From assembly GCA_900088475.1 (NCBI GenBank), contig FLMG01001570.1, forward strand, positions 186,001 to 250,000: a stretch of DNA of 64,000 nt, given 5' to 3'. Both the position numbers and the translations under genes were made by a program. This DNA is from Hyphochytrium catenoides (taxonomy: Eukaryota > Protista > Hyphochytriomycota). Below, piece by piece: positions 1-64,000 of the stretch. Within the stretch, counting starts at the first letter, position 1; each line of letters opens with the position of its first letter. Under the pieces are notes generated by a model. That model did no database searches. It was not told the origin of the DNA and was given only the letters and a program-made list of their open reading frames with translations.

Positions 1-1092
1 CGACATAGCGGCGCAATCGAGCGTGGAAGCCGTAAATGCAGCGCCAAGAGGAGAGCCAGCAACAGATGTCGGTGGATTAGAAAGTGATTGAGGTAGAGCT
101 CCGTGCTCCGTTGAAGAACCAAGCTGAGTACCATTGACCAGAGTGCCACTCGTAGGGCGATTGGGGTGAGAGCTTTTGTCGCTCCAAGAGTCGTCTAAAG
201 TAGTGCCACAGTTAATACTAGCGTTACCAGAGAGAGATAGAGCTTCAGATGTCACGCTGGCTGGTTGAACGATAGACCTTGCGTTGGTGTTACCGGAACC
301 ACAAGACGTAGAGGAGGGAGTCGATCGCGTGGGACGAGAGTTGGCTTCCGATACAATGAGGTGCCCCTCAGACTTGTCGGCGGTGACTGGAGATCCAGAG
401 GTAATCCCAGGGTCAGAGCTGGTAGACTGAGAATTACCGTTAACTTGATCATCAAAGGGGTCTGAGATGGAGCTCGTGAAAGAGATGGCCGAGCTTGACT
501 CAACAAGACGAAGATTAGGGACAATGGTCGGTGCTTGAGTGTTCAAAGCAGGTGCAGGTTCCTGAGGGGGAGAAGGGGACAGATCCTGAATGACACCGAG
601 TTCCGAAGAAGGTTGAGGGACTAGGGACATGGCTGACTGGCTCTGGAAAGCTGGATAGTACATGGTCGAAGGACTTGCAGGCGAACTCCAGATATCATTG
701 CTGTCGAACCAAGCCGTATGTTGGGACTCACTAAGCCATTGGAAGATGAAGAGGAAGAGCGCAACCGAAATACTCAGGAGAAACAGAACCGTAAGGGACC
801 AAAGTAGGCAGCTCCCAACGAGGGCGATCAGGTTCGGACCGTTGAGGCAGAGATTGATCAATGCGTGACCCACAACAGTGCCCATACCCGTCAAAAATGC
901 GCGGATGAGTTCCCAGCCGGCGATGAGGCAGAGGAGAGACCTGACGGACGCGTTGGGATATACAAGAGACGAGCCGAGATTAGCCGCGAAGTCCACCTTG
1001 AGGCTGAGAGCAGGAGTATCAGCGGCGGCGACATTCGTGATCGAGAACAGGGCCGTGATGATGAAGAGTAGTAGAAACGAGAGCCTCCACAT
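1..1092 (-). CDS. Orphan membrane protein: signal-peptide-like N-terminus, long hydrophobic block, S/T/P-rich low-complexity tail (partial, runs off left edge)
   Basis: Manual translation: ATG at 1092 opens a stop-free frame to base 1 (364 codons; absent from the ORF track because there is no stop in the window). MWRLSFLLLFIITALFSITNVAAA, then ...GSCLLWSLTVLFLLSISVALFLFIFQW, then S/P/T-rich sequence. An in-frame upstream ATG near 1362 is an alternative start. Confidence 0.7.
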   Translation of the reverse strand, partial: MWRLSFLLLFIITALFSITNVAAADTPALSLKVDFAANLGSSLVYPNASVRSLLCLIAGWELIRAFLTGMGTVVGHALINLCLNGPNLIALVGSCLLWSLTVLFLLSISVALFLFIFQWLSESQHTAWFDSNDIWSSPASPSTMYYPAFQSQSAMSLVPQPSSELGVIQDLSPSPPQEPAPALNTQAPTIVPNLRLVESSSAISFTSSISDPFDDQVNGNSQSTSSDPGITSGSPVTADKSEGHLIVSEANSRPTRSTPSSTSCGSGNTNARSIVQPASVTSEALSLSGNASINCGTTLDDSWSDKSSHPNRPTSGTLVNGTQLGSSTEHGALPQSLSNPPTSVAGSPLGAAFTASTLDCAAMS

Positions 1093-2612
1093 ACTTGGAA
1101 TAGGTGTAAAGAGATGGAGGTTTATTGCGGAGATCGTCAAGTTTGCGGTCGCAAAGGTTAGGATCTGAGCTCTATTTAAGAACTTTTGAAGTGATTGTAA
1201 GCTGACAATGAGCTTGAAAGCGGCGACACCAGTCGTGATTCCGATCTCCTTTCCGGGTCGATTATGCCTCTTTCTACAATTGCTTTCGTCCTGCAGCAGC
1301 TGGAGATCACACACAGCAGCAGTGCACAATCTCCAGCTGCTGTTCGTCGCGAAGAGTCGCATGCCAAAAGGCAGCAATGAATCCAGTGCGCACTGCGTTA
1401 GAGAAGACCCCGCGTCCAGCTAGGCGCCTGCTGGTAGCTTTTCTTTGAGAGGATCCGCCCGCGAAAGGTTGACGGTGAGCGCAGCAGCAAGTACGGAAGG
1501 CATTAGCGAAGGGTCACATCTGTCAGAGGAACATAAAGGCTGAGAAAGACAAACGACGGTCACCGTAAGAAGAACAGCGTGATGGTTCCGACGCTAGTCG
1601 AAGAGAAACAAAAGAGGAATTCTCAAGCGACCCATCAAGCATCGTCGAACGCGGCGGTGACTGGAAATGACCGTAGAAGGACGAAAGGAATCAGAAGGTA
1701 AGAACAAAGAAATGGAGAAAGGACAGATCATCCCTTGTTTTGTCGTATTCTCTTCGCTGGTCCTTCTCAGCCGCGTCTGTTCTCTTTATCTGCTGCCTAC
1801 TGCTCTCTCTCTCTCTCTCTCTGGTTAGCGTTCTTGCTTCCCGAAGGCGACAGGCCAATCTGGAGCCTCTATGGTCTCCTTCCATCAAGAGAAGAATGGC
1901 TGGGTACAGGGAAGCATGGTCAGGAGGATAGCAATTGTCCATGGAAATCAAAAGTGTTAATCCTCCTAGGTAAGCAAGGTAAAACAGGAGAAGGACAGGA
2001 GTCACAGGCAGAAGGAGATAGAAAGGGCGAAGGAGATGTAGAGGTCGGGAAAGGGAGCATAGTCACAAGCGACAAGCAACAGCCAAGGCTGACCACGAAC
2101 CAGCAGATGAGAGGGGTCAAACCTTTCGAGGGCGAGGGGAGAACTTGGAGGCTTATTGAAAGGAGGGATCGAGGGCTGTCGCTTGGCTATTAAGTGGTGG
2201 CAAGAGCCTATCGATATCATCTACGACTCTTCCGTCCGTAGAGAGAGCAGAGCTCGATAGTCGTTCGTCGTCGTGTTCAAAGATCAGCCGCGTGAAGCAA
2301 AAAAGGAAAGGGAAAAGAAATGTGTGGCCACGTCCTCCGAGACCACAGAGGAGGAGCATCGTTCGTTGATTGGTGGCAGTAAGGGAAAGGCAGCGGAGCA
2401 TGGAAGCATCTTCTCTTGCCGCTTCTCCTTGGAACAAGTACTGCTTCTCCCTCCTTGTGCGTGTTCCTCGTCTTCTTTCCTCCTCCCTTGTTGGTTTCTT
2501 GCTGCTTCTGATGAAACAGAGCCTGGAGGCGGCACAGAGTAGCCTGTCTCGCCGCCGCTATGCGTTCAGCTCTGTTGCCTTTGAAAGGATCTCATCCTTG
2601 CTGTCTCGCAAC

Positions 2613-2731
2613 GCTCTCTCTCTTCTCTTCCGCTCGCTCTCTTCTCTTCCTCTCTCTCTCTCCTCTCTTCCCCTCTCTCTCTCTCTCCTCTCTTCCCCTC
2701 TCTCTCTCTCGCCTCTCTTTCTGCCTCTCTC
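2613..2731. repeat. Imperfect (CT)n polypyrimidine microsatellite between the two divergent orphan genes
   Basis: Visible CT-rich run; a shorter (CT)n lies at about 1803-1822. Confidence 0.85.
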
Positions 2732-4664
2732 ACAAAGATCTGGATGAAAGATACACAAGAGATGATTTCCAAAACCATTGATTCCTCTCAAAGCCTTCTT
2801 TTGTAGATCTCAATCATTTTCCATGAAACAAATGATCTTCGAAATCTTTCTTTCTCAGCCCGCGAGCCGTTATCATTCAAACTTCCAAAGAGCAAAGCTG
2901 TGCCTAGCAACCAGAATAATAAAGCGCTAAAAGCAGGTTGGATGGTAGCCTTCCAGCCATAGTGTAAACCTTGATACAGTAAGAAGGTACCAAAAACCCT
3001 TATTATCTATATTACAAATGGCAGTCTCCGGCAGTTTATGCGTCAATCATAGGACCAGATCTTTGACCAACACGCCGTGGAGCGGCGGAGCAGAGGCGAA
3101 AGCGAAGCATCAGGACAACAACGGCGCCAGGAGCCTGTCTCCTCCTCCTCCTACTGATGATCTGACGATGATGTTATTGCTGCTGCTGCTGCTGGCGACG
3201 GCAATCCATCGGCCTTTGGCCCATTCGCTCGTTCGCCTGTCTCGATGACGATCGAGGTTCTACTCGTTGTGACGCTGATGCAGCCAGCAGGGCTGTCTGG
3301 TCAGAGATGCAGAGCGTAGAGTCACACTGACATTCGAGAAGGGTAGACGGGTGGATAGAAGCTGGGTGAGACAGGTAGACAGCGAACGAAGAGCACAAAG
3401 AATCAGAAGAGAGTGGTGGGAGAGAAAGGGCGATTGCGTCCGATCGAAGAGACGCTTAACAATGCGTCATGGTCATTGTCGAGTGAGAACGAGAGAGGCA
3501 CATCATCGATGGACACACCAAACCATTCGAAAGAAGTTTCGAAGGAAGGTGGGCTCTTGGTGATGGCGATGTTTGTTCCTCTTCTTCACACTTACTAGTC
3601 GTTATGAAGGCTTGTTCTTCCTTTGTTGGCTCTACTACCACTACTGCTCACCTCCTTTTCTTCGAGATCTCATCTACTGTTTTGCCGTTGCCAATGCCGC
3701 AGGAGTCTCTGCTACCACCGTAAGGCGAGGAAGAGAGAGAAGGAAATGCGTCAAATAGTGGGCCCTCTGCTACAACTAGAAGAGCTTTTGGGCCCATTTC
3801 TATATCACGGAAGGGGAGGTAGGCACTTGTGAGTGGCTTTTAGGTGAATCAGAGAGAAGCTGAGTCATCAGAGTTGTTCAGATGAAGAAGAATTCGCTAT
3901 AGAAGTAGCCCAGTGGAGAGTCAAGAAAACGGTAGTCCTGCCTGGGCTTTGCTTTGAAGCAGCTACTCCTTAAGCTGACCTTGGGTCTGATGCGAGTGCC
4001 TACCATACTTCTGGGGTTTGTTCCCTATCATTCGCCACTGAACATCAGGCTTCCCTACCCGCTGCTGGAGATCTAGCTTTGTCGTATCATAAAGTGCTCC
4101 TTCTCGCTGCATTCAAATTCCCTGTTCAGTGCCTTTGTCTTGCAGCAGCAGCTCCCCTGCTGCTGTAATGTCTCTTTCTCCCTTCTTGTTTGGCTGCTGT
4201 GTACCAACAACTGGTTATCGTACGCCGACCAGCATCCTCTGACTAGTACACTCACCGCCCGTGCTGGCTCCTCTGTCTGAAGGAGGAATGACCCTTCGGA
4301 AGGCCCTGTGAGGACCAAAGAGGAGCTGACTGCAAAGACGGGGGAAGGGAAAGGAAGTTGAGGAGATGGCATGATAGTGAGCATGGAAGCCTGTGAGGAA
4401 GAAGGGAACAGTAGGAGATGATACTGACAGCCCATGGTGAGAGAGAGACGGGGGAAGAGAGAGGGAAAGGTCACGCTGGAGATTTGAATCGCGAGAGCAG
4501 AGATCTGCATGCCAGATTGAGATCTTTATGAAGAGCTCCTCAGTTGGCAATCTGCATTCCAACGCTCAAACGCTCGAAAAGCATCTCTGACCGCGCCGTT
4601 AAAGCTTTCTTGAAAAACACATTGCGTTCTTCAGTATCCTGCTCCTCTCGCAATCCATTGAAGA

Positions 4665-7313
4665 ATGTCGTCCACTATGTCATCTTCCAACGGGGACCAA
4701 GGCTTCCCCTCATGGCCCATTGTGACGTATCGGCAAGCTCCCACCGCCAACAATCTGGCCGGCGACCGTCGTACTGCTCTAAACATTATCTTTTGGATCT
4801 TCTGCGTAGTGTTTGGCTTGTTTGATGTGCTCAGTATTGGTGGACTGATTGAGGGATTGAAGCTTTTCTTCGTGTCAAGTGTTGCTTTCAGCGCCGTGCT
4901 AGGGTTTATGTTCGGGTTCTGCTTGGCTATGCTATTGGTTTTTGTTCTATGTCTGGTCATTATAATTGCTCTTGGCTATGCTTTGCTTACGCAGAATAAC
5001 CTGTCCTCGACTTCTCTTCCTCAGACCAGATCCGCGGAGACTGCCTCGGCAAGCCAGGAATCCCCTCAGGCCAAGGAAAAGGATCGGAGTACTAACTGCG
5101 CTCCTCTTTCTCCACAAGTTCACGCAATGGTTCTCTCATCAACGCCGGTTCTCGACAAATTCACGTGCGACTCTACTTCCAAGGATACGACATCCAGCCC
5201 CTCATCTTCCACACCCTACTTGCGGCGCACGAAGACTTCAGCTCCTGACATGGCCGTCCAGTCCCATCACAAGGACTCAAAGGAAGCGGTAACTGTCGTT
5301 GGCCTACCCGAAGCTCCTACCTCGACATGTGCTACACCTGATCAAGCTCCGAAGCCTACTGTCTCTCAATCGAAAACCATGGTCAACTCTTCCAAGTCTT
5401 CTAACTTGCCGACCATCAAGCCTGCAGCAATTGGACCATGTGAAACGGTTGATGGTGATCAAAAGAACGACACGATAAAGGTCGAGCAGGCGCCAGCTGC
5501 TCCCCAGACAACCACAGCGCCAGCAGTCCAACCTTCCTACACCAAGACCCGGAAAGCTGAGACTCCCCCTAGTGCTGCTGATAAGGGGGTCGATCCTTTG
5601 GCCAAACGTAGAAAGAAGACCGACAAACCTTGTGCTGCTTCAACTGCTGCTTCAAGTGTCACGAGCTGGAGGAATGTCCCTGGTTCCGTAAGCAAGGCTC
5701 CGCGCATAGCTGCTGAATCCCCAAAGATCCCGCCTGGGGCAGACAATAAAGCTGTGGCGACTTCAAAGGACATAGCTACCCGAGTCACGACTGTGCTAAC
5801 GCTGATGACCAACAGTGGGGCTGAGTCAATGAAGCCCATCACATCTCAATCTCTGACTGCTGCTTCAAAGGCGCCTAAGCAGTCATCAGCAGACACAAGG
5901 AAGACAGTCAATGGACCTGTGGCCCCCACCGCCAACAGCGCCACGGCAACCCCAGATACCAGCAAGAACGCACCTGCACCAACGAAGGCGGATCCATCTC
6001 TACCTCAGTCCGCACCTCGTGAGGCAACACCAAACACGAACATAGCTTCCACCCCGTTCACTGCCGCCACCGCCTCACTCACTCCGTCGGCAGTGAAGGC
6101 CCCACAGTCTACTAGGAAGATTGCACCTCAGAAGCCTTTGGAGCCATTACCTCAGGAGTCCATTGCCAAGTCGCAGAACTCAGTTGCAACGGGAAACAAA
6201 GCTACCGCGACCTCCAACGGCTTCACAGTCGCTCTCAGCAACACTGTGCTAGTTCCACTTCCCAAGGACGGGACCAATCCTAAGCCCGCAGCAGTTCTGC
6301 CAACTGCAGCTGCCCAACCACCACAGAGAGTGTCCTTTAAGATTGAGAAGCAGCAGCGGGGCAAAGTGAGCAAGACCTCAGCGAGTCCCGGCAAAACTTT
6401 CGGTTTTGCGACTTCACAAGGCGTCAAGTCTCCTAAGCCTCAGCCTGTGACTAAGGCTGAGGAAAAAACTAAAGCCAACACAATAATTGCACCTAAGGCT
6501 GTGACGGCGGTTGGACCAGAAAGCAACGGCAACAAGGCAAACAGCCAACTGATCTCTACTCCGATCTTTAACTTTCCTCCTCTTGGACGTGTGAGCAAGC
6601 CTGCCGTGGTACCCACATTCACATCCACTGGCCCCTTGAAGTACAAGGCGGAAAGGGACCTTACAGCAAAGGACATCGTTGCCACAGATGTTGGGGTTCT
6701 TATCACGAAGCTACAGGCCTTTTCGATGAAGGATGGACCAAGCTCCAGCGAAGGAGGGGCTGCTCCAGCTCCGTCTCAAGTTGCTTCCTCGCAGCCGCCG
6801 GTACAACGAAGTCCGACCGCTACCTTCAACGCTTTGGACGAAGAGATGAAAGAAGCCTCTCAGCCATCGGACGACAAAATTTGTGGGAAGGCACAAGCGG
6901 CGCCTGAGCAAGGTACCTGCGCAATGGATTCTGAAGAGAAGCAGATAGCAGATTTATTGCTCCTTCTGAACAGCGTGGGGATCCCGACCAACGTTCCATC
7001 AGCCGCTCAGACGGCAGCCAATCCTCTTGCGCAAATCTATAAACCGATTCCTCCTCCGCCAGACCTCATGGGCCCTAGTCGCCCCACCAGCAGTGTCCCC
7101 GTGGCCCCAGTTCCTCCCTCAACCCCAGGCCCTCGTTCACTATCGGCGGGAAGACCTACTCCTCAAGCAGCAACGCCTACCGCCCCAGCAACGGCTCCGA
7201 GACGGAAAGTCAAGGCTAAACGGAACAGAACGGGGCCAAGACCCGTCGTTCCTTCAAAGGAAAAACCAACTGAAGGACCCAAGCGTAACCTGGCGATGTC
7301 TGTGGTGGTGTAG
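4665..7313 (+). CDS. 882-aa intronless orphan protein: N-terminal ~70-aa hydrophobic (multi-TM or hairpin) block plus long A/P/S/T/K-rich disordered tail
   Basis: 2.6 kb uninterrupted ORF; hydrophobic stretch IIFWIFCVVFG...LVIIIALGYALL; basic clusters KRRKK and RRKVKAKRNR. No family recognised. Confidence 0.8.
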   Translation: MSSTMSSSNGDQGFPSWPIVTYRQAPTANNLAGDRRTALNIIFWIFCVVFGLFDVLSIGGLIEGLKLFFVSSVAFSAVLGFMFGFCLAMLLVFVLCLVIIIALGYALLTQNNLSSTSLPQTRSAETASASQESPQAKEKDRSTNCAPLSPQVHAMVLSSTPVLDKFTCDSTSKDTTSSPSSSTPYLRRTKTSAPDMAVQSHHKDSKEAVTVVGLPEAPTSTCATPDQAPKPTVSQSKTMVNSSKSSNLPTIKPAAIGPCETVDGDQKNDTIKVEQAPAAPQTTTAPAVQPSYTKTRKAETPPSAADKGVDPLAKRRKKTDKPCAASTAASSVTSWRNVPGSVSKAPRIAAESPKIPPGADNKAVATSKDIATRVTTVLTLMTNSGAESMKPITSQSLTAASKAPKQSSADTRKTVNGPVAPTANSATATPDTSKNAPAPTKADPSLPQSAPREATPNTNIASTPFTAATASLTPSAVKAPQSTRKIAPQKPLEPLPQESIAKSQNSVATGNKATATSNGFTVALSNTVLVPLPKDGTNPKPAAVLPTAAAQPPQRVSFKIEKQQRGKVSKTSASPGKTFGFATSQGVKSPKPQPVTKAEEKTKANTIIAPKAVTAVGPESNGNKANSQLISTPIFNFPPLGRVSKPAVVPTFTSTGPLKYKAERDLTAKDIVATDVGVLITKLQAFSMKDGPSSSEGGAAPAPSQVASSQPPVQRSPTATFNALDEEMKEASQPSDDKICGKAQAAPEQGTCAMDSEEKQIADLLLLLNSVGIPTNVPSAAQTAANPLAQIYKPIPPPPDLMGPSRPTSSVPVAPVPPSTPGPRSLSAGRPTPQAATPTAPATAPRRKVKAKRNRTGPRPVVPSKEKPTEGPKRNLAMSVVV

Positions 7314-8472
7314 GATGGATTGGTGCTGTTAGGTTTATGGTAGCACACCCACCAAAGCATCGCCTAGAAGATCATCCTGGGGACACTGGCTCGACTTGGT
7401 GTTGGGGATTCTCTGGACGTGCCTGGTCTCTCATGTCTCGCATGGATTGCTCCTCATCATGCAGTTTATTTTGCCTACTTCTCTCTTTACTCGGACCTGA
7501 TCCTTACATTTGCATGATTGTGCTGGTTTATGCTTCCTTTTGGTCTTCTAGGGCGACCGTCAGACTCATGACTTTGGCTTACCTTCTTGGCATAGGGTGG
7601 GGAATAGAGAATTAAGAACGGGAGGAAGAGATGGGGATCGTAGGAGGGAGAGACAGATATGGAGTAACGATAGAGGGAGCTATGGGAAGTAGGTCTGGTC
7701 AGCTTCGACGGTCGCCCTTTGTAGAGTGAACTCTGTCTCCGAATAATGGCTGTGTCCCTTGCTTGCAATGTGTTAACCTCTTGCTCCATCTTCCCTCAGC
7801 CCAAAGGTAAGTGGCCCAGGTGAGTGGCAGATCCTTCGGCTTCAACGAAAGATCTGTCACTCACCTTCCGTACCCTTACACGGCCAGGGAGGATTAGAGG
7901 AAATTAGGACGATCATGCTCTCTAACATAAATAATAGCGAATAATCCAACCGCCAGTCTCCTCTTTCACGTTCTTTACATTGCTCTACACAGACAGCTGC
8001 TGATCAAGCTGATGCGCCTGCTGTCGCCCCATCGATGTGATCAACGTTGTGCCTGTGGAAAATTGCTCTAAAGAAGTCTGTCCATCCTGATTCTTGAGTT
8101 CGATGGGTTCATAGGTTACCCAATAAACGGCTCCCTGTTAGGACGCCTCTGAGGCCTACGCTTTGAGGCTCTCGTTCCTGTCAGCTTTTCATTCCGCCAG
8201 AGAGCTTCTTCTTTCCGTAGGCTATAGATATGCAATGAAGACGAGCAGCGAAGTATACCTTAGTCAGACCGCCGCGAGATAACGGCAATCAGCCGATACG
8301 TGCAAAGCTATAGAGAGTACCTCAGACGCTAAAGTTTCCAAAGCCGGTGTTAAGGGCCGAGCTGTCACGAGACAGCTGGGCGGAACAATGTGAGGATGGA
8401 TTTAGAGTGCATAATCCTCCTTTATTGTTTATTTAGACTTTCTACTCCTTTCCTTCTTTGTCCACACTTGCA

Positions 8473-11400
8473 CTAGCCGAAGCTTGCCGGTCGGACCATC
8501 CTCAGTAGCTGTTCCATGATCTTCTGGTACTGCAGAGAGCTGCGATTCATCCTATCCATGGTCTCCGGCAGGCAGCGCAGATGTAAGCTCTGCTTGATGC
8601 AGGCATGGCTCTGGGATAGGAATAGACAGGAAGTAACCCGTGAAGTTAGGCCTCTCAAATGAAAGATCTTACTCCTCCTTTTCTTCTGTCTAACTCCTCC
8701 TCCCTTGCAAGAATGTCGCTATGGATGTGCATGACACTCTTGGGCACGGTGGCGACACAGAGTAGCATACCTGATGTAGGGCCGCGGGGTTGGCGTTGAA
8801 AGTCTTGTCACCTTCTTGCGCCTGCACTATGCAGCATTTCGTTCTTGAGGCTGCTTCCAGGTCCACCTGGTAGAGAACCGTCTGTACCTCAGCCTGTTGC
8901 AGGTTGTGGACGTGTGAAACGTGTGAAGGAGTATGGACTCTGAGAGGAGCTAAACCAGGGCCAAGTGGACATCATGACGAAGCTTTTTATAGGAGACTGA
9001 GCTTCGAAGAACCAGCTAAACCACTTGCAGAGCTCCTCGTTAGTAAAGATATGATGAAGGATAAAGTCTCGCCATGTATCCTTATTTACCTCCTGATGGG
9101 GCTTCTTTGCGAAGGCAGCGCTCTCCTTGATCCTGATGACCGCTTCGCTGGGTCCGCTGCGATAGTTCCAGCCGCTGCTCAGAACCTCAAAGGAGGAGCT
9201 CAGCCACGAAATCTCTCGGTAAAGCTTCTCCTCCAAGGAAGCATCCTAAAAGAAAAAAGTAAGACACAAGCGCTTATAGGCACCAAGAGGGGGAACGGGC
9301 TCTAGCAGAGAGATGGCGACGAGAAGTGGCTTGGACGTACTTTGGGCGTGACTCTGGTCCTGACATCCTGCTTGGGAAAGTTCTCCAGAGGAAGCTCTGC
9401 GTCGTCATCTCTCGGCTGAAGATTGACGCCACTAGCTTTTAGGCGCTGGGAAAGAGAGAGAGTGCGATCAGCACCAGATAGAGACAGGAGAGAGAGAAGA
9501 TAGAGAGAGTACGAGACAGGGAGACAACCAGACATAAAGATCGAGACAAGGAAGCCTAGACAAGGAAGCAGATATCACAAACAGTACGGAACCTTTTCAA
9601 GGATGCATCCACGGAGGGAGTGAAGAACAGGGAGATGATGAAGTAGAGGATGGGAAGATAGGGCATGTCATCACCCGAATTAGCTCTCCGGGACTCATCT
9701 CCTTTCTCAGCAGGTTTTTCAAGCCTGGAATGTCAGGTTGGAGCAGGGAGCAAGACCGAGTCCCAACTGAGATTGAGACAGAGAAGCGTGGTCCCTCTAA
9801 AGTGAAGACAGAAGACTGGTCTCCCTGAGGAATATTTAGAGGCTGGACGGACCACGAGCGGTACCCTAGGTCCAGCCTTCGGTCCTGACAGAACAGAGAA
9901 TCGTGGAATTACATGTCGGAGCTGGGACACTTGTGCATAGTCAAAAACTAGAGACAGCCCAGGGGATACACCGAGAAGGAAGGCATGCTGCTCAGACGCA
10001 GAGCTGTGTGGAAGTAGGAATCGCTATCCGTAGACGTTCGTACGGGTGTCTCCAGAGAGAGGAATAGGAGAGGACAGACAGCTAAAGGGAGAAAGATATC
10101 TCACCTGGACGACTGCGAAGGGAGCCAAGTGAAGGGTCTGCAGAGATAAAACGCGACTCTCAGGCGTGTAGGTGACTTCCGTCAATGACTCTTGATCCCA
10201 CATCTGTGACGCCTGAAGAGAGAGGAGAAAAAAGTGACCCTCAGCTCTGCGTAAGCACAGCGAAAGACAGAGAGAAAGGCAATCTGTGACGCCTGAAGAG
10301 AGAGCGATGACAGAGGGAAGTAAACAGCTGTCTAAGAGATAGCATTTCCTCTCTCTAGCACATACCGCGTTCCACCAGCCAACCTTGTGGCTGTTGAAGG
10401 TGTCGTCGATCTACGAAGAGAAGAAAGAGCGATGTTAAGACGGAATATAGCTGTTCCATCTCACCGTTCTTGTGCTATCTCCTCGGTCACGTTGACTTTC
10501 CTCTGCCCCTGTAAGTCCGCTAAACTCCATCTCCATGCCTCTCACTTTGTTAGTTCCCATATACTTACCACGACATCTTCAGGCAGCGTAAAGGACACTC
10601 TGATCGGAAGGGCTGCAGTCGTGGACATCCCTTTATCTTCTGGAGGGTACGGAATGACTTGGGACAGCGTGTTGGGCGAGACTACAGCCAGTTAGCCACA
10701 GCGCATAGGAGTGGTGAGTGTCCGTAAAGGGGCAGATGAGACCATAAGTATTGCTACGAAGCCTCTTCTACTCCTAGTCTGAGATAGACATGTGGATGAC
10801 GATTGCAGAGCTGTCAATTTAGGCGGGGAAGTACCTTCTCGCATAGTCCAACCCTTGATCTTCCAAGGAGGAGGTGGCACACTCATCAGCTGGACCGTGC
10901 ACACAGCACCCTACAATCAACAAAGAATGACGAGGCAAGAGAAGGACTTAAGTGCCCCAGAACTGCAGAGAAAGGTTGCGGTGGAGACTACGTGGCATTG
11001 CGGCAGATGGAGAGATGGAAAGAGTAAGGGGACAGCAATTAGTCAGTTGAAAATAGGCTAAGGACCAACACTAGCAGTCAAAAATAGAGCATGTGATCGG
11101 GATAGGCGACGCTAGGAAGAAGAAGATCTACCAGGGCCATCTCCGAGCTGCCAACAGATCTGAAAGAGACGTGGTCGTATGGAGTTTGAATAGCTCGTAG
11201 GGCAAGGGTCTGGGACGAGAGGTTCTTCGGCAGATCCACACTAATTCCCAGTCCTTCAAAGGCGATCTTCTTTAGCCGGAAGCCCTTGCCAGTCGAGTTT
11301 ATCCAGACTCCGTACTTGAAGTCACAGCGACTATAGGAGAAGATGGGCTCAGTCTTCGACTTGTCCCCCGTCTCCTACATCATCCAGAGCCAAAGAGTCA

Positions 11401-12836
11401 GTTGAAGCAGAAGGATGGACGGTGAATGGTTGCTATCACACTAAGAACAACGGAGGACGTTCCAGTGGAATATCAGCTTAGCTCATCTAAGAATCAGGGG
11501 AAATTATCTTCCTAGTACTGACGTTGGCCAAGAGCTCTCTTGTGACAGTGTCTGCCCGTTCGGTTACGAATTCGCGGATCCTAAGAACAAAGTCTCGAAA
11601 CCGATCTGCCTTGTTCCGATCACCACTAGCCTCCGCGTTTGCCTGGGCCTCTTGTAAGTCCCTCATGACCTATTCATAGAGCACACAGGGAAGGAGCTAA
11701 GCCGGAATTGCGGATAATCGGTCCCCGGAAAGCCTTATTAAGATTTGCAGATGACGCTGGACGGATGCTATGTGGAGCTTAAAGAAGTTGTTCTAAGGAC
11801 ACAGAAAGGCATGATTGCGGTCCCCATGTTGAGGATGGCAGCGCAGTCAAGCCAGGATCACCGGTTCCAAAAGCCTGGCCCCAAAGGGGACTTCCCTTTC
11901 ATGGCTCTCCATCTCTTGTTTTGCTTGGAGCTGCTTGCCTTCATCTCTCCCCTTCCACGCTACTTACCTCGTCTATCGTCTCATAGGCCCGGAAAAAGTG
12001 ATCAAGGTTGCTAATCGGTTCAGCCATCCAGGTGCTTAGGAAGGAGTTCAGCTCGGCTTCTGCCTCAGGATTGGGCTTTAAACTACATGACATATAGCGG
12101 TTCCACTAGAAAGGGAAGAAAGTTGAATGGCAGTAGATTAGCCGCTAGGTAGCGAACAAGACGGAAGCCATCAGCGACCTCAACGGCAAGCAAGACATTG
12201 AGTTACAGGACATAAAGAGGCAGGAAGGGAGCACGGACCAAACACGAGGAGGGAGTAGAGACTCTTTCAACGTGCGAGGAAAGAGGAGAAACGAAGTTGC
12301 GGGCGTCCGGACCATGAGCACAGAGCGGGGGAAGGTATCCTTACCTCACGATCTGAAGCTTCTTTATCCTCTATCTTCCCTAGAATTTCGTCATTAGCCT
12401 GTGTTTCCTTTAGTAAACTGTCAAAGTCCTCCTTTAACCGCTCCAGCTCTGCTGCGCGGATCCTTCTTTCCTCCTCTCGCTGCTTCTCTTCCAACTCCTT
12501 CTGGATCCTCTCCTTCTCAATCCGCTGCTTTTCCGCCTCTATAGGAGGTTAAGCCAAGATAAGGCTAAAGCTGACGCAGAGCTCCTAATTATGGTCAACA
12601 CACATACCTTCCGCGGCCTTCCTATCTTCCTCCTCTTTCTTCTTTCTCTCTTGAGTAGCAGAAATGTCAGTCAAGGAGTCCTGGGAATGCAAAGCTGAGA
12701 CCTGCAGTGCCATAGGCTGCTTACCTTCCTCAGTAGGCTGCTTTGCTTTCTTGCTTTTTGGACCCTATGAACAAATGATGAGGAATGGAGAGTCTAAGAC
12801 TTTAGCTCTAGCCAGATCACATTCCGGTCATACCAT
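8473..12836 (-). CDS. DNAI7: Dynein axonemal intermediate chain 7 (CASC1/Las1/IC97 family), ~15 exons
   Basis: Spliced product M|GPKSKKAKQ, a K/E-rich coil, WNRYMSCSLKPNPEAEAELNSFLSTW, GVWINSTGKGFRLKKIAFEGLGISVDLP, LMSVPPPPWKIKGWTMRE, VGWWNA|ASQMWDQ, SPGELIR|RLKASGVNLQP, ending LLRMVRPASFG. These match the CASC1 N- and C-terminal motifs; all introns GT-AG and in frame. Confidence 0.88.
10202..10304. repeat. 23-bp direct repeat duplicating a DNAI7 3' splice site
   Basis: atctgtgacgcctgaagagagag at 10202-10224 and 10282-10304. Confidence 0.95.
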
Positions 12837-13603
12837 CTTCTCGATTAGCCTAGTGGACTATTGAAACAACCTGCTCTGGACTGGTATAACGTTCGATAGT
12901 GCTTCAACTCTGCGTCCCTTGCATGCCTCCTGGGCCACGAAGCCAGGTCAGCAGCTAGCTTTGTGGTCAAACGCAGAGTTCAGAGCTTTCGCCGCTGCTG
13001 CTGCTGCCTTCAGGATCAAGGACTTCAGCCCCAGATGCTTGAACTGCCAAGCGTGCTCTACGATGGCAAGAGCTAGCAGATGCGGAAGAAAGGCTAGCAG
13101 TGCAAGAGAGGCGAGGTCATCGAGAGGCAGAGGAGGAGAGATGAGAGAGCACGGAGGCGACGACAAGATGAAGAGTGCTTGTTATGTCCTTTCGAAAGGT
13201 CCTGGAGGAGCCCTGGACTGATGGCTGCTAAGCCGCTAACACTCATATACAGGATTAGTAATATTATGAACATAAGAGAGGCAGGAGCAAGGATTCTCTT
13301 ATAGTAATAGGTTCAGCTGGGCAGTAACGGTTCAAAGAGATTATCGGCCGATGCGGCAGCGTTGGGAGAGGCCCGACGGCACAGGACCCTGAACCGACCA
13401 AGGACCAAGCGCCGCAGATGAGTGGACAGATGCTGAGCTTCAAAATTGAGGAGAGCCCACTACTTCTATCAGTTGACTGCCGTCTTGAAGCGCTCGAGAC
13501 GCATCCAAATTACTCTTTGGGCCACGTGGAAGGTGAAAGCTCGCGATTAGAGCTAAATCAGTGACCCCACTTTCCCTGTGATTGTTCCCACCCCTGCACC
13601 AAC

Positions 13604-13883
13604 ATGGAGGTCAATAGAATATTCTCTGCGGAGCAAATTGTCGTGCCACCTGAGCTCCCGGAGATTCTGAAGGAGTACTCAAAGGCCGTTATTCGAGCAA
13701 AGCCTCAGGACATCGTCGCTTTTTCAGCCGAGTACTTCCAGAAGAAGCTGGAAGACAGTTCGACAGGTAACCGACCTCACAACAGGACTATGCCAGATGC
13801 CTTTAGCTGCATCTAATAATGCAACTGCTTGTCTTATCACAGCATCTAAGGACGAAACACGTGAAGCGCATCCTGCAAACTAA
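13604..13883 (+). CDS. Small RIIa (PKA dimerisation/docking-type) domain protein, ropporin/radial-spoke-like
   Basis: MEVNRIFSAEQIVVPPELPEILKEYSKAVIRAKPQDIVAFSAEYF is the RIIa signature; intron 13767-13842 gives the C-terminus ASKDETREAHPAN*. Confidence 0.88.
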
Positions 13884-14129
13884 CAAGCGCGTTGGAGGCG
13901 ATATCTCTTATATATTGATATGCCCGGTGACGGGACATAAGTGTATAGCACAGCAGGGATTTGTGCCAATGGGACGATTATATACCCTTACAAGCGTGTC
14001 GTGAGTGACATCATGATAGTCATACAAAGTTCTTAGAGCAGCGCTCCAGAAGCTCCAGAGGAGCATTTGAGGGCCTTGTTCGGGTAGAGTACGCGCTTTG
14101 CTACCTGGACCTCTTGGGAGGGTTAACAT

Positions 14130-15071
14130 TCAGCTTGAGAAGGTGTTCTTCATAGCTCTTGCTACCAGGTCTTCATCAATGTTATGCACCCAATCTGAAG
14201 CGTTGAAGGGACTTTACTTTTAGTTGAGAAACGCCAGCAGTTAGAGTGAAGAAGGTAGAGCATGTACCTGGTACAGTGGAGGTAGATATTGAAATAGACC
14301 TCATTGTACGCTGGATGGCCTGCAAGTGGTCTAGGGAGCGAGTCCGTCTTAGTAAACACATTTACAGTCTGATAGGCACCCGGCTCTTACCCTCTGGAAT
14401 AGGTGATATTGGCCGTGCGTCAGAAACAGTCTGGCTTACTAAGTCTTCGTTTTCATCTATCATCTCGTCTTCCTCACCCGTTCCACCGCGTCGAATCTCC
14501 TTAAGAAACTCTTGAGAGGGAGTGATTTCGCCTGCGCCAATACGTCAGGAAAGCCGCATCAAGGAGAGAGGAGGTAGAGCGATTGTGGCTTACCATCATG
14601 AGTGACTGGCAATCGTCCTTCAGCAGCTGCCAAACACGCTTCATATTCATCTTGCAGACGGGCCAAAGCTTTATCTGCTAGGGTTTCATCCTCGTCGTAG
14701 TCAGCCTGAAACTCCTCCTCGTTGTTGTTAGCTAACGAATCTGCTACAATCTCGGGGCTGAGCGGCGCGTGCCGTAGCTCTACAAAGCCATGATAGCCAT
14801 ACCCATTTTCCTCATCCGACCCCTCCGATTCCTCGAGCGCTGCAAACTCATGCAAAGAGCCCAGGTCTGGGATATGTTCGTGATGGTGTCCGGCAGCGTC
14901 TGCTACGTCCTGTATTGGCGCTATGAGCACGGCACAGTCAGATGAGTGCCCAACACTGTCTGGCGTGAGGTCGAAGACCTCTCTCTCTATGTAAAGACTA
15001 CGTTCCACTTCGTCATCACTCTTGGAACTCTGAGACGACGAGCTTTCTAAAGATCCCACTATATTGTCCAT
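14130..15071 (-). CDS. Male-enhanced antigen 1 (MEA1)-like acidic protein, 4 exons
   Basis: D/E-rich N-terminus; spliced C-terminus SPIPE|DHLQAIQRTMRSISISTSTVP|DWVHNIDEDLVARAMK resembles the MEA1 C-terminal motif (H..V.RTM..VSLP...VP.WA..I). Confidence 0.6.
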
Positions 15072-16693
15072 GGGCACCGAGGGATGTTGCGACGATTTGA
15101 TAGCTTGATTCCAAGAATTAGCTGGAGTGGCTCCTTATTTTACACGGACCATGTCCATCCTCATCTAGGCCACTAATGCACTGTGAAGCAAGCAAAAGCC
15201 AGGTGCAATCGCACGAAAGGGCAGCTGTTGGCTCTACAGTAGCGTCGAGTTGGCCGGACAAAGCTATCTGCACGATGATCCTTTCCCTTTTCTCTAGTAA
15301 GGCACAAGATTGATATCCTCTCCTGGAGGCTTATTGCGTTGTTAGCGGGCGGTGTCCTGCACTTCCTCTGTAGCTCCATCGCGCCTGTGCCTGTCTATGG
15401 CGCTTGTTGGCCCGACAGAAATCTACTTTCAGTGTAAACAGAACACAGATCCGCTCTTCTCTGTGTCTTCAGCTTTCCAATGGAAACTTACAGAGAGGGA
15501 ACGAACCTTTCTTTCCAAAGATATCGTGCATTAAAAAGGACTGAGGTATGGAGAAACTTATGTGAATATTTCGCGACTTGAAGTGACAGGGCAGGAACCA
15601 AGCTCCCCAAAGGACAGATGTAGAATTGTTCTCAGAAACTGCACAGAGCTGCTTGTTTGAGGGGATTATTATTCAGTTCATCGTCGGCTATTATCTTGAT
15701 GTTCGACGGTCGATGCAGGAGAACTCCTGTCTGGGCCGCAGGCCGCGAAGAAGATTTGGTGATGATGAAACGCTGGTGTTGAGATGCAAGGATGTAAGTG
15801 TGCTGCTAGTAGTAGTTGTGGTCCTGCGCGTTATGAAGCTCTGTCTACTCTGGCTGTAGTAATGCAACAAAAAAGGACTGCTGACTGCTGAAGCTCCTGA
15901 CAACGGAAGGCTGGCAGCGATGCAATCTTGGAAAGAGTTGCGAGATTTCTGTGAGTCCTTGGTAGGTGTAGGAGCAATCAAGTGTTAGGGCACCGTAGCA
16001 GTAGTAGTAGTTCATCTGTGGTGGTGAGCCAAGACTCTGACAGGGGAGAAGAGGAATAAGGGAAGAGTAATAGTCAGCAACAGATGAACAGTAAGTGTGA
16101 CAAGAGTATCTTCCCACCGTTCAGGAGATCAGGATGATATACATTGTTCTTGAATCATTAACAAAGACTTGATAATATAATAACAGTGCTGATATTACGT
16201 TACCAAACAGAGATCATTGGATTCCCCCTTGAGCTTTAAAGAACGCTGTATCTAGCTGTAAGTTCTAAGATAATAGAACAGACACTGGGACCAAAGCCCA
16301 AAAGCTGCGCTGAGTAGAAGAGCTAACAATAATGGTTATGGGCCCACACGAGCCTTACTTCTTTTAGAAGCGAGCTGTATGATGTAGATGTCCTCTAGTG
16401 AGAAGAAGGACAATGGCTCGCAACAACAGGAGGAGGAGGAACAGCAGATTGAGTACTACCTCCATCCAGCAGGACTTCACTGCAGATATAACACCCGCAC
16501 TCGCCTCTATGGCCACTAAATCTTCACCTCCTGTAGTCGCAATAGAGCAATAATAAAACAGCAATAATATGGCCTGTATTATGGATCTGCGCGCTTCAAC
16601 TGCGCTTCATCATTGTCGAAAGGTGCCCCCTGATAAAGACTTGGATGATTGTGACAATCGGTCAGGGCCCGTTCTACGTCGTAGAACTATTTG

Positions 16694-16981
16694 GTACAGC
16701 TGTACAATGTACAAGGCTTTGACTTCATGATGACCCGCTCCTGACCCGATGATGGACCATCTTGTGATGACTTGCTGATTGACCTGGTGGACGACCTGCT
16801 GAAGACCTGGGCTGATTGAAGGACTCACAGAGGAGGGAAGACCCGGGGTGGACCCGTACGACCCAAGTTGCTTGACACAATGTCGTGAAGCTCGAAGCTT
16901 GTACGATGTACTCGTACTCGGCGTACACTCTCCAAATAGTTTGTGCGTTCGTGCAAAGGTAGTTCCTACGTGTACTGGTAC
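16694..16981. other. GTAC-dense non-coding block
   Basis: Ten GTAC tetramers at 16694, 16702, 16709, 16856, 16901, 16908, 16914, 16923, 16972 and 16978. Function unknown. Confidence 0.7.
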
Positions 16982-17208
16982 ATTTGGTAGGCAAGTGGCT
17001 CCGGGAGTAGGTCTGGAGGCCCTCGAGAACCGTTTTCCTTTTGGACGTTTATGATGATGAAATGATGAAGGCCCGCCCAAGGGATCGGCTTATGATCCTC
17101 ATCTTGACGCGGCAGCAGCGGCCAGCGGCCAGCCCCGAGCGTCGAAGAAGAAGAGTCTGAACTAACCAAGAGGGAGAGAAAGAAAAGAGTGAGACAAACA
17201 GACAGTCA

Positions 17209-17231
17209 AAGAGAGAGAGAGAGAGAGAGAG
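17209..17231. repeat. (AG)n microsatellite upstream of the ER lectin gene
   Basis: Visible agagag run. Confidence 0.9.
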
Positions 17232-17428
17232 GGACACCTGAGTCCATCGTCTGAAGTGCTGTTAACGTGCCCGCTCAAAGCGAATCCTCCGGAAGCTGGC
17301 ATCGGGCCCGTTCTGTCTTTGGGGAGAAGTGAATAGGTCCCACAGCGCATCCGACAGAGGATGAAGGAGGCTCCATTCTTTGACAAGTATTAGTAGCGAC
17401 GCTGATGTTACTATAGGAAGCCTACGAT

Positions 17429-18898
17429 ATGTTTCGTTGTACATCTCGACAAATGTCGGCCCTTACTGGGCTGCAAGGCCGACGATGTCTTTTGGCATTG
17501 TTGCTATTCTCCTGTTCTTACGTGGAGGGATTTTCCTTTTCAAGTCCAAAGACGGATGGACTTAACGTGAAGGAGCCTTCATACGTTATCAACCTGCATG
17601 CAAGTGCAGCTGAGTTTGAGGCAAAGTATCCTGGAATAACACTGTCTTCGGCTAGTATGCCCATGAGCACCAAGACAGGAGCTCAGTACCAATGCTACCT
17701 ACCCGATATTGGTTCTTCAACAAAGGAAGGAGATTCACTAGTTGACCGCAGCGAACATCAGCGTTTAAATGCCATCCATTTGACATCCACCCAAAAGCGG
17801 AGACTACTGCTAGAGGCTGCTGCAGCCGTCGGCATCAGAGAAGAACCAACTCCGCCTTGTCTCATCTTTCGTGCTGGGTATTGGGCCTATGAGGTCTGTC
17901 CCTCAAACTATGTTCGGATGTTTCACATATCAGACAATAGCGAGGACCCTCAGCGATTGCTGGGATCTTATAGTAGGCTGCAGGACGACTTCAAGCCGCT
18001 TTTCGCTGAACACCTTGAACGCTTGCAGAAAGAAGGCGTAGAAGGTGTCGAAGAGATACCAGCTGTTGCCTATACTCAAAATTTCGTTGGAGGAGATGGT
18101 GATAGCGCCAAGGTTCAGTATATCTGCAGCCGCAGCTCTGATGCGCTAATACATGTCACTGGGGATCCTGAGGGCCAAATAGCGGCGGATCTTTCGTTAA
18201 ATCCAACGTTCCTGGTCACGAGTCCATCTATTTGCTCGGTCGACTGGAGTATTAAAGCTGCCGGTACACCGGCTGGGCTGGTTGCTGACGTCAAGAAATA
18301 TCTAGAACCACTTCTAGAGTCCGAGACCTGTGTAAAAAAGACCGAAGGATGGTGGACTTATGAAGTGTGCCTTGGCCGGTACATCCGGCAATTTCATCGT
18401 AATTCTGATGGCATCATCTCCTCAGAGTACGTACTGGGCGAATTTGATGAAGCAACCAACGATGAGATGGCTAAATCTGGCAGTGCTATCAGTGTGGAAA
18501 CGTGGGTTGCAACTGGGCAGGAGCATTCGCATCGTGTCTACGTAGAAAAATACTCAGGAGGGACCCATTGCTCAGAGACACAAGTCCCACGATCTACCAA
18601 ACTACTACTTTTCTGCGCCCACGGAAACCACCACTACATACTATCAGTCAAGGAGGAGAAGACTTGCACCTACACAGTGCATCTCGCCACTCCGCTGCTT
18701 TGTGCACATTCTGCATTCCACTCCAACCGCAAAGCGAAGGAGTCACAGCCTCCGCTAGCTGTACATTGCGTGCCGACCATCCCTAAAGGGGGAAGTGCCT
18801 CGAAGATAGATCAAACAGAGCTAGATGCGATAGATCTCGTCTCAGAAGTAGAGGTGGATGAGTTGCCCCATATCACGACCAAAAGAGTTACCCATTAG
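17429..18898 (+). CDS. ER lectin of the OS-9/erlectin (XTP3-B/ERLEC1) family with two MRH domains, intronless
   Basis: Signal peptide (probable start Met at 17453), QYQCYLP, two MRH repeats CLIFRAGYWAYEVCPSNYVRMFH and CVKKTEGWWTYEVCLGRYIRQFH, YSGGTHC, SVKEEKTCTY...TPLLCAH. Confidence 0.9.
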   Translation: MFRCTSRQMSALTGLQGRRCLLALLLFSCSYVEGFSFSSPKTDGLNVKEPSYVINLHASAAEFEAKYPGITLSSASMPMSTKTGAQYQCYLPDIGSSTKEGDSLVDRSEHQRLNAIHLTSTQKRRLLLEAAAAVGIREEPTPPCLIFRAGYWAYEVCPSNYVRMFHISDNSEDPQRLLGSYSRLQDDFKPLFAEHLERLQKEGVEGVEEIPAVAYTQNFVGGDGDSAKVQYICSRSSDALIHVTGDPEGQIAADLSLNPTFLVTSPSICSVDWSIKAAGTPAGLVADVKKYLEPLLESETCVKKTEGWWTYEVCLGRYIRQFHRNSDGIISSEYVLGEFDEATNDEMAKSGSAISVETWVATGQEHSHRVYVEKYSGGTHCSETQVPRSTKLLLFCAHGNHHYILSVKEEKTCTYTVHLATPLLCAHSAFHSNRKAKESQPPLAVHCVPTIPKGGSASKIDQTELDAIDLVSEVEVDELPHITTKRVTH

Positions 18899-19733
18899 AA
18901 AGTAAATCTAGGCTCATTTATGAGTGCGGTGAGAAGCTTCAGGATGCTCGCTTAGGGGTGCTTGTATGGACAGGTGTTCTCTTTGCTAGGAGTGGTTCTG
19001 AAGTCTGAACGGTAGGGGCAACGGACAACCTTCACTTCAGCTAGCCAACAATAGTAAAATAAGACTGGTAGAACTAATGGCTTGGTTAGCCAGGGACAGA
19101 GCTTGCTGAAAGGTGAAACATCGGCCTTGTTGTAGCGCGCAACTAGCGGAACAGCGCAAAGGGTTATTTATAAGTACAGCAAGTACCAAGAGACAACACT
19201 CCAGGGATTTAGGACTGCAATCTGAAGTAACTATCTTCTCGAAAGATTGACAAGACGTGACCAACTTATGTAATTATTTACTTGTACAACTACTTCTGCC
19301 TTGTTGTGGAGTAATTAGTTAGGAAGCTAGTTCTAGGATTACGATGGCCCAAGACACACACACACACGATAACAACAACGTGTGATCCAGGTTATGAATC
19401 TGCTTCGATGGCGTTTAGGATACTGCTTTATATACCTTTACCGGCTATATTCCTGCTCGAGAATTAAAGAGGAACTGACTAGTTCAGCTTGTATTCTAAA
19501 TCCCTCAATATGATGAGGTCTGCATGATAAACAGCGAAGCGATCTATTGGGCTCCCGCCGCTGAAGTGTCAAGCTTCAAAGGTGGAGCTAAGCCATAGAG
19601 TTTGGGGTCTGCACCATCTCTAAGTAAAGACGTAAGTAGAAGCTTCAGATCTTCTTATTGGGCCGGGCTGACAGCTCAAAGAGCATATTATCAGACTGCA
19701 ATAATAGGCCGGCTAGAGCTTAGATAGGTCAAG

Positions 19734-21289
19734 ATGCTCAGCAGGTTAGCCAGGGTTCCCAAGCCCACTCTGCTGAAAGTGGCGCAGGGCCCCACTCGCC
19801 CTGGATATGTGGCAGTGATCAGGGGAAAGTCCACCGGTAAGGATATTTGCCACATTTGTCCTCCAATAGGGCTGTAAAACTTATGCAGAGCTCCAGTTGC
19901 CAAATCAAGCAAAGATGAGGAAAAGAAGCCTCTTAGCCCTTCTTTCGCGGAGAAGTATCACCTCAACGACTGGAGAATTGCCGTACCTCTTGGTCTCTTC
20001 GTTGGCGTTCCTGCTCTTCGTAACGATGTGAGTTCAGCAACGTTATCTGAATGACGATATGCACCAGGCTGAACCGTGATTGATTTTAGATCTACGTTTT
20101 GAATGAAGAATCCCAGCTGGCCATTTGCTTCGTGCTCTTTGTAGGAGCAGGTTATAAGTTTCTCCATAAGCAGCTCGACGCTTTCATCCAGGAAAAAAGA
20201 GCAGAAGAACTTCGGTGAGAAGCTGTGGTGCGTCCTCCCGTCACATTATTCGAGTTAACTAACCTATTACACATAAAGCGCCGTAAATGAGGCCGAGGAC
20301 TACCACATCCAGCGCCTTGAGGAGGCGATCGAGCAATATAAGAGCATTGGCGCCTTTGAAAAGGTAGAGAGTGTCTGCCTCGGCTAGACTTAGATGCTTC
20401 TCACAACCTTTACCTCTGAAGGATGTCGTTGCTATCAACGAAGATATGAAGGCTTTCGTCGAGGACTGTGCAACTTTGGTCAACACCAAGTCCAAGCATC
20501 TTCTCAGGGATTACTTCGTACAAAGGATGGACACCGTCATCCAGCTGGAAGCCAGAACCGCCAGAGCCAGAGAAGCCGCAATGATCCGAGAAGGCACTAA
20601 GAGGACGATGGAGACTTTCCTAAGTGCCAAACGTGAAGGAAGCAGCCTCAGTGACGACTATTTCAAGCAGGTGTGGAGGAGTTGTCGTATGTTCGTCACT
20701 ACTCATATGGCCATTGACAAAGACACCCTAGGCTCTGGCAGTGCTTGAGAACCCAGAGTCTGAGATTGAGGATCCTGTTGCGGAAGTCTTCACTAAGCAT
20801 TGCGTGCAGTACCTGTAAGTTTATTGGGAGGAGAGAAAAAGCACCGACTTTGCCGTCTCAGTTCGGCGCCCCTAATCTCTGGTTGTGGCTACTAGGGAGG
20901 AGTTCGACAAAAAGTTCTCCGGCGACATCCAGCTCGACCCCGAAACCCGCCAAAGGCTGCAGGAGAAATCAGATGTAAGTCTTATCCTATGCAAGACGTG
21001 TGAACTGCTTTTAATTGTTCATTACTTTCGGCCTCGAAATGGCTATCAGGGTTGTCTTCCTATCAGGGTTGTCCTCCAAAACTTCCCTGCACCTTTCAAC
21101 TTGCCCATAATCTCTTCTTTTACTTTGTTTCTGTCGTCACCTTCCTGGCACAATAACCCAATGCCGTGCTCCTATTGTCTCTGCTGTCATCAGGCTAGTT
21201 CAAAAAGGTGGAACTACGCGGGCCAGAGAGTTGTTATTCCTGAAACTTGGAATGTGAACAGAGTCCCATGGGAGCTCTTCAAGCCGTAA
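19734..21289 (+). CDS. ATP4: Mitochondrial F0 ATP synthase subunit b, 8 exons
   Basis: Basic presequence MLSRLARVPKPTLLKVAQ, then DWRIAVPLGLFVGVPALRND|IYVLNEESQLAICFVLFVG (two TM segments flanking the subunit-b YVLNEE motif), then a long helical stalk ending VPWELFKP*. Confidence 0.8.
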
Positions 21290-21770
21290 ATCACCTTAGT
21301 GGTGATGTGTATGCTCGTCATACAGCAATGAGAGTGGCAGTCGGATGCCGTAGTGTAGTCAGAATTGAGCCTCAGTAGGTGGAAGAATAGGCTGGGTTTG
21401 AAGCTGGGCTTTTATCGATAGCTCCGTCGTTATGGTGCGAATCCGCCATCTGGATGCGCGCCGAAGACTAGACACTAGTGCTTAACTAGGATCAACGAGA
21501 TGGACTTCCAGCTTGTCTCTTTTCCATTCTCATCATCCTCTAACGAGTTCTGATAGAGTCATCTGTGACCACATAAGCATTACACTGTTTGCGCTCAATC
21601 TACTCGGATAAACCTTCTTGAATTGACGAACTCAGAAGAAAAGGTACTAGGACCCTTCATCTTTGGCAGCTATACCTCCCCATACTTAGTTCTACTGTCG
21701 TGAACGGGGGAACCTCGAGTTAGTAGGCCATAGTTCTAATTTACCTTTCTCATTCCTCTCACTTTAGCTG

Positions 21771-22542
21771 TTAGAATCTCTTTGACTTACTAAAGCCTGT
21801 AGCAGGGCCTGTTCTAAAGCCAGTGGCGTCCAAATTGTAGATTGGTCCAGGACTAGACGAGCTTCGAGACTTAGCTTTTAACCTCTTTTCACTGCCAAAG
21901 GAAAAGCCTTTGTTCAAGCTCCCTACTGTGGACATAACCTCCGTAGTTGGCCCTGGAGTGTCATTCTTGGGATTAATATCCCCTCGCGCAGAGATCCCGA
22001 AGCCGATGGCAGGGGCGTTGGAGCCTCCTACGGTGGTGGGAAGGTTGTACACCGGCCCCGGACTTGGCGTCTTTTGACCAGTAGCCGACATCCTTTCGGC
22101 CATACAAAATTTTATGGTTGGTGAGGTCCTTTTCTCTGAAGTGGGCTGTGTCGTGCAAGCAGTCACAGCTCTGTAGGCTCCCGGGCCTGAAGAAGATGTG
22201 AGTTAGAGTTCTATGAGAGTTGCTCTCCCAGCCTCTCATATTGACAGACCTGCTCCTCCTTCCGCTCTATTTGTGGGGCTCCTTCCCGCTGTTCCGAAGC
22301 CAAATCCACCATTTGTCATTGTTGATGGTAAGAGATACATTGCATCTGAACAAAGTGAGGCTGAGCTTCGACCCATCCGTTGCAAAGACAATCAAGACCG
22401 GCTATTCTCCATTACCTGTGCTGCTGCTTCGACCCAGCTCCGAGAACCTCTGTTGCGTTGTAAAGGGAGTCGCATGGGCATCGTGTGTCCCATTCTTAGT
22501 TGGGGAGAAGACCGCAGGGAGTTTGTTTGGAGAATATGGCAT
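21771..22542 (-). CDS. SHIPPO-repeat (ODF3/STPG-like) ciliary microtubule-associated protein, 3 exons
   Basis: Repeats GPGAY, TPSPGPVYNLP, DTPGP, SPGPIYNL interleaved with FGFG/FSFG; introns 22346-22415 and 22187-22249. Confidence 0.85.
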
Positions 22543-23015
22543 GATTTCGACCTGGTGATGAACTATTGTGACCAACAGAATGAGCTTCTCATACTCTATA
22601 GCAAGTGCTGAGAACCTCCACTCCCGCCACCAACAAGAGTTACCTCGGAGGGAGCGCGAAGAGAGACACCGTCCCCTTACTGCTACGTCGGCCTCCAATC
22701 ACCAACAACAAAGGTGCGGAGAAAACTCCAACAATTCTAAGGAGGAAGGTTAATAGAGGTTGTGAAGAGAGCACCCATCTTAGCGAGCTCTTCGCCGTTT
22801 GAGCCCGCGGGGCGTATCCTTGGTTTACTACTTGTACTGCACTGTCCATCCGTCTGGCTACCGATGGGGAAGGACTGATGAGGTTGGAGGAGGGAAGGAA
22901 AGACCTGGCCCATTATACAGCGGGGGAACGTGACAGGGACATACCATGGCAGACAGATCTATCAGGGGAATGGGAGCGAGAGAGAAGGAAAGAGGAAGAT
23001 TGATTGGGAGATGAC

Positions 23016-23104
23016 AGAGAGAGAGTGAGTGAGAGAGAGTGAGAGAGAGATCGAGAGTGAGAGGCGGAGAGAGCGAGAGCGAGCGAGAGAGAGAGAGAGA
23101 GAGA
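23016..23104. repeat. Imperfect (AG)n microsatellite
   Basis: Visible AG/GAGC run. Confidence 0.9.
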
Positions 23105-25127
23105 TGTACCTCCTATTCTGTCTGTACTGTAGATGTAAATCGAAGAGCCACCGCATTGAAACCATGCAATCAATGGCGAATATTTCGCTGAAGTTTATTT
23201 GTCCCAGACTTACAGTGGGTAAGAAGTGTGAAACTATAGTATAGGAATCTATCGTTTGGGGGGGTTACATCCTGTTGATGGAGACAGCGCAAGAAGGTGA
23301 TGAGAGCCGGGAAGCTGTGCTGCTGCTTCTTATTATTTATAAAAATGCTTACTACGGTCGCCACACTGAGAATGCATTCTGCAGTGGTAAAACTATTAGA
23401 AAGAACGATGATGAGAAGAAGACCTCCCCACTAGACGGATGATGAGATGTCGCTTCTTGGGAGCAGCTAGAAGAGTTGGTAAATCGTTATTGATAGGCTC
23501 GGTTCATCAGTCCCTGCTGGAAGGTTTTCCTCCATACTATGATGAGAAAGGCATGGACTATAAGCATAGACGACTATAGCAGCCTTGTCAAGAGCATCAT
23601 CTACACGATCCCATCATCTTTATGTGATAACAAACGGATCTTGCGATGATCTGGACCCTTCTTCCGACTAATCTCCTATTTGTAGAGAAAAATAATCATT
23701 CCTATCATGAAGACAGTCTCCTCAAATAACATGGTGATTACTCACATATCATTGTAGCGTAGAGTTTAGACATCCTACTTGCATCATCAAGATATCAGTG
23801 AGGTACTATTACTGGTAGATGTGGCAGTTACTATCGTCTTCTTTTCTTCAACAGTATATAGGAGAGAGGACTCGTCCGTTGTTGTTCTTGCTGTTGTTTG
23901 CATAATGATGGAGTGTCAACCAGGTCATAAGTATTCTGGAAGCGTGTGGCTAGTCTACTTTTTAGAGAGGGAGACGTCCGCCACCAATATCCTTACCTTT
24001 AACGATAATAATACATAACGACGGCCTCGGCGTTGAAAAGAGTTGCAACAAATCCACCATCATTATCATCATCATTCTCATGAGAGGAGTCCATGACCTC
24101 CTCTGGTGGTGCTGGTCCTGGAAAGATGATATAGTCCTTAATCCAGTTTATAAGGAATGGGCATGGCTGCTGATGGTCTCTCTGCTTTATAATGCATTTG
24201 AAAGAAGAAGCTCTCATTACTGCTAGAATATTTATACATGAAAATTATCAGCACTTAGGGTAGGGGCCCGGGAGGGGCACCACACCAAGGCACAACATTA
24301 TTGTCTGATTTCGAACTGAACGCATACAGGTAAGTAAGTACCAACATGTTGGACAAGTGCTTATGTACTTATGTACTTGTTAGCCCCCTGGAACTTACAA
24401 TATATGAGCATTCCCTGTTGTGCGTCGTCGTTGTTCATGTGTTGCCCTTACATCCTTTCAGGGAACAAGGACCATCACCTAACCATGACAGCCCCAGACC
24501 TCCCCTCCACCCTTCCTCTCCCCTGCATACCTCGTAAGATAACACTGTCGCGCTCTTTCTCTATCGCATCGCACTCTGTCTCTCGACACCTCACTCTGTC
24601 TTCTCTTTCCTATCTCTGTCTTTTTCTCCTACCCCCAATCCCGTTCTACATTTCTTTTGTAGATCTTTTACCAATCTCTCTTCTCCTGAAGCCTCCCTCT
24701 CAATGCCAGTGGGAAGATCTCTTCTCTCCTCCCTCTTCCTCTCTCTCTCGGGCTCGGTATAATCTCTCTCTGTCTCTGTGAGAGGTATGTGCACCCTTTT
24801 GAGAACTTTTTGGTCGATGGCCCGTGACTCACAGTGAGCGGCTGCAGCTTCTCCGTGAGCTGGCAGGAGAAGCTTCATGAGCCAGAAAGCTTGTGCAGAC
24901 GACCCCAGAGTGCGAAGAGGGCATCCTCTAAACCCTTGCAGACCGCTGACAGAGGCGGCCCAAGCGAAGATTGTAGTGGAGAGGCTGAGAGCGAGAGCAA
25001 AGCTAGATCCAGGAGGAAAACTGCGGCCATTCATCTGATACTATTTGGGCCCAGAGAGGTCGAGACGCAACCCAATCTTGGGAGCTAGGAGCAGAGGAAG
25101 CCTAGCGGGCTGTAGAGTTGCTTTAGG

Positions 25128-28100
25128 ATGGCGGATAGGAGGCGTGGCCACCCTCCTTACAAAGCAGGAGGGAATGGAAGGCCAAAACCTGGGCCTCCTC
25201 CCTCAACAGGCATTAAGAGCGGCATGACCGTCGAGGTGTGTGTTCTCATTCTCCTCCATGCCTCTTGCCTTTTAATCTCAACGTGCCTTGTGGTCCCTTA
25301 CTAGGAGCTAAAGAAATTGACACAGCAGAGGATGAAGCAGACGAAAAAGAAAGGACCTCCACCTCCTCGCCCTATCACAATCCCACCTCCGGGAGGACCA
25401 CCCAATGGTCCAGGTGGAGCCTCTGGTCCAACGTGGCAGCCTGTGCCCCACAAGTCTCCGACAAGGCCCACAGAGCCGGGGCGTTTGGTACCCAAGCGCG
25501 GCATGACTGTCGAGGTTCACACAGCTTCCGACTTGTCGCCTGAGTCATCTTGTATCCTAGTGCCTCAAACCTCTCGCCCCCTCTCTTTTGTACATTGCTG
25601 CGCATTCTCTTTCCATGTAACTTTCCATCACCAACCCCCTTTATGTCCGTATCCACTCTAACAGTTTAACCTACCCTAGGAGCTAAAGGAGCTCACACTA
25701 AGGCGTTTGGAGTCTGAAAAGGCTCAAAAGGGGGAGATAGGGCTTCCCGTAGAGGAGAAGTCGGGTCGCTCTCTGGGTGGACCCTTCCACTATCAGCCTA
25801 GGTTACCTGTTCAGATTGGGGCTGAACAGGCACCTTCACCATCTCCTCTCCCTCCACACTCGCCTCTGCCACCTCATTCTCCACTGCCACCGCATCCTAA
25901 CTCTCGAGGCAATCGGCCTTCTAGTAGTCAGACTCGGATTTCAAGTAAGAGCTAGCTACGAGATGCTTCTTACCTTTCTATGTGCTTCTTGTGCTTAACC
26001 AAGTGACGACTTCTGCTCATATTATTCGTCTTTCATTGCGCGTTATCTATGTCTTTTGCGTGCCTCTCTACCGGTTGTGAGCTCTCTCGGGTCAGGTCAC
26101 GATTGAGCTGCTATCTCGATCATGATCCCTTTTAACATCTCGAAATCTTAGGCGGCATACCAGGGACTCCTCCGGCACCCGTAGGCGCGGTCCCGCTGTG
26201 GACATATTCGGAACCAAAGGCCGAGGGCACCGGCGAGCCGCAGATATATGAGAACAAGCAGAACCAACCTGCTCAGCAGAGAAACGCAAAGGTACAAAAT
26301 CTATGATGCGGTCTGGGACTTATTCTTTTTTGGCACCTTCCAAGTTAGAGCGTTGGTGATCGCTAATGGGCTATTTTTCTATTTGCTTTTGCTCTCCGTT
26401 GATTACATCGTCGCTGCTGCTAGGGGACTCGGGAAGGCAACCGCTCTGCCAGGAGCTTTGCTTTGGGTGATGGCTATGGAGATAACGCAGTAGAACCGCC
26501 TCCGAGAGTAGCGTTTGAGGAGCCAGGACAGGATGTGAATGTGAGATCTGTCGGTGGTTTGTGGTCTCAGGATGGCTATGGAGGCTTCAATAACTACCAG
26601 GTAGCAAGAGCTTCAATGTGAAGGGAATACTCTTACAAATTTTTTAGCTGGATAGTGCTCCCCTCTCTGTTTGACTCCCGTTCATCTTCTCTAGTCTCGG
26701 GAACTGCTTCTCTTTCTACGCAGCCCACAATATTTTCCTGGCAGCTCCAGCGAGTGGCCTACCTTTTGTCTCTTCCTTCTGTGGTCACCTCTCCTTTCTC
26801 AAAATGCTCTTTTATCATTGGTCGACAGATGAGCTCTCTCTACCCCAGCGTCGGCCTGGAGATGCTAGGTTTGCTTGAGACTCCGCCCGCCGCCGCCGAG
26901 GCTCCGTCACCCAGAGAACGCGAAACAGACTCAGGATCGACTTACACGAGAGGTAGAGTGCCATCGGTCAGTCTGGTGCCCAAGCAGGTGAGCGCTAAAC
27001 ATTATGCCTTTGCTTATCGGTCGCCTTCCTTTTTGAATATTCTCGGTCTGATTGATTTTGTTTATTCCCAAACGCTATAAAACTGTTGACAACTCCGCTG
27101 TAGATGGCTGAGGCTGTGTTAGGAGCATACGATAGACTTCAGATTTCGGACAACCTGCATAACGAGGAAACAGACACTTCGGTAAGAAGGTTGCCTCCTG
27201 GTCTCACCTTTTGGCCACTCATCTATGCCGATGATGCTCTCTATACGATAGGGTTACAGTGCCTCATCTCCGGTCCATCAACTGCAGCGACAAAGGGCGA
27301 ACAGTAATGTTAGTTCTGGAGGCACGCCAACCAACACCAATGCTGCTCGAATGTTTCTTGAAAGAAGAGCCAGCAAGGAAAGTCTTAGCGCGATGATGAG
27401 CCAAAGTAGCCAAAGTAAGTTATCATCTACAAAGGAGATGGTATTTTCTTCCTGTCATAGTGCGCCTGGTCTCCACGCCTCTTCGTTGTTGACATTTTTG
27501 GTAATTGGGGTCTTTGCGCATTCCAATCTTCCTGTGAACGAATTCCTGACTCTTCACGGTCGTATGTCCGTAGGCAACCATGCTCAAGGTTCAAACTCCG
27601 CGAGCGCTGGATCGGGGGCCAACACAATCTCACGTCCTGGATTGGCCCGTCGGAAAAGTGTCGGTGCAGGCATGCTGCCAAGTAAGAAGGCGGACTTTGG
27701 TGGCGTTGCGAGCACGCTCTTCAATACGGAAGATACAGACTTACATAGGGGTATGTGCCTTCCATCCTCCTAGTTTGACAGCCTTTTGGGCATCTATTGC
27801 ACTTGCACAAGCGTTGAACGTAGGAGACTCAAAAACTTCCACGTGTCCTGCCCCTTGTGATGGACCTCCATATACTAAGCTCTCAACTCTCTCGTCATCT
27901 CAGGCCTTCTGACCATGGCACTAGATCTGGGAAGCATCTCGGAAATGCCAGAGACAGACCAGGTCCAGGGTATCTCGTATGGACGAGAACATGGGATACG
28001 TAAGCACTATGATAAGTGTTGAATTTTCTTCGTCTTTGGTCTCAATTTCCTTTGCATATGCTTAGTAGCACTATCACCGCGATAATTTAGACCGCCTCAC

Positions 28101-29231
28101 TTCCGCAGGCACAGAAGGCTTCAGTCCCTATTCGGATTTCTCCTCGAATAGTGGAAGAGGAGTAGGAGAAGCAGCTAGTTGGTTAGGGGGCAGGAGTGGT
28201 GACTCAACTCCTGAATATTTGGATGTACTGGAGAGCCCAGGCGAGCTGGAAGGACACATTGAGAAGGTATGGTTGCTTGATCTCTCTCCTAAGCCTATTC
28301 TCTCTCTGTCAACCACTGTATGAAGACGATCTCTCACCTTGTTTCGTTCTCTATATTTGCTAACTCAACATCCTCATCCTTCCTGCATCACCCTCCTGCT
28401 TCAGCTTGCAAAGAGCCAGTCCAGTGGTAGTTATTCAAGCGAGAGCCCAGCCAGCGTACGTCACTATATTTTCCTTTCCAGATAGCTCTGTAGCTGTAGC
28501 AACGTTGTATCTAATCTAGGTGCGTCGTATGTGCACTACCCAATCGGGTGATAGGCTCTGGCAAGGCTCAAGAGACGAAACAGCATTAGGCAAGCTCAGA
28601 GACAGCAAGAGGAGCAGGCTCGCAGCACCTCAGGTGAGAGCGGTCCGCAGATCCTTCATTATGACTTCAGAGAGTTCTGGAGACAGTGAGGGAAACTCGA
28701 CGGATAGCGTTAACACATGCTTGATTCTTGCCTAGCTGTCCATCTGACTACTGCCCTTCCGTATAAACTGCTTGTGTCTAGATGAGACGAAAGAGTCCAA
28801 CGGCACTAGGCTGCGATCGGGCTCTAGGAGCCGGTTAGATGACCTTAGGGAGAGGGACAGAGACCTGAACGGTAGGACCTTCATGAATCCGCAAGATGGC
28901 CAGAGCTTAGAGGAGCGCCTCGCTGAAGCAGCGCGGAGAGTAGCTGCAACCGCCACCAGTAACAATAAGGTAAAGAGATCTCTGCCCTCTTAACTGAGAT
29001 CCTCTGTCTTCTCTGCGCTCTTCCTCTTCTCAGAGAGTGCCACTAGCTTCGTCAACCTCATACGCGCATTTGCTCATCATGTCTTCGGCTTTCGGTTTTC
29101 TACCATCGTCCTTGCTTACCTATCTATGGTTCTGTCAGGCGGAGTTCATGGCTGCGATGAATGAGCTAGAAGCTCTGAAAAAGGAAGCCCAGCGGATTCT
29201 AGAGCACCCGGGCTATGTGCAGCATCAGTGA
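25128..29231 (+). CDS. Multi-exon, largely disordered Pro/Ser-rich protein with two GMTVEELKxLT..R motifs
   Basis: About 15 exons join in frame through GT-AG introns from MADRRRGHPP to ...KKEAQRILEHPGYVQHQ*. Short helical motifs GMTVEELKKLTQQRM, GMTVEELKELTLRRL, VPKQMAEAVLG; (SPLPPH)x3 at about 25842-25895. No named family. Confidence 0.75.
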
Positions 29232-30163
29232 TAGCCGTCCTTTCTTCTTTCTCGTCCGCTTTCGTCTTCCTTGTTGTCCTGCTTTTCCATTTGTCTCACT
29301 TCTTTGTTCTTTGTCTTGGCTCGTCCTTTTATAGTCAGCACGTCTTCCACACTTGGCGAGGAGGGACAGCCAGTTACTTCTTCTTTCCGATCTTCTCTTC
29401 CCTGCCTTCCTCTATACCGTCGTATCAAGTCGCCGCTCCTGGGATTGGGGGAGGAAGTGAGGACCCCTTGCTACATATTTCCTTGTGCTTCTTTATTCTT
29501 TGACATTGTACGGCTGAACACTCTCTGTCCATGTTCCAGTCTTTATATCGACGGCCCTATGGCTGCTAATAAGATCTACGTTCCAAGAAAAGTCTTCTCC
29601 GTGCCATTACCTAGCTTCTCGTAATGTTTGGCTTCTGAACCTCCTCTCCTGTCAAGCATGAATGTATATCTTCTGCCCCGCCCTCTGCACGCGGTCTACG
29701 GCTCGCTTCACCCTTCTCCTTATCTCTTCGCCAGCAAAAGCAACCAGAAGACGAGTACGCCCATTATGACGCGCGGGACCCTTCTACTAAAGGAAACGAG
29801 CTGGTTATGCCAAGCCAATGTTTTCCCTCCCTCGGGACCGACGCGGAAGCTAGGGATTCTTCTACCTTTTGCCGGTGTCTTGCCCCGAAGTGAATCGGCC
29901 TCGAACTCGCCGTCCATCGAAAGCAGCGTGCTCTGCGGATAGGCAACTACAGGGGTGGCCTATAGGCTAAGGCGTCTCCCCGTATATGTACATATGTTGT
30001 TGCTCCCTTTCATTAGGGATATAGCTCGCACTGCCCAGAGATCACATAGAGAACACACTGCATCTGTTTCACATTCGGGGCTCTAATGGTTCTAGTCAAT
30101 AACATTAGCGTCTCCTGCTAGTAGGAAATAAGTTAAGTTTGCAGGGAGGCACCAGTCCTGCCA

Positions 30164-33100
30164 CTATTTGGTTCTGATGAATGCTCGAACCTCCGCCACA
30201 AAAGACCTCATATTCTTCCTAAAAATCTGCTTGTTCTGCCTTGTCAACTGCGGTGTCACTCCGTTGTCTGTCAGTAACTTCTGGAAAGCCGCAGCCAGAC
30301 GGTCAGCGTGCTCTGGCCCCTGTTCCCTCACGATACTCTGTATTACAAGCCAGTGCCGCTCCTTCTCACAGATGATCAAGGACAATACGGCATGTGAAAT
30401 GGGGTCAACAAGGCTGCCGATATGATCCTGATAGACCACCATCGAGAAGATGAGCTGCAAAGAGCGAGAGACACAGGCCCCAGGAGAACAACGGAGGGTG
30501 CAGAGAGATGGGAAGTGATGTTAGCGGCTGTGGTAGGTCCTGAAAGATATGTCAAAGGGAGGATGCAGGCTCTTCAATAATTCTTTCCCTCTCTCGTTCG
30601 TGCAGTCTCTCCATTTCGTCCTCTGCTGCCCGCTTCATTGTGTTCACCAATCACTTCAACCGCAAACAACGTCCGATATCTACCTTCAGAAAGTCAGCAA
30701 AGAGTTCTGGCTCTTGCTGTAGCTTCTCTCTGAGACCTTCTCTTCCTCTCCCAACGGCTTGAGCATGGAAGCTTGCAAGTTCCGTTAAGGCCAATAAGCT
30801 TGCGCCAGCAATCTAGGCAGGCATTCGTGGACAAGATTACCGTTAGACGGTCGAAACGCTTGGCGCCGCCGCCACCACCCATGAGGCTCTTTCTCTCTGA
30901 TATGTTCCGATTCCTTCACCACTCCTCACCTCTTTCTGTGAACTCTGGATGCCCACCGCTAGTGCCCGCATCAACTTCTGGAAGAGACTACTGCTGAGTT
31001 TCGCCACTTTCTCAGGATAGACTTCCAAAAGAAAGCAGAGGAGAGAGAAGAACTGCTTCGACAGTGAAGGGAAGGCCAGAAGCTCTTCCGTCATTAGGGG
31101 TAGAACAAGGTTCAACGCATAGAACACTACGTCTGCGACCGCCACCTAAAAGGGCAAGAGACCGGGAAGAACGCCTTTAGAGATGATCAAAGTCTCAAAA
31201 CGAGGTAATCGGACACTGCGTAAGACAACAGGAAGCCATAGAAGACTCATGACGAAAGTCCTCACCGTGCTTCCACCCCCATTGTCATCAGCAAAGTCTA
31301 CGATATCCTTGTTGATGAGATGAGACAGCAAGCGAAGCAGTGACAGGATGTGTTGGTAGCTCTCTTCCTCCTCGTCCGCGGTAAAGGTCCGGAGCCCAAG
31401 GTTGTGCTTTGAGTAGAGTTCAAAGACTCTGGCGCAAACCTGGTAGATGACCAGAGAATCCTGCAGTGTTACAATGGCAGTCGTGAGCCTAGGCTTTAAA
31501 AATGTGGATGTTCACTCCATCTTCCTTTTGCGAGCAAGACCGCAGGGAAGAGGCAGCTGTTGGATTGTAAGGCAATAGTTGACAGGAACAGAAGAGAGCA
31601 ATGGAAAGGGAAGCTGATGAGAGACCTAAGGTCTTTTAGCAGATATCATGGCCCATGGTTGGGAAAGATCATGAAAGAGCAGAGGATGGGAAACTTCTCT
31701 AAAAAGGACCGAGAGTTTCGCTTGCTCAGACGTGCTTGACACTTGACCTGAGGGCTAAGGAAAGCCAGCTGTCCTTCTACCAGCGTATCAAAGTAGGACA
31801 GGAGCAGGTTCACAATGTCCAGACGGCCATGATAGATGTCCAGCAGCCGTATGAACTCCTCTGCGGCTGGCCGGCAGACACTGAAGACGAGCTTGTAGTT
31901 TTCACTTCACATGTGAAGGGGAAATAGTGTTAGAAGTATTTTGTTCGCCTTCTCTGTTCTCGTTCCTTCCTTTCCCCTTTTGTTGGGCGTGAGCTTGTTC
32001 CTCACCTGTCTGCGGCCCTTACGACTCCCAAGAACATGGCAAGTACAGCTCTGGTTTCCTCAATGACATCACTTCGCTGTAAGAGCGACCGTCGATCTGG
32101 GTGCGTCTCAATCGCCGCCTGGAGGATGAGGCAACATTGAGTTGCTTTGAAGGAAAATTGAACTTTGCTGACCAACGAAGGATATGGCTCCAAAAGTAAG
32201 GAAAGAGCCTTAGAACCCTTTGGAGGGTAACGTAACGTCAAAGTCAAAGGTAGATCAATGCGGATGAGACAGGTTGACCCCAAGACAGTGGTGAGGAGGT
32301 CGGGGGAAGAGACCTACCAGCTTGTGAAGCCTTCCCTGCATTGGTCCCACAACTCTCTGGAAGTTATGTCTCCTCATATCATCTGTCTCTGCACGTAGCT
32401 CTCCTCTACATAAAGCCTCCACCAGCAGCTCTCTCCGACCCCTCGGGAGTCGGCCGAGGCGACCCTCCGCGAAAGCAGAGACTAGCTGGACCCATGAGGG
32501 CAACTGAGAGATGTTATCAACCTTGTTGGCTAGCAACTTCAGCAATCGACATGCCTGATGAGCCCCAAGAGGTCGGACGAGGGAGAACATCAATGTTAGG
32601 AGCAGGTCTAGACCCTTCCCTTTCTTGCCTCCCAATGGCCGTCCCTGGTGGAATGTTCATCCCTCACACAGACCATTCTCCTCACCAGCTGCGCAGCATA
32701 CGTTCATCCCTCTCTGCCTCTGTCCCTTGGGTGCAGAACTGCTCTCTTCCTGGCGTACTCTACCTTCCACTAACGATATCTCCATAACAGCTGAGCGGTC
32801 AATCTGAAACACTTCAGCCACGTCCCGCTTCTTCCCCCCACCCCGTTTTTCTCTTCTTTTCTCTGAACTTGCTATATCTAGAGCAATGTACTCTTGCGGG
32901 CTCCCTACCTGCTCTGTGACGTGTGGCTCGGTGGGCCAGATTGTAAGGTAAATAGTACATTGTTGGACGAGAAAGTCCACGACCTGTCTACCTCCCTCTC
33001 CTGGCCTTAGCCCATAATGTGCCTGGACTCCTATCCTCTTGGCCCCGAGTCTTTCTCTTTCTTCCCTTTCCTTCCCTACTCCGACGATGGGAGAGGTGGA

Positions 33101-36067
33101 GGAGAGATACGAGGGCGCCCATCGCACAAAGAACTTCAGCAGCTCTTCGGCTAGCACAGGGCTGACCTGTACATCATCGGGCTTAGCATGGAACTTGCCA
33201 GAACCCTGATCAACGGTAAATAGTCGGCCTGATTCTTGATCGAGGATCTGCATTATGGTTGAACTGAGGCCAATCGTGGGGTCTTGGCTGGCTTGTTCTT
33301 GTGAGAAAGAGGAGGATAGAGCTAGCAGAGGCTCCGGTATCTGAGGCGTCTCGCCCTCAGCATCGTCCGCCAAGAGAAACCGAGAGAAGAGCACGAGGAA
33401 ACAAAGCTGCTCCAAGAGCTTGGCGAATTCTGGAAGATGACAAGAGGAAGGCAAGAGGAGTCATAAATGATTAGATCGTTTGTCAAGAGCAAAGTGAGCT
33501 ATGGAAGAGAGAGATATAGTGGTGTAGGCAGTGAGCGTGAGAGAAACACGTCAATAATGGTATAAGAACAAGAGGGAGAGACCATAATCAGCAGAAGGAA
33601 GACACACCAGGCACCATCGTGTTTGGTGGTAGCTTTCTAGACAGGTCCAACAACATCTGACGGTGCTCTTGCAGTTTCCCAGCGAGCAGAGACAGAGAGA
33701 AAGCTGGGACCATTCGGCCCAGTGCAGCAACTGCCCTCATCTGTTCCTCCTCTCCCGAACACCCTTCTCCTTCTCCCTCCTCCTCCTCTTCTTCTTCTTC
33801 CTCTTCTGTCAGTGACTCTATCTCCGCTGCCGCTAACTGAAGCTTCAGAGCAACGTAGCTTTCCAGGACGGGAGATACTGCAGCCGTGAGCACAGGGAAG
33901 AAGCTACTGAGCTCAGCAGACAGCGAAGCCAGCGTAGTGGGTAGGGAGGTTGGGAGCGATAGGATCTCAAGAACAGCTCTATGTGCTGCCATACTAGAGA
34001 AAGCATCTAGAAGCGAGCCCAGAGCTTCAAACATCCAGGAGCTTTCAGCCTGTGAGAGAATAAAAGAAGTGAGGTCGTGGCAGAAAGAGGCAGGCTTGAG
34101 TATGGTAGGAACATGACAAAGGGGGCCGATTCTCGACAAGCCAGAGTGAGAATTTGAGCAGACACATACCTCCTTTGCCCTGACCTCTCCCCTGCTAAGT
34201 GTCTCAGCTAATCCTTGCAGAAGTCGGCAGCATAGCGCTGCCAAGGTTTGCAGGACGTCTACTCGACCCGGGACTTTTAGAAGGAGTTCTAGCCCCAGAG
34301 CCTCAATTACCCGTCCGACAATCTAGCAGGCATTAGGTGAAATCGATGCGCTTAAGTGTGCAGGCAAGTGGAAGGCTGAAGGTAGAGCTGAGGTCCTTGA
34401 AAAGTACAAAGCAGAGAGAAGTTTATGATCCACAAGAGAATTGGCGTTAAGGGCAGACGGAAATAGACATAGAGAAACAAGAGCTAGCCACACGAGAAAG
34501 AAGATGAGTCAGACCTGACAAAACGAGATAACCTCAAGCTGCTTTTCCTCTTCGTCCCGTATGGCGTTTTGTGCCTCAGGGGACAGGAACTAACAAACGA
34601 GTAGTAAGCCCTTCGCTCTCGAGTGCTCGTCTCAAACACTATTCTCTTACGTTTTCACTCTCTTCATCCTTATGAATCCTCTCCTCTAACCCAGACGGCT
34701 CCTCTCGTAAGTTTGTTCTCTCAACCTTCACCCCAACCTGCATAGAATGTTTCTATAGGTTTGGCTCTATGTAACATAGAGACGAGCATTTCGTCTCCTC
34801 GCCTGCTCTATGAAGCTCGCCTGCTCTATGGACCTTCTTCAAGCCACATTATACTTTGCTGCTTCACTGTCCGACTGTAGGTCGTGTCCTCATCCTCTCC
34901 ACTATTGTTAACATCTGTTCCTTACCTGGAAAGCCTCAGAGAGAATGAAAGAATGGAACTGGACTGATTCATCCTCGTTCTTGAAGATGCTACCATGTAA
35001 GGAGGCGAGACGAAGGATGAGCTGGCGGAGGAGATGGGCGAGGGTTGGAAGAGAGAGGGTCCGGCACTGACGGTAGAGGTTGAAGGCAGACTGAAGAAAC
35101 TCAGGCTGGACGAGGAAATCCCGCCATGACGGGCCTGGGGCGATCAAGTTGCTCCTACAGGGAAAATTGTAAGAGCGAGTTAGAGAGATTGGCTTAGGGT
35201 TGGAGAAGAGAGCAGTACCGCGTTGCCGGGAAAATCCTAAGTGGAGTTTGTGGCTAGAAGGCGCTGATAGCTGTCCCAGGGTATCCTTCCCTACCTGTTC
35301 CCCTTCTTATCAGTGAGAAATTCGTCCGTGGACTCAGCACTGGATAGTGAAAAGTCCCAATCAAGGAGTTCAATGCAGAGGGAGAGGGATGCCGACAGAA
35401 GTGCGAAGACTGACGGCTCCCCATTAGGTAGCAAAAGGGCTGGCGCCTTGGAAATACCCGCAGCCTCCCTGAGAGCAGTCCTAGAGGTTGGATGAGAGAC
35501 AAGAGAGGAGAAGAACGGGAAGGCAATCTCAAAACACTGTCTTAGCCCGTATGATAGCAGGCCCTTCCTGGCAAGAGCGTGAAACTCGAGAGAAAGTGAC
35601 AGAGCACTGCTTTTGCTTGCAGAGAACTCCTGCACAAGGGCGGTTAAGAGCTTCAGCCCGACCAGCTGGTGGCGTCGGTCCATTGTTAGCAGGTTCCTCA
35701 GCTGCAGAAGCAGGAACTCCTTCTGGTCAGGTGGATCTTCCACCCATCCCCGCTTGCTAATGAGGGCAACGATCTGGATGAGCTGTGAGAGCACCACGGG
35801 TTCAAATGCCGAGAAGCGCTGGCAGCGATAGGTCCACGCAGCAGAAAGCGAGGTCGGGGAAGAGGTTGAGAGAGACAAGAGAAAGAGGAGGAATTGGAGG
35901 GGCGAGAGATCGAGACAGAGAGAGAAGGCAGACCATCCGAGATCAAGACGTGTGAGGAGGCAGTCATAGGTAGCCGAAGAGAATGACGAGTGTTAGACAA
36001 TCGGTGACGATAGTGGAAGATAAGGGAACGTGCCAGAAAATGAAGGTCAGACATAAGGCCCAGGATA

Positions 36068-36130
<63 letters not shown>

Positions 36131-36758
36131 CTAGTGACCGAGTCTCTCCTTCTGCACCCGCGGGTTCAGACCAACGGCAAGGGAAGAGCTACGTGGACAG
36201 ACTGACAGAGAGCGAAGGCAGGGCACAAGAAGGCTTAGCTCAAAGGGATGGAGGAGAGAGAAACCAGCAGGCCCCGCTGCGGCTGGAGACGACAACGTCA
36301 GGCCAGGAGAGAGAGGGCAGAACGAGAATGACTGGGAGGTGAGGAGGACAGAGAAAGACAGCAATGAGAAGCAGAAGGAATTTATAGCGATAGCGGTCGG
36401 CTGTTACGAAGCACAGAGAGAGAGAGACCAGAAGAGGAAAGCGGCGTTTAAGGCCTATGCACAGCACCTGCAGAACCAGATTGACCACTGAGGCTCTTAT
36501 GTTCTTCTGCTCCTCGACAGAAAGAGAAATCCATCGCCTCATAACCGCCTCTCGCAGAGCCAGTGCCGCTTGGAACTGCACGAAGGCATCGCCACTGTGC
36601 TGGAGGATGGAGAGCGAGTCGGATATGGCTGAAGGATTCTGACGGAAGGAGAGCAGCGCGTTCTCAGCCTCCGTCCGGGCGGAAGAGGACCCTCCGCCGG
36701 TCTGGAGCTGCCGGCAAGCCAGCTCAAACATGTGAAGGTTGTGCGGCTCTGTCGTCAT
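30164..36758 (-). CDS. XPO4: Exportin-4 (importin-beta family), ~14 exons
   Basis: N-terminus FELACRQLQ...ARTEAENALLSFRQ...FVQFQAALALREAVMRRW, IVALISKRGW, LVQEFSASKSSALSLSLEFH, GPSWRDFL, LLADDAEGETPQIP, LPLMTEELLAFPSLSKQFF, C-terminus FRKNMRSFVAEVRAFIRTK. Confidence 0.92.
36071..36128. repeat. Perfect (AG)29 microsatellite in XPO4 intron 1
   Basis: 58-bp uninterrupted dinucleotide run. Confidence 0.97.
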
Positions 36759-37266
36759 TTCTCTCCCGTTTCTTCTCTGTTTCTCTCTACTTCTTTTCCT
36801 TCTCTCTCTTCTACTCGTTAGCCCTCTGTGGCAACAGTTATGTCCGTAGAAGTGCACCGTGTTGGCGTCCTTGTCCCTCAGATGCTCTCATCCCTTTCAA
36901 CGCATCCTGAGGAGGACGCTCGGTCTGCTTCGATCTCTCACGGGGTCTGCACAGCCCTGCCCACTTCTCTGGACTGCCTCCCTGCCGGGCGATGCACCGC
37001 CTCTCTCTCTCTTTCTCTCTTGCCTTCGACTGCTCACTGTCTGAGCTGCTGCTCGCTGCCGAGCTTCTTCTGTCTCACTTTCTCTCTCTCCTTGGTCTCT
37101 CTCCTCGGTCTGCCCCTCTCCTCGCCGCCTCCACCCTTCCTTTGATGTGCTTCATTCTTAGAGGTGAAGGGCGCACCATTGGTTTTAAACGTGCGCTACT
37201 TATGAGCCTGAAGCGCACATAAAATACGAGGAATGTGAGAGGTCTTTTAGTGTATTAGAGCCTACG

Positions 37267-40200
37267 TCAACTGTGTGCACACCTAGCACCAGCCGTGCGC
37301 AATAGTTCGGCGGGGGAAACGGATTGAAGGCTTCTGATTCCTCCTGTTTCCCTCTCTTCCTCTTCCTCCGACCATTTCCCTCCCTCCTCCGCTCTCTCTC
37401 TCACTCCCACCTCGAAGTGCACTCTGGAGACACATCGCGCAGGCTTCCCAGCACGCTCCTGCTCTTTAGCCAGCAGTTGGAGCTTCTCCAAGCCCTCAAC
37501 TAAGCAGCAGAGGTCGGCCTTCTCCCGTTCCGTGGCCTCTTCTGGCGCCACCAAGAGCGCAATCATGTCACAGCCTAGCCTCTTGGCCACGTCCATAACG
37601 TCGACAAGAAGAGCGAAGGTCTCCTTTTTGCCATTTTCTTGTCGCGCAACCTTCTTGCCGTTGTTCCCACTTCCTGCTTCTTGCACGGGGACCAATGTCG
37701 ACACCCGCTGACTATCTTTGAAAAAAGGCGCAACCAGGACGGCGTGCTGACTGCCTCTCTCTCTCACGAATTGCTCGATAGTGTCGAGGGAACTGTATGG
37801 GCCTAGCAGAATAAGATCCTTCCTCTCCACCTGCTGATCACGCTCAGCGGAGAGAGGAGGTGCCGGCGCAGCGATCTGCATGTAAACCGTCTGCTTAACC
37901 TTATTCTTGCGATACTCTGGGAGCACATTAAGATGTCCATACGGACAATGGCGGCAAGCGTTCCCGCAGCACTTTCCTCGTCGTAAATGTGAGGCTTCCG
38001 TAAAGACTGTATATCCTGGTAGAAGCGTGTGAGCCAAGGAGTGGGAAGAGAAGAAAGGTGGGAAGGGTATGAACGGCGAAGACACCGTGTGAAGCAAGCT
38101 AGGGGCAGAGAGAAATTGGGGACACGCGGACCGGACAAAAACACAGGTAGAGAGAGACAGGATCTACCTGTGGCAGGGTCTGTATAGGTGCTTCTTCCCT
38201 GGGCACAAGCTGTTCGGTGGGCTTCTTCAATCTCAGTTAACGCTTTAACTTCCTCCTCTCTCCTCTTGGCCTGTTCATCCTGATCTTCCTTGTGTAAGAG
38301 GAGAGAAGAGACTTCTTCGAAGGGGAAGTCAGCTCTGTAGGCGTCTTCTCTTCCATGAAGCAGGCCTACAAGCCACTCGAAGGCATCTACTAGGCGCGGT
38401 CCCGGGCGATTGAACATCTACAAGCAGAACAAGTTTATTAGCCCCTAGGCAGAGGGAGACGAAGGTTGAGAGAACATAAGGGAGAAAGGCAGCGTTAGGC
38501 TCTGTAGACCATTATCTAGAGGTGCACTGGTGGCCTTGCAGAGAAAAAGATAAGGAACGTACCGCGTCGCCATCAACCAGGACCGCCTTACCATGCTGTA
38601 CGGCCCTCAGCTGCCTCCAAAGCGGAGAGTTCTGAGCCATGATTGGCATCATTTTCCTACCCATCTACGCGCAGCACAAGTATACGAGCAGAGGAAGTAA
38701 TACTTAGGCAGGGACAAAGATGGAGCCCATCTGGGCATGTTTTAGAGTGAGGAGGCTAGGTCAGGAGGAACCTCCTGGATCTCGGTGAAAGAGGAGACTG
38801 GAAGCAAAGCCATTATGGCATCTATGGTTGTGGTTATGGGACCCCTCTCCACACGCACCTCTAGGTCTAAGCCGCAGAAACAGAAGATGATGACCTCTGG
38901 ATCCAGCTCCTGCAGCTGCTGAAAGGGAACAGCAAATGACTTTCCAGCACCCCCTTTAGATGGCTCTGGTGCAGGATTGAGAGGATGGTTGCCACCTGCC
39001 CAATGGATCATCTGCGGCGTCCAATGTCCTAGCAAGTAGCGGTATCGCGGATGCAGTCAGGTGCAAAGCTGTCAAGTGGCTTTCATGTTATCTCTCTGAC
39101 GTAACGAGATGTGGGCCTAACCAATTCTGTGAGGAGGAGGACGAAGCCCCCGGATCTTGATAGTAAGGAAAGATAGGATCGCTAGAAACTTTTTATCGCG
39201 CGTAGCTAGATTGCTGTCTGAGGCCATCGCCGAGAGGAAGAGAAGCCCTAGTCTGTCTGTTGAGTTCTCTTCTTACCTCCAACGTATAGGGGATCTGGCC
39301 ATTCAACAAAGGCGACATCAATGGCTTGCGCGCCCGTTGGCACCTTATCTTTCGCGCGGTCTATTCTTTCCATGAGGCTGTCATAGACGCTCTGTGCCTG
39401 AGCCTCCAAGCCTACGCCGCGGCCAACAGTTAGGATATTGTCCAGGACATCTGGAAGGCTGAGGGGGTTAAGTGTGATAATCGTGGGCTTGTTCTCCTGG
39501 GAAAGGTGAGATGGGAAGTTGAGATCTAACGAGACAAGTCTGCTTCTAAGGATGTCCATTAGCAGTTAGGAGAAGGAGAAAGAAAGAGAGGAAAGGTAGA
39601 GATAGTACATAGTGATCCGCCAAAAACATGCGGCGTGGCTACAAGGCCACGAGATCAAAGCAGAGGAAATAGCTGTTAACCTCGATCTATGAGGCGGCCC
39701 TGGTGGTGAAAGAGAAGGCCGAGAAGCAAGAGGAAGGTGGTCTGAAGAGGCCTCACCATGGAAGCAGCCAGTCTCTCGACTGTCATGAGATCGATGGCAC
39801 AAACAGAACAGATATCCTGAGTCAGAATGACGTCTGGGCGGAGCTGCTTGATCAATTCCTCGTCCAACGCATAGAGAGACTTCCCTTCTCCTAAGGCTTC
39901 CGCCACTTGTCTGCCCCAAGGGATGTGAAGAGAGATGAATAAGAGAAAAGCGGTCATGGAATCTTGTCGTTAGGCTCATAGGCGAAGGCACAGATAGTAA
40001 GAAGACTATGCGAGTTCAACAAAGGGAGATGGCAGAGAAGGGAAGGCAGGAGGAGTCTTGGGCCTTTACCTCGAACCCCAGACGGAGAAAGGTTCCTTCT
40101 GTGCCAGAGTGATAGCAGAGATTAACAGACGGCAGAACAGCTTATGAAGCAGAGGCAGAAGGAGCGCAACGGCGCGCGCACAGGGAGAATAGACCAAGAC

Positions 40201-40400
40201 ATATCCGTCACTCGCCTGTTGACATCGGAAGGGGAAGTGAAGACCGTCTTCTGAGCTGTCACTATCGGGATCTGGTCCAATCCTGGCGGGTAATTATCCT
40301 CATGCGAGCGGCCCACAAGCAGCGACCGGCCGCCGATAGCGCAGAGAATCTCAGTGGCCGAGGGAAGGACGCTAATTACTCTCTGAACCGTCTTGGCCAT
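37267..40400 (-). CDS. Fusion protein: BtuF/YvrC-like helical-backbone binding domain + DUF5522 Cys-rich domain + putative degenerate DUF71/PP-loop domain, 7 exons
   Basis: RVISVLPSATEILCAIG...LVGRSHEDNYP, LYALDEELIKQLRPDVILTQDICSVCAID, EWPDPLYVGGHWTPQMI, CFCGLDL, WRQLRAVQHGKAVLVDGDA|MFNRPGPRLVDA; then EIEEAH..AC..GRSTYTDPATG|YTVFTEASHLRRGKCCGNACRHCPYGH. The third-domain assignment is weaker. Confidence 0.85.
39911..40215 (-). other. GC-AG intron (intron 1 of the BtuF-like fusion gene)
   Basis: Only donor AG|GCGAGT joined to acceptor GGCAG|A keeps the frame, giving DVNR|QVAEALG. Confidence 0.8.
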
Positions 40401-40591
40401 CTTCCTGGTGGTAAGCTTGACACGTTGAATATTACTTCGCCTTGTGATGGCTCGGGATCGTTACGCTTGCCCCAAGACAAGGAGAACGAGGGAAGATGTG
40501 GATAATGATAACGCCCCACAGCCGTGAGAGTTCTGTCCTGTTCACTTGATCTCCGTGGTGCTGCCAACGCGCTTGGAATCAATCTTCGCTG

Positions 40592-43500
40592 TCACTGAGT
40601 GCTTGCTCGTCGCTGCATCTCAAGGCCATGCATATTAGGCAGTTCTGCCAAGTGTTTCCTCTTCTTCTCCCTAGCCCGCTCGCTTGGTGCCTGGACCCTA
40701 GCGTGTGCTTCTGATGCTTCCCTGAACGAGGCCGACGCTGCTTCCATCAGCAGCACCTTCTGCTGTCTCTCATCCGCTGCAGGCACCAGCTTCAAAGGGT
40801 TCAAGGGGTTCAAGGACAGCGAGGCAGAGGACCAAAAGGGCAGCTTCTGATTCCTTCTTAGAGGACGGTAACAGCTACCTCTCACGCTTCTGTGCCGTTT
40901 GATCTCCATCAATCAGTGGCATCCCCAGGCAGATCCAGATCGGTCAGCATCATCTCTATGAAGCTCCTCCTCTGCGGAGGATGAAGCCCGGGGTGAAGCT
41001 CCATCAATAGAGCTTGTCAGTCTCACCAGTGCAGAGAGGAACATCCAGTCTCAGCACTATCACTTCGTTGCAAGCGTCATGGGTTCAGAGCAGAGGAGCA
41101 ACAAGGATTATTAGTTCATAGAGGGCCACACCATCCTGCACTAGTGAGTGCATGAGAGGCCGTAGAGTATAGCTCCATGATGTTATGATGGCCGCTTATA
41201 ATAGATACGATAGATAGGCCTGATGACACGCTGGCCAAGCGATTATACGCAGGATAATGAGGTTAGGGGAGTACATCCTTGCCAGCCCGTCTAATGCTCA
41301 TTCCAAGCCAATCTCTGCCCTTGTCCTTCAGCTGGTTACCAGGTCATGGTTCGACACTTACGCTCTTGTTCTGTGCTGCCGCCTCTGATCTGGCTGTTGG
41401 TTGCTCCTGTGACCGGAGTGGCTCATCGTGTCGTCAGGAGAAAAGATGCGGCAGCTACAACGCCAACTAAGTCGCGGGCATTATAAAAAACCGCTGAGTT
41501 ACTCTGCATCACGGACCGCAATCTCCTCCTCCGCACTTTTATTGCCCTGGGCGACGCCATCTGACTCTTCGGCTGCCAACTTGTCAGACTTTTGCTGCCC
41601 GCTGCTTATCCTATCATCCTTCTCCTCTCCAGAGTCATCCTCATCCTCGTCGTCATCTGAGAGACGCGCATCTTCAGCCATGGCGTGCAGTAAGTCCACA
41701 GAGCCAGCATCTGAACTCATGGACAGCATGCTGCCGCTTCCACGCCCTAAATCCCCATATCGCGGTCACGGCACTCAGTTTATGATGAAGAGGCAAAGAA
41801 ATTAGGAGCTCGCACCTCTACTGATGGGACTCTTCGGAGGAGAGGAGTTCGTCGCCTCTAGTTGGAGCCTCCAAGGGCTGCTCCGTGGTGAAGAGTTTCT
41901 ACCCGGTTTGTGCGACGAGCCTAGGAAACAAAGTCCGATGTTAGACGATTAAAAGAAAAGAGAGACTGGGCGTCGTGGGCCTTGCGTCAAACATACAGAT
42001 CAGAAGTCACAAGCAACGAAATCTGGGTGTGAGACCAACCATGTCTAAATGGACAGAAAGACAGCAAAGGACAGGAAGAGGCGCACAGAGCTGCTGAAGA
42101 ACTTCGGCTGGCTATAGATTATACGCATCCGGTCCTTTCTCATCTCTCAGAAGGAGACTAAGGGAGCAGCCATGGATGCTAGCGTCTCCTTCAGCAAGGT
42201 AGAGAAGGCCTGGTCGGGCAGAACGTCCTTCTTTGAGGCGGGGTGGTAGGAGCGTACCTATGCTAGCGATTCCTCCTGGGCGCGCAGTCGAGGATTTGGA
42301 AGGAGACGTCCGAAGATTGAAGGCGCGTGCGAAAATGCGACCTGGAGACTTTTGGGTTTTGGGGTGCTTCGAGACTGAAGGAGGTCTACCATCTACTTCT
42401 CCGCCCCAAGAGGAGCGCGGGCTGCTGTCGTGGCTGCTGACGGGGCTGTGGTAGGAGGCTGAAGAGGCCACGGAGTTTGCAACTTCTATCTGGAGCCGTC
42501 TGGTCAGCTCTGCCTGCAGCTCCAGAACCTGCTGTCTGTAGAAGATTGATGAGACGGTGGAGACAGATTGTGAGAAGCCCGTTAGTGGGTACATCAGGAG
42601 TGCCTAAGAATGTACCAGCCTCAAAGCTACGGCAGATAGAGACTGAGCTAAATGCACAAGAACAGAGCAGAGCCCGACGTGACAGTTGGCGCAGACATTT
42701 GTTGAAGCATCCTATCACTCCCTCCTTCTTGCTGCTCCGCACCTCAGACCTACCGCTCAAGCTTCAGTTGCGCCTGTAGATCTTTGACCAGCTGAGCCAG
42801 CTTGCCATGTTCAAGCTGCAGGTACATAGCAGACTGTCAGTTAGATATCCACTTTAAAATGTTAGCGTCTGTACGTTTTTTTAGCACTCGAGCCCTCAGG
42901 AAGGTCGACTAAAGACCACCTCCTCTCGTCTCCCAACTCTTTCGGGCATCAATGGAGACCTTCTTGAAGGGCTGGGTAAGCCATCCAAACAATGCCTGTC
43001 CGCCTCAGAAGATCCACTTTTCTGCAGTCCCTACCTTCCTCACTCCTGGCTGTTCCCTGAGCTTCTCCTGCAAGGAGCTAAGCTCCTGAAAGGCGTTGCT
43101 CAGGGTTTGCTTGGCCGCAGCTTGCTCCGTCTCCATCTTTTGGAGTTCCTGCTCTAAGAAGGTGTTCCGCCTTCGCACTTCCTCTTCCTGCGTACGCAGC
43201 GCAGCCTCGGCCTTCTACAGGAATGAAAGAAAATTGGATAGTGAAGAAATGAGAGTGTTGCACCTTCAAACAGCATAGACATTTCTTTGCAGATTTGAAC
43301 ATAAATCTGCGGATTCAGGTACGTTTTGAGATTACTGGCTCCGGCAAACAAAGAGGTTGTTATAAGAATGAGTTGGAAGTGAGAGGTGTCCATGGCACCT
43401 CCATAAGCTCTATCTTGGCCTGTAGCTTCTGGGCCCTCTTTAATGTGTGCTCATGCTCATCCTGCAGCTCATGCAGGGCCCACTCAGCTTTTTGCCATCC

Positions 43501-45400
43501 TTCGGCACGCTCTTGAGCCAGCCGCTGGAATTCGAATCGAGTAAGAAGGGCTGCGGAGAGGTAGCACAGAGGACAGCGCCCAAGCACTCGATAGGAATAT
43601 GAGGGAAGGTTGAAGAACCACCACTTGATTCTCTCTGATCATGCCAAAACCGAGCTAGTGGAGTTTAGGTATTACCTTCGCCTCCTCGAGTTGCTGTTGC
43701 ACTAAGCTCTTATTCTCTGCTGTGACTTGAAGCTTCTGAGAGAGGTTCTTGTTGCCGCCCATGACCTTGTCCAGCCTGCTCTCTAGATGCTTGATGCGAT
43801 CTTGAGCCTATGATTGTGTTTTCCGCGCAAGAATGCAGGCAGATGGATCATCAGCTGAAGGAAATATGACTTTCGAAGCCTTACAGTGCATACACATCGC
43901 CTAGCGAGGACATCAGTTGAATGGAGAGGGCAAGAAGCAATACACCGCACAAGGAGAGTATGATGGTGCATGGAAGGACTAGATTCCCGAGCGTCGGGGA
44001 TGGGTCAAGATGGCGTGCCAGGGCAATGGGAAAGCAGTGCGAGGAAGAACCTTACTCTTAGATCTTTCTCCAGCAATTGCGAGCTTTGAGCATCGCAGAC
44101 TGACTGCAGATGGGTGATCTGGCGCTTCAGCTCCGCCACCTGGTATAGTCCGTGCATGGTACCATCAGTTCACCCCAAGGGATCTAAGAAGCCGTTCAGG
44201 CATACATTTGTGACTCACGGAGCCGTCCTCTGACATATGGCGTAAGCTGTCTACCTCTATGTACAGTCTTACCTGCTGGTCCCAAACCTTACACTCTGCC
44301 TTAAGTCCGACCACTTCCTCTTCTTTCAGTCGAAGCTTTTGTAGAAGATTCTGTGCGACAACAAAGAGCGTCGCAGAGATGGGCATACTTAGCGCTGCTT
44401 GAGACAGTAATGATGAAAAGAAAGACAGGAGACCTGGATGTCCCTGTCTCCGGCTTCTATCCTTGCCCTGAGCTCTTTGTCTTGAGCCTGCTCTTGGCTG
44501 CTTTTCCTTGAAGGCGAGGTGGAGGCAGTCGTAGACGAGGGTGGCACAACCTCTTCTCCTTCATTTTCTGCGCTGGCCAAAAGCTGCTGCTGCTCTGCAA
44601 TTATTTGCTTGAGCGAGAGGACCTACGACAGGAAACCAGCCGAGAGTTACGCAAACAGACCACCGTTGCAGAGAGAGAGACAGACCGACACACAGACAGA
44701 AACAGAGAGACAGAGAGAAGGGAGAGAGAGAGAGAGAGTACTAGAAAGAGAAAGCCATGCCACGCGGAGAAACTTAAACGACGAGGTCGGTAAGAGAGAA
44801 TGGCCAGGACCTGCTGCTCAAACGCTAGGTTCTTCTCTATGCACTCCTCCAGCTCTTTGGTTCCGTTTGCATAAGGTACCATTGCTACCGGGGCAATAGT
44901 TAGCAAGGGCAAAGGAAAAAGAGGGCACGGTTCGACAGAGAAGGAGTCAAAGAGAGAGGGCAGAGAAAAGTCACAGGGAGAGGTATTCGGAAGGACAGGT
45001 AGCTATCATCTGGCCGGCTGGTAGCTACTAAGACCTTGGTACAACCCACCTCGGAGGGTCTTGAGCTCCGACTCCTTGTTCCTGATCTCTTGTTTAAGCA
45101 CTTGGTTCTCTACATCATAGTCCAAACACCTTAGACTAAGAGTGAGCAGCTAAAGAGTCGCTTGGAGTGTGAAGGAGCAGTGGGAGAGGAGTAGGAACGC
45201 CTAAGAATAACAAGGGGCTCGAATGTCATTGAGCCTCGAAGGTTCAGGACCATAGGCAGGCCAAAGGGCAGGTAAACTCTTCCACTTCGCGCAAACTTAC
45301 CCAGATCCAGGGCCTTGAATCGCTCCTCTTGAGCATAGAGCTGGTTCTGCTGCTGCAGTACCTGGTCCTGCAGTCGCTGGAAGTCACTGACGCTAATCAT
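40592..45400 (-). CDS. Long multi-exon coiled-coil protein with Ser-rich/acidic C-terminal region (weak GRIPAP1/GRASP-1 resemblance); 3' end uncertain (about 40910 or 40592)
   Basis: In-frame spliced heptad-rich exons from MISVSDFQRLQDQVLQQQNQLY through KLAQLVKDLQAQLKLER. The last exons could not be joined unambiguously. Confidence 0.65.
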
Positions 45401-46494
45401 TGGCCCTGGCTGATCGACCCAAAGGTCTCTTGCCGTACTTCCTGCCAGTACTAGGTCTTTTGATACTCTCAGGCAAAGGATGGCGTCTAGGTTGCGGTCG
45501 CGGTGTTGCGGTGGTGCCGCCTAGATGCTGGACTATTGAGATCCATCATAAAGCATCCACGCAGCATCGGAGAGGAGAGATCAATGCAGCTGTAGGAGAT
45601 GCAGATGCTCTTACAAGTTCCTTTCTCTCACTCAGTCCGTCCTATTCAAAAGACCACTGCCCCTCCGAGTCCTCTATTACTTTGACTTCTGCTGATGCAG
45701 CCTTCGTGGCTAGCCTTACAGAGTGTCTATGACTACGCTCAGGAGGTAGAGGAGCTTCGATCCGCGTACTGCCAGGCCCGAGCTGCCCCGCACGACGAGC
45801 GTCAAGCATCCAGACAGCTCATTCAGGAGCAATCGGAGGTTACATAGTGATTGTATGGATATCGTGTGAGCCGCTAATGGCCTGCAGATTGAGGAAAGAT
45901 TTTGCTTGTCAAAGCAGCGTTTGCGGCTACGGGAAGGATGATTTGTAACGGATGTGGGGGAGCTTCTGATGTGGATCCGCCCGGTTCGGCCGCCTCAGGG
46001 AGAGGACATGGCCACGCTCCGCTGTCTGACTTCCACCCCTCCGGTCTGTCCATTAACATTTCCATCAGGTCCAGGTTAAGCCCTCGCCGGGCTACGAGAG
46101 GCTTTTGTGTATTTGACGGCTGTCGCCGCTCTGGCAGGCATCGGGTCATCATTTTATAAGCGTCTCACAGGTTTATGCAGTTTAAGGTGCTCTGACAGAA
46201 CAACAGGATTTAGAACCCCTTCCCAGCGCCATGAGAAGCTGTTCTTTCAAAGCCGAGTCGAAGACGCCCGCGCCTCGGTAAGCTACTAGGCGCCAGGTAG
46301 TGAGAGGTGATGACTTTGATGTGATCACTAACTTGAAATAAGTCGAAGATAGATAGAGAACAGACAAGAGTCAGAAAGGTAGATACAAAGCCCCACAATA
46401 TTTTGAAATGGCAGTAGGGCCCATCATATGACTCAGTTCAAGGCGATAAATAATAGACCTAACGGCTATGGACGGGACGATCTCAAGTTCTCTC

Positions 46495-49400
46495 CTAACC
46501 CCAAAATGGAAGTGCACTTTTAGCGGTACTTAGCGGTCCCTGCTCCTTTGTCTGACCAGGGATAGGGTACGGCACCGGCCGGGTTGTCCTGTTGGAGCTC
46601 TCATTCAACTCTGTCTCCGTGCAATGGATGTCTCGCAAAAATTGCTCAAAAGACTGGCGGCACTGTGGAAGATAAGAAGACCAGAACTGATAGTTAGCCT
46701 GCGAACTTTCCCCCGACTTGTTTTCTAAGAACTGGGCTGCGGTTTTGCCATCAACCTGTCTCCCTTTCTTCCTTCCCAGTCCTCCAGTCAGACCTGTTAG
46801 CCTAGTGCCACCGAGCTATCCGCCATATCTCTCTTCGATTTACCTGTCTTGAGTGCTCCGCACGGTGTTTTGCGTGTGCCAGTAGAAGCCCTTTAAATTC
46901 TTCATTTTTCTCCCTTTCAAAGCGATTCATCTCTCGTTTCAGGCTCTCCGTGATAAACTCAACCTGCAGCCGCGCTTCATTCATCCTTCCTTCCGCCTGC
47001 TAGATCGGTTAGGCGGTGCCATAAGGCCAGCACGGGTACAGCTCTAAAAAAGACTCAGAGTAAATGATATAGATGAAGATAGCAAGAGGACAGGTAGAAG
47101 AGAACCGTTCCAAACCATAGGTTTACGAGGAGGTCCTAGCCATTATAACCTCTGCTAGGAACATGAGGCCAGTCGATAGCGACAAAGAAGACAGCGGGAA
47201 AATTAAGCTTAAGAAATGAGAACTTCCGTGAATAAGGCTACGTGTCGAGGGGAAGCCCCATGGTATTACCTGCACCACCTTCTGCTCCGCCTTAAGAGCA
47301 GAGCCTGCAGTGCCCGTCCTGGCTCTTGCAGCCGCAAACCTCTCTTTGTTCCGTTGCATGCTTGCATTTGAGTCTACCACCTCCTCAACCGCATTTTCCC
47401 GGTTTGCCATAACGGCCTAAGGAGAAGACCCCAATATCAGGGTAGTGAAGTCATAGATGAAATAGGTCATGGTTTATGATGGCGGTAGAAGGATGGCGGA
47501 TAACTGCTAGACAGATGGGGCAGAGGACGGTGTAGTAAGCCCACCTTGACTGAGCCCACTTTGCCATACTGATACCGCACCGGAGTTACGAAGTCAGCGA
47601 GCTCAGCGTCCAGCTGGGTAGTAACATGTGTTGCACAGGACAAACATTAGTACCCAGAAAGATTAGTACACAAACTCCCCAGAGGGATGAAAGAGAGAGA
47701 CCAGTAGGTGGCGCGGTGGCTCAGGTGGTAAGAATCGGAGACGACTAGAGGGAGACGACAAGAAGGGCGGAAAGGTCAGATCCGCGTACATGGTCCTGAA
47801 GAAGGTTTCCCTCAGACTCCAATCTCTCTCCAACTATCTGCGTGAGCGATAAAATGAAGTTTAGGCACTTGCGCAACTGCATAAGATCCCCGTTTCTACG
47901 TGATTGCCAACTTCTGACCTGCAGAAACTCGCTTTCGGCCTCATCTTCTCTTTCATGAATGGCAAGCTCTGTGAGGTAGTGTCCAAATCTGGATAGCTCG
48001 TAACCCAGCTCTAACGAAAAGAGAGCACATACGTCGAATGGTGGGCAGAGGGGTAGTGAGCGACAAAAAAGAACGAGTAGAAGGATCCAACGAAGCCCAA
48101 CCGCGTACCAATAAGGCTGAGAATTTAATAACCACCACGGAGGGAGGAAGGAGCCAAAAAAGCGACTTACCTCTCAACTTTCTGTACCAGTTGTCCACAG
48201 TTCGACAAGCTTCAGCTAGCTTTGCTTCGTAGGCATCCACCCGTCGACCAATCTATTCGAATCCGGAGGAATATTAGCCGCTAGTCGTCGCCAGAGTGCC
48301 CATAATCATCGGCATCTTACCGCCAGGTACTCTTCATCTGGCTTTACGTCTAAAGGAGACGGCGAGCCTGCCCAAATGGATGATTTAAGAGAGTGGAAGA
48401 GGTTGGTGACAGCACTCGAGGGGGCCGAGATTGGTATAGTTGCTGTCTCCATGGGCATCAGCTCCTTTGCAGCCTGCAAGCCCTGCATTGACGGAAGCAG
48501 AAGCAATTGGAAAGTAAGCCAACGACAGTGACGATTCTCCCAATAGCTTTGGAAAAGGCTATGGCTATCACAAAGTCACATGAGACGGTCCGGCTGCTTA
48601 CACTCACGGTGCTAAGGGTTAACGAATTTGGGACTTTCTAACAGATGGAAGCAGAGAATTGGAAAAGAGAAGCTACACAGTGTCTATGCTTACTTCTCGA
48701 CTTGCAGTGAGAATCACCTGCACCTCCAAAGCACTTCCTAGCTGAGGGTGATTTGCCACTTGATTCTAAGGAAGATGACAGTGAGATATTGACAGTGCAG
48801 AAGAGGCTAGATTGAGCCTCTAAGCGAGTCTCCAAGCTGTATAAGGAAGAGCCAAAACGGCAGGAAAAAAGAAGACGTTCACCCTTTTGAAAGATCTTTC
48901 TGAGAACAGGAGCGCTGTTTGGGGACTCATATGAGAGACAAGGAGGTATTGCCTCTTTCAGCAGCTCTACGTACTATGTAGTGCTCTAAAGCCTGCTTTC
49001 TCTCCTCGACGAACGTCACCTCTAGGTTTCCTGCAAAACAGTCACATTTTAGTTCACTATTGTCTAGTGCCTGAGACTCTCCGACCAACCACCTACCAAC
49101 AGACCGCTTTTCCGGTAAAGGCGGGATGATCAGACCTGCAGCAGAGGGAATATCAGTGCCGTGCCTCTTCTAAAGATCCGTCATGAGGCTAACGGGTGAT
49201 GCCACGTGTTTTCTCCTTAAGCTGCACTATCTTTCATGTCCCTCACATGTTGGCCGAGTCTACAGAAAATCGGTTCACATTCTACCTGGAAACCTGCTCA
49301 CAAGTCTCAAGTGCATCCACTCAAAGTCACTGAAGCGTCTCCTGAAATCCCGCCGACGTGTGGGCTGACGCGGGTGGTCGACCTACAAAGAGACAGGAGT

Positions 49401-51022
49401 TCAGCTGCCAGTTCTCAGGTGTACTTATGACACTACTAGTATCCAGCTTATCCGATAACACCTCTTTCCATGTACACTACTGCCAGGATGCTCTGCGTTA
49501 TCTGTACTTGACCGTGACCGCCACTTACCTCTGCCTCCACTGCGTACTCGGTGTAACGTGAGTATCCAGAACCCACAATGACCGGCTCCTTTATCCTCAC
49601 GCGCCAGAAGCACGATATGGTTTCCTCCTTTCGCGGAGCGACGTGGCCCTAGATAGACAGTTTGTAAGGCCCAGTACGAATAATTTAAGGGGCTCAGAGT
49701 GTGAGATAGAAGACGAGGAACAGACAGAACAAGGCGAAGGGCGAATCTAACTTTGAGAGATAGAAACAACCACGAAGAGGAAAGCAGTGAAAGCTAGCAG
49801 GATGGAAGTGCGAAAGCTGGGATATCCCTTGCTGAAGAGCTCCTACCACCATATCGTGAGGCTGCGAGTTCAGCATAAAATCTGCCAAAGGTAGGACTGT
49901 TCCAGCAGACGTGAGAGCAGAATGAGGTGCTCCGGTTCTCGAGCCTCTGATACAGGCGGTCTCCTTCATACCAATGCTGGGCCTGCTCAATCATTCTCTC
50001 TCTCCTAGTACCATGGGCTCCCCTCACTTTATCTCGGCCAAATTGGCCCAGCGTCCCAGCCCCACAGTGCCTCACCTTCTCCTGCCAAGATGGGCTCAAG
50101 GCTGCAGCTCCCTGTATCTTGGGCCAGGGCCACGAGCTTCATGGCCACGAACCAGCTCTCGCGGTTCAGACTCTCTACCGAGCGCCCACCGCAGGACAAG
50201 CGCCATATCTGGAAATCAGAAAACGGAGCGGCTTTGAATCAATATACTACTGCCTATCCCGTCTTTCCCTCGTTGCATACTCCGTAACATAGGATGAATC
50301 TGTCCTCGCTGAGGGTTGTTTAGAGTCTCTCTTGCCCTCCGTACCTTCTCCTTCCACTACATAGGGCTACAGCTAGTGGGCACCCTCCTCACTGTTCTCT
50401 GCCGTTCTTTGCCTTTCCTTCCTCTCCCCAAGACTCGTCACTAGAAGACGATCTATCAAGAAGATCCCGTAATCTCTCTCAGTCCAGGAAGAGGAGCCAG
50501 CATAAGCGGCCATCCTCCATCCTCCATCCAGCGCCGCTAGTTTGACGAGAGACCGTCCGCTCACCTCTCTGTTTACGTCGTTCGGCAGCCTCGCCCGCCG
50601 AATAAAGGCTGCGCCTTCTGCACCTTGTACGAGCCCATCGTCATCGCAATCAATCTGAGCGATGTACGAGGAGAGAGAGGACGCGCATGAGACAGTGCAA
50701 AGAGAGTACATTTGACCAGCGAGGTCAAGGCAGAGGGCATAGAAGGCTGGAGATGGCACAAAAGCACAGCAGACAGAGCCGGAGACGCCGGGAGAGAGTG
50801 AGAGCGAGTGCTACAGCGTCCCACCATTCTAAAGAGTCGAGTGTAGAGCATGACTTCCTCATCCCTGAAGCTCACTCTGGACCCGCAAAACTCTATGACG
50901 AAGCCGAGGTCGACTGGACTGGCAGGCACAGCAGCCTGCAAGGCTAGTGCGGCAACTTGAGGTGCCAAAGGAGCATCCTCCGGGGCTACAGGACCGGTAG
51001 GAGGAGCAACAGAGATCTCCAT
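46495..51022 (-). CDS. Sorting nexin with N-terminal EH domain (EH-PX-BAR)
   Basis: EH: YTRLFRM|IDCDDDGLVQGAEGAAFIRRARLPNDVNRE|IWRLS...[118 protein letters not shown]. Confidence 0.88.
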
Positions 51023-51360
51023 CCTCCCACTTAGCTCGCAGTGCCCCTATTTCTGTCTAGTAGTCCTCTCTTGGCCCTCTCTCCTTTCGACCTCGTATCA
51101 GCCTGCCTACATTGCCTCTGTTGCTGCGTCTATCTTCCGCCTTCTGGTCAGCATCAGCAGAAGGTATCGTTCTCTGTCCTACGGATCCAACCCCAGACAC
51201 AATTGAGCCAGAGCGGGAGCAGTCGTTGAGCAAGATAGCGGGGCACCAGCGCTTGGAGTCAGTCACTAAGAGAGGGCAAGTAGAGACTAGAGCTGGGAGA
51301 AGAGGTTGATCAGCAGCGCGAGAAGAGAGGGTGTTCTCTCTGTTGCATGGGGCTGCAGCC

Positions 51361-51655
51361 GCTGCTGCTGCTGCTGCTGCTGGGGAGAGGAGGTTGCAGT
51401 TTCTCTCTCTGGTTTTTCACTTTTCTCTTTTCTCACTTCATCATCAAGCGAAATGCTGTCTTTTGTGAGGGAGATGGCGGTAACGGCTAGTAAGCGGGGA
51501 AAGTTCTTCCTCTCTCTCCTTTCTCTCTCCTTTCTTTATCCTTTCTCTCTCTCTCTCTCTCTCTCTCACTCTCTCTCTCTCTCTCTCCCCCTCTCTCTTC
51601 CCTCTCTCTTTCGCTCGCTCTCTCTTGCTCTTTCGCTTTCTCTATCTCTCCCTCG
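51361..51655. repeat. (CTG)n and long (CT)n tracts in the SNX/SNRNP25 divergent intergenic region
   Basis: (GCT)~7 at 51361-51382 and a CT-rich run at about 51505-51655. Confidence 0.85.
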
Positions 51656-52005
51656 GCTCGTTCCTTCTTGGATCCTTGGGTGACACAGCCTCACCTCACT
51701 ATCCAGCACTTCTCATATATCCGGGTGGTTCCGCGCTTGAGAATCCTTCCTCACTCTGTCCAGCTCGGTGCTGCTCTCAAGTCCCTATCTTCCATTGGCA
51801 GCAGCAGTCAAGCTTTCCGTCCTGCCTTATAGTCGTTCTGTCTCTCTGTTTGTTTCCATCTCTGGTCCTCTCACCCCTCTAGGCCTCCCCACCCATGCTC
51901 TCTTCCTCGCCGCTGTTTGCCCTGGTAAACCATCAAAACTCGGTCAGGATGAGATGAGGAACCTGGAGGAGCTGGGCAGCTAGAGGCAGATTGGACGGGG
52001 GCCAG

Positions 52006-53362
52006 ATGGCAGGAATCGAGGCGAGAGAGAAGAATCAGCCGCCTCTCCCCCTTTCGTCCTCAAGTGAGCGGGGGGGAGGGGTAGAGCCTAGCGACGAGGA
52101 GCTGCGGGCAGCCGTGGCACAAGGCAGGGAGCTGCTGAAAAAGCTGTTGGCAGGTGATGATCTGTGGCCCCTATTTTGCCTCTCTTAAGCAGACCTAAAG
52201 GGTGGAACCGTGATCGGAGCCTCAGTCGCTCCAGTTGGCACTGCTGAACCATCATTCACTCCTTTGCCGCATTGTCCATCTTCGCGACGGTCTCTCTCTC
52301 TCTCTTTTCTCTCTCCATCTCTCTCTCTCCCTTCATTGATGTCTCACCTTCTCGCTGCACAGATCCACTCCTAGAGGATTTCTCCGTAGACCTCTCTCCC
52401 ACGCATCTGGACGAGGCGTTGGCTTATGAGACGGAGGGAGGCCTCAGAGTGAGAGTGCGGCGCTTCGATGGCATCATTCTAGGTCAGTTTCTGCTCTTCA
52501 AGGGGCAGAACCACGGCAAGAAGAGAGATGAAGAGGAAGAGAAGATGCTATGCTCTCGGACAAGGTCCTAAGATATGGGTAGCACATGGCAGAGAGACAC
52601 GGAGGAAGAAAAAGATCTACAGAAGAGACTCCAGGCAGCCTGGAAGAGAGGAATCTAGGCAGAGGATGTGAAGGAAGGCCAGGAAGAGCTGTTTATCTGA
52701 CGCACTTTTGACAGAGCTGAACCTTCTAAAGAGCGCGACGGTGAAGGATCTGAAGCGGGCACTGGAACGTAGGATTGACAAGATGAATGAAGGAACTATG
52801 GGCGCGAGAAGGATCTCCTGGTCAGCTTCTGTCTGCAGCCTTTGCTCTCATGCTTAGCCCTTCGGAGCTCTGCCAATCTATCTCCCTATCACTTTCCTTG
52901 CATGGATCTCTTTCCTCCATCTTCCATCGTCACTTTCTCTCAAGATCTCTCGACTCTTGTTGGGACTAGTATCTGCTCTAGATACTCTGCCTGTGTTAGG
53001 ACAAGCCGGTTCGTCTTCTGCATTCTTCAGGCTCGATCATCAAACTTTCGCGTCATTGGGAGCACTTCCTGATTCTGACATCCTCCTTAAGTAGCTCTGC
53101 TCCTCCTCCCAGTTATCCTTTCCCGAAAGCGCCTCTTTCTTCACAGAGTAACATCAATGGACTCTTGTTCAGGCGCTATGTGTGGCAGAGGTGGCAGCTA
53201 AGCTGCAACGGACGACCCTTGAGTCGAGATAGCGACCATCTCCAAGTCTATGGCGTCACTCACAACTCAGAAGTCACCTTCTTCCACCTAGCCCCAACCA
53301 AGAAAAGACGGAGACAGGAAGGAATGCCTGAGCAGCAGCGACCGCTGCTATGGAGACCATAG
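52006..53362 (+). CDS. SNRNP25: U11/U12 snRNP 25 kDa protein (minor spliceosome, ubiquitin-like fold), 4 exons
   Basis: Spliced DPLLEDF...ALAYETEGGLRVRVRRFDG...SATVKDLKRALER...RISW|RYVWQRWQLSCNG...LQVYGVTHNSEVTF follows the SNRNP25 pattern (DPLL, SATV.DLK.A, ISW.YVW, YGI.N..EV.F). Confidence 0.85.
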
Positions 53363-53557
53363 AGACTAAAAGATAGAGGAAAATCACTGCCATAGTCGAC
53401 AGGAAATATAGAGAGATAGGAGTGTGGCCACTAGCCTCCAGCCTATAAGAGACACGGACGTTCAGAGGTGGCACAACCAAAGATTGAGGAAGAAGAGCTG
53501 GCGGTCGGTGTCGAGCACGAGGCCAGTCATAAATAATTGTACTGTTATCAGAGGGCT

Positions 53558-54064
53558 TCACTCCTCTGCCTCATCTGGAATCCGGAACTTCTTCTGCTCC
53601 TCCCAGAACTTTAGCCTCTCTTCTCCTTCTAATGCCCCCTCTAGTCTGCTCGAATGTTCTGCGCCATCATCTGCATACCAGAGCGCGATCACATCTCCTT
53701 CACTCGGGTTACCATTTTCATCCTTAAAGCCATTCTTGTCCCTCAGATATATGGGAGGACCAACCTCTAGAAGGCGGCGCTGCTCAGCCTTGCAGGTAGT
53801 CTCTTGCAGAAGCTTGACATATCTTGAAGCCCAGGGAGATACGCAGTTAGAGATATTGGTCGTGCTGTTGCTCGTTGCCTTAATGCGCCCTTACCTTTGA
53901 AACTGCGTCTTCCGCAAATACTCTGTACAGTTCAGGCAGTAGGGAGAGGGCAGCCAGGGCCCATCGTCCTTCAGCTTGTACTCAACATATAGACCGCTAT
54001 CCTCGGTAATTTCTTCCATGCACACTGCACACTCAGCATCCTCAGCAGGTTTCCCGTGAGCCAT
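53558..54064 (-). CDS. Small uncharacterised protein with CxxC...CxxC (probable Zn-binding), 2 exons; missed by ORF track
   Basis: MAHGKPAEDAECAVCMEEITEDSGLYVEYKLKDDGPWLPSPYCLNCTEYLRKTQFQR|YVKLLQETTCKAEQRRLLEVGPPIYLRD...VIALWYADDG...LEGALEGEERLKFWEEQKKFRIPDEAEE*; one GTAAG..CTAAC..AAG intron. Confidence 0.8.
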
Positions 54065-54603
54065 CCTGCAGGCTGGAGCACTGAAATTCCTCAGCTTCTC
54101 TCAGAGTCCGCACTGTCTTAAGCAACTAACCAGCCAGCGTCAAACGGGTGCAGCTTCTTCAGCCAAGGCCAGACCGGACAATAGGTTTAGAAGACTTCTA
54201 GGAAGTCTAAAGAAGAAAGATGCTTGCCGTCCTGCGAGCCGCTCCTCCCGACAGCTCTTTTGACCTCGCCAATTAGTCTTTGACGTCCTAACGCTTCGGT
54301 CCCTCAGGTCCCAACTCCTGAGCAAGAAATGATCCACATCCAGCATTCAAGCCCACATTTTCCTAACCGCTAACGTACATGTTGGTGCCGCTAACGGCTC
54401 TCTGGTGCTTCTGATCTGCAGTGAATCGAATGGTCATCCCATCGGCTTTCCAGGGATCAGAATCCTTATCATCGCCCTCGCTCGGTCAGTGCAGAGATCA
54501 GGAAACGTCGCGGATAAGCATCATAAGCTCAGACGGGCGGTATCTATAGTCGCAGCGCGCCCTGTCAGAGAGGCGTGAGAAGGCTTTCTTCCTGCTCACA
54601 GCA

Positions 54604-56643
54604 ATGGACCAGCAGAAGAACGGTGAGGGATCAGTTCCGGCCGTGGCCGCCCAGGCTGTGTTGGTCCCGTCCGTGGACTTGAAGCAAAGTGGCGCGCAAG
54701 AAGTTCGCGGGTAAGGAGCTGATGATCCCCTTTTTGGTTAAGAAGTATTATGGAGCTGAGCCTGTTCCTCTTCTTTCAGATATGACTTCAACCAGGGAGT
54801 GGACTACACGAAGCTCCTTGACCAATATCAGAGGATCGGCTTCCAGGCCACAAACTTTGGAGCAGCAGTAGAAGAAGTGAATAAGATGGTAAGCCATTCC
54901 ATCTCGCTTGACTCCACGCGACCATTCTAGCTCATCAACAGTCTCTTTTCAGCGCAGTTGGCGTCTAAGCCACGAGCCAGTGGCAGTGGACGAGGATGAG
55001 GAGCTCCAGGAGATGTCCGCTCGTGAGCGCGTGAAGTGCACCATATTCTTCTCCTACACTAGCAACCTGATCTCTTCCGGCCTCAGAGAGATCATCAGGT
55101 TCCTTGTCCAGCATAAAATGGTCAGTCCTAAAAGGGACAGAGAGATTGTGGCTCTCGGGTCAGTTTCAGCCTGTGCGCTGCCTGTCTACCAGCTGCAACA
55201 GAGCTCATGCTTCTCTCGACTCTCAGACCTAAATACGTCTATCGCTCTAACTATAGCGTCCCATTCTTTCGTTCTATCCTAATTCTCAGTGCTTTTCGTG
55301 CGACGTTGTTCAACCGCCTAGAAGTTCTTAGATAGACCTTCGATGTCATTTCTTGTTGAGCAGACTCCTCCCAGTTGCGCTGTCTGTTGCGCTAAAAGCT
55401 TTTACCGTCTCTTATCCTTGGAATCGTTAGGTGGATGTACTCGTCACGACAGCCGGTGGCGTCGAGGAAGACCTTATCAAGTGCCTGGCCCCAACTTTCA
55501 TTGGAGACTTCTCCCTAAAGGCAAGCTCCTAGTGGCGAAGCTGCGGGACTATATTCCGAGCTGACAGCTCTCTACTAACTATTACAGGGAGAAACGTTGC
55601 GGCAGCAAGGGTTAAACCGCATTGGGAACCTCCTTGTCCCGAACCAGAACTATTGTCTTTTTGAAGATTGGATCACCCCTATCCTGGATGCGATGGTGGA
55701 AGAGCAACAGGCAGAGGTGACCACTCTCTAAGACGCTAGCTCGGTCTTCGGGTCTGATAAACTTGTCCTCAGGGAACATTGTGGACCCCATCCAAGATGA
55801 TCCGGCGATTGGGGCGTGAGATTAACAATGAGGAGTCCGTCTACTACTGGGCATACAAGGTGAGGACCGAACATCAGTAGAGGCTTAGATCAACCTCTAC
55901 CCCTTAGTCTAACCTTACTTTGTCTCTTCTCTTCCGTCTTGCAGAATGACATTCCAGTATACTGTCCAGCCCTTACGGACGGCTCCATAGGAGACATGAT
56001 GTACTTCCACAGCTATAAGAAGCCAGGCCTTGTCCTCGACATTGTCAGTGATATCCGAGCGATTAACGACATCGCCATCCACTCAAGAAAGACGGGGATG
56101 ATCATTTTAGGTATAGCTCTCACTCTTCTTCAAGGGTTGCAAGAGTGAGCTGACAGTTCTCTCTACAGGTGGCGGGGTCGTGAAGCATCACACTTGCAAT
56201 GCAAATCTCATGCGAAACGGTGCGGACTTTTCCGTGTACATTAACACCGCGCAGGTAATCCTATTGACCTACGAGAGGACTCGGCATATAGAGAGGGGAT
56301 AATGAGCAGAGAGATCGGTGACAGCTTAGCAGCACATGAGGAGGAGGTGAGGGCAGCGGGAAACATGGCGAGGAGAGGCTTATCAATATGAAGCCAACCA
56401 TCGAGAGGCAATGACGCTGGCGCTGTAGGAGTTTGATGGCAGTGACGCTGGGGCACGACCCGACGAGGCGATTTCCTGGGGCAAGATTCGTGGGTCCGCC
56501 AAGCCGGTGAAGGTTAGTAAGTAAGTATGCTAGCCTTTACGATGCACTAAGGCCCTTGGATGCAGGTTCACGCTGATGCGACGCTGGTCTTCCCTCTCCT
56601 CGTGGCACAAACCTTCGCAAAGGGGCTGTCCACGCATTCCTGA
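54604..56643 (+). CDS. DHPS: Deoxyhypusine synthase, 10 exons
   Basis: [80 protein letters not shown] (catalytic Lys intact), [11 protein letters not shown]. Confidence 0.97.
55521..55587 (+). other. GC-AG intron in DHPS
   Basis: AAG|GCAAGC...CTAAC...TTACAG|GGA restores the conserved GDFSLK|[14 protein letters not shown]. Confidence 0.9.
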
Positions 56644-57542
56644 CGCTCACACACCTTTATTTATTGCGAACACAATGGCATAACCCGCCGCCCCTGGTAA
56701 ATTCTCAGATGCATCAGCTGTTGCCGGCAGACTTGCCGTATGACAGTGTCAGGCTCCACTAGAGCTTTAGCGAAAGCTTCTGATTCCGTCAGAGCTCTTT
56801 CTTAGGCGCAACACTAATTGGGCCATCCATAGTTAACAGCTCTCAACGTTAGGATAGCGGCATTTGGCAAGTTGCTAAGCTGTATCTTACCATCTCCCGC
56901 ATCGCCAGCTACTAAGACAGCGCTATAGCCTTCACGTGCGTGAACCTTAGAACTATCCCCTGTGTCCCCTCCAGCTTCCCTGCTGCTGCCGCATTGAACT
57001 GGCCTCTCTGTTGCTATGACTAGAACCTCCAGGCGTGAGCTGCTCGATGTTCAGAGAGACGGCTGCCTGCCCTGTAGATGGTGGTGAAGTTAGCAAAGCC
57101 TCAGCTACCAGCATCATAACCCTAGTCCTGGGGGACTCAGAAGATCAATTACTATATGCCTATAATAAAACGAGTGGATCCGTTTTTTTGTGAGCCGCTA
57201 ACGTCCAGCCCCTGCCACCTGTTCTGTACCGTTGTTTGCCTTGATCCCTCCCTGTTATTAGACTGGGGCAGCTCCCCCGTCAACCGACGCTCCGCGGCAG
57301 ATGGGGCTGTAGGCTCGTTTGGCTGCAAGAAGGGAAGATAAGAGGAGATGCGCTGCCTCCGACGCTTCTGGATAGAGACACGAACATCAAAGGATTTGCC
57401 AAGCCATAGCGCGCCGCGCTGAGCTGAGTATCGCCCTCTCCAAACTGATCGCCACCAAGTGAAGGGAACTCTTACTCATACTTCGTGTTATCACTCTGGA
57501 GCCACCACCTTAGCAACCCAGTTCCCCGTCACAACCTTAGCC

Positions 57543-59753
57543 ATGAAGCTCAAGAGGTTTCTCCTGCGCTACTATCCCCCAGGTGTGCACGTTGAAGCAG
57601 AAAGAGAGTTTATCTACGCACCGTGAGCATTGACCTCTTCCCTCTGTCTATAGGTATTATACTAGAATATGAACTTCGGGACAAGACACGAGAGATGAAG
57701 ACCATCGACCTGTTGCACTTAACAGCAGAGTACGTCTGACACCCTAGCTCCCATTACTCTAGCGTCAATACTGACTGGTTGACCGCAGAACGGACATCGA
57801 TGTTCTGACCAACCAGATTGTGTTTGAGGAGCCGCTTATCTCAGAGAACAGAAAGCCCCAGTTGCGCAAGCTGTTGTCAAGTGAGTTTACTCCCTCATTT
57901 TGCAGCGTGAATCTGCTGGCTCATCGCGCTGCTTGTACTGGTAGAGCTGATTGAGAAGATTGACTCGAATGAAAGCAACGACTTTTACCTCTTCAAGATA
58001 CTGCGGGCTCACATTCTCCCCCTCACAAACTGCGCCTTTAATAAGAGCGGAGACAAGTGAGTGCTCCTAATGTTGCTTGTCTGCCATCCTCACCTTCGGG
58101 TGTCCCTTGGCTCACCTTTCAGTGCTCTCTCCTCCACCCCTTTCCTCTCTCTTTCTTCCCTGTTCTCTCGTTTTGCGCATAAGATCCCGCGTCTATTCAG
58201 TTGCGGTTCACTTCTTTTCCTGAGTTGCTGTGGCCCAGGGTTTGGCCTGCTATTCCCTCTTCACTTCGTGCTTGTAGTCCGTTCCTTCCACTGACGGCTT
58301 AAACGGGCCAGGTTTATTACTGGTAGCTACGATCGTACTTGCAAAGTGTGGGACACCCAGACTGGAGACGAGTTGTTGACTTTGGAGGGCCATAAGAACG
58401 TTGTGTACGCAATCGCCTTCAACAACCCCTATGGGGACAAGATCATCACTGGATCCTTTGATAAGACTTGCAAGGTGGGCGGTTGTATTGTTCTCTCGTT
58501 GATGTTTATCAGTCAAATTATAAGTGGCCTGTCAATGGTGTGTCGAGTCTGCCTCCCAGTAGCTTTTGATGGGCTTCTGTCCGCACTCCTATCCTCGCTT
58601 CAGTCAAATTTTCACTCCTTTGACTCGTCATTTCTATGTTCCAGCTCCTCCTAAATCTCTTTCGGGTCTGATAAATGTCGTTGTGCAGCTGTGGAATGCT
58701 GAGAATGGGCAGCTGTATCACACCTACCGTGGCCATGCCACAGAGATAGTCTGCCTTTCCTTCAACCCTCAAGGTACCACCATCGCTACTGGCTCAATGG
58801 ACAACACAGCCAAGCTGTGGGACGTAGAGACGGGGGCTGAACTTCACACACTCCTGGTATGAACTGGTTTGCAGCGTCTAAATAAACGTCAAAGGATTGA
58901 CACTGGTTCAATAGGGACACACTGCGGAGATTGTTAGTCTTAATTTTGACTCTCATGGAGATCGGATTATCACGGGCTCGTTTGATCACACTGTGAAGGT
59001 CTGGGACGTCAAAAGCGGAAGGTGAGTAGCTCCTGCACTGCTGCTCGATGCAGCGGCAATAACTAAGTCTCCCCGCATCAGATGCATACACACTCTGTCA
59101 GGGCACCATGGCGAGATTTCTAGTACCCAGTTCAACTATACAGGAGACCTCTGCCTCAGTGGCTCTATTGACCGCACAGCCAAGATCTGGGACGTCGCCA
59201 GCGGGCAGTGCGTGCAAACACTTCGCGGTCATAATGACGAGATACTGGATGTTAGCTTCAACTGCACAGGCTCAAGATTAGTAACTGCATCTGCTGACGG
59301 GACCTCACGGGTGTACAACACTATGACCGGTGCCTGTCAGGCAATTCTCATAGGCCATGAGGGAGAAATTTCCAAGGTAGGTAGGCCTTCTGCCTTCCGC
59401 TAATTACTTTTGAAGCCTTTCCTCCGACAAGGCATAGCTTGCCCCTACTGTTCAGGATAGCCATCTAATCAATGCCATCTCCCAGGTCTGCTTCAATCCT
59501 CCGGGATCTAAGATAATGACCGCCAGCAGTGACAAGACGGCAAGAATCTGGGAAGTGGAGACGGGAGATTGCTTGCAGGTAACACATGAGTTCACATGGC
59601 ACGTCGCGAGTGATAGCTCCTCGTCTAAAGAAGTACTGCTTTCAGGTGCTAGAGGGGCATACAGATGAAATTTTCAGCTGTGCATTCAATTATGAGGGCG
59701 ACACAATCATTACAGGGTCAAAGGATAACACCTGCAGAATCTGGAAATGCTAA
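57543..59753 (+). CDS. DAW1: Dynein assembly factor with WD repeats 1 (WDR69/ODA16), 10 exons
   Basis: [73 protein letters not shown], a WD40 series ending [15 protein letters not shown]. Confidence 0.97.
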
Positions 59754-59969
59754 AGCAGACATAGCTGCGAGCTGGCAGAGAGCAACTATGATGAAAATTG
59801 CCTAACAATAAATCTGCCACAATACTCCTGCCGTCCATTGCGCCCCAGAGTTTGGGGTCTGCTCGGGTTATTCTTCATTGGAGCACGTGCATTAAATCTT
59901 GAAATGATCCAATTCTTCCTTCCAAGATTGACACCGGTTGATCATCCTGCCAAGGTCTCTCCTTTTCAG

Positions 59970-60196
59970 CTAGTGACCTGACATGGGGGATATCACATCC
60001 CAAACGCTACCATCGCAAAGAGTGAGACGACAGCGCTCTTCTTCTATTCAACACTAACCTACCTATGGTCCGGGGCGCTCTGTAGTCCTACGTAAACTGT
60101 CAAAGGGATGGCGCCCCAGTATACAATGGGCTTCAAATAGCTCAGCGCAGTCCCCGTAATGCTCTGAAGGGTTGACTTGGAAACAACGGCCCCCAT
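59970..60196 (-). CDS. TOM7: Mitochondrial import receptor subunit TOM7 (~56 aa, 2 exons); missed by ORF track
   Basis: MGAVVSKSTLQSITGTALSYLKPIVYWGAIPLTVYVGLQSAPDHS|VWDVISPMSGH*; the (Y/W)G.IP...Y.G TM motif and terminal SP match TOM7; intron 60008-60062. Confidence 0.8.
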
Positions 60197-60993
60197 GGCT
60201 CTTTCAAGTAGCAAAGCGCAAACACACCTTTCTGTCGTTGTTGCCCAGCTGAACGTTTAGGTATGCTGATTGAGCTCTCGTTCTGGGCTTTCTTAGCTTC
60301 TGGGAGGCAATGATTGAGTCTTCAGAATGCAGTCTGCAGTCTGTCTCACAGAGCTCAGCTTCTCATCGCATTCACAGCTTCCAGCGGCCAGCGAAAGTTT
60401 GCCATGTGTGATGTTGTTGTTAGGTTCTTCCGTGCAGATGCCTAGCTTTATTGACCCTGTTCGTCTGTTCCGTCGGCTCTGATGGCTGCTGTTGGTTTGA
60501 GGCAGAGCATCATGTACACCGTAGTATTTGATTTAGTCAACATAAGAAAGCTGTTGTTTGTCTGTTTGCTGTACCAGAAGCCGAATCTCAATACTTGTAC
60601 AGAGTAAAGCACCGAGATATTCCCCTGGACTTTAGCTGTGGGGCTTGGGGCAGAAGGTGAAGAAGCAATAGAAGCGGCGAGAGATCTGCAGGAGCGATGC
60701 GGCGCCAGGGATGAGAGTAGAAGAGGAGCCTGCCAAGCTGATGAGGGACCGATGATGCTCAGCAGCAAGCTCAGGCAACTAACTCAGGGCCCGACGTCGA
60801 GAGAACCAAGACATATCAGCTGTAAGGACGGGAACCAGCTTGCGAGACGAATCTTCCACCTGCTTGTGTGACGAAGGCTGCTGCGTCAAAGGACAGTACG
60901 AGACTTCTAGATACTCCGACAACATAGTGCGGACCAGGTCTACCTGGGCCAAGAGAACATCTCCTGAAAGGCTACTAGCCTTTATAAAGAACC

Positions 60994-63563
60994 ATGGTAA
61001 ACGGACCCCACTGCCTGTCTCCCACCCTCTCTCCGCCTCTGATGTAATCCCAACTCCAGGGTACCCTCGCTGAAACCTTCCTTGGGGACCTTGACGAGCT
61101 GGGAGAGAGCTCAGAGGACGAAGAACTCCTCCCCGAGCAGAAGGATGCGGGTCAGAAGCGGAAGCATTCAGACGTGGATGAGGATGAAGTTATGGAGAAT
61201 GTTGACGACAAAAGACTCGAGCCCGTGGACAATGAGTTGGATAGTGTGCTGCAGAATCTGGGTGCTAGGGGCGTACAAGCCGTGACTTCCCTGAGGAGGT
61301 CATCTAAGTTTATTGAGCACATGAAGGTGAGGGCTCGTCACTTTACCGCACCAGGGCCGCCGCGCTTACTCAGACTGCTGCAGAAAATTCACGACTATAC
61401 GATGAAGCCTGCGGCGAGAATATCAGGGGGAGCGCTGCAGGATCATCCGGAGTATAAGCTAATTGTGACCAGCAACCAGCTGCTTACCAAGATTGATGAC
61501 GAGATAGACGCGGCGTACAAGTTCGTAGTAGAGAAGTATAACAAAAAGTTCCCAGAGCTTGAGTCTCTCGTGCCGAACCGGCTGGACTACGTCAGAGTCG
61601 TGAAGCGAATCGCCAACGAGCTGGTACGTCTCTCTTCCTAGAGTAGCTTGCTGTGGTCCACGTTATCAACATCTCACAAGATCTCTGCCTCTCTCTGGCC
61701 TATGTTGGGCCCCTCCAATGCTTATACGCTATCTACGTGTATTTTTCAATGTTGGCGACGCTCGTCTCTTCCGGTGCGTTTCCCATTGCAAGCCTGACAA
61801 ACACCTCGCGTGCAGGACATGACTAAGGTCGAGCTCAATGACATTCTGCCGAGCACCGCGGTAATGACCGTTTCCATGAGTTCGTCTACCAGCGGCGCTA
61901 CTCTGTCCGAAGAGGACCTGAAAGAGGCAATTGAGGGATGTGATGAAACCTTGGCGCTGGAGAAGGCGCGGAAAGAGGTGAGACATGATCCTCATATTCG
62001 TGCGATGTGTTCCTGACTGATGGCAATGTTCATAGATCTTAACTTTCATAGAGAGCCGTATGGCCTCCATAGCGCCCAATGTTTCTGCCATTGTGGGAAC
62101 CACCATCGCGGCACAGTTAATTGGACTTGCGGGCGGCTTGATCAGCCTCTCCAGAATGCCAAGCTGTAATATCCAGGTCTCGAAGGCCGACTTTGCACCA
62201 GCTGTGCAGTCCTTACTCTTCAAATCCTCACTGTTTCTCGTCCTAGTGGGATCGGCCCCACGACACACTCCCTTAAGGCTGTTCACGTCGCTGCTACCTT
62301 CACACTTCTTGATCGTCTCGGTACTGACGGCTGCTCTCCTGACAGATTCTAGGTCAGCAGAGGAAGAACTTAGGCGGCTTCTCGTCCACAGCTGCCCTCC
62401 CGCACACTGGAGTCATCTACCACAGTGACGTCGTACAGAATACGCCACCTTACCTCAGGACTAAGGCCTGCAGAGTGGTGGCCGGAAAGTAAGGACGTAC
62501 CTCCCTTTCACTGCCCTTTCTTCTCTGACTCTGCCTTCACTCCTGCTGGTCCTCATGTCTGATCATAACATCTAACATGCTGGGCTTACCGATGCAGAAT
62601 AACCTTGGCGGCGCGTGTAGATAGTTATCAGCAGGATAAGAAAGGTAAGCGGTAGCGCCTTTCTTACTATCTTGGCGGGGAGGCTCATGATCTGCGGACG
62701 CCTTAAAGGATTGGTGCTAATATGGTCTCTTCATATCGCTACTCTTCTCTTTATACCTAACAGGGACCGCTGGGCAGGACTTCCGGCAACAGATAGACGA
62801 GAAAATAGCGAAATGGCAAGAGCCTGAGAAGGCGCGGACAAAGAAGGCGCTTCCCCGGCCCGACGATAAGCCGCGAAGGAAGCGAGGCGGGAAGAGGTAC
62901 CGAAAGATGAAGGAGCGGATGCAGTCAGAGGTGCGCGAGCAGCTCAATCGGCAGACGTTTGGGTCCATCCAGGAGGAATACGGAGACCATGCTATGGGCG
63001 TGGAGTTTGGCATGCTGGGCAAAGAAGGCTCAGGAAAGATGCGCGTCATGAAAAAGGAGCAAAGACAAAGTAGGTCACAGTTCTGGAATTCCACTTTTTT
63101 CCGCTGCCCGTTTTTCTCTCTGTCTTTCCTTTCTTCCCCTTTCTGTCCCTCTTTTTCTCTGTGGTTCAGTTGTCTCTACCTCCCGAGGCCGCTGCCAACT
63201 CCCTGTCCGTCACGCTATACTTGCTCTACCCCTCTCTTCTTTTGTCTTTCAATTCTCGGTGTTATTCTCTTTCTCTCTGTACAACTAACAAACCCTCTTC
63301 CACGCCCTCTTCCAGACACAAAGAAGCTGCGGACACTGAACGCGGGCAGCTCGGGCGCTACTTCGGGGCTGGCATCGTCCCTGGCCTTCACTCCTGTCCA
63401 GGGCATCGAGCTGGTCAACCCTGAGGCGGCGCAGGAGAAGATCCGTCAGTTGAACAAACGGTATGAGACATTGTGATCTCGCCCCCACTGATGAACGGGA
63501 ACTTACTTCTCTCTTTGCAGATACTTTGGAGACGGAGGTTTTAGCAAAGTGACAAAAAGTTAA
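60994..63563 (+). CDS. PRPF31: U4/U6 snRNP protein Prp31
   Basis: M|GTLAETFLGDLDEL, PEYKLIVTSN, YNKKFPELESLV, IAPNVSAIVG, AGGLISLSRMPSCNIQ, KALPRPDDKPRRKRGGKRYRKMKER, SGLASSLAFTPVQGIEL, RYFGDGGF. Confidence 0.97.
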
Positions 63564-63656
63564 TGAGACGACAAAGCGTAGAGTGTCGCGTTCCGTCATA
63601 CCATCGTTTCTCTCACTGTCTCACATGGGCACTCTACCCTCCCCATTGAATATACC

Positions 63657-63660
<4 letters not shown>

Positions 63661-63689
<29 letters not shown>

Positions 63690-63720
63690 AAGAGGAAAGA
63701 AAAGAGAGAAGAAAGAGAGT
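63661..63720. repeat. (AG)n purine tract downstream of PRPF31
   Basis: Visible AG-rich run. Confidence 0.85.
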
Positions 63721-64000
63721 GTGTGTGTTGCGACAGAAATCGAGATAGAAAGAAAGAGAAGGACAACCCTGGCCAGAAAGCAAGTTGAAAATGCTGTTTC
63801 TTGAAAAGGTTAAGCAGACGGCCATCTGCTCTAATAAATGACGGTGCTAGTGTACTGTACAGACATCCCGGACCTTCTCTCTTACTCCCCACTCCGGACA
63901 AGCTTCGTGGCGCTGCCCTCTCTTCCTGTTTGACCCCGTTTCCGACCCACAATCTTAACATCCTCCTGCTCCCCTCGGTAACCTGGCAACCCTCGATCGC

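What the first reader, a model, noticed from the sequence alone, without database searches (positions are those of the whole stretch)
37267..40400. Signal-peptide-less BtuF-like / DUF5522 / DUF71-like triple fusion: candidate intracellular cobamide- or metal-handling module
Seen in sequence: the protein starts directly at the first beta-strand of a bacterial-type helical-backbone substrate-binding fold (MAKTVQRVISVLPSATE), so there is no signal peptide or lipobox. It carries GRSHE and TQDICSVC (CxxC), and is fused in frame to the CCxxxCxHCPY domain DUF5522 and a further ~200 aa. Established knowledge: this fold includes the B12-binding protein BtuF, and comparative genomics has predicted a B12-salvage role for a bacterial subgroup of the DUF71/COG2102 PP-loop family. 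Inference: a bacterial gene neighbourhood has been fused into a single cytosolic eukaryotic protein with six introns. With no ABC permease in the window, it may act as a cofactor chaperone, sensor or remodelling scaffold rather than in uptake, with many candidate Cys/His ligands for Zn or Fe-S.
Basis: partly seen in the sequence, partly recalled or inferred. Interest (0 to 1): 0.8.

Follow-up and report, generated by a model that had tools for sequence, protein, structure and literature searches.

The report
Cytosolic B12-binding fusion protein, decayed tail
This is a real seven-exon gene for a signal-peptide-less BtuF-like binding protein fused to the cysteine-rich DUF5522 domain; it descends from a bacterial vitamin-B12-regulated operon, and its third, enzyme-like part has decayed in this organism.

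Summary
A minus-strand gene (40400..37267) has seven exons and six introns and encodes 609 aa. It starts at the first strand of a helical-backbone binding fold with no signal peptide. It carries GRSHE and a CxxC, then DUF5522 (split by intron 6), then a 221-aa tail.

Relatives show a widespread, uncharacterised family:
- DUF5522+DUF71 occurs in 254 bacterial species and in many protists.
- True BtuF-like+DUF5522+DUF71 fusions occur in Phytophthora and in metagenomic eukaryotes.

In 23 of 80 bacterial loci, a signal-peptide-less, CxxC-bearing BtuF-like gene abuts DUF5522-DUF71. The window's domain matches these end to end (34% identity, E 1e-57). Where a DUF6580 membrane protein precedes that gene, a cobalamin riboswitch precedes the unit in 8 of 8 testable loci. 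In diatoms, DUF5522 is fused to the B12 adenosyltransferase MMAB (best 120 clusters).

The B12 link and the operon-to-fusion origin are therefore supported. The "DUF71-like" label is not met in this gene:
- The PP-loop is lost and the C-terminal half is absent.
- Profile similarity is not significant.
- The closest relative keeps an intact DUF71.

Most likely this is a cytosolic corrinoid-binding or hand-off protein, not an enzyme. No RNA run was listed. The same stretch was noted once before in this scan (s1-331119).

The parts
37267..40400 (-). Whole coding region: 7 exons (40400-40216, 39910-39757, 39496-39277, 39028-38859, 38664-38563, 38417-38168, 38015-37267 including the stop), 609 aa
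   Evidence: Splice model. Junctions agree with homologue alignments. Intron 1 is GC-AG.
38355..40400 (-). BtuF-like / Peripla_BP_2 helical-backbone binding domain without signal peptide (residues 1-298, exons 1-6)
   Evidence: Pfam fragment on exon 3. BLASTP is end to end, 34% identity and E 1e-57, to bacterial partners that pass the Pfam cut-off themselves (46.5 bits). The family profile hits heme- and B12-binding SBPs in the PDB.
40299..40313 (-). GRSHE motif. The family consensus is G-x-S-H-[ES]-C; the Cys is Asp in this gene.
   Evidence: G.SH[ES]C is present in 22 of 24 bacterial partners.
39799..39822 (-). TQDICSVC: the family hallmark [ST]QxxCx[VL]C (CxxC)
   Evidence: Present in 23 of 24 bacterial partners and in the eukaryotic fusions.
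37924..38231 (-). DUF5522 (PF17653), residues 340-391, split by intron 6 (38167-38016). The CCGNACRHCPY motif is at 37971-37939.
   Evidence: Pfam 59.3 bits, E 3.8e-16 on exon 7, with profile positions 1-19 on exon 6. 79% identical to the closest relative.
37270..37932 (-). 221-aa tail at the position where relatives carry DUF71. Probably a decayed, truncated PP-loop domain: LILLGPYSS at 37815-37789 stands in place of the SGGKDS loop.
   Evidence: No Pfam, atlas or 1.84-billion-protein hit. HMM not significant. Smith-Waterman against the relative's DUF71 gives p about 0.012. An alignment-guided AlphaFold2 model is Rossmann-like at pLDDT 69, with only weak PP-loop fold hits.

Best explanation
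The gene encodes a cytosolic corrinoid (vitamin B12 family) binding and hand-off protein.

An N-terminal BtuF-like two-lobed binding domain lacks any export signal and carries a conserved His/CxxC site. It is fused to DUF5522, a small Cys4/His module.

The architecture is a eukaryotic fusion of a bacterial B12-regulated salvage unit. That unit is: putative DUF6580 transporter, then a cytoplasmic BtuF-like protein, then a DUF5522-DUF71 PP-loop enzyme.

In this organism the third module has lost its ATP-binding PP-loop and its C-terminal half. The protein therefore most likely only binds and presents or delivers the cofactor, or an analogue of it, to other B12-handling proteins. It probably does not catalyse an ATP-dependent step.

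Shown here: the gene model, the domain identities, the family, the bacterial operon, the riboswitch association, the DUF5522-MMAB fusions, and the loss of the DUF71 motifs.

Inferred: corrinoid as the ligand, cytosolic location, the hand-off role, and thiol or metal chemistry at the CxxC and DUF5522 sites.
For: Gene and domains.

Family:
- DUF5522+DUF71 proteins occur in haptophytes, Tribonema, diatoms, oomycetes, chytrids and bacteria.
- Pfam confirms Peripla_BP_2+DUF5522+Diphthami_syn_2 in P0029, P0060 and Phytophthora kernoviae P0090.

Bacterial context:
- 254 GTDB species encode a DUF5522-DUF71 relative.
- In 23 of 80 loci a Peripla_BP_2 gene lies directly upstream on the same strand.
- These start MR[IV]VSLLPSATD, without a signal peptide. 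They align to window residues 5-298 at 34% identity, E 1e-57.
- Cobalamin riboswitch RF00174 (70-98 bits) lies directly upstream of DUF6580 and the BtuF-like gene in 8 of 8 loci that have upstream DNA. Six of these run on into DUF5522-DUF71.

Independent fusion: DUF5522+Cob_adeno_trans appears in all of the best 120 clusters from diatoms.

Literature: 75 of 102 bacterial DUF71-B12 genes are adjacent to btuCDF (PMC3541065).

Structure-level relatives: the nearest solved proteins are tetrapyrrole-binding SBPs, including BtuF.

Loss of DUF71 is lineage-specific: the relative L001 keeps SGGKDS, FGDLH and GESGEFHT, while the window does not.

Context (unchecked notes of this scan): the same genome is reported to hold cobS, MMAB, MetH, a CblC fusion, CobB/CbiA and a class II RNR.
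Against: - No binding or expression data exist, and no RNA run was listed.
- The best PDB sequence match of the family profile is a heme-binding protein (2r7a, 8e-8), ahead of BtuF (2e-5 to 9e-4).
- No curated BtuF model reaches its cut-off.
- 20 bacterial loci, including the Nitrospinota-type loci that carry the BtuF-like/DUF5522-DUF71 pair, show no riboswitch within 3 kb.
- Most DUF5522-DUF71 loci have no obvious B12 neighbour.
- The decayed tail could mean the whole gene is losing function.
- The third Cys of the bacterial SHxC motif is Asp in this gene.
Confidence: 0.6

Rival explanations
1. The protein handles another tetrapyrrole or metal chelate (heme, iron-siderophore) or is an Fe-S/Zn protein unrelated to B12. 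Under this reading the B12 associations hold only for some bacterial members.
For: The top PDB profile hits are heme-binding ShuT (2r7a) and IsdE. JGI names a relative 'iron complex transport substrate-binding protein'. A ferritin gene follows the operon in L082. The DUF5522 Cys4/His motif resembles a metal site. 20 scanned loci, including the Nitrospinota-type pair loci, lack riboswitches.
Against: All 8 testable DUF6580/BtuF-like units sit behind cobalamin riboswitches. DUF5522 is fused to cobalamin adenosyltransferase in at least 120 diatom clusters. The DUF71-B12 literature points the same way. No Fur- or iron-type element or gene recurs nearby.
Confidence: 0.12
2. The gene is on its way to becoming a pseudogene. 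After loss of the DUF71 enzyme function the whole fusion is under relaxed selection and has no role.
For: The tail has lost every DUF71 motif and its C-terminal half. The tail has no homologue anywhere. The third Cys of SHxC is replaced. No RNA evidence exists.
Against: There are seven intact exons with usable splice sites and no frame break. The BtuF-like hallmarks (EW.DP..GHW, CG.D, RPGPR, CxxC) are all kept. DUF5522 is 79% identical to the nearest relative. The 221-codon tail is still open.
Confidence: 0.12
3. The gene model is incomplete or wrong at an end. An unseen upstream exon could splice into the AG four bases before the ATG and add a targeting peptide, making the protein organellar or secreted. 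Alternatively, the tail could be removed or replaced by alternative splicing.
For: A possible acceptor (ccaccag|gaag) lies just upstream of the ATG at 40400, and about 1.1 kb separates it from the end of the upstream gene near 41500. A GTGAGA donor-like site lies inside the tail. No transcripts were available.
Against: The relative L001, P0122 and all bacterial partners start at the same place. No signal-like ORF lies upstream. No DUF71 C-terminal half is encoded anywhere in the window.
Confidence: 0.1
4. The tail is still an active but extremely divergent nucleotide-binding domain, so the protein remains a three-part remodelling enzyme.
For: The alignment-guided model gives a Rossmann-like beta-alpha-beta core at pLDDT 75-91, and the weak fold hits are all PP-loop enzymes. 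The same order of secondary structure appears without an alignment. A collinear local match to the relative's DUF71 has p about 0.012.
Against: The PP-loop SGGKDS, the TTF/HQ and FGDLH motifs and the whole GExGEFHT half are gone. The model's fold is driven by the alignment supplied. The single-sequence model has pLDDT 36.
Confidence: 0.05

Closest known systems
BtuF, the periplasmic vitamin B12-binding protein of the BtuCDF ABC importer (PDB 1n2z/1n4a)
   Same: Same helical-backbone, two-lobed Peripla_BP_2 fold class. The family profile detects BtuF chains at E 2e-5 to 9e-4. The bacterial members are B12-riboswitch regulated.
   Different: No signal peptide or lipobox. No adjacent BtuC/D permease genes in the operons seen. 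Conserved SHxC and CxxC motifs. The curated BtuF model is far below its cut-off (18-20 bits against 234). Heme-binding SBPs score slightly better.
DUF71-B12 subgroup of the DUF71/COG2102 PP-loop ATPases (de Crecy-Lagard et al. 2012, PMC3541065)
   Same: Relatives of this gene carry a Diphthami_syn_2 domain after DUF5522. They lie next to BtuF-like genes and behind cobalamin riboswitches, which matches the published clustering with B12 transport genes.
   Different: The window's own tail fails every sequence test for the family. The published work searched here does not mention the DUF5522 N-terminal module or a cytoplasmic BtuF-like partner. Which DUF71 subgroup the fusion family belongs to was not resolved: PAB0415_fam and Dph6 both score below cut-off.
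Eukaryotic triple fusions BtuF-like+DUF5522+DUF71 (e.g. Phytophthora kernoviae P0090; metagenomic P0029, P0060), auto-annotated 'diphthine--ammonia ligase'
   Same: Same domain order, same hallmark motifs and the same signal-peptide-less start.
   Different: They retain an intact PP-loop and a complete DUF71. Identity to the window is only 30-40%. None has been characterised.
CBA1, cobalamin acquisition protein 1 of algae (PMC10828217)
   Same: A eukaryotic protein with structural similarity to BtuF that is needed for B12 handling.
   Different: CBA1 has a signal peptide, a C-terminal transmembrane helix and an ER/plasma-membrane location, and it acts in uptake. This protein has none of these and carries DUF5522.
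DUF5522 / vertebrate C1orf53; diatom MMAB with an N-terminal DUF5522
   Same: Same 48-residue domain with CCGxxC[RK]HCP[YF] (117 of 121 proteins). It is fused to cobalamin adenosyltransferase in diatoms.
   Different: Those proteins lack the BtuF-like domain. No function is known. No paper in the library holds 'DUF5522', or 'C1orf53' together with 'cobalamin'.

Membership tests
Peripla_BP_2 / helical-backbone (class III) substrate-binding fold | Sequence match to PF01497 over both lobes | tested here: met
   The window exon 3 alone gives 23.1 bits (E 5.6e-5; cut-off 27.5). The spliced protein could not be submitted as one query. Residues 5-298 align end to end (E 1e-57) to bacterial proteins that pass the cut-off at 46.5 bits.
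BtuF (periplasmic B12-binding protein of BtuCDF) | Export signal and periplasmic location | tested here: not met
   The protein starts 7 residues before the first strand, and so do its relatives. An unrelated canonical SBP in L058 shows a lipobox, for contrast.
BtuF (periplasmic B12-binding protein of BtuCDF) | Match to the curated BtuF equivalog NF002894 | tested here: not met
   Close bacterial relatives score 18-20 bits against a cut-off of 234. The eukaryotic relative L001 has no NCBIfam hit.
BtuF (periplasmic B12-binding protein of BtuCDF) | Binds cobalamin | not testable with these tools
   Only indirect evidence: cobalamin riboswitches upstream of the bacterial partners.
DUF5522 (PF17653) | Pfam match above the gathering score, including CCxxxCxHCPY | tested here: met
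   59.3 bits against 25 on exon 7, with profile positions 1-19 on exon 6. The motif is at 37971-37939.
DUF71 / Diphthami_syn_2 (PF01902) PP-loop ATPase | PP-loop SGGxDS | tested here: not met
   LGPYSS stands at the aligned position. Relatives have SGGKDS, invariant in 16 of 16 bacterial members.
DUF71 / Diphthami_syn_2 (PF01902) PP-loop ATPase | Significant profile match | tested here: not met
   No Pfam hit. The family HMM scores -0.6 bits, reached by 211 of 2000 shuffles. There were 0 hits in 1.84 billion representatives.
DUF71 / Diphthami_syn_2 (PF01902) PP-loop ATPase | C-terminal half with FGDLH and GExGEFHT | tested here: not met
   Absent from the tail and from all six frames of the window. 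Present in the closest relative L001.
DUF71 / Diphthami_syn_2 (PF01902) PP-loop ATPase | Rossmann-like HUP fold | tested here: inconclusive
   The alignment-guided AlphaFold2 model has pLDDT 69 and a beta-alpha-beta core. Foldseek hits to PP-loop enzymes are only E 4e-3 with TM 0.23-0.28. The single-sequence model has pLDDT 36.
Bacterial B12-riboswitch operon DUF6580 / cytoplasmic BtuF-like / DUF5522-DUF71 (described here) | Hallmark motifs [ST]QxxCx[VL]C and a signal-less start, linked to DUF5522 | tested here: met
   TQDICSVC and the MAKTVQRVISVLPSATE start are present, and DUF5522 is fused in frame.
CBA1 (algal cobalamin acquisition protein 1) | Signal peptide plus C-terminal transmembrane helix; sequence homology | not tested
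   The features are described in PMC10828217. The window protein has no N-terminal hydrophobic signal. Homology could not be tested because no CBA1 sequence was held.

The most novel reading that the evidence does not exclude
DUF5522, including vertebrate C1orf53, is an unrecognised component of intracellular vitamin B12 trafficking. It would be a small Cys4/His module that ligates the corrinoid cobalt through a thiolate, or carries a metal or Fe-S centre. It would pass cofactor or electrons to partner enzymes: adenosyltransferase MMAB in diatoms, the DUF71-B12 enzyme in bacteria and protists.

The cytoplasmic CxxC-bearing BtuF-like protein would be its dedicated corrinoid carrier.

The intact triple fusions could then be the enzyme that algae and oomycetes use for a still-unassigned corrinoid salvage or remodelling step.
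Probability: 0.4. Interest if true: 0.85.

Novelty: new variant of a known kind. Interest (0 to 1): 0.68.

Why it matters
Three independent gene fusions tie the uncharacterised DUF5522 domain to vitamin B12 handling: with a BtuF-like binder, with the DUF71-B12 PP-loop enzyme, and with the adenosyltransferase MMAB. A set of cobalamin riboswitches adds a fourth line. The human member of the family is C1orf53.

No paper in the searchable library makes this link. It turns an orphan human protein and a 2012 comparative-genomics prediction (DUF71-B12) into directly testable hypotheses.

It also defines a cytoplasmic branch of the B12/heme-binding protein fold. That branch could explain how salvaged corrinoids are carried inside bacterial and protist cells.

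The copy in this window matters mainly as a natural experiment. The binder and DUF5522 are kept while the enzyme module has decayed, which argues that the first two parts have a role of their own.

Tried and rejected
- RNA evidence: the look-up of sequencing runs listed no run.
- Whole spliced protein as one query: it has no reference, so exons were searched by reference and the spliced model was analysed only in local scripts.
- Tail homology: the big search with the tail gave 0 hits and the atlas search gave no usable hit.
- BLASTP of the tail against the DUF71 parts of P0001 and P0003 was not significant.
- The long exon-4 isoform (639 aa) was rejected because it inserts 29 aa that no homologue has.
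- A hidden downstream exon for the rest of DUF71 was rejected: tblastn with 107 DUF71 parts found nothing in any frame of the window.
- DUF6580 as BtuM or CbrT: no PDB sequence hit; only automatic names such as 'putative transport protein' or 'CbiM family'.
- Organism identification by exact look-up of three ORFs failed: they are not in the collection.
- Wider bacterial neighbourhoods gave only scattered hints. Methylmalonyl-CoA mutase lies 3 kb away in L006 and a CarH-like regulator 4.5 kb away in L008. No B12 gene recurred in the flanks examined.
- Phmmer of the closest eukaryotic BtuF-like ORF against the PDB gave nothing; only the family profile reached solved structures.
Full report
**1. 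Observation**

The finding's coordinates are the exact limits of a minus-strand coding region. Reading the reverse complement and joining ORF pieces at splice sites gives seven exons:
- 40400-40216
- 39910-39757
- 39496-39277
- 39028-38859
- 38664-38563
- 38417-38168
- 38015-37267 (stop included)

There are six introns of 145-305 nt, and the product is 609 aa. Intron 1 uses a GC donor (AG|GCGAGT); the others are GT-AG.

Every junction lies in an ungapped, conserved column of alignments with homologues. A weaker alternative donor for exon 4 would add 29 residues that no homologue has, so it is rejected.

The sequence features are as follows:
- The protein begins MAKTVQRVISVLPSATE.
- GRSHE and TQDICSVC are present.
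- Pfam finds DUF5522 split across intron 6 (59.3 bits on exon 7 alone, cut-off 25).
- Pfam also finds a Peripla_BP_2 fragment on exon 3.
- A 221-codon open tail follows.

No RNA run could be listed, so the model rests on homology and splice signals. The neighbours are ordinary eukaryotic genes. An importin-beta-like gene starts about 400 nt downstream, and PRKCSH- and Prp31-like ORFs lie elsewhere in the window.

**2. The family**

A word search with exon 7 hit only DUF5522 proteins. Two kinds were informative:
- Protist transcripts in which DUF5522 is followed by a DUF71/Diphthami_syn_2 PP-loop domain with an intact SGGKDS.
- Diatom proteins in which DUF5522 precedes a cobalamin adenosyltransferase domain.

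A second search, with one of the protist proteins, found 145 clusters. DUF5522-DUF71 occurs in haptophytes, Tribonema, diatoms, Phytophthora, chytrids and many bacterial MAGs. Longer proteins also carry Peripla_BP_2.

Pfam confirms the full three-domain architecture in P0029, P0060 and Phytophthora kernoviae P0090. The window protein aligns with these over the binding domain and DUF5522 at 30-40% identity.

The closest DNA relatives are metagenomic scaffolds (L001-L003):
- The binding domain is 44-49% identical and sits mostly in one exon.
- The start is the same, without a signal peptide.
- DUF5522 is 79% identical.
- An intact DUF71 follows, with SGGKDS, FGDLHLEDIRAWRE and GESGEFHT.

**3. 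Bacterial origin and the B12 link**

A scan of one genome per bacterial species found 254 species with a DUF5522-DUF71 relative. Eighty loci were fetched.

In 23 of these, a Peripla_BP_2 gene lies immediately upstream on the same strand (Pfam). These proteins have four properties:
- They start MR[IV]VSLLPSATD or similar, with no signal peptide. A canonical binding protein in L058 shows a lipobox, for contrast.
- They carry [ST]QxxCx[VL]C in 23 of 24 cases.
- They carry G.SH[ES]C in 22 of 24 cases.
- They align to window residues 5-298 end to end at 34% identity, E about 1e-57.

Nine loci also have a DUF6580 membrane protein in front of the BtuF-like gene. Automatic names for it are 'putative transport protein' or 'CbiM family'.

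In all eight of these that retain upstream DNA, a cobalamin riboswitch (RF00174, 70-98 bits) lies directly before DUF6580. In six, the unit runs straight into DUF5522-DUF71. No riboswitch was found in 20 other loci, which include the Nitrospinota-type pair loci.

An independent line comes from diatoms. A search with the diatom fusion returned 120 best clusters that all carry both DUF5522 and Cob_adeno_trans. They come from Cylindrotheca, Nitzschia, Seminavis and Bacillariaceae.

The published analysis of DUF71 reported 75 of 102 bacterial DUF71-B12 genes next to btuCDF (PMC3541065).

A profile of the fusion family's binding domain reaches only tetrapyrrole-type binding proteins in the PDB. Heme-binding ShuT and IsdE score E 8e-8 and 6e-6. 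BtuF chains score 2e-5 to 9e-4. No curated NCBIfam model reaches its cut-off.

**4. The tail**

The tail has no Pfam hit, no atlas hit and no hit among 1.84 billion representative proteins.

In family alignments it sits exactly where DUF71 sits. However, LGPYSS replaces SGGKDS, VLVAPF replaces VLLTTF, and HFEVG replaces FGDLH. Everything from there to GExGEFHT is missing. No such sequence is encoded in any frame of the window.

Two statistical tests were run:
- A DUF71-core HMM scores -0.6 bits, reached by 211 of 2000 shuffles. This is not significant.
- A local alignment to the spliced DUF71 of the closest relative is collinear and marginal: score 44, reached by 24 of 2000 shuffles.

Structure prediction was not decisive:
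- An AlphaFold2 model guided by the family alignment gives a Rossmann-like core with a disordered insert (pLDDT 69).
- Its Foldseek hits are all PP-loop enzymes but weak (E 4e-3 at best, TM 0.23-0.28).
- Without an alignment the model is unreliable (pLDDT 36), although the order of strands and helices is the same.

My reading is that the tail is a decayed, truncated DUF71. The loss is specific to this lineage, and the tail cannot bind ATP in the family's way.

**5. Mechanism**

Shown:
- a signal-less BtuF-like domain with a conserved His/CxxC site, fused to DUF5522;
- descent from a bacterial unit that is B12-riboswitch controlled in one clade;
- recurrent fusion of DUF5522 to B12 enzymes;
- loss of the PP-loop module in this gene.

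Inferred:
- the protein binds a corrinoid in the cytosol and presents or passes it on;
- the cysteines serve as cobalt or metal ligands.

Earlier notes of this scan report cobS, MMAB, MetH, a CblC fusion, CobB/CbiA and a B12-dependent ribonucleotide reductase elsewhere in the same genome, and describe the organism as an oomycete-like protist. I did not check these. If they are true, the organism has partners for such a carrier.

Rivals considered:
- a heme or iron role;
- a gene in decay;
- an incomplete gene model, given a possible acceptor four bases before the ATG;
- a still-active divergent enzyme.

**6. Comparison and novelty**

The protein is not a BtuF: it has no export signal and falls below the curated cut-off. 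In this copy it is not a DUF71 member either.

It does belong to an uncharacterised fusion family that databases label 'diphthine--ammonia ligase', 'ABC subfamily B' or 'iron complex substrate-binding protein'.

A 2011 diatom survey lists an 'Uncharacterized protein C1orf53' classed as ABC, of prokaryotic origin and without a targeting signal. This is probably the same fusion (PMC3237598).

CBA1, the known BtuF-like algal B12 uptake protein, differs in having a signal peptide and a membrane anchor (PMC10828217).

No paper in the library holds 'DUF5522' or 'DUF6580', or 'C1orf53' together with 'cobalamin'.

Algal remodelling of B12 analogues still lacks an assigned enzyme for removing the lower ligand in several lineages (bioRxiv 10.64898/2026.08.07.738727). 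The intact triple fusions are candidates for that gap, but this was not tested.

**7. Verdict**

The main value lies in the family-level link between DUF5522 (C1orf53), a cytoplasmic BtuF-like carrier and B12.

Noticed in passing
P0006, P0128-P0246 (diatom proteins): In pennate diatoms (Cylindrotheca, Nitzschia, Seminavis, Bacillariaceae) the cobalamin adenosyltransferase MMAB carries an N-terminal DUF5522 domain. All 120 best clusters have both Pfam domains.
   Followed up: partly
L040 1482-3807; L082 1444-3831; L065 1435-3783; L064, L067, L039, L042, L055: Gammaproteobacteria-type MAGs, some labelled Erythrobacter, have this order: cobalamin riboswitch, DUF6580 membrane protein, signal-less CxxC BtuF-like protein, DUF5522-DUF71. 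DUF6580 looks like an uncharacterised B12-regulated transporter. It has no PDB sequence hit.
   Followed up: partly
L006 7001-14810: A DUF5522-DUF71 gene is followed at once by a small Cys_rich_CWC protein. Two methylmalonyl-CoA mutase genes lie 3 kb downstream on the same strand.
   Followed up: no
window 40215-39911: Intron 1 of the gene is a GC-AG intron (AG|GCGAGT ... GGGGCAG|A). The junction is supported by ungapped homology to relatives.
   Followed up: yes
window 38858-38772: An in-frame read-through of the exon 4 donor up to a weak GTTCCT donor would add 29 residues. No homologue has them. This could be a minor isoform or intron retention.
   Followed up: partly
window 36240-36857 (minus strand): The downstream neighbour is an importin-beta/exportin-like gene (IBN_N, E 9e-10; Xpo1-like further on at 35294-35878). 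It starts only about 400 nt after the stop of the studied gene.
   Followed up: no
window 41500-41740 (minus strand): The upstream gene on the same strand ends near 41500 with a very acidic Asp/Glu-rich C-terminus. The ORF at 42112-42594 has no Pfam hit.
   Followed up: no
L001 4716-8258 (ENA metagenome scaffold, GROS21 samples): The closest relative of the window gene sits on metagenomic scaffolds of an unidentified eukaryote. It has fewer introns and an intact DUF71. Prokaryote-style gene calling split it into four 'genes'.
   Followed up: partly
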